Assembly: GCA_964255285.1 (NCBI GenBank)
Contig: CAXUUL010000068.1
Coordinates: 1 to 38,315, forward strand
Length of the DNA stretch: 38,315 nucleotides
Source: Ionaspis alba
Taxonomy: Eukaryota
Direction: 5' to 3'
Part shown: positions 1-38,315 of the stretch, piece after piece
Layout of the letters: each line of letters opens with the position of its first letter
Numbering within the stretch: the first letter of the stretch is position 1
The notes under the pieces: generated by a model
Database searches by the model: none
The model's input: only the letters and a program-made list of their open reading frames with translations
Told to the model about the DNA's origin: nothing
Program-made: the position numbers and the translations under genes

Positions 1-2465
1 GTTATAGTTGACCCTGTCACTTGATCCTGCCTAGTTTCGACGACTTCAAAGTGATCGACGCATGACTAATATGTCAGACTGATATTTGCTCACCTGCTGT
101 GCCCTTGTTTGACGACTCAACACTGAGTGACTGTGATTGGCTGATGCACTGAACATGTGTCCTCTACAACCGACACCAAAGATATGAAAGCCCGGTCAAG
201 GACGGTTTTCTTAACTGTTGAAAGACGAAACAATGCGAGAAAGCGCAGCAGCAGACAATGTACAGGATCAAAAGACGGCGACATTGACGTCGCCAACGCA
301 CAACAACCTTGAATCTTTCGGTAATGGTCAACTGTTCAATAATCGTGCGGATCTGAGTGGAGCTCTTGTGCAACTACACAATATAAATAGAGTGAAGAGG
401 GTCTTTGGACTCATGCAGGAACTCGAGGTCCTAGCTCTTGGATTCATGTTGGGTAGCCTGCTCTTGTTTCGTCGTGGAAGGGTAGATGGGTGCGGGGCAC
501 GTGCATGCACGAGGGCATCTGTCAAACATTTGGGAAAAGAGATGGAGGGAAAAGAGATGGAGCGCATAGATTAAGTTTGGAGTAACTTGAGTGAATGGTG
601 ATGTGTTCATCCCGAGAAACTTCATCGAAGCTGTCATGTTTCTCTGTATAAATGGTGCGTTTCACGTGTGACCAATGGGGATAGGATCCATACTATCGGA
701 GTGCTGGATGAGATGTAAATTACTATGGGACAGCATAAACGGACGCGCTGCCCCATATGAGATATGAGGTCCTGAAAGACCGAATATAGAGTGCGCGTCA
801 GATGGTTTTGGTAGCTTGTAGGCTCAAGCACGAAAGAGATGCTTCCGTGATTGTATTTGATATGATGCCCGACATCGCAGTCGAGCACGGTCGCCGATCA
901 AAGTCTGCTGGTAAACTAACAGCGAAGAGTTCATTCCACCGCATATTCTATAGTGCTTGTACATCAGATAACGGCTAGATATGGTACTCCTAATCTACTC
1001 TTCTGCACGAATGGTAGACAACGTGACTTCATCGAAGAAATTGACTGACTGCTTGTCCATAAGAGAAAGAAGGTCCGTATAACAAGCCTCGATCCTTCCA
1101 CGTAGCCGAGGCTCCCCGGCTGATTTCGACCGAAGGAACACCTGTATGAGTAGAGCAGAAGTGACGCGTCAATAATAATCATTCCTGCTGGAACCTGTCA
1201 GGGGGAATCAATACTCCACCGACACCCAGAGATGGAAGAAAAAGCGCCCAGTGCCAGGTGTGTTCGCATTTCATGAAACAAGCCCTCGAACCCTTTCAGC
1301 ATCCACCGAACTCCCTTCTCGGCACTGTCGGGCTTCTGTTCAGCGTGATGGCGGCGGAATGGATTGATTAAATTGATTGAAAACCCCTTATCGATAGTAT
1401 CAAGGATGCGGCCCCACTACGCGCCAGCTTTCCATTGGCTGCCCATCCAGACGGGAGGATTCGAGCGGCTGGCTAGACATTCGAAAAGATGGAGGCTGAT
1501 TATGATTGTTGTGGACGGCGTGGCGCCTCTGTTACCCCTGACTAACTCGATTGGCGCATATGCCGGAGCCAGGGGGTGGGGATGGGAAGGAGGACGGGCT
1601 GCGGGCTCGAACCGAACGACGGATGATTCACGAAAAAGTATACGAAGAGGAAGTCAGCTATCGATTTCGTGGTTGTCCGCAAGAGCTTGTTTAGATGGCC
1701 TCTTTACCTCGTTCTCAGTACGTCTTGTGGAAAGGATCTAGAGAAGTCGAAGCAAGTCGCGATGAATTTCCTTGCCTTTATCCTGCAGCCAGCTTATCGA
1801 TTATCGAAAGCTTGCCATCTCTATCCTCGTCAGCTTGTTCTCCCAATAGTGTTTTTTCCCAGCCCAACCTGCTGAGTCTTGTCCTTGCTATCACCCATGG
1901 GTTTGGCGCAGGTGAAATTAAATGATGGCACTGTGGTGGAGCAGGGGCATGGCCTGCCCTGGATTGGTGTGAAACGAGTTCCCTTCAATATGGAAGCCGA
2001 CTCGACAGGGTTGCAAGTATGGATGTAGTAAGTAATAGTGATAGGCCTATCGCTCTAGCCCCCCCCGCTTACTGCTTTGCTTACACTTAGTGTGAGCAGT
2101 AGTGACAGAGATCAGATCTCTGGCCATATATGCCAGCTTTCACAGCCCACTCCTGCACGTTTGCTCTTCCCTTCTCTCCCTTCTTCCCTACCACTACCTG
2201 TGCACCTTGCTGTCGTCGTCGTCTTCGTTGTCGATATTGCCTTTGCGCAATTCCTACATTCTCTTTAAAGAGCAGTCGCTCGTTTCATTCATTGGGTCTA
2301 TCTACCACAGCTGTAGAGACCTCATTCACTCCTTTACAACGCAAGACTTCACTGCACCAAGACCCTGGACGGTCCTTCCTCAAGCTTTCACTTGTACATT
2401 TGTCAAACAACACATCATTTCGAAGACTTCACCAAATACAATCGTTATCAGCAGCAGCAGCAACC

Positions 2466-4169
2466 ATGGCTCGTCTTACCTCTGCCCTCCTCCTAGCCCT
2501 CCTCGCTTCCACAGCCCTAGCGGCTCCCAAAAACCGTCGTTACGCAACCGGATCGGGAGGGACGAAGAAGCCATGCAGTACAGCAGGACCATACGGTTAT
2601 GACAACAGCACCGCAATGGCTGGACCTACAGGTACAGGTACTGGGTCAGGCCCGGTCATGCTCTCCACTGTCACCGTGGTACCCCTGCCCGCCAGCACTC
2701 CTGAGGATTCTGGATCTGCGGCCCCGCTGCCAGCATCATCAACTGCTGCAGCAGGCACCCAATGTGGTTCCGGAACCACGACTGTCACGTATACTCCGAC
2801 AGTCACAGTAACCGCTTCGAGCAACAATGCTGCCGGTGCTGCTAGCTCAACCTCTGCGGATATCACTGCGCCGTATGGCAATGGCACATCCTCTGGCTTC
2901 GCTGGACCCACTGGCTCAGATGGCCCCACCGCATTACCGAGCTTGACCGACGCACCAAGCTCCACCTTTGGCACTGCCGCTCCGTTGCCCCACTCCTCAA
3001 AGAAACACGGCCACAAGCACGAGTCTCACCACCACAGCAAGAAGCCATACCAATGGACATCGCCCATGGTGAGCCCTCCGTCAAGCTCCAGTTCAACTGC
3101 GGCTGCTGCCCCGGCTCAGTCCACTACCTCGTCAGCCATGGCCGCCTCCACTTCCGCCGGGTCTTCCACTGCCGCACCAGCTGTCAATTCGCCATCCGCC
3201 GAGGCTTCCACCGCAGCACCAGCAGCCAACTCTCCACCCGCCTACAACTCTCCTGCAGCTATCTCCTCCACTGCTGCCCCAGTAGCCCACCATCAACCCG
3301 TGTACACACCGCCTGTCAACTCCCCAATTGCCTCCAGTACACCGGCCCCTTCATCCTCCGCCGCCCCAGCACCAGCCCAGCCTTCCACTAGCTCCACCTC
3401 CGGCACCTCGTCGGGCGGTAACGGCAAACGCGGTCTCGTCTACAACACCGCCTCCCTCACCTCCCCCTTCGCCAAATCCACCAACATCAATTGGGCCTAC
3501 AATTGGGATTCGCAGTCCTCCGGCCTTAGCCCCTCGTACGAATTCGTCCCCATGCTCTGGGGCCTTGACGCCGATCACCTGAATAATTTCGACGCCAACG
3601 TCGCCAAGTGCAAGGCCGCCGGCTCCTCCCACCTCCTCGCATTCAACGAACCGGATATGCGCCGCGAGTGGGGTGGCTCCGCTTTGGACCCCGGTACTGG
3701 CGCCAGCGGCTACAAGCAGCACATTGCGCCGTACAGTGGCCAGATGAAACTAGGTAGTCCCGGTGTGTCGAACGCCAACTCGTCGTACCCGGCCATGGGC
3801 ATGCCCTGGCTTGCGCAGTTCATGAAATCCTGCAATGGAGGCTGCCCCGTCGATTTCGTTGTCGTACATTGGTACGGTGATGGGAGCAAGTCTGGCGGTG
3901 ACCAGGCCAAGGACCTCAAGTGGTATATCGATCATGTAAAGGCTGATTCGGTCAACATCTTTGGAAAGGTCATGCCCATCTGGTTGACGGAGTTTTCGGC
4001 CACGCCGATGGCGAATGCGGCCGTCAATGCTGAGTTCCTGAAGACGGCCCTGCCGTATTTGGATAACGAACCTGCCGTTGAGAGGTATAGCTTCTTCATG
4101 GTTACCGAGGGTAATCTTGTCAGCGGTGGCAGCTTGACGAGTATTGGGCAGGCTTACGTCAATAACTGA
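2466..4169 (+). CDS. Secreted GH128 / Asl1-like beta-1,3-glucanase with a long Ser/Thr/Pro/Ala linker and C-terminal catalytic domain
   Basis: ATG at 2466 in good context (caaccATGg), followed by signal peptide MARLTSALLLALLASTALA and about 300 aa of low-complexity linker. The catalytic domain has GKRGLVYN, WAYNW, EFVPMLWG, LAFNEPD, VDFVVVHWY, PIWLTEF and VERYSFF, typical of the Glyco_hydro_cc/GH128 family; the two catalytic Glu lie in NEPD and TEF. No introns needed. Confidence 0.9.
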   Translation: MARLTSALLLALLASTALAAPKNRRYATGSGGTKKPCSTAGPYGYDNSTAMAGPTGTGTGSGPVMLSTVTVVPLPASTPEDSGSAAPLPASSTAAAGTQCGSGTTTVTYTPTVTVTASSNNAAGAASSTSADITAPYGNGTSSGFAGPTGSDGPTALPSLTDAPSSTFGTAAPLPHSSKKHGHKHESHHHSKKPYQWTSPMVSPPSSSSSTAAAAPAQSTTSSAMAASTSAGSSTAAPAVNSPSAEASTAAPAANSPPAYNSPAAISSTAAPVAHHQPVYTPPVNSPIASSTPAPSSSAAPAPAQPSTSSTSGTSSGGNGKRGLVYNTASLTSPFAKSTNINWAYNWDSQSSGLSPSYEFVPMLWGLDADHLNNFDANVAKCKAAGSSHLLAFNEPDMRREWGGSALDPGTGASGYKQHIAPYSGQMKLGSPGVSNANSSYPAMGMPWLAQFMKSCNGGCPVDFVVVHWYGDGSKSGGDQAKDLKWYIDHVKADSVNIFGKVMPIWLTEFSATPMANAAVNAEFLKTALPYLDNEPAVERYSFFMVTEGNLVSGGSLTSIGQAYVNN

Positions 4170-4684
4170 GGGTGTTGATCGAGTTACATGGTGTTGGCAT
4201 TGAATGAGCTTGATTGTTATGCCTGTTCTTTAGGACCAGGAGACGAGCGTGTGCCATTGGATATGAGTACAGGAAGTTGGATATGTCTGGATACATCTGT
4301 GGGAGTAGCATGCAAGCTGGTATCCTTGTCTTCTTTTCGTTCTTCCTTTTTACCTTTCTCTGACATAGATTTTTGACATTGATGGATTACGACCGGCTCT
4401 TGTGCAGGCCTGGAATCTGTACAGGAGTCTGAGATCACAAATACGGACATTTGGTAGATTAAAAAATATGTTTACCAAGAATTTCTGCTTGAGACATGGT
4501 TCCAGTGACGGTGATGAACAATTTGAAGCCCCGTGACTGTCAAAGAGCAGACTGAGATGGGATTGAAAAAAAAAGCAGGAGTGCATGTCACATAATTCAG
4601 ATTCGTCCTTCCAATAAATCTAATCTCAGCGTACACAAGAATGCTGATCATACCAGTGAAGCTTACCCTGATTCGGTGTCACGC

Positions 4685-5539
4685 TCAAAGTTCCATCCCG
4701 TCCTCCCACTCCAACCTCTCTTCCGGCACCCCATGGGGAAACCATGGATTTCTCCTACTCGCCGGTACCTTCCCCTCCTTCTCAGCATCATACTCCTCTC
4801 CCATTACCATCCTTTCCGCCTCCTTCTCCATCCCAAAAAAACACGCCCAGAAAACCTCAAACTTCTTCATCTTCCTCCCTCCCAATCTCTCCACCACTGT
4901 CCGCACAATCGCCTCATACGCCTCACGCACATATTCCAAATCCGACTCCTCTAACCGTTGTTCCTGATAGGTCTCGAACGCCCCACCGGCATCGAGCGAG
5001 AATTCCAGCTCGGGTACATCGAGGTTGTCCACGACAAACTCAATTAGCTCTTCCCACTCCCCGCGCAACTGACTCCACTCCCTCACCTCGGAACTCGCAA
5101 ACTGACAATCCATCCGCCTCACCTCCTTCACACTCTGACCCTGCGCCTTCAACCACTCCAAACTCTTCCTAGGGGGTCCTGAAAACACAAGCCTGTTTTC
5201 CCGCAGCATCACCTCACGCGCATCCTCGCTTAGTGGGTTTGAGGCTACCAGAAGAGAGTGGGGGAAGCTGTAGCAGTCGCAGGATGCGGGTCCGTGGTCG
5301 CATTTGAGTGGAGCTTGAGAGGTGGGTTGGCCGTCCTGGATTAGTAGGCCGGTGCCCCACCAGCCGGGGCGATAGCGAGCGATCAGGTCGGTTTTTGCGA
5401 GAGCGGACTGGCGATCCTCCTTAGAGAGAGCCATGAGAGTGGAGCTCGCTGGAAGGGAGGAATATGTCGAAGATGTCATGGCTTCTTTCAAACCGCTGGA
5501 GGGAATCTGTAGCAAGACGATATTTATCTGGTCGAACAT
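4685..5539 (-). CDS. Acidic cytoplasmic hypothetical protein with a degenerate F-box-like N-terminal motif
   Basis: Intronless 284-aa ORF (alternative start at 5479). LMALSKEDRQSALAKTDL resembles the fungal 'FLxLPxEIRxxILxxTDL' motif. SLLVASNPLSEDAREVMLRENRLVF and ERMVMGEEYDAEKEGK resemble a recurrent Pezizomycotina hypothetical family (from memory). Glu-rich C-terminal half, no signal peptide. Confidence 0.75.
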   Translation of the reverse strand: MFDQINIVLLQIPSSGLKEAMTSSTYSSLPASSTLMALSKEDRQSALAKTDLIARYRPGWWGTGLLIQDGQPTSQAPLKCDHGPASCDCYSFPHSLLVASNPLSEDAREVMLRENRLVFSGPPRKSLEWLKAQGQSVKEVRRMDCQFASSEVREWSQLRGEWEELIEFVVDNLDVPELEFSLDAGGAFETYQEQRLEESDLEYVREAYEAIVRTVVERLGGRKMKKFEVFWACFFGMEKEAERMVMGEEYDAEKEGKVPASRRNPWFPHGVPEERLEWEDGMEL

Positions 5540-6368
5540 GCAGATGCGTAGATGGACTAAGGTTCTGTAAGAGGTTTAATCTCGCGAAATAGATGTTGAA
5601 AAGTGGTAAGCAAGGGTTATATATTTTCGGACAAATAATGAATTGTTTGTGAAATCTCAAACGGTCTGTGAGAATATGGGCTCATCCCACCGATATTTTA
5701 TGATATCACAAGCTCTACACCAAAGAGCTGGGTGTTCAGCATTATTATGTGAAGGTGTCCAACACTTGTGACAATGGCCCAGCGGGAGGACAACAGCCGT
5801 CCCGGTTGGGTTTGATCAACCAATAGATGGTCTTATTCGCGCTAGCTCTAACGAATGGTGTAAGGCTCATCTGGGAAGAGTATGTTAGAAGATGGTTGGG
5901 TAGGTTCCAACATGTTGAATCGTGCTCGCTTAATGCTCTTGGCTGCATAGTTTTGATATCAGAGGTCGATAAGGAGATTGATCAGGGCAGAACTTTGGTA
6001 AGGCTTGGGGTGGTGACTTCATACCAACTATGGCAAGGTGCAGTTCAGAATGAAGTGAAACCACTGTGCTACGGAGGATTTCTATTTCCCAATGGCAGTT
6101 TCGACTACCAATCGCTTAACTCGTTCTTCGGGCCCCGATGAAGATTGAAGTAGGATTTGGAGAGCCCACTGTCCAAGCTGTTGTTGTAGTTGCATGTGTA
6201 TAGATGTCGGCATTATATCTTGATCGTTGTTTGTCACGTCTAGTCATCCTGCATATTTGACGGATCATCGTCTTGTCTTTTTGTAATTTCTTTGTGGCAA
6301 ATTCAGGAGCAGGTCTCCTCCCTTTCATTCATAGTATAACTCAGCAACTTAATCTTTGCACATTTATC

Positions 6369-7568
6369 ATGAAATTAAGCATTCTCACGCTCACTGCTTC
6401 GCTGCTATCGCTTGGTGTTCAGGCCGTACCAGTCAAGTCCAGTGATATCAAGCCTGTCACTGACGCCAATGGGGCCACCCGATATCAAGCCTCGGAGCCG
6501 GCTAAAGGCGTGCCGCACCCAGATGCTCTCAATAGTAAGAGCAAACAATTTCACGAAGACGTGCTTGAACAGCATAAGCAGAACACGGACGGGAAGAAGA
6601 CTGATCCACCAAATATGTCTTCTGCACAATATCATGCAGCAGACAATACCATCCAGTACTCATCAACAGGCAGGGGTGGAGGAAAGGGGCCCATGAATGA
6701 CGCATACCAGAAGGCTGCCAAAGATGAAGCAAAGGACAGAGGTGTCCCAAAGTGCACTCACCCATCCAATGGTAGGTGTGCGGAGGGAGGCACGACTTCT
6801 CAAAACATCGACAAAGGTTCTCCCAACATGAAAGGCGATATGGTCTCGTCATATGGTACCGCCAAGAAGGGTGATTCAAAAGAACCCGTTACAGCCCATC
6901 ATCCAGGTTGCTCGGGCAAGAACGCGAATCAAATTGGCTGTAAAGATGTTCTCAAGAATCAGGGCATTACAGATGTCAATCACCCCAAACCAGGTGAGTC
7001 AATGCAGCTCAAGGATATTGGGATGCACCTACAGCAAGCTGATATCTCGATGGCAGGCGTCCAAGATGCGCAGAACAGCATTCCCAAGGGCAAAGTCAAG
7101 GACGCAGTGGGGCAACTCGATCCGAAGCAGAAGAGCAAACACCGAGGCCAGGACGCCAAGCAAACCGTTCCGCAAGGCAAGGTTAAAGACACAACCAAAA
7201 GCCTCGAAGACCAAAGGGTTTTAGCACAGAAGAACGCAGAAAAAGCGAAGAAAGCCAAGGAGCTGAAGAACAATGGCAAAGACGCTTCCCAGAAATCAGG
7301 GCCAGGATTCAAAGGCCCGAAACCTCCTCCCGCACCACCTCTACCACCGCAACCTAAGAAGAACAGCCGGCCATTGCCTAAGAAGAACAGTGCACCTCCG
7401 TCTCCGAAGAGTAAGCCGTCGACAGGAAAGTCTACCAGCTCTAAGAAAGGAGGGAAGAAAGGCCGAAGGTTCTTGCAGGCTCGCCAACTTCTCGAACTAC
7501 GACGAAGCGCGATAGAGAGACGGGACTTTGTAGATTACCTGCGTAGACAGCAGGCTTTGAGCGTTTGA
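6369..7568 (+). CDS. Secreted Lys-rich protein with a putative Zn-dependent deaminase-like domain (candidate toxin/effector)
   Basis: ATG at 6369 gives signal peptide MKLSILTLTASLLSLGVQA; intronless, 399 aa. Motifs THPSNGRCAE (CAE at 6777-6785) and HPGCSGKNANQIGCKDVLKNQGI (Cys codons at 6909 and 6939). These are followed by two repeats, a PKPPPAPPLPPQP tract and a C-terminus with RR dibasic sites. Confidence 0.8.
   Translation: MKLSILTLTASLLSLGVQAVPVKSSDIKPVTDANGATRYQASEPAKGVPHPDALNSKSKQFHEDVLEQHKQNTDGKKTDPPNMSSAQYHAADNTIQYSSTGRGGGKGPMNDAYQKAAKDEAKDRGVPKCTHPSNGRCAEGGTTSQNIDKGSPNMKGDMVSSYGTAKKGDSKEPVTAHHPGCSGKNANQIGCKDVLKNQGITDVNHPKPGESMQLKDIGMHLQQADISMAGVQDAQNSIPKGKVKDAVGQLDPKQKSKHRGQDAKQTVPQGKVKDTTKSLEDQRVLAQKNAEKAKKAKELKNNGKDASQKSGPGFKGPKPPPAPPLPPQPKKNSRPLPKKNSAPPSPKSKPSTGKSTSSKKGGKKGRRFLQARQLLELRRSAIERRDFVDYLRRQQALSV
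7062..7193 (+). repeat. Intragenic imperfect tandem repeat, 87-nt (29-aa) period
   Basis: QDAQNSIPKGKVKDA starts at 7062 and QDAKQTVPQGKVKDT starts at 7149. A second short duplication, cctaagaagaacag (PKKNS twice), lies near 7353-7391. Confidence 0.8.
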
Positions 7569-8720
7569 TTCCAGACATACAATATCGAAGGGGGGGCCTC
7601 ATTTCGTTGCCAGGCTTTACTGCAATAGATAGTCGTGAGCAAGAGAAGCAGCTCTCCGGCAGAGGCCACTGCCTTGCCTTTTGCCATTCATGGTGATATT
7701 CGAGTCTATGGATCACTGTCAAATCTAACTCGAAGAGCATTTGAGTGATATGATGGCTGATCACCGAGCCCCTGATACTCAACAACGCCCAGCATAGAGG
7801 CAGAGGACCTCGAAAGTGGCTGGGCTGGTGCTGGTGCAGGCACAATCCATCCCAAGAAGAGTGGCGATGTTGCAATAGGCTGCGGGCCCTTACTTGCCGT
7901 TGAATCTCCAAATTCGGAGCCAAGTCGTGCCGATGTGCCGGCTTCCAGCCGTGTTTCAACCGTGAGCCGGAATTGTTCATGTTTCAAATAGAGCCATCTC
8001 TGTGCACATACAAGCATAGGAGAGACTCGTCGACAAAAGTAGCGGGAGGGAGTAGAGGGAAACGGGGTACGTAGTCTATACAAAAGCCCGTATCTACCAA
8101 GCCAAGATGTAGCGACCCTTCCCATCAGCATCAGCATCATCTTGCTTTCTTCCTTGTCTTCATGCACCTAAATGTCAAGGCCGAGGACCTTCCTTTCTAG
8201 ATCTCATCACAGGATGGAATCAACCAACGTTTATGACTTGCATGCTCTAGTGGTCTGTGCGACAAGCCATGGGGATGGAGGGGGAATTTACTCCACAAGG
8301 ATGTGCCTCCAGTGTGGAGACCTAACAGTGTCCGGCCGACTATTACTGCAGAGTCCAAACTACTATTCGCTCGCAGACTTGCATACATGTGTTGGGACTA
8401 GACATAGTATCCGGGCAATGATATTCCACCATCCGCGTCGGTTGCCTTCTTTGGATGCGGAGATTCAAGGGATCTTCAATCTACTCGTACGCGCATTGTG
8501 CAGTGCCCAGCACCAAGTGGTCACGGTCAAGTCATAAAAGAAGTCAGATGTACAAGATATCTCATTCACTGTAAGTCACTCCCTTGCAGATCCGCAGCAT
8601 CAAATGAGGACCTCGACTTTCACTCTTTCTCCTCAGCTTTGAGATATTTACTACCTTTCCTCCTGTTCCACCGGTCAAGTCAAAACATCATCCACTGATC
8701 CTGGTATCTTGTAAGTCAAG

Positions 8721-10517
8721 ATGCATCTCCATTGGACGTACTTGCTATCTCTGGTCTGTCTGCTTGAAACCACTCTCGCCGTATGGCCCCAACCGACCGA
8801 CTTCACCAACGGCACTCAAGTTTTGTGGATAAACAATGATATCGTTGGCGTTTACAAAAGCCCGTTTCCCAACAATACCCCTGCAATGAGTTACAGGTAT
8901 AACATCTCACACCTTTTCTCCACACCTTCGTCACTGACGTACCGCAGATCAACGGTCCGAAGGGCCGTCGACTCTTCATCGCCTTTGTCGGAGGAAAAGC
9001 TCTTGACGGATGCCTTCACTCGTTTCAAGCAGGATGTAGTCACCACCAACTTTGTGCCCTGGAAATTCCATCCCAGAGCAGCGAATTTCGAACCGGACCC
9101 ATACAAAGCGAAGCAGTACATCAAGAAAGTCACCTTTCAACACGTAGTCAGCCCCTCAGTGACCAACCAGACCGGCGAAGAGGATGAGCAATATTCACTG
9201 ACCATTTCCGAGAAAGGTGATGTTTCGATCACTTACGCCACTGCCGTTGGAGCACTGCACGCTCTCACCTCGCTGGCACAACTATTCTACAAGCACTCGA
9301 AGGGCGGAGTCTATACGCCATTTGCTCCTCTCTCCATTCACGACAAACCAGCCTACTCACATCGAGGTCTCAACCTGGATATCTCCCGCAATTACATGGC
9401 TCCCAAAGATGTCAAGCGCATGATCGATGCCATGGCTCTGAACAAATTCAATCGCCTTCATCTTCACGCCACTGACTCACAGTCCTGGCCGATTGAGATA
9501 CCGGCAATACCGGAACTTGCTTCTAAAGGTGCCTACCACGCTGGACTCACATGGAGCGTTGCAGACCTGAAGTCTGTCCAGACATATGCCGCCCAACGCG
9601 GTATCCAAAGCTACCTCGAAATCGACTCTCCCGGTCACACCGCCTCAATTGCGTACTCCTTTCCAAATCTTATCACGGGCTTCAATCAGCAACCCTGGTC
9701 AACATTCGCCGCCGAGCCACCATCTGGTCAAGTAAAACTCGCGTCCCCTGACGTCAAGTCTTTTTTTGACAAGCTCTACTCCGACCTGCTTCCTCGCGTC
9801 TCCCCATTCTCAAGCCTCTTCCACACCGGCGGCGACGAAATCAACGTTAATGTCTACACGCTCGACCCCGCCCTTCACACCAACGACAGTAGGCTCCTTC
9901 AACCACATCTGCAAACCTTCGTCCAGAACCTCCACAATACCATTCGTTCCTATGGCTTCACACCCATGGTTTGGGAAGAAACCGTCATCGTTTGGAACGT
10001 GACGCTCCCCAACAGCACCATTGTACAGACCTGGCAAGGCCAGGAATCTCTTGCTGCCGTCCTTGCAACAGGCCACAAAGCTCTTTTCGGTGATTATAAC
10101 CACTGGTACCTCGATTGCGGCTTCGGTCAGTGGGTCGATCCCTCCCCGGCAAACAAGCAAACGCCAATCGCTCCCCCGTACACGGATTACTGCTCCCCAC
10201 TCAAGAATTGGCGCGAGATCTACTCCTACGATCCCACCATAAATATCACAACCAGTGCGCTCGGTGGAATCATCGGCGGCGAAGTCCACATGTGGGGTGA
10301 AACGACCGATCCGGTCAATCTGGACTCCAAGGCTTGGCCCAGAGCTGCGGCGGCTGCAGAGATCATGTGGAGTGGGGTCAAGGGCGTCAAAGGCGTTAAT
10401 GAGGCCGTCACGAGGCGGTTGGCAGAGATGAGGGAGAGGTTGGTCGATGTAGGGGTAAGGGCAGGGCCGGTGCAAATGACGTGGTGTTTGCAGAATCCAG
10501 GGGATTGTGCTCTATAG
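8721..10517 (+). CDS. Secreted beta-N-acetylhexosaminidase, glycoside hydrolase family 20
   Basis: Signal peptide then VWPQP; HRGLNLDISRNY, KFNRLHLHATDSQSWP, EIDSPGH, catalytic HTGGDEI, WYLDCGFG, GGEVHMWGE, WPRAAAAAE. Continuous 598-aa ORF. Confidence 0.96.
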   Translation: MHLHWTYLLSLVCLLETTLAVWPQPTDFTNGTQVLWINNDIVGVYKSPFPNNTPAMSYRYNISHLFSTPSSLTYRRSTVRRAVDSSSPLSEEKLLTDAFTRFKQDVVTTNFVPWKFHPRAANFEPDPYKAKQYIKKVTFQHVVSPSVTNQTGEEDEQYSLTISEKGDVSITYATAVGALHALTSLAQLFYKHSKGGVYTPFAPLSIHDKPAYSHRGLNLDISRNYMAPKDVKRMIDAMALNKFNRLHLHATDSQSWPIEIPAIPELASKGAYHAGLTWSVADLKSVQTYAAQRGIQSYLEIDSPGHTASIAYSFPNLITGFNQQPWSTFAAEPPSGQVKLASPDVKSFFDKLYSDLLPRVSPFSSLFHTGGDEINVNVYTLDPALHTNDSRLLQPHLQTFVQNLHNTIRSYGFTPMVWEETVIVWNVTLPNSTIVQTWQGQESLAAVLATGHKALFGDYNHWYLDCGFGQWVDPSPANKQTPIAPPYTDYCSPLKNWREIYSYDPTINITTSALGGIIGGEVHMWGETTDPVNLDSKAWPRAAAAAEIMWSGVKGVKGVNEAVTRRLAEMRERLVDVGVRAGPVQMTWCLQNPGDCAL

Positions 10518-10647
10518 GCGTGGGTCATGCTGGACTGTTTGGTCTCTATGGGGATCTATGTTGTGAATTTGATTTGTTTGTGGCGAGTGCCTTGATGATA
10601 TGGAATTCATGGATCGATGTGCACGAGTCGGTTACTCTGCCATAGAA

Positions 10648-11302
10648 TCACGATATGTGTGATATCCTCGAGCGAAGAAACATCACGTTGGTCGCACCAC
10701 CAACACCTATCACGACAACTTCTTGCCGTGTGTTCGTTAAATCATGTGCCATATGATTGAGCGCTGTATTCAGGAGGTGAATGTCGAGATCTAGTTCTAG
10801 TGAGGGATGTTGCCGATTAGGGGCGAGATCTTGTAGATTGACATTATCGCTAACTTTATAAGTATCGCAGCCCATAAGCATGATAAGGAGGATAGAAAAT
10901 TGTAACCAAAGATGTTATCAGGATGATAGAACAGAGTCCACCTCGTTCAACAGGACCGCTTTTTACAGACCTTTGTTTACGCAACATCATGTAGACCAAT
11001 ATTAAGTGGTAGTAAATCAGTTCAATGTTTAGAAAATGTATATGTTTCTGAAGTTCGGGTAAAAGTTTCCGACTGAGATTAGATGTATCAAGCAGAACTG
11101 CGGAACCAGTGGATTTGTCCCGAGGTACCGCTGGCGAAGAAATACAGGCCAAAGCCTTTGCCTATTGTTATCGATTAACTTATAACCGTGACCCTTAAAA
11201 TTCAAGACAGCCAATCCACGACCCAGCAAAATATCATAGACTCTCTTGTTGATTGCACGGAGGGGAAACGATGGATGCACAGGGTATCGGAGATGTCACC
11301 AT
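10648..11302 (-). pseudogene. Degraded relic of an F-box-like fungal hypothetical gene
   Basis: Minus-strand fragments in different frames but in the expected order: FPLRAINKRVYDILLG (F-box-like FxLPxEIxxxIYxxLL), then TKVCKK / LLNEV / LFYHPDNIFGY at about 10900-10975 (matching 'VCKQxxxEAxxLFYxxNxF'), then SLELDLDIHL. Several frameshifts are required. Confidence 0.4.
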
Positions 11303-11606
11303 GCGGAACTCGTTTCTAAGTACCGGCCAGAGACCAACTAAAGGCAAGATTGTCAAGCTATTGCACCTGTAATCAACGAGGCGCTCAACCACACTAATTC
11401 GGCGGTTTATCCCGTGTGACAGGAACAAACATTCATAGAGGTATTATAGCGAACAACTGCATCGTAAAAAGTATTACCGTGAAAACTCTGCGACAAAGGA
11501 AAACAACCCTAACCACAGGCCTTCCACCCACATTGAAGTTCTCTCAATCGAGGTTGAGGATGTGCTATTAAAACCGCTGATACCAGACGACCAATACTAC
11601 TCGGAA

Positions 11607-12734
11607 TCAAACGGCTTCATTGTGCATGTATTGGGATCGCCCAGTGCTGGAGCTTTCACTCATGGCTTGGGTTTGTGGAATGCTCGATTCGATTGATTGC
11701 TGAATGTGCGTTCCTTCGCCTGCTGTGATTTGACTTTGCGACTGATGATCGCTTCCTGGGGACAGCGTTTCCTGCCCAACGACGCTGTGGGCGGTGCTGC
11801 CGCCTGCGCTAGGCATCAAGTTGGCGCCCATGCCTTCAGCTTGACTGTGGATCGGCTCAAGATTGGGTTGCCACTCGCGGAGGTCTTCTTCGGCATCATT
11901 CAAGACCTGACGGGCCTGGTGAGCGTGCTCAAAGGCAGGACGGGTGTCACCTGGTACAACGGGGGTGTCGTCGAGAAGATTGAGTAGACGTCGACCATGT
12001 CGAGCAAGCATGATCTGTTTTTCGGCACGCTCGATAGTCGCAGCGAAGTGGATGTCATATGCTTCCTTGATCTTTTGGCGTGTCTGTCTTAGGTAAGCTA
12101 GAAGTCCATTGTTACAATATGAGGCACATACAATATTGGTGAGTTGCGCCTCTGCTACTAGGTTCTGTGCTTCCGCCCTCACCAATTCCTGTTCAAGCTG
12201 AACTATCTTAGTGCTCTCGGGTTCTTTGTACTTCAGTCTTTGGATCTCATCGGAGATCTTTGCTTTGTGATCTCTACTAGGCTGTACAGAGCTTTCCGTG
12301 TTTCTGATCTGCTTTAAAACACTTCGATAGTCCTCCAGATTTTGCGCAAAAGTGTCCTCCTGTTCACCAATCTCAGACATGAGAACACCAATCTTATCGG
12401 AAATGTCTGAAACAGAATCATCGCCAGTAGCCTCGCCCCAATCTGACAACTGTGAAGCGATGGCGATGCGCTCACGGCCAGCGGACTCGTAGGCACCAAT
12501 AGCATGGTTCTCGCTTTTGATCAACTTGAATAGCTTCTTGCTGAGCTCAGGTTGCTGTATGCCTCGCAGTGATGCCATTGTGAAGCGGTGTCGAGGCGGA
12601 CCAGAGGTCGATCCCGTGGTGGAAGCATTTTCCTTCTTTGACTTGTTCGATCGAACGGACAGAGCACGGTTACTGGAACGACATCAGCCTATGAATTGTT
12701 ATCAATCTTCCATGATAGATACTCACATATTCAT
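11607..12734 (-). CDS. pilB: Eisosome BAR-domain protein of the Pil1/Lsp1 family, PilB-like
   Basis: Exons 12734-12727, 12672-12132 and 12083-11607; introns 12673-12726 (GTGAGT..CAG) and 12084-12131 (GTATGT..CAG, in-frame 48 nt, read through by the ORF track). Protein MNINRALSVRS...QLSDWGE...DISDKIGVL...IRNTESSVQPSRDHK...LEQELVRAEAQNLVAEAQLTNITRQK. The N-terminus differs from the PilA-type MHRTYSMR. Confidence 0.9.
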
Positions 12735-13004
12735 TTTGCCCTAGGGCCACGCTTGATCCTATACGATGGAATTGTGCGAAAATGCGGGGCTTAGCTGCCA
12801 AAGCTCGATTTCTGTGAATGTCCGCCCAAATCCGAGTTGCAGGCAAGTACCTTCAAATATCCAATGGAGTTTCTGACAACGCTTTGAGGCTTCAGCCACG
12901 TGAACTTGGAGTTAAAGCTGAGTTCGGTCAACGAAAGATTGTTGTCCCTGTGATCGAAGTAACAATCAACACAGGGAGACGTCGTATGATGTCATAGGTG
13001 CTCC

Positions 13005-13692
13005 ATGGAGGTTTCCTCGGATCGAGCCGTAAACTCCGTCGGAACAGCCCGGTCGTTACGAACTCACTTCCGTTTTCAGAACAACTTGCATCTTCCCTAC
13101 CATACTATCAAGACTTTTTGATCACTGAAAGCTCAAGTTTCGTCGTCCCAGGTCCAAACTACCACGCAGCCAAAAATCAGCCGAGTGGCTTCTTGCTCAT
13201 CGTGATGTGAGAGCTTCGAGCGCCGGCGCCAGGCATCATGGGAGCGGTCAGAAGATAAGGGACACTCCTAGCAGAGCCCTATATCGGCTATACAAGAACT
13301 TCGTGTAAGACTCATCGATTGAGTACCGCAACGAGATCGAGTATTTCTTTAATCAATACAAGTGGAAGGTGTTGGATGTCCCAGAACCCAGGCACCCCGA
13401 TCCTTAGCGATACGCCATCCTTTCCATGATGCCCTATATTCTTGTGTGAGCTTTCAATCGAAATATCTCGCTCGGTCTGCCACGTGATGCTCCCGCCATT
13501 ATCTTTGACCTAGAAGAGCTACAGGCACGACCAAGGATTCTGGAGAGCGTTCCTACTGGGTGGGTGTTCGGTCGTTACAGAAGATTGCTCAGCATCACAT
13601 CCAATGATGGCATCCATCTCCTTGACAAATACGATGAGCGAGCAAGTCCAGAATTTATGGCAAAGAACGTTTTGGTGGCTCTATTCGGATAG
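13005..13692 (+). pseudogene. Pseudogene of a conserved fungal hypothetical protein ('DTPxxxLYRLY...DPxRYAIL...AFNxxIxLGLPRDAPAI' family)
   Basis: The frame from 13261 reads DTPSRALYRLYKNFV*DSSIEYRNEIEYFFNQYKWKVLDVPEPRHPDP*RYAILSMMPYILV*AFNRNISLGLPRDAPAIIFDLEELQARPRILESVP...DERASPEFMAKNVLV. In-frame stops at 13306 (TAA), 13405 (TAG) and 13447 (TGA). Probable ATG at 13005 with a frameshift near 13118. Confidence 0.75.
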
Positions 13693-13706
13693 ACTTTTCA
13701 TTATAG

Positions 13707-14516
13707 CTATACTCTTACGAGTATTGAGCCTTGTAGTACATCGTCCGGGAGACCGCCATAACTGGCTGCATTGACCAATACTGTTCTAGTCTTTGGCCGA
13801 TCAGTGAAGATAGAAAAGAGAAGATGATAAACCATTTTGCATACGGCTGTCCATCCCTCTCGTCTGCCGCGAACGTGTTCGTATGCTTCTTCGAATCCAC
13901 CCACCACTAGTGTATCTCTACCGTGGCCAGCATGGAAATGTCCGAATATGTGCGGTGAAGGTTGGACTCTTTGCAATTCACCAAGAACGCCTTCGTCTCC
14001 CAGCCATCAACATCAAGATAGAGTCGAGGCGGCATATGCGTTATCAAGATATCTGTCTCGATCGGTATCCTGGAAGTCCAGAATCTGTTCACGGGTCTAT
14101 ATTCAAAGGCTCAGTTTCCGTGTTTGCGCGTCCATGGACTTCCATTTAATGCTGAGCGTCCTCTCATCAGAAAGAGATATGTCTATCGGGCTATCTTCCA
14201 GGTATACAAGTCCATCCCAATCGAGCTGATTGCGCTCTTGAGTTTCGAATGCAATGTTGTGATTGCCGGCGATGAAGATTTTGTGCTTGTGAGGAAGAGG
14301 CTTGAGCTAATTCAATTGCGTTTGTATCTCTTCTACACTGCCCAATACTGATAGGTCGCCGGCATGGATGAGTACGTCCCCATGTGGTGTGGACGGCCGC
14401 TTGTTATGCGTATCGGAAATACAACCGACCTCCACCTGTTCCGCATACTGCTGCAGCTGTACTAATCGAAGTCCGTAAATCGCAATTGCTATGGTTTTCG
14501 AAAGCGCTGCCACCAT
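13707..14516 (-). pseudogene. Pseudogene of a calcineurin-like metallophosphoesterase (MPPED1/2-like)
   Basis: Reconstructed: CISDTHN...GDVLIHAGDLS..GSVEEIQTQLN*LKPLPHKHKIFIAGNHN...YLEDS...[fs]GSPWTRKHGN*AFEY...TDILITHMPP...[fs]...HIFGHFHAGHG...VLVNAA. Stops at 14307-14309 (TAG) and 14111-14113 (TGA), both at expected Trp positions. Frameshifts near 14146 and 14000. Confidence 0.9.
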
Positions 14517-14908
14517 GATTGTTGTGATTGGCGCAAGAGAGCGTCGAGACCACCAGCGTTTTTACCACACATTTGACTGGTCGATAAAGCTTGGTAAACA
14601 ATACATCTCACGAGGTATATGAATCCACGACCAGAGCGGACTGCAACGAACTTTGCAACAATGTGCTGTGCCCTGAAATGCCCAGGGATTTAACGGTGCA
14701 ACCTGTGAACTGGGAGAAAAGATTGGACAAGCAGTACATTTAGATCCGGTGCCTATTCGATGAATAGCCAGGACCGTGTGACTGTAAATACTCTTTTTGA
14801 GGATCTCTGAGCACGAACCAATGTAACCGCGCACCGCAGACAACGAAGAAAGTCCAAACCTCTTTGCTTGCCCTGCTCTCAGTTGACCGATGATTGTCCA
14901 CCGAGCGC

Positions 14909-17258
14909 ATGTCTCTGAGGCGCTATGCTTGCCATGGAATGATACAGCAGCCGTTCAGTAGCACACAGGTCTATCTCTGGATTAGTGACGAAATCCTTTT
15001 CGAGGCATTCCACCACTTTACATTATCCACACCATGTATTCGACGCGGCAGCTCTATTCCTGGGCCATTAGAGGCCAGGAAAAGATCCGCAAACCGCCGC
15101 ATGACAAGTCAGACTTTTATTGGAGTTGGACCTAGCCTTGATGCTGGACCTCTTTTGGGCATGGGCGGAAGATTGACGAGCAAAGACTTGCTATGGGAAC
15201 CTCCGTCAAGTATGGGGAAAGCACCTACCATTCAGCCGGACAGAAAGGGTCTGAAGAATGGTCCCCAGCCTGAGGATCGCAATGCTGACTTGACCTCGAG
15301 CAGTGCCACCCATGCCTTCGTGGCTATTGAATTCTATACCCGTTACACCAGAATTGAGCTTGTCAAAGATTGAAGAGCTTGACTTGGAGAAGTCAGACCT
15401 GACCTCTGGAGAGGCACGAGGAACTCAAGAATTGAGGATGGCACAGATTGAGGCTTGTAATAGCCTTGATGCAATCCGAGATTGTACACGCGCAGGTGGC
15501 TGGATATTGGGTAAAAGCGGTCACCTCAGCAAATTCGCCTTCAATCATCTGCTGAGCTTAAGATTGCCTCTGGGTGACCTTTTGGAATTCTTGGAAGACT
15601 ACAACTTGAACGCGCCAGCAGCAAAAAATGTCATGACCTTTCTCGGATCACCTGCCCTAACACAGGGAAAGATGTACAATCTGAAAGATCTCGACGCTTG
15701 GATTGGGCGAGCGGTTGCTTTAGGGAAAGTATCTGAAAAAGACATACGCAAAGTGCTCAGAGGGTGGATGAGTTGCTACTATATCAAAGACGCATCATCG
15801 CCCAAGGGCTTCTGCTATATCTACTCATCGTGGAATCTCTGTCGAAGCATTTTCACAGGCCTTGAGGTTTCTAAAGTCAGGCCAATGTATTCGCTAGGGT
15901 TGAGTACGATAATTCTCTTGTTTGATATCGCGGCTCAGAGTCCCAAGCTCGACGAAGGAATAGCCATGGGGGCAACAATACTTTCAAGTCTCCAATCAAC
16001 ACAGCAACAAGCGCTGCGTCCTGCAATCTTGGGCTTTGTTCACCGATTCTTCAGCCTCCAAACTTCGACGTTGCTAGCAACGTCGGGGATAAATCATGTT
16101 GACGTGTCATCGTGGTTGATACCTTTGCTTGATTCCTTGCCTCAAGAGATAGCGTTCGAGTGTGTCGCTAGAGTTTCCTGGATTCTTACAAAGCGTGCGT
16201 CTGTGGGCACTTCATTATGGAACGAAGAACAGATCCCTCGTCTCAGGACGTGGTTCAAGGCTCTATCTTCTTCAAGATATATTCAAAAAACCAGATTGCA
16301 CAGCGATTGGAAGGTAAAGTGGATGGCTACCGAACAACTATTGGCAAAGCTCGATCCAGGGACGCTAAAAGTGTATTTACTCTTACTGGAGGACCAGGAA
16401 CGATGTTGCTTCATTCTTAGACACTGGATTCTGACCGAGCAACTTCCACCCAAAGCTCACTCCGAGGCAACGGCTTTGTTATTGGCTCAAATGCTACCCA
16501 TTTATCCACGTCGAAAGCTGTCAGATACCAGTATCAAGCTGACGAACTGGCTCAGGTTAGTTCCAGTATTGTACCACATGGATCCTGCTACTCTCGATTC
16601 CATTTTACCCCAACTTGGTCGCTTAATTCTTCATATGCAAGAGCCGGAAGGCATGGTTCAGATATCGGATTATCTAGCCTTGCGCCGGGAAAGTGAAATT
16701 CCCGAAAATGTGCTAAAGATTACGGACCTTGCCAAAACTGATCCTGTTGCCGCACTGGAGTCTTTCAACAGAAATCCCTGGTACCGCTTAGAGCAGTGTC
16801 CTGGATTGGCTGAAGGTGTCATCTCCGACCCCAGGCTAGATCCTGAAATTATCTTTGATCTTCTTGGACGCGACGACGGGACTTTTGGAGCCGTCAAGCC
16901 TTCCTTTTTCGGTCATTCTCTCCATGTCAATCCGAAGAGGGTCGACTCGCTGCATTCCATAGCTACCGTATTTGCCAACGCCGAACCTTTAGAACCGCGA
17001 GTGGCGTACCGCAAAGTTATTCGATGCTTCAAGTATTTCACAGGGCGACACGATCTTCTACGTCCCGAGATGGTGCAGGCTCTGTTCCGAGCAGGCGTTA
17101 CACGTTTCTTCGATGCCAATATGGGCGTCAGTAATACACAAATTGGCTATGTCCTCAAGTTTGTGAGGCAAGTTGAGGGTGATGAAATTGCGGACAGGCT
17201 TGAGGACATGTGCGATCGGCGGAATCGACGCTTGAGAAGAGTAGATTATACCTATTGA
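14909..17258 (+). CDS. Conserved Pezizomycotina hypothetical protein, alpha-helical, possibly mitochondrial
   Basis: Exons 14909-15248 and 15304-17258. Intron 15249-15303 (GTCTGA..GCTGAC..CAG) joins the two ORFs in frame. N-terminal motif WISDEILxxAF...RRGSSIPGPLEARKR..RRM recalls a conserved fungal family; the basic N-terminus could be a transit peptide. Confidence 0.75.
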
Positions 17259-17933
17259 GCCACATCGAGTATTCCCGGTTAAGGCGGAGAGTTTTGGACA
17301 TCGAGGTGCGAAAATGCAAGTCAGTCATTTGCATGTGGCAAGTACGAAACAGCTTACTGGGAAAGGTCTTTGGTTCCTACTCTGCGAACTATTACTCCGG
17401 GTAGGCGCTTCTGTCGTCCGAGCGGCGGAAGATCGAAAGAATAGACGAGTGAAGGCAAGACGTGAAGCATCGTTGTGGGCTCGATTTTGGGCTACTACCG
17501 TAGTCTGTACAGAAACTAGTCGTATGCTCCACAACCACTCCATGGTGCAAAAATTGAAGAAGTCTTTGGCAATTTCGGAGCAATATGCGTGGAGGAGATG
17601 AAGACCAGGCAGGGAATGAGATCGAGGTAGAAATACAGTACCATTGCCACCAGTGCTGTGATAGTAGATAAGGCTAGCTTGGAAGCGTGCCGACTACGTA
17701 CCTTGAATGGTATTAGTGATCCAGGGTGCGTCCTGACGAACGAGCATAGCTCTCTGCGATTGTGCCGAGGTGTTCGAATCGCCAAGGTTGCACGTCTTGC
17801 TTCACACTGGATACGAATGGCGCAGCCACCTGTTTGAGCATAACCCTATCTGGGACCTTTTAATACAGTCATGATAGTACACAAGTCTGTCCAAGTCCCT
17901 GGACTATCAATGCTGCGAGTATCCACCATCTAT

Positions 17934-18815
17934 CTACGAGTCGATGTCCATCTTTTCAACCACCACCACATCGTCATCTGAAGACAACTCGTGAACGGTC
18001 ACGTATTTGCTGATCTCCTCCCTGGTGATGATCTTCTCGTTCAAAACCGCAGTTGTACCGCGCTTAAACTTGTAACTCCTTTGCTTCTGTTCCCTTTGAT
18101 TCGGGGTGATGTAATTCCTCATGAGGGTTGTCTTCTCGCTCGTGATCACACAAACATCCACGTTCGACCCAGACCCGAGATCATTGAAAATACCCGCTTG
18201 TATGGCCTCAGAAGCCAATTTAACGGCCTCATCTCTTGTCATCTGCTGCTTCCACTGAGTCTCGAAAATTGCCATTGCCGCCATGGATCCACTGCCCATT
18301 GTCACGTAGGGCAGCTTATCCGTGCTGCCATGAGCATGAACAGTGAAAAGTCCGACACCTGTGGGGTCTACACCGGCCACCACTAGATACGCCCCAATGT
18401 GGCCTTGATATCGGAAGAGATGTTGCTTCAGCATGGTCATGCAGGTCACTACTCGTGGTTTCCGACCCGTCGACAAGGCATGAAGTTCGAGATTAGAGGA
18501 GATGATAGCGGTAGTAAATTCGGTATCAGCGGCTGTCCCAGCACCAGCACACCATATTTGAGGTGCAATATAGTGAAGCTTTTCACAGTTCTGATAGATT
18601 ATTAGCATGGTTTAGACGATGATGTTGTGCTTAGAGTTCACCTTGTCAGCTACAATAGGACCCGACGTGGCTCTAGTGTCGGCGGCGATGACAACACCTC
18701 CATCGAAAATGCACCCCACGATGGTTGTTCCAGTGCTTGTAGCTTTGGGTAGAGGAACTCCTTGTGCGTGAAGAGCTGCATTTCGATTGTAATTGGAGAA
18801 GTCGAAACCCGGCAT
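17934..18815 (-). CDS. PUP1: 20S proteasome core subunit beta-2 (trypsin-like)
   Basis: [12 protein letters not shown]...[10 protein letters not shown] (propeptide and catalytic Thr1), [43 protein letters not shown]. Intron 18591-18641. Confidence 0.97.
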
Positions 18816-19026
18816 CGTAGGGAAAAGGTATTGGCGTGAAAGGTAGAAGGACTTAAGGGTGAGGGCCTTCGTTCTGATTGAGAAAAGCTTTTTAGGATTT
18901 AGGAATTGATGGATGTGCAGCGCGCGACTAAGTGGAATCAAAGCATTCGCGGATCATGAAGAGGAATTAACTCGGGCGTATGGTTACGAAGGTTCTGGTG
19001 CCTGGTTGGCGTCAAGCTCTGAAATC

Positions 19027-19554
19027 CCCTTGCCTAGGGAGAATCAAGCGTCAGAGTGATAAGCTAGATTGAAAAAGGGAACTAACTGTACCTTACATAC
19101 GGAAGGGGGTTTGTCCAAGCGCCCCGCCCCCGCATCCACCACCCCTAATGGCTACAGGCTCAACCCTTCAAATAATTACTCATTTGTTGTCTAACTCGGA
19201 TTCTCACGCATTTGTTAAGGTGTAACTATGATTCTTACTCTCTACCAGTAGAACAAAGTACACTGCAATAGTAAAATGTATGAAAAGATACTTCTTCCAG
19301 CTACTCGAAGGAGCAGGCTGTATGTATGAGCGGGAAGTCTATCCCGAAATCAGCTTTGTCAAGCATAACAGCGTCTCGCGGCGACGGCGAAAGGCAAAGA
19401 AATTTAAAACGACGTGTATAGGCCCAATAAACAAATAATCGTGGACTTCAAAGGGAAAAGACTTACCAGCAAGGTTGATGATGAAATTTTTGAGGTAACA
19501 TCGCTATATTTGGCCTAGTTTTGACTCTAACGCTTGATTCTCCCTAGGCAAGGG
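19027..19554. mobile_element. Putative non-autonomous TIR element (MITE-like), 528 bp
   Basis: 19027-19057 CCCTTGCCTAGGGAGAATCAAGCGTCAGAGT matches the reverse complement of 19524-19554 at 30/31 nt. Ends are CCC...GGG and both flanks read TC (19025-26 and 19555-56). No transposase ORF inside. Confidence 0.65.
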
Positions 19555-19570
19555 TCGAACACGAAACGCG

Positions 19571-19577
19571 CGCCACC
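19571..19577 (-). promoter_or_regulatory. PACE/Rpn4-like element GGTGGCG in the PUP1-NUP159 divergent promoter
   Basis: cgccacc on the + strand, adjacent to an ACGCG core, upstream of a proteasome gene. The motif is short and could be chance. Confidence 0.3.
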
Positions 19578-19839
19578 TTATGGCTTGGCATGAGCTCGGG
19601 AAATTTAATAGCAAGTATTCACTGTGTCAACCACATCCAGGCTTTACCAAACTTCTCGCTGTCTAGCTTGTTCTTATCACTTCTGGATCCTGGATACCAA
19701 TTTCAAGCCCTTTAGCAAGAGCGCCTTTTCCCTGCTACGTCGTCACTCATTTGAACCCGTTCGAACTCCCCCCAATGTTAGATTCAGACACTTAGGACGC
19801 GAAGTCCGCACAGTCTCCCCAGATTTTGAAAGAGCTAGG

Positions 19840-22800
19840 ATGGCGTTCAGCTTCGCAAGCGCTAGTGGCTCAGCGCTTAGGGGTGGATCAAGCAATGCTC
19901 AGATACAAGCCGGCCCTGATCTAGAGGAGATCAATACAGAGGTAAGTCTCTCCGAGGGCCATACCAGGAGTATTGCAATCTGATGTCTGTTCGCTAGGCT
20001 CTAGGATTTCAGGCGATCTCAGGAGAATCCAAAGTCCGATTACTTCCAAATCCTTGGCCTGTGGACGCTCTCCCTCCACCCACCGCATCCTTATTGAGTG
20101 TTGCTTCGAACAAAGGTCTACTTGCAGCAGCTGGACCAGAGTCCGTCATAATAGCCAGGACCGGATCTGTGATACAGGGGTTTGATGCAGACGATGGTAC
20201 CGGCAGTAATATCAAATCCTTCTCGCCTCAGCTCACCTTACCTGTTGGGATCAGAGTATCCCAGGTTGCCTTCTCAGCAGATGAGAACTACCTTGCCATC
20301 TCTGCTGAGACCGGTGGAGGCCTGGCAGTCTACGAAGTCCAAGCGCTTATGCAAGGACATACGCAATCAGCTTTTCAAATTGCCACGAACGGGACTTCTT
20401 TGCGTGCTCTAACGCCAAACCCTACGCCAGAGAAGGCCGAATTGTTCGCGGTGGTCACATCAAAAGGGGATTTAATGATAGCAAACATGAAGACACGACA
20501 GTTCTTGAGTGGGCCGCGCGGCCAGGTCATGAAAGAGGGAGTCAGCTGTGTGTCCTGGAGTAACAAAGGTAAACAACTCATCGCAGGTCTTGGGGACGGC
20601 ACGGGATTTCAAATGACGCCGGAAGGAGAGGGGAAGGCGGACATTCCAAGACCGCCTGGTCTGGACGGAGATCAACACGGTATGTTGTTTATCGGATCCA
20701 ATGTTTGAATGGGTCATTCGCTGACACCGCCAGTGTCTGCTATCTCATGGCTCGAGAACGATGTTTTCCTTCTAGCACATACGCCTTCGTCTGCTAACAC
20801 GGATATGGCTCCTGCAACCACTTACAGCCTTGTAACACGTCAATCCCCTGCAAGTTTCACCTTTCAAAAACTGCCCGAGGTCTGTGGACCGTTTGGACTT
20901 AATCGATCTCCTTCATTCCAATTTATGCAACGATTAAAAGTCTTTCCACCTAATATCCAAGACATAGTCTTGGTCGCTTCAACGGCATCGATAGACATAG
21001 GTGTTTTCACTCGAGCGAAATCGCCGCTAGCCAAAGATGTTGCCCCCGAAAAGATTACAAACGTGTTTACTACTACCATGATGGCAGTCGACTCACGTAG
21101 AGCACAGCTTCCGATGACAGCAGATATGACTACGGATACGTCCCCTATCGGCATGGCGCTAGATCTTTCGAGTGGTATCAAGGTCTCGCGTCCTCTACCG
21201 GGTGAAGAGATAGACGAATCTCAAGGGCCACTCCCTGCGCTAATGGTTCTAAACAATGATGGCATTCTCGTAGCTTGGTGGATCGTGTATGCGGACTCGG
21301 TCAGGCAAGGCAGTACATATCCAGGTCTGGTAGCTGTAGCTGTTCATCAGCAGTCTCAAGCTCCTCAAACATCACAACCACCCTTTTCTTCTGCGCCGCA
21401 GGCGGCAGCACCTGTTTCTGGCCAAAGCACTTTTAGCACATCTTCCATCAATCCTTTTGGTGCCGCGATGGCTAACACATCTGCGGCTCCTGCTTTTGGT
21501 ACTTCAGCTTCCTTGAGTTCTACCTCTGGTGCCTTTGGCAGCCCGTCAGGTCTTGGTACCCAGCAGTCTCCATGGGGTGCACCCAATAACTCCAACCAAT
21601 TTGCAGTACCTGCTTTTGGTAAGCCATCATTTGGCACGTCGACCTCTCTTGGTGCTGCAACGCAAGGCAGTGCGTTCGGTACTAGTGGAGGTTTGGGGGC
21701 TCGCCATTCACCTTGGGGTACTTCTACTGCTGCTGCTGCTGCTCCAACGGCGCCTACAAGCGTATTTGGACAACCAGGGGGGATTGGTCTACGGAGTGGA
21801 AGTGCCTTTGGGGGAACCAGTTCAGGCTCGGCTTTTGGGACTTCTACATTTCCCACAAGCGGTTCTGGAGGTGGGTTTGCAGCTTTCGCGAAAGGATCTG
21901 GATTCGCGTCTTCCGCAGCTCCGAGCACGGGGAGCAATTTCGGCAAGCAGGATGGAGCCTTGACCTCTCTGGCTGAACAGAAGCCTGGCGGTACTATGTT
22001 TGGGAAACCGAGCACGCCTGCGGCAGTTTCTTTCGACTCGACAATGGACGTTGGTTCCAGTTTCGGTACGACCCCCAAAAAATCCGACGACAAGCCTGGT
22101 GGCCTATTCGGCAGTGGCAATTCATTTGTTCTAGGCTCATCATGGAAAAGCGACAATCCACCGAAAGACGATATTCCTCAAACAACACAAACATCTACGG
22201 CCTCCTTCTTTGGCAACAACTTTGGCCAGGCGCTCGGAGAGACGACTATGAGCTCCACTGAGGCACAGACGGAAGAAGCTGAAATGCAGTCAGAAGCCAG
22301 CGAGCAGGGCGGTTTTCCAGAAAGCCCAGCTTCCGAGGTTCCAAGGGACACCACCACTCCAGCCGAAACTCCTGCACCATCGAAATTTTTCTCTGCTCCC
22401 CCTCTGACAGGAGGTCTGTTTGGAACACAGGCTCAGAGTAACACGACACCGGTTGCTGTTCAAAGCAGTGCCCCAGCTCCTCCTATGTTCGGGCAGCCGA
22501 TGACATCTCGGACATCACCAAGACCAAAATCACCCACTGTAAAGCAGGAACCACTTGAAACCCCACCGGGTGTGCGTCACGCTCTTCCTGAAGCACCGTT
22601 GCCAGTAGATTCGACGACAAAGCTCAGCTATACACCTGGCGGGTCATCTGCATCCTCGACAGTCGCTTCAAAGTCTTCTCATGAAGATGTGGATGCACCA
22701 ACACCACTCAATGATGCCGCTCCGTCGCCTCCACCTCCTACGAAAGCTGGGCCAATCGCAGCAACACCCGAAACTCCGACCGACAACATGCCCCCTCCTC

Positions 22801-24470
22801 CCACGCCAGTGCCATCAAAGCCGAGACCATTACATTCTCAGGACGCAACCCACGAAGAATTACCACTCTCTGGAGAGGACGAAGAGACCGGTTTAGATGA
22901 CGAAGGCAGTGGAGTGGACTTGGGTCAAGAAACTAGTCCAAACTCAGACCCAGATCACAGCCTGAACATCACGCCTGAGAGTTCTTTTGGAGGGAAAAGC
23001 GACAAAAGTCCTTTGGGCGGCTTGTTTCAAAACATTAGCAAGCAACAACCCACGAAATCTCTCTTTGGTGAAATTGGAAAGACCTCGGCTCCTGTCTTCC
23101 CACCACCAAAGATACAGCAAAGCCCCAGATCGCCTAGCCCGATACGTTCTTTGCTGCATGACCATGTTCTACGTCCTGACACCGCAAGATCCGTCAGCGC
23201 TCCCGGTCCTCCATCTAGAGGCGGCATCACTCGTAAACCATTGTCGAATAGACCTCCTCACAGTAACATATCTTCAAAGGCTATACTTCCAATACATTTT
23301 CCAGAGCATGAAGAGCAAGATCGCCTGGCTCTCACAGTACGACCCGAGGGAGAAGAGCTGAGTGACCGGGAGGATGAGAGGGTTCGCGCAGAATTAGCTA
23401 CGGAGATTGCATGCACCATGAATCTTGAACCTTTCCTCGCGCACAAAGACTATGTCGGCGATGCTGTCAAACCGGGCATTCCGGGCCAGATAGAAACGGT
23501 CTACCGAGACATCAATTCCATGATCGATATTCTCGGTCTCAACTCTCGCTCTTTGCAAGCTTTCATCAAAGGTCACGACAACTATAAGGAAGCCGGACGT
23601 AGCAGAGAAGACCTCGAGGATACCAAGCCCTGGTGTATTGTCGAGGTCAGCGATCTTACCGGTGTTCAGCAGGCACTGGAGAGCGACCTCGAGCAAGGCC
23701 GCCTACAGCATGCAGATGAGAAAGCCAACGAGTGCTTGGCACTGAGGAAGGACCTCAGAAATATTGAAGTCAAGGTCGAGGAGATCCAACACATCGTTGA
23801 CACAAAAGATGATCCAATTCAAATCGAGGTTCTCCGCCAGAAACCGCTCTCCAATGATCAGTCAAATCTCCGGAAAGATCTGCGAAGACACCTTGCAGCT
23901 ATCCAGGCCTTGCTAACGGAAGCTGAGGGAAGCATAACCCTGCTAAGAGCGAAGCTTGCAGCACAAAACACTGGCAAGAGCAAGCAGGGTGGAGTGCCGA
24001 AAGTCCCAACTGTCGAGGCTGTCGAACGAACGATTCGCAGAATGACGGAGATGGTTCAAGAGAAAAGTGGAGATATAGATGTTCTGGAAAACCAGATGCG
24101 AAGAATGAATGTCCTCAGCAGCCCCACTAGCAGTCGTGAAGGCTCACCCTTCGTAACGCCTCCCACTTCCATTAGAAAAGGCAAGCCGCTACTTCGCACG
24201 CCGGGAACGGGTACGAGTCTAAATGGTCCTGGATCGTTCTATACGCCAGTGAGCTCGAGAAGTACATTCGCAAATCCACTGGCTTCCAGTATCACTGGTT
24301 TTAGACCTTCGCCAAGGAAGAAACTAGATCAGGTCGACGCAGTGGACGCGAGGAGATATGGGAAAAGGGCGACAAAGCGGAGGGAGATCAATGGACTATT
24401 AAAGAACGTGCTCGTAAAAGACGGGATAAGGGTTCGGAGCGTGGATGGCTTGTGCAAAAGATCTCTATGA
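19840..24470 (+). CDS. NUP159: FG-nucleoporin Nup159/Nup146/Nup214 homologue
   Basis: Exons 19840-19941, 19998-20679 and 20734-24470; introns 19942-19997 and 20680-20733. N-terminal beta-propeller (SLLSVASNKGLLAAAGP, VSCVSWSNKGKQLIAG, LMVLNNDGILVAW), a central AFG/SFG/LFG repeat region, a Pro/Ser-rich linker and a C-terminal coiled coil. Confidence 0.93.
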
Positions 24471-25764
24471 ATCACAAGGGAGATCTTTGACCGTACAACT
24501 AATGATGATAATCTCGACATCGTATCTCTGATCGAAAGATTATGGTACCAGCTTCAAGCTGCTACTTTTTTCGGGCTACGTAAAACTTCTCCTCTGTTTG
24601 GATCGACACCAAAAGAATATTGAGGGAAGTGGTCGACCGTTGTATCCATACATTCTAGAATGCGATTCGGGATTAACGTGTAAAATGTTCTGAGTTTGTA
24701 CCAAAAAGAACGAGTCGAGGTTTGATTGACTCGTCGATTATCCAGTAGTCTCTGGCTCCATTCATGGTCGCCTTCTCTATGCTTGTAGTGGCAAACCCGT
24801 GCATAGAAGCAGATAGAGACATGATTGGTTTTCCGATATCTTTGATTGTGGGAATGTTTTCATCTCCCACTCAATTAACTCGAACTCTTCAAGAAGCAGA
24901 ATGGTACCGAGTCTAATGAGCCTCAACAGAAAAATCGAACACTTGGTGGGTGATCTGAATCTGTCACAAGGAAGACACATATTATCCAACCAGCCCCCCT
25001 GGAGCTATAGCAACTTAATTCCAGCATTTGATTGCGTTACGAGGTATACAGCTCTGCCAGAGCCGGCACGAGGAGTCAGTGTTGCTCCTCAGCATCTGAC
25101 CGGGACCAGGGACAAAATTAGCGAACCTATCAACAACGACTCTGGGAAGAAGAGTCAAAGGTACTGTAGTGCATTTGTCGCCACATCAGTGGATCACATG
25201 CAGAATCTGCAAGTTTATGATAGGACAGGCGGCCACCAAAATGGAACGACCAGGGCTGGGCAACAAGTTTTGTGGAAGAAGCTCCGGACCTCTAGGCATT
25301 TCTGCGGGAGCCGTGCCGGGTGTAAATGAACGACTCCTGGGTCAATAATTGCCGCTGACAAGCAGGGCATTGATCGAGAATCCTCCATGTGTGAAATTCG
25401 TCCATCAAGCCAGTTGGAAGGTGGTGGGTCATTCAAGAATTCCAACGCAGGGGATACACGGTCACAGCATCCTGGAAAGTAGAGATTTCTGTGTGCTGAC
25501 CTACCAAGCTAGTGCTATTTGGAATAGACTATGAGAGGTTTTGGTTGGGTCCGACTAATTGCATGCATGTTGAGGAGACAAGCTTGAGAGTTGTGTCTGA
25601 ACGTTTTAATTTCTACGCACACTCAACAGTAGAGAGAGTCGTATCGATCAGTCGTCAAGCAACCCGTAACGCCTAACTCGAACTCAAGAGTCGCAGGCTG
25701 AAAAGAAAGTGACTTTGTCGCAAATTTGAAAAGTCCTCGAAAGAAGGTGCCAACGGCCGATGTC

Positions 25765-28506
25765 TTAAGCATATGTAGGAACGTTGAGATCTCCCGTATT
25801 GACATCTGGCGGGAACAACTTGTCCCATTCATTCTAACAAATTGTCAGTCCTTTTACTCTCAAATCTCGCAATGCAGAATGCTCACCCAGTCAATATCTG
25901 CCATTAAATCATCGCCCAAAGTCGTTTCCGGAGACGGACCACCTGGTGTTATCAAAGACTCGGAGCGTGCAAGTTCAGATACAGGGTTCTGCGGCACTTC
26001 GGGGTATGCAGATGAGCCGCTGTCAGTTTTCTCAACGGCGGCGCCAAAGATAATCGCAGGTTGATTGGGTTGCTCCGTTGGGCCCATAGACATATTATCG
26101 TCTACTTTTCTGGGTTGGCGCTGGCCAATTCTCGCCAACATACCAGTAGGCGCACGTAGTTTCCTAGCATCTCTATAGACACCCAAGCGATCCCTAACCT
26201 CCGTGAGTATGAGTCTGGCTTTTTGGTCGCGGTCCAGGTGTAGAGGAGGTTCGAACACGAAGTCTAACACACGCCAGATACGGTCGGCTTCTCTACGCCT
26301 CGGATAAGCAAACACTTCGGCAAGGAGGAGGAAAGCGGTTTGATATTGTTGAATAGCACCTGAATACCAGACCCAAGGAGAAAGACTACGGTCCGTCTCT
26401 AGAGTCATCGCATTCTCAACTTGGTTGGTTCCAGAAGTAAGAATAATCTGGCGTAGTCGGTCTGTGCTATGTCAGCATGGTGCCTAGTACACGGCAAAAG
26501 TCGATTTTATAAAGTCTAAGGTCTTAGACTTACCCGGGATTGGAGCCGAAACGCTGTTGTGATAACGATGCAGGACCATTATGTGCAATCGAGTCAGGAG
26601 GATCTCCAGGATTAGATGAGCACAACGCTGTATAGGTATGTTGTCGTCCATCATCGGAACGTATTTCTCGATCATGACTTTCCGGAAATTCTCGATCTTT
26701 CCCAGAACAGCAGTCAAGCTGATCTCCTTCTTCTCTAAACGTGGTCGGTCAAACCAAACTCTCCGTATCATCTCATTGCACTCAATCCGCATCAATGCGA
26801 AGGTCATGTCTGTCCATTGCGTGGATGATCGTGTTGGGGGATGAGGCTGCTCAAACTCTTGATCGTCCAAGTTGAGGGGTATTTGGGTATCAAATTCGTT
26901 CAAACGTATACCCGGCCTTGGTCCTTGAGCTTCACAGGTACGTATATCAAGAAAGCACAGTTGATACCAGATGAGCCGGCGAACGTGTATATCTAAAGGC
27001 TTCATACCGTATTCTGTGCCATCACGGTGCAATCCCATACATTCGGCAAGGCGGATACCAGTCCCAACGAGAGCGGAATGAGCACGAGACATCTGGTCAC
27101 GACACAAAGGGATCTGTTGACGTTCTCAGCTTCAGTAAGCAGATTCTTCTCACACCATTGAAGCTTCATTGAGCCTATTCTGGCATCGTTCTTCATTACT
27201 GACTGTGATGAAATCCTATAGCTAGGTATCGAGTTGGGGATTGAAAGGAAATGGCCACAAGTAAGCTTGGATTTGTGAGGTGATGAGGTGGAGGAATTCG
27301 TAACCTACCATGTACATGACAAACGCCTGCATGGTCTCGATTTTGGTGGTTCGAAGAAGATTTGCTCTGACGAGAGCCGTTTCCGCACCCTGCTGAAAGT
27401 TGTCTACTAGGTCTTTCTTACCAACACCAAAGTCGTGCATGATGATTTCGTCAGGCATGCTGACAACTCCGGAGAACATAGCAGCAAACACCACGGCCTG
27501 CAAGGACCCCACAGGCTCAATACCCATATCAACCTCGCTCCAAAAGACCTGATATCGCCGTTCAAACGAAGGTCTATGTACGACGTGGGTTAAAGGATGT
27601 ACAGCATACCAATATTGCTGTAACAATCGGTCGGCAGCGCTTTTCGAAGGCAGGAAGTCAATGAGCGAGTTTCCTTGGTGTCCAGCAGCAAAGAAGAAAT
27701 TTGAGGTGGGAGGAATATACGTTGGTCCAGGGGCCATATAATTCCGAGGTCTTGCGAGACCATGCAAAGCAAGATCTGGCGAAAGAGCTCTCTCAGAAGA
27801 AGACCGTCGATCGTTGCGACTATCCGTCAAGGAGACCGTAATCTGTTTATAATCAGCAAGATAAATTCGAAGCATCTGCGTTTCATTTATGACTAACTTC
27901 GTCACTCATCTTGGGTCGGAAGAAACCGCCCAACCGATCTGTGAGTCTGAGTTTACCCATCTGGATACCTAGGTCCATCAGGTCATCGTCTGCATCGTCT
28001 TCGTACACTGCGTCAATGACAGCCAATGGCGTTGGTTCCAGCTCCTTTTCATCTTCCGGCTCGGGCGCGAAGTCGATCTCTTCACTCACAGCATGAGCTG
28101 CCAGACCTGCCTTCCTGGCTTCTCGGCGTGAAGCACTTTTGGCCACATCCTGCTCGAGCACCCTTTCCAAAGAGCCCATTTTTTCCTTGATCTCCGTCAA
28201 CTTGAGTTGAGATGCGGAATCTAGGGCCGGTGCCAGGAACACGCAGTCCCGTGCAAACTTGGTGCAATTTGTGCATGGATGAGACTTATCACATTTTAAT
28301 TTTCGACGGCGGCACTCCAGGCACGAGGTTATCATGCGATTCCTGCGACGTATTCGCGGAGGAACGCCAGACGTAGGAGCGTTCGCTGTAGTGGTATTGG
28401 GTCCATCACTAGTAGTCTTCTTTGGGAGGCTGGACAAGGCATCCTCACTGCCGGCTCTGGGCTCAAAGGGAACAATCTGTTCGGGGAGGTCTGTAGAACG
28501 CTGCAT
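25765..28506 (-). CDS. Zn(II)2Cys6 transcription factor with fungal-specific TF (middle homology) domain
   Basis: CLECRRRKLKCDKSHPCTNC....DC cluster; AECMGLHRDG, RRLIWYQLCFLD and FDTQIPLNLDD. Five exons: 28506-27898, 27842-27309, 27113-26534, 26461-25887 and 25833-25765, ending NEWDKLFPPDVNTGDLNVPTYA*. Confidence 0.92.
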
Positions 28507-29073
28507 AGCAAAGGACTGGGATTCCTAAAGTCTTACGTCCGTAGTCTCGTAAGCCGTCGATCACATCCGGGAGCACGACTATTTTCGCAAGGATTCCAGG
28601 CACTTGGCCAGCCGTCGATTGCAGGAACTTGTGCTGCAGGGCGTAAAGCTGCAACTATGATTCCGGGGAATCTGGAAGAGACAAGCCGTTGACCATGAGT
28701 GGGATCTAGATAAACACAATGCAGAAGTTGACAGACCCCTGGCTGTGCGGGGTCCTTGTTCTTCCACAATTGCTGCGCTTCCATCGCCTTTACCTCCATG
28801 CTTCCAATCTCAACACGGCGCAATGCCACAAAGAGATGGAAACCAATCCTTATGTAGGCACCTGCTGCCTCTTCTCCGAAAGATTGATTACCGCTCCCGG
28901 AACTCTCTTGACCTTGACTACTAGCAATGGAGCCGTTGCGCCACGAGTAGTGGGGCCGATGACGAACAGTCCTTAATGACCATATCACCAGCGGACACGA
29001 AACGCCCTCAATTTGAGACCTCTGTGTTCTGTAATCCGTTAATCGCTACTCTTGATACAGGCCACTACCTGTG

Positions 29074-29780
29074 ATGTCTTGTTCAGTCACAGAAATTGCC
29101 ATTCTTCCTCTTGTCCCAGGGTCAAACATCGAGGATCCATCCTCGAGAGAAGGCGAGGCATGGGAGGCAAATCTCGAAGAGCTTCGTACCACACCTGGCT
29201 GGAGACGATCCTTTATCAGTCGGCACGTTGAAGACAAGAACAAAGTAGAGATAATCATTGGTAGAGCTGCGTTACATCCATGGAAATTGATTACAGGAAG
29301 CTAATCGATTCAGACCGGGACTCCATCGAAGACCATCATGAATTTATGGCTGATTCGACCTTCGTCCGCTTCTTTAATCGCCTCGGGCCTTTCTTGGAAG
29401 GCAAGCCCACGGTCTACCATGTATACTTCGACCCCCAACCTCCACCTGCCGTCTTTGAATCTCCTGCCGTGGAAATGTTTATAGCGTACTTTCCTGCTAC
29501 AACGAACACGGCCGACAGAGAAAATTGGGAAGAGAGGTTCAAGAGGTTCTTGACCATATTGCCGGGAGCTGAAGGCTACAAAAATCACGCCACTGGATGG
29601 GTATTAGAGGAGGTCGACCATGAGAAAGTGGAGGGTAAGGTGAAGCCATGGATAACAGCCATTGGGTGGGAGAGTGTGGAGGCACACAAAGCTTTCCGAG
29701 AGACTGTTTTATTCAAGGACAACGTTGGATTGTTGAGAGAAGGTCCTACAGCTGCTGAGATGCATCACCTGACTTTCTAA
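29074..29780 (+). CDS. Dimeric alpha-beta barrel (ABM-like) protein with two repeats
   Basis: Exons 29074-29260 and 29314-29780; intron GTAGAG..GCTAAT..CAG. Motifs VTEIAILPL, VEDKNKVEIIIDRDSIEDHHEF, ATGWVLEE, IGWESVEAHKAFRET, MHHLTF. The first-repeat 'DWxS' motif reads DRDS here. Confidence 0.85.
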
Positions 29781-30195
29781 ACATATAGAATCGTGGAGTG
29801 TCGTGATAATTTCTCCATCATTTGATTTTTGAGACGTACAGAGTAGAAGCGCAAGTCTGAGTACAAAATCCCAGAGTGGAGTATGGACAGGCTTAAGACA
29901 AGAAAGAAACAACCATTAGACAGCGGAGGATCCTGCCTCATGCCAGTAGCTAGCTCTTCGTCCGCCAACAAGTGCTGTAGAGACATACCTTGCTAGACGT
30001 TCAATACTCCGCATCACGAAAATACCTCCATTGTCCATTGGACTCAACGTTTCCTCCATCAAGACAATCAAGACCCATAGACATACGCGGCTCGTAGGAC
30101 GACCCGCATTCTCCAACATGAACACTCCTTCCCGGTGTAAATTCGTGAAGAGGAGAAAAAGTAATAGAATGCGCAAGAGGAACGAAGCTGTAGCA

Positions 30196-31315
30196 CTACA
30201 GATCCTGAATCCATTTTTCACAACGCTTCGTATCAGTGTGCGTGTGGTAGGTGGCGCAGCGGAGGGTCGCGTCTTTCCAAGCTTTGACATAAGGGACACC
30301 AGGCACAGCGTCCAGCTTGTCTTTCAACTTTGCGACCACTTCACGCAAGAAGCGCTCGTTCCTATATTTCCGCATACGATCAGCTATTTGAAGTTTTTGA
30401 TAAGACTGGTACAGCTCGAAGAGAGTCACTGTCATGTATCAAAGGAAGTATTTTAAGGAAAAGTATCGACCACCACATCGGGGGAAACAGGTCACATACC
30501 AGCTATCCTCCACCTCCTTAACTAGCTTCTTGGTATTCATCCCTACGAACAAATCAACAATCAACAGCTTCAGGCCTCTCGTTTCGTTCTCATCATCATT
30601 CCAAAGTGTCTGTGTGTCCTCTGGCCCAAATACTGCATTATGCTTGCACGCCAAGCGAGCGACCTCATCAACAATCTCGTTCCTCAAGCGCTCGGCCTGT
30701 AGAAACCCAGCAAGCTTCCAGAGCTTGACAAGGTGAAAGAAGCCGATCTCCTTCCTCGGTTCCGATTCGATCGTTGTGGCATCCTTATCAGGTTCTGCAT
30801 CGAAGTCGACGCCCTCGTGGGAGAGGCTGCCGTTGTAGATCCACTGGATGAAGTAGGCGAAGACCTCGGGCTTGACTTCAGGCATCTTCACTACACGGGT
30901 ACGTGCTTCTTGCATATTATTGCGAGTATTCAGACAAGCTTTAAAGAAGCGGGATTCTTCGATGAGGCGAGAAGGGTGGACGTAGTATTTACGCGAGCCC
31001 CTGATGCTGGGACCACCAATTTCGATAGTAACAATTTCCTCCCACTCATCACTACAGAAATATATGGTTAGCTGAAAGACTTTGAACCAAGGCAGCTGCA
31101 TTTGGAAGGGCAACTTACAGACTGGGAGGTAATTTGGACTCAGGGTCACGTGAGGTTATGGAAAAAGACATGCTCTGCTCGTCGGTCGTGGAGGTCGGGT
31201 CAAGGACGTAATAGCCAGGCTGAAGGTTGAGATTGACACGCTCCTCCGCCGAGATCGGTGGAGGTGGAGGTGGAGGTGCATGAGGGTGAGGGAGAGGGCT
31301 CTCATTTCTATTCAT
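30196..31315 (-). CDS. Fungal BTB/POZ-domain protein
   Basis: Exons 31315-31119, 31051-30500 and 30361-30196; introns 31052-31118 and 30362-30499. IVTIEIG..YYVH..L...SRFFKACL...MQEA...VKMPEVKPEVFAYFIQWIYNG, LVKLWKLAGFL..ERLRNEIVD, and C-terminal CATYHTH. Confidence 0.88.
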
Positions 31316-31816
31316 CTTGATGTTTGCGTCGTGAATTGAGGAAACAAAGCCGGACGTGAATGAAGAGGGTAAGACACAGAAGTCGTTGCCGGCAACGTAG
31401 GATGTTAGGAACGTGAGTCAGTCAACAGAAGACCTGATGAAAGTTTGCGAATCTGCGCTCCAATGTTTGCGACGTGTGAGATGTGAAAAATATGCATGCG
31501 AGGCCCTTTGTTGGTTGAGTTCAGCGCCGCGACAACCACAAGTCCATTTCCGGTAGCTATCACGAAAACGACATCATCGCGCAGTAACTTTAGGGCACAA
31601 CTTTAGGATACAGTCACATAGAATTTACTGGTAAGCATAGTCATGGACCCGACCAGACGTGGAGCAATGCAAATGAGCCGAATTTATTATTTCTGAATAC
31701 AAATCCACACCTGTTTCATGAAAGATTTTGCTACCCCTTCCAGCGAAGAAATAACGATTCTGGAAATCCTACCTCTGAGATACCATCAATGAGCTACACG
31801 GTTGCTAATTTGATAT

Positions 31817-33399
31817 CTAAATACGATGCTTTTCGCTCTCTGTAATCTTTGTCAGCCTGAATCATTGTGCCTCTGAGGAAGATTTCATACCAAGTCGAGA
31901 GTAGAGCATGTACAAGGCCATCTGGTTGCATTCTTGGGTCCCGGTGATGGTGACTAGCCGCTCATTACTGTTGTCTTGTGGTTCGTTGATCTTGATCACA
32001 CTGCCACTGAGCTGCCTAATCTCGTTGATTTTGGCTCCCCCTTTTCCGATTATGGCACCAACCATATCGTTTGGAATGAAGATCTGTTGAGTAAGAGGCT
32101 GCCCCGGCACCATGCCTTGCATTGGTTGAGCAGGTGGACCAGCATGGCTATGCGGCTGCTGGTGACCACCGTGGTGTTGCGGCTGATGAGGTCCGGCACC
32201 TGCATAGCCTGGTTGAGGGGAGTTTGCATAATGGACCGGGGCTTGGGGCTGCTGCTGTGGGGGTTGCCCATGAAGATATGGTACACCATAAGGATTCGCA
32301 GGGGTACGATGTGGCTGGTTTGTATGGCGTTTGTAGTTGTCTGGATGGCCATATTGACCTCCAGCGGGCTGGGGAACATAAGGAACCACCTGCATGCCTC
32401 CAGGGACAACACCTGCAGGTCCCCCACTACGCGTGGCATACGCTGAAGCGGCAGGACCACCGAAGCGTTCGGTCAGCTGCTCCACGAGAGTTTGACCGAC
32501 ATAGTATGTAGCAATGTGGACAGCATCAGCAACACCAAGAACAACCAAGGATCGTTCTGTCGACAACGGTAGACAAGAATCAGAAGCATTCAATCTAGCT
32601 CCGGAAGCCTCTTGAATTTCACGAATACGCACACCAGACTTGCCGATAATGGAACCTATCAGAATGTGCGGCACTAGCAGTCGAAGAGGGTAGGTCTTGG
32701 ACTGGGGAGTTGAGGGAGCTTCGAGTGGTTCGTTATTGAGGGTCCGGATAATCAGGCCGAAGGCCTCAGACGTGTCAGCATCACAGATCGAAGAGAATGA
32801 GCCATCAATCATACCTTGGCCGTAGCGTCCACCAGTCCACTAACTGTCAAGATCCTCTCTACGGCGCCACGGGAATAGTCACTGACGGTACATTTTGCAC
32901 CCGAAAGACGTCGAATTTGAGAGACGTTCTCTCCGCCCTTGCCAATAACAGTTGCTGCTTCCGCACTGGAGATGACAGCACGCACGTGGATCCAACCAGT
33001 CTCGTCTTGGTGTCCTTGGTGCTGCATAGGACCATGGGAACTGGAACGATCATGTTGGCCAGCAGTGGATTGAATAGGCTGGGTCTCCAGAACAGCTGAA
33101 GCAGAAGGCCCAGCCCCGTTAGGAGCATCGGGCACAACGATGTCTCCATGCGCATCGACATGTCCATTTGCCAGGGGCTTGGTATCCGTTTCGGTCTTGA
33201 TATCCTGATCAATGACGGGAATGGGAGCTGTCTCCGCCGACTCCGACTTTGCCTTGTCCTCTTCGTCTTCTGCTTTCACAACTTTATCGAGTGCCGGACG
33301 CTTTGCATCTGGCTGATCAGTGGGACCCGAAGGAGAAGACTCTTCGTCCAGGGGTCTTTTCGTGGACGGAACAGCGTTTGCTGATGGCGAAGCAGACAT
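31817..33399 (-). CDS. rnc1: Triple KH-domain RNA-binding protein, Rnc1/Pbp2 (PCBP-like)
   Basis: Three KH GxxG loops: VIGKGGENV, IIGKSGVRI and IIGKGGAKI. Exons 33399-32815, 32764-31891 and 31839-31817, ending LYSRLESEKHRI*. Confidence 0.9.
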
Positions 33400-34334
33400 G
33401 TTTGCCTATTTATCAATATGGTATTCCAGACGTGGGATCAAGCCCTTTATGAGCAACGAGGCTTTCTTTGTGTGGAATTTTTGGATTGATCGTCTATGTA
33501 CACCAGGGGGTTCCCAAGGAAAACTTGCTGGTGCAGGTGCTTGTGTGGAGAAGCAGACGCGCTGGTGCTGATGGAAAGGTTCGGTTATAGCGTGAGGATG
33601 GTGATGGAAGGATCGGATCTGTGGAGCTGTGCTGGAATGGGAGGTACAGATATCGTGGTAGCGAGAATTTCCCCAATGCCAATCGCAAGTGATCACAATG
33701 AAACGGGCTTTGATGTGGAATGTGAAGAATCTGTGCCTTGATGAATAGAGGTGAGAAGAGGGAGTTCCAAAGGTGATAAGTAAGGTTGAAAGACGCCCTA
33801 GGTGATATAGAAATCCTCCGCAGACTTCTCAGGACTCAAACCTGTTAAGTGTTGAAGTATCGCTCCCACCTGGAATACCCAGACTACCCGAATAGGACAA
33901 AGTTGTAAGCTTGAACCATCAAGAAATTGTTCTTGAGAGATAGAAGATCTTGGACGAGTGGGATGTCAAGGTCGTTGCAGGATGGCAGTAATGAAGGGAA
34001 GTGATGTGAAGGGAAGGGAGGGAGTTGAGAACCAGAGCTGAAGTCTGTGGTGCCAAGACGCTAGCCGCGTTCGGTCGGCCTGACTTATATCGATCTGCGT
34101 CGAGGGAACGAAATTCTAGCAAAGCGATATAAACCTCAGTTACCGGAATCGTTGACAATTACGTAGTGGGGTGATGCAAACTCAGGATTTCCATTTGTCG
34201 TGACTTACCAGGCTCCGCTTGCTGTATGAAGCTTGTTACAACAAGGCTTCCGATGTGTTGGGCATTTGACTTGAGAAAGACGTGACTGTCCATTCTGCTT
34301 TCATTCTGTATCCTCAAAGGTTCTACGGCCGGTC

Positions 34335-35460
34335 ATGGCAACAAGGTCGGAAAATCTGACAAAACTGCAAGAATACGTAAAGTGGAGTAAGCAGATTCAA
34401 CAGGACACCTTTTCTACCTATGGCAATGCCGCGTCTGAGCCTGGTCTGGATCGAACCATCCAGGAACTTACTTCACAGGTCGAAGGCGAAAGAGCAGCAC
34501 TCGAGAAGGTAAGTGCAAGGATTAGAAGCCAAACAAGTTAACAGTACTGATTGTAGAGCCTAGCTCAAAAAAATCAATCAAGAGTCGATCCTGGATGGGA
34601 CAAGCGCAAATCCCCGAACTCGGCTGCAACAGCTTCATACCGGCAGAATAGCCTATGAAAAACTGACTGCAGAGGCTCCTCAGCTGCCGCCCAAGGACTC
34701 TGCACTCCCAGCTCTCCTCGCACTCCGCTGTACCTGCTCGACGATATCAGAAACGAAAGATCGCATCACAACAACTCTTCAGGAATCAATCAAAGCCCGA
34801 CAGCATCTCTCCAGCGAGCGATCGGATCTAAACACTGCTCGTCTTATAACTGATGCCATCGAAAAGAGGATTGGGAGGCTTCGCAATGAGGTAGATGAGA
34901 AATCTCAGAAGACCCCTAACGAAACTGCTAGGACGACCGTAGCTGAGCAGAAAGTCCGTAAAGCGTTTTACGAAAAGGAGACCAAGAAGCTGGTGCGATC
35001 ACTTGTTTTGTTTATCAACAAACATCTAGCTGCCATGCTAGCTGCGGAGGAGTTAGGTGGGCCAGTGGTTGGCGACCCCCTCGATGTTTCGGATGATATA
35101 CTGATGAAGGGCTTCAATCAGCGAGGCAAGGCCAGAAAATCTAGAGGTCATATGGATGGATTACCTGAGAAACGACAGAGGACAATTGGTCAGATCTGGG
35201 GCCGACGCGAACAAGAAGAATCAAACGATGATGAGGAGCTTAACACAAGAAATGGAAGACAAGCGGCTGCTAAAGAAATGCGTATGCTGACAGAAGATTT
35301 GCTGAACATTGCGGTTGAAGAAGGCACGCTTGCTTACGTGACAATGCAACGTGATGCAGCTGCCGCCAGATTTTTGGTCCGCGCAAAGGTTGCTCAATTT
35401 CATCCGAAAGATGCTCAAAGATTGAGATTGATTGATTTTGGGCAGGAAATAGACGAGTAG
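34335..35460 (+). CDS. Inner kinetochore protein CENP-K (Sim4-like)
   Basis: Exons 34335-34508 and 34564-35460; intron GTAAGT..TAG. Coiled-coil N-terminal half, LPALLALR, LAAMLAAEELGGPVVG, and C-terminal RFLVRAKVAQFHPKDAQRLRLIDFG resembling the CENP-K 'IAxxHPxDxxRIRL' motif. Confidence 0.75.
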
Positions 35461-36145
35461 TGAGAAAGCCTTGATCGTCAGCTTTCGGCTCCTTGAACAG
35501 GTAGCTACGAATAAGTAATAGGTGAAAACTGCACTGCGTGCCAGCGTATACGTGATTCCTTGCGGTCCCTTTGAGAACCTTGTGTTTGCTATTTTGAGAC
35601 GGATCCCGGTTTCGTACCGAACAACATCAGACAATCAAATCCAACCTTTTCCAGATAGATGTAGCCCCTGCCTACGATTTTTCCCTATTGCCTGTCGCCA
35701 CACCATGTCATCTTGATCCTTCTATCTAGGATCGTCGTTTCATATCCATGTGATCCATGGCCTGTCTCCTTTCAATGGAGCATTCTATAGCGGAATTTCT
35801 TTGCTACCTTCTATGTTTAGAATCCGAGTTTTGACTAGGATGGGTGAGCCCTACGCGTACTGTGAAGGAATGATTAGTCTATTAAAGTCTGTTGCACAAA
35901 GATATACAAGGCTATTTGTCACGTCAGACAGTGAGTAAGCACACACTCAAAACTCGGCTTAGCTTTTCGATTCAACGGGACAGGACCCTCCTCGCCAGAC
36001 ACTCGTTAAGAAAGTACTTGCCAAATCTTCTCGCACACTTGGTGAATAATGACTCAGTCAGTTCCTACGGTTAACCCAGCAGAGCTCCTCCAACAACTTA
36101 ACCACCATAAAACTGCTTACCGAGGAGATTCTCGATCTGTTGAGA

Positions 36146-38142
36146 TCAATCCATCACGTCGTCTCGTAAGCTGAAGAGTTCCTTCACAATCTCGTCCGAC
36201 TTTGCCCCTATAGCATTATGGTACATGGTGTTGGTGATGAACGTTCTACACCCCTTGATCTTCGACGCAGTTTCCATAGCCAACTCGAAGTCCACATACA
36301 AATCGTCAAGGAAAGTGGCTGCGTAGATTGGAACCTCGTTCTTTGCCAGCTGGGCTTCGTCGTAAAGATCTGGCCAATCAGAAATTCGAGCAACTATATC
36401 CGCTGTTTCTTTGAGAGGACGAAGCTCATCGTAGTCGGTGAACATGTCTCGCATGATCTATATAGGATTCATTAGAATTTGATCAAGAGATTATCGAGTA
36501 AAGACGCTACCATTTCCGCAGTAAACAAAATTGGCTCCTTGCTGCTTGGGCCTGGGATTTTGAATTCAGGAAACTTCTTGATTGTACGATCCGCGGACCA
36601 GTTTGAGGCAGCACTTTACATGGTGAGTGTGACCGAGTTATTGTCTCAAGGTGTAGTTGGCAACCTACCCAGATACATAGCATGCTTCGTGAATGATTGC
36701 ATAGAGAACGGTGGTGTCAAACGGCAGTAAGTTGTCGAATTCTTGGGTGGTTGGTCTTGTGAGACTTTCAAATATTTGCAAGTCATTCGCCATTCGCAGT
36801 ATAACACCTCAGCAAGGTCAGCAATGAAGCGAAATTTTGGGTCCATCAGACCGACCATGCATCGTGTCGATGCCCCCATGAGCCCCAAGGAAGAGACCTA
36901 ATTGTCGGAACCGAAGCACAGAAAGATTGCCGCCTGACGGGGTTTTGACATCATGCTTGTTTAAGTAGGCAGCTATGTCCTTGACACGCTGAATATCTTC
37001 AGGGTACTTGTCATAGTAGACTCGACTTCTCTCCGCCACTTTTTCTAAGACCCGTAAGCTTTTGCATTCTTGCGGTACAACGGAGAGCGCACTGTAGAGT
37101 CTCTCGTACAGCTGATCTGGATGCTTGACTAGTGGCGGAAGGCCGCCTGCAGTGAAGACTACAACTGTAGATCAGAATAATTGGCGGTGCGAAGACACGC
37201 ATTTCCCTACCTTCTCGGAGGCCCTCAGGGCTGCACAAGATCAGCAATATAAACAAAGGTAAGAGTCTCACGACTAACAATCGTGATAGGTAGTTCACGC
37301 AACAAAATCCTCCAAAGCTCTGTCCTAGGATGGACCACTTCTTCTTGTGCTCAGGATAGTCTTGCGTCAGACTTTGTCGAATTGCTTCACAGTCCTTCAC
37401 TAACATGACGTATCAAAGCGAAGTACATGCTATACACAGCAATATAATCCTCGGACTTACCTATGCTATCAGCTCGGAAATGCCTAAGATAGGCTGCCTG
37501 CTCATTGGAGTCGCCTTGCCTAGCAAGAGTCTCCGCAGTGATGGTGCTACTCATACCGGTCCCTGCACCGAAGACGGTCAGTCAGGCAATCGAGATACTA
37601 CAAAATTGTGAGAGAACCCCGGTCGCTCACCTCTTTGATCGAGTAACAGTACCTAGTGACTTAGATCAGTAAGACAGCAGCGCAGTCAAACTGTAATCCC
37701 TTACCTTATAGCCTTTCTCAACAACGGCGCTGCACCATGGTGTATTCTGTGGAGTTCTGCAACCCATACCTGGTCCACCTGGCACGATCAACTACAAGAA
37801 CAAACGTCCATACATGAATTTACCTTGTAGATAGAGAACTGAGCACCAAGTTAGCACACGGGTTCTGGACAAGATTTCAGCTGAACAGACACCACGGAGG
37901 CTGCTTCGCCTTCTCCTTGATCGGCTCCACAGGCCTCTCAAACTTCTCGGCACTCCTCGCGAACAGACGGAGAGATCCATCTTCTGGCCTTGAGTGATCT
38001 TTCGGGACCTCGAAAAACCACTCCGTAATTTTGAGTTTGCCTGATGCATCATCAGCGAAGCTGTTTTGCTCCAGAATAGCATACACTACGTCGCACCAGG
38101 GACGACATGGCTCCTCTGCTCAAGAACCTTCGCAAGAGACAT
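36146..38142 (-). CDS. Prolyl aminopeptidase / proline iminopeptidase (peptidase S33, alpha/beta hydrolase), 13 exons
   Basis: Spliced reading: MSLAKVLEQRSHVVPGKLKITEWFFEVPKDH...LYLQGGPG...LLDQRGTGMS...HFRADSIVKDCEAIR...WSILGQSFGGFC (nucleophile Ser)...GGLPP...LYAIIHEACY...FTAEM...DDLYVD...YHNAI. Twelve GT-AG introns traced by eye; the first is 38041-38096. Confidence 0.92.
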
Positions 38143-38315
38143 GACGAGAGAACCGAAAGAACGAGAATGCTTTAGGCGAGGGCTTTGGTGCAATACTGAA
38201 AGAACGAAATACCAGACTCAGGTGACATCGGAATCAAGTAAATCTCTATAGCGGAAATATGGAAGAGAGAACCTCGAGCATGCAGTCACGTGCCAAGACC
38301 TCGTGTACCCTCGGT

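Follow-up and report, generated by a model that had tools for sequence, protein, structure and literature searches.

The window analysed here (positions 1-38,315 of contig CAXUUL010000068.1 from the Ionaspis alba assembly GCA_964255285.1; 38,315 nucleotides) contains an open reading frame whose product combines a signal-peptide-like start, a compact predicted domain and a long Lys/Pro-rich tail that ends in a basic helix (Table 1). The initial annotation had confined this feature to 6369..6980, a range that is too short because it takes in the signal peptide and the folded domain only; the frame stays open to a stop codon at 7566-7568 and thus encodes 399 residues. The motifs and the residue numbering that it had quoted (C137, E139, C181 and C191) are all present in one frame. 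NMSSAQYH...IQYSSTGRG corresponds to residues 82-103, THPSNGRCAE to residues 130-139 and GDMVSSYG to residues 156-163, and HPGC-x9-CKDVLKNQGI places C181 at 6909-6911 and C191 at 6939-6941 with a spacer of exactly 9 residues.

Table 1. Features of the open reading frame, with positions in the window
Feature	Positions	Strand	Residues	Basis or remark
Whole open reading frame, including a possible retained intron	6369..7568	+	399 aa	Stop 7566-7568
Predicted signal peptide (MK, hydrophobic core, then VQA followed by V)	6369..6425	+	1-19	Read from the sequence
N-terminal beta-hairpin (conserved RYQAxE) and long helix 1	6438..6584	+	24-72	AlphaFold2 strands 28-31 and 37-44, helix 51-72; homologue conservation
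Predicted deaminase-fold core	6501..6983	+	about 45-205	Structural matches, AlphaFold2
Cap-insert histidine H131	6759..6761	+	131	19 of 19 homologue rows; YwqJ-clade feature in the clade descriptions of Iyer 2011
C137-A-E139, proposed first zinc ligand and catalytic Glu	6777..6785	+	137-139	N-terminus of helix 2 (138-148)
C181-x9-C191, proposed second and third zinc ligands	6909..6941	+	181-191	C191 opens helix 3 (191-197)
Lys/Pro/Gln-rich linker, mostly disordered, one confident helix (residues 272-301)	6984..7454	+		Full-length AlphaFold2; K 17%, P 11%
Possible in-frame intron, 63 nt (GTGAGT ... CTGAT ... CAG)	6994..7056	+		Canonical signals
PPPAPPLPP stretch in the linker	7314-7361	+
KKGRR dibasic site, then conserved basic amphipathic C-terminal helix	7455..7565	+	363-399

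Is the frame interrupted by an intron? The candidate intron at 6994-7056 matches exactly a 21-residue gap relative to the homologue P0003, and the protein may be 378 residues long if this segment is removed. Two observations count against an intron: the homologue P0009 is weakly alignable across the segment, and DNA-like contigs from two public runs contain no joint across it. Compared with a second haplotype from a public run, the undisputed coding sequence shows 10 differences, of which 8 are synonymous, and this pattern supports a real gene in this frame.

The neighbouring genes have housekeeping roles (GH20, Pil1, NUP159 and proteasome), with no obvious effector compartment, and the upstream open reading frame has no Pfam match. 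The gene is single-copy in the window, where no paralogue or cassette was found. No adjacent immunity gene was identified nearby, and the fungal locus lacks the combination of a delivery domain and a neighbouring immunity gene that forms the context of polymorphic toxins.

Predicted export signal, tail and family

The N-terminal residues 1-19, MKLSILTLTASLLSLGVQA (6369-6425), form the signal-peptide-like start that the initial annotation had also recognized, and the best 12-residue hydropathy window in the N-terminus reaches 1.82. The protein is thus predicted to be exported, as far as its sequence can indicate, and no ER-retention or transmembrane signal is visible in it. Five homologues (P0003-P0007) share a hydrophobic start. 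A sister subfamily that consists of P0008 and P0016-P0020 lacks the hydrophobic N-terminus, and three of its members begin with M-[SA]-F-P.

The region downstream of the folded domain was assessed in a separate full-length AlphaFold2 model. Confidence in the linker falls below a pLDDT of 50 at residues 246-250, 253-271, 305-316, 330-349 and 351-358, and the C-terminal helix (residues 364-398) is modelled with block pLDDT values of 69-87. The first [KR]R pair of the whole protein lies at residues 366-367. Homologues that bear a tail repeat the same order of elements, in which the dibasic site is followed by the helix and then by an aromatic/acidic end.

The protein belongs to a small fungal family that has no database name and is not detected by Pfam. 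We found 21 members, all of which come from unannotated ENA or Logan assemblies. In hmmscan searches, the window protein matched 0 Pfam families at E<=10, and none of the 21 members matched a deaminase family at the same threshold. Phmmer and profile searches of the PDB yielded no relevant match, and a protein search with the 21-row family profile recovered no further members. No relative was detected with the domain in a scan of bacterial and archaeal genomes or in two JGI metagenome scans.

Predicted deaminase fold and putative zinc site

A second AlphaFold2 model, restricted to residues 20-215, has a pLDDT of 89.6 and a pTM of 0.86. It contains a three-layer alpha/beta/alpha core with strand 1, strand 2, helix 2, strand 3 and helix 3. 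When the model was compared with 48,161 chains in an all-against-all VIA-align search, the top match was blasticidin-S deaminase (3oj6; rmsd 3.7, 108 aligned residues) with a Z score of 9.4, which is modestly above the best Z of 7-8 that is typical of queries with no clear match. Cytidine deaminase (3dmo, Z 8.5) and guanine deaminase (1tiy, Z 8.0) followed, and the matches cover model residues 26-193, which correspond to protein residues 45-212. Zinc deaminases make up all but two (SPD_0310 and ATIC) of the 26 rows at Z>=5; of these 24, 22 carry the name in their titles, and the Msmeg3575 and RibD rows are taken by us to be deaminases as well. Toxin deaminases appear lower among the VIA-align rows, with an SsdA-type protein (9c63) at Z 5.6 and DddA at Z 4.0 (6u08) and 3.7 (8e5d), and the best structural matches are enzymes of free nucleosides or bases, not toxins. 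Foldseek returned no match in the PDB at E<=0.001, and the single coherent family among its hits was blasticidin-S deaminase (2z3h_A, probability 0.84, E 0.14). The deaminase fold that had been guessed from motifs is supported for about residues 45-205 by the predicted structure and by these matches.

A bare motif of CxE plus two later cysteines could occur by chance. In the homologue alignment, 19 of 19 rows share H131, C137, E139, G141 and T142, and 20 of 20 share C181 and C191. In the model, C137 directly precedes helix 138-148 and C191 is the first residue of helix 191-197; the canonical zinc-ligand sites of the deaminase fold are the N-termini of helices 2 and 3. Because the pattern is retained in 19-20 homologues and sits at these helix N-termini, it goes beyond a chance occurrence, and we regard C137, C181 and C191 as a putative zinc triad. 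Both C-x-E and the distal cysteines, whose conservation had been in question, are kept in every homologue row that covers them. The expanded spacer between the two distal cysteines, likewise anticipated in the initial annotation, is a family-wide trait, with 7-13 residues in the homologues compared with 2 in the canonical CxxC motif. Inserts within CxxC are described for the Tad1/ADAR, RibD and ZK287.1 clades in the clade accounts of Iyer 2011 (PMC3239186).

Two other structural arrangements were considered and rejected. The C-terminal helix is unlikely to supply the missing helix 4 and strand 5, as the full-length model adds long helices only and no strand. The four cysteines of the window protein are also poor candidates for two disulfides. 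The fourth cysteine, C129, is kept in 6 of 19 rows, and P0016-P0020, which lack a signal peptide, have exactly three cysteines, those of the triad; this distribution fits a zinc triad rather than disulfides. None of the three outcomes that the initial annotation had named as contrary to its reading was observed, with fold and conservation examined directly and disulfides indirectly.

Comparison with known deaminase clades

Cytidine deaminase (CDA) and blasticidin-S deaminase (BSD) provide the closest structural matches (3dmo and 3oj6), and their likeness to the fungal domain extends to a Cys3 zinc site with C-A-E at helix 2, which is putative here and follows the CDA motif as given in Iyer 2011. 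These enzymes, however, act on free nucleosides and combine PCxxC with strands 4-5 and an oligomeric active site, whereas the fungal domain stops after helix 3 and a short strand, with a lengthened Cys motif and two large inserts. In the structural alignments, 14-16% of residues are identical, and the core alone superposes. The Pfam models of this clade do not match the protein, whose Cys motif is not PCxxC and whose model has no strands 4-5.

The secreted deaminases of the AID/APOBEC type, which include SNADs and dictyosteliid proteins, resemble the fungal protein in being eukaryotic and in having N-terminal signal peptides, and their delivery to pathogens or other cells has been proposed in the account of Krishnan et al. 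2018 (PMC5889660). They differ in that they belong, according to the same account, to the AID/APOBEC clade within the helix-4 division and come from animals and slime moulds. Neither the window protein nor the 21 family members matched the Pfam SNAD or APOBEC models at E<=10. The type VI toxins DddA (6u08, 8e5d) and SsdA-type (9c63) are similar in that they are compact exported deaminase toxin domains, but their Z scores lie below those of the CDA-type matches, and they have canonical PCxxC, T6SS delivery and cognate immunity proteins. Toxins of the DddA/SsdA type use an HxE motif. For the OTT_1508-like clade (PF14441), which comprises expanded fungal deaminases and was defined by GxxK before CxxC and by a loop and helix 4, no match was obtained at E<=10 with the protein or the 21 members. 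PF14441 was present in 0 of the 151 genomes searched, which provided no comparison alignment for this clade.

The YwqJ-like clade (PF14431) is described by Iyer, Zhang, Rogozin and Aravind (2011, PMC3239186), in the portion that concerns it, as a domain that serves as the toxin in bacterial polymorphic toxins and has a few members in basidiomycetes. Several of the diagnostic features given there recur in the fungal domain. The Gx[CH]xE motif of their Table 1 corresponds to G135-R-C-A-E at helix 2; its glycine is kept in most of the longer, tail-bearing relatives and is replaced by N in the short subfamily. A cap insert contributes a helix (residues 111-124) and H131, and a further insert separates strand 3 from the Cys motif: after strand 158-166 comes an additional strand (173-178), which runs into H178-P-G-C181. 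The domain also ends early, as several YwqJ members do after helix 3 or strand 4: past helix 191-197, the full-length model has a two-residue strand (201-202), then a low-confidence helix and disorder. Export, which is predicted here, is a further shared feature. The fungal protein differs from the clade in having C-x7-13-C in place of CxxC, a eukaryotic signal peptide in place of LXG/RHS/T7SS-type delivery modules, and a Lys/Pro-rich tail with a basic C-terminal helix of its own.

Sequence statistics are less favourable to this assignment. PF14431 (cut-off 25.9 bits) did not match the window protein or any of the 21 members at E<=10, and a comparison of the family with 19 genome-derived PF14431 domains by hhalign gave an E of 0.23, which falls short of significance. 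Scripted hhalign runs scored 16.5-19.0 (P 0.02-0.07) and their reversed controls 7.4-12.7 (P 0.25-0.92); one set of these runs gave P 0.03-0.07, with 0.25-0.55 for its controls. The family aligns collinearly with Streptomyces YwqJ-type domains across 108 columns, and every landmark motif is in register. Among the language-model neighbours, PF14431 is carried by 11-24% of the members in the three closest Atlas clusters that have a name (scores 0.90, 0.89 and 0.88). A profile search of the PDB detected no YwqJ-family sequence. Thus, the YwqJ-like relationship suggested in the initial annotation is upheld by the published diagnostic features and the Atlas neighbours and not by Pfam, and the hhalign scores do not reach significance: the modelled domain fits a YwqJ-type architecture, and its membership of the clade has weak statistical support at best. 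In the part of a preprint that reports an activity screen (10.1101/2023.06.29.547047), the DNA-active families did not include YwqJ.

Proposed function and alternative readings

We propose, with slightly better than even confidence, that the protein is an exported, catalytically competent zinc deaminase of an unnamed fungal family that likely acts on a polynucleotide or nucleotide base of another cell. A cleavable signal peptide would be followed by a 160-residue deaminase-fold domain in which C137, C181 and C191 would hold a zinc ion and E139 would shuttle a proton for the hydrolytic deamination of an amino-substituted base. The domain would be stripped down and C-terminally truncated in the manner of bacterial YwqJ-type toxins, with the H131 cap insert and an extra hairpin before the Cys motif, and would lack the closed tetrameric architecture of nucleoside-salvage enzymes. 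Since the architecture would be of the YwqJ type and not that of a salvage-type tetramer, the cells affected would be those of a competitor, host or symbiont, and the likely substrate a base within one of their polynucleotides or nucleotides. The tail of about 190 residues, rich in Lys and Pro, and the basic C-terminal helix would have a part in delivery or in processing, for instance through Kex2-type cleavage at dibasic residues ahead of the helix. As a tentative extension, which we consider possible rather than probable, the protein may be a fungal base-editing toxin, a YwqJ-like deaminase that leaves the cell by classical secretion, spares its producer through co-translational export and perhaps through a basic C-terminal helix removed at a dibasic site, enters a competitor, host or symbiont by means of the Lys/Pro tail and deaminates RNA or DNA there. 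The seemingly cytosolic relatives suggest that the domain is not indiscriminately lethal, which counts against our proposal, as do the housekeeping surroundings of the gene, the lack of YwqJ among the DNA-active families, the free-substrate enzymes at the top of the structural matches, the modest margin of the best Z score, the non-canonical Cys spacer and the absence of a significant match by sequence methods or Foldseek.

The three best structural matches act on free substrates, and the protein has a signal peptide, yet no translocation domain is recognizable by Pfam or in the full-length model. These points favour an extracellular small-molecule deaminase whose substrate in the medium would be a free base, nucleoside, nucleoside antibiotic, cytokinin or pterin, with a role in detoxification, nutrient salvage or signal destruction and no action on nucleic acids in other cells. 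We find this rather doubtful, given that strands 4-5 and the C-terminal elements, which close the tetramer pocket in CDA and BSD, are missing from the domain, that it finds no match among their Pfam models and that it is placed nearer the YwqJ toxin clade by its architecture and its language-model neighbours; moreover, a basic, proline-rich tail of 190 residues would be unexpected in a salvage enzyme. It is improbable that the signal peptide instead directs the enzyme to the ER or vacuole, where it would act on the fungus's own or invading nucleic acids, for example to counter mycoviruses or transposons or to bring about cell death during hyphal incompatibility. Such roles have been proposed for other fungal deaminase expansions in the relevant discussion of Iyer 2011 (PMC3239186), action in the ER is considered for SNADs in that of Krishnan 2018 (PMC5889660), and the sister subfamily without a hydrophobic N-terminus would suit an intracellular enzyme. 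The classical signal-peptide-like starts of the window protein and five relatives, the lack of a visible retention or membrane signal and the single copy in the window, with no expansion, nevertheless speak against it.

Two further readings dispense with catalysis. A catalytically inactive zinc- or nucleic-acid-binding module that keeps the deaminase scaffold seems quite improbable: the catalytic Glu is usually lost in inactive versions, and here 19 of 19 rows retain it, while the three ligands and the cap His are conserved as well. The 7-13-residue insert that breaks CxxC would agree with inactivity, as would the frequency of inactive deaminase domains in the superfamily (Iyer 2011, Table 1, PMC3239186). 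Finally, the cysteines may form disulfides that stabilize a secreted protein with no metal site, so that the likeness to deaminases would extend to the shared fold only. Four cysteines in a protein predicted to be secreted, and the extra disulfide cysteines noted for secreted SNADs in Krishnan 2018 (PMC5889660), accord with this alternative, which the initial annotation had itself raised. The patchy retention of C129, the five signal-less relatives that have the triad cysteines alone and the position of the three conserved cysteines at the zinc-ligand sites of the fold make it extremely improbable, and the putative zinc triad remains our preferred interpretation.

Deaminase toxins are well known in bacteria, where they are the source of the DddA-type and TadA-type base editors. 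Secreted eukaryotic deaminases are reported, as far as the account of Krishnan 2018 (PMC5889660) extends, only from animals and slime moulds, and our full-text literature search found no description of a secreted fungal deaminase. If active, the protein would represent a new enzymatic class in fungal secretomes and would open to biochemical study a small deaminase of the monomer type whose zinc motif is unusual, and it would provide a candidate fungal mechanism for antagonism or host manipulation via base editing. The modelled fold and motif suggest a possible role as a weapon or effector of the fungus, one that would act by chemical editing of nucleic acids. Should its action as a toxin prove true, it would be the first described secreted nucleic-acid deaminase weapon in fungi, and its compact deaminase scaffold, in which the zinc motif is stretched, would be new.

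The gene, its neighbourhood and its family

The window is a segment of a fungal chromosome whose long open frames encode a GH20 hexosaminidase, the eisosome protein Pil1, NUP159, a proteasome beta subunit, a KH protein and a glycoside hydrolase in addition to the deaminase-like protein P0001. The initial annotation had assigned P0001 to 6369..6980; position 6980 is the end of the folded domain (N204), whereas the open frame continues to 7568. Its motifs, its numbering of C137, E139, C181 and C191 and its nine-residue spacer are all correct in the P0001 translation. Compared with the window, a second haplotype found in a public run carries 10 differences in the undisputed coding part; eight of the ten are synonymous, the pattern that purifying selection on a gene read in this frame predicts. 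Over 6200-7700, two sequence versions occur within one public run at a depth of roughly 3:1. Within the gene about 1% of sites differ between them, and upstream more do (seven differences are listed in 6244-6296), which suggests that two strains, nuclei or alleles were sampled.

A possible intron would lie outside the deaminase domain. It matches exactly a 21-residue gap in the alignment to the homologue P0003, which argues for splicing, whereas the homologue P0009 aligns weakly across it, which argues against. No splice joint across it was found in the DNA-like contigs of public runs.

Coordinates of features in the window (nucleotides) and in the full-length model of P0001 (residues)
Feature	Position	Strand	Details
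Deaminase-like gene	6369..7568	+	single open frame, 399 codons
Possible intron	6994-7056	+	63 nt, in frame; GTGAGT start, CTGAT 13 nt before end, CAG end
Upstream neighbour	4685-5575	-	284-296-codon frame, opposite strand; no Pfam match
687-codon frame	2106-4169	+	Glyco_hydro_cc catalytic core only in last 240 residues; N-terminal 440 residues without Pfam match; GC content peaks here within the window (0.60 at 3001-4000)
NUP159/214 beta-propeller	19998-24470	+	divided over adjoining frames 19998-20708 and 20709-24470; intron or frame change likely at the junction
Low-confidence helix	residues 210-237		overlaps possible intron
Confident helix	residues 272-301
Disordered Lys/Pro-rich stretches	after domain		long, including PPPAPPLPP
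C-terminal helix	residues 364-398

To which family does P0001 belong? Pfam contains no match to P0001 at E<=10, none of the 21 family members hits a deaminase family there, and PDB sequence and profile searches with the protein or the family returned nothing. Scanning 1.84 billion cluster representatives exhaustively with HMMER retrieved 14 proteins at E<=0.001, including P0002, a 99% identical copy of P0001, and a profile search added seven further members. All originate from ENA or Logan assemblies and lack both a name and a precomputed Pfam domain. No relatives were found in the bacterial and archaeal genomes and JGI metagenomes scanned. A short sister subfamily (P0008 and P0016-P0020; 197-220 aa) has the same deaminase domain and lacks a signal peptide; its Cys spacer is longer (11-13), its short tail is rich in Arg with aromatic residues at the end, and an M-[SA]-F-P start is conserved in three members. 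P0016-P0020 contain exactly three cysteines and P0008 has a fourth. These proteins probably represent a cytosolic form that serves another role.

Predicted fold and putative zinc site

The AlphaFold2 model of P0001 residues 20-215, built from a 14-row alignment, is confident (pLDDT 89.6, pTM 0.86). It comprises a beta-hairpin and long helix 1, strands 1 and 2, an inserted helix, helix 2, strand 3, an additional strand that runs into H178-P-G-C181, helix 3 and a short strand. Helix 2 begins right after C137, and helix 3 begins at C191. Foldseek gave no match at E<=0.001, with blasticidin-S deaminase as the only coherent family (prob 0.84). An independent structural search of 48,161 chains was led by blasticidin-S deaminase (Z 9.4), cytidine deaminase (Z 8.5) and guanine deaminase (Z 8.0), followed by plant and E. 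coli CDA, TadA/ABE8e, ADAT2/3, dCMP deaminases, yeast cytosine deaminase and RibD; among toxins, a T6SS cytidine deaminase toxin reached Z 5.6 and DddA Z 4.0. Because best Z values of 7-8 are common for unmatched models, we place weight on the uniformity of the list and the motif positions rather than on the top score alone. Twenty-two of the 26 matches with Z>=5 are deaminases by title and two more, Msmeg3575 and RibD, we take to be deaminases (24/26); SPD_0310 and ATIC make up the rest. The deaminase fold originally proposed is thus borne out by the model.

In alignment A5 (21 sequences; denominators are the rows covering a position), H131, C137, E139, G141 and T142 are kept in 19/19 rows, C181 and C191 in 20/20 and H178 in 19/20, and the C181-C191 spacer varies from 7 to 13 residues. 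The fourth cysteine, C129, is kept in only 6/19. The members without a hydrophobic N-terminus, P0016-P0020, have only the three proposed ligand cysteines. A Cys3 zinc site predicts an odd, invariant cysteine triad with a glutamate two residues after the first cysteine, and the triad's retention even in apparently cytosolic relatives fits such a site rather than disulfides. The conservation anticipated for the four residues was therefore found, and the disulfide alternative is disfavoured.

Comparison with YwqJ-type deaminases

The YwqJ clade, which has basidiomycete members, is described by Iyer et al. (2011, PMC3239186) through four defining features, including Gx[CH]xE in helix 2, an insert that separates strand 3 from the CxxC motif and, often, truncation after helix 3 or strand 4. 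All four features of that description are present in the sequence and model of P0001. In contrast to CxxC, the Cys motif of P0001 is stretched, for which the same paper offers precedents in the Tad1/ADAR, RibD and ZK287.1 clades. When the family domain was compared by hhalign with 19 PF14431 domains from bacterial genomes, the E value was 0.23 over 34 columns, with GKCAEGG aligned with GRCPEA. In a scripted comparison, the family domain scored 16.5-19.0 (P 0.02-0.07) and reversed controls 7.4-12.7 (P 0.25-0.92); against the Streptomyces type it aligns collinearly over 108 columns, and every landmark is in register. The profile similarity is above control and not significant. As a lead only, three PF14431-bearing clusters come first among named clusters in a protein-language-model Atlas (0.90, 0.89, 0.88; PF14431 in 11-24% of their members). 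Given shared features and a non-significant profile score, P0001 appears to be built like, and would work like, a YwqJ-type deaminase, and we do not file it under PF14431; the earlier YwqJ-like reading holds for architecture but not for statistical membership.

The Pfam YwqJ-deaminase family matched 349/351 genomes sampled from the family to which a Streptomyces genome belongs, in most of them a single time, and 4/351 genomes sampled from the class of a Bacillus genome. The Streptomyces-type domain has GRCPE in place of CAE, and a long insert follows its helix 2. Its near-universal occurrence in single copy resembles that of a housekeeping gene more than that of a polymorphic toxin.

Predicted secretion, tail and proposed function

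P0001 starts with MK, a 15-residue hydrophobic core and VQA|V, a classical signal-peptide-like segment as judged by eye and hydropathy. In the full-length model (pLDDT 72.9), the deaminase domain is unchanged. R366-R367 is the first [KR]R dipeptide in all of P0001 and directly precedes the C-terminal helix; tailed homologues share this ending of dibasic site, basic helix and aromatic/acidic end. A Kex2-type protease may cut at the dibasic site, and the tail may serve in delivery or auto-inhibition.

At the level of model and alignment, the fold and the placement and conservation of the motifs are established. By analogy with established deaminase chemistry, C137, C181 and C191 would bind zinc and activate a zinc-bound water, and E139 would shuttle a proton, resulting in deamination of a cytosine, adenine or guanine ring. 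The signal peptide would carry the protein out of the cell. The truncated, capped, monomer-type domain would resemble polynucleotide-acting toxin deaminases, whereas the main rival, an extracellular small-molecule deaminase, is favoured by the top structural matches. RNA, tRNA or nucleotides are as likely substrates as DNA, given that DNA activity was concentrated in 5/13 families, YwqJ not among them, in a published screen (preprint 10.1101/2023.06.29.547047).

Full-text literature searches found no secreted fungal deaminase, and a term look-up of 'deaminase' in the fungal effector structure atlas PMC9816061 gave no occurrence. SNADs and dictyosteliid AADs are stated in Krishnan 2018 to be unique among the deaminases of eukaryotes in that they are secreted. 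The deaminase superfamily and its toxin clades are already known, as is the spread of these clades into fungi; the family itself, its putative stretched zinc motif, its predicted fungal secretory context and its tail are new.
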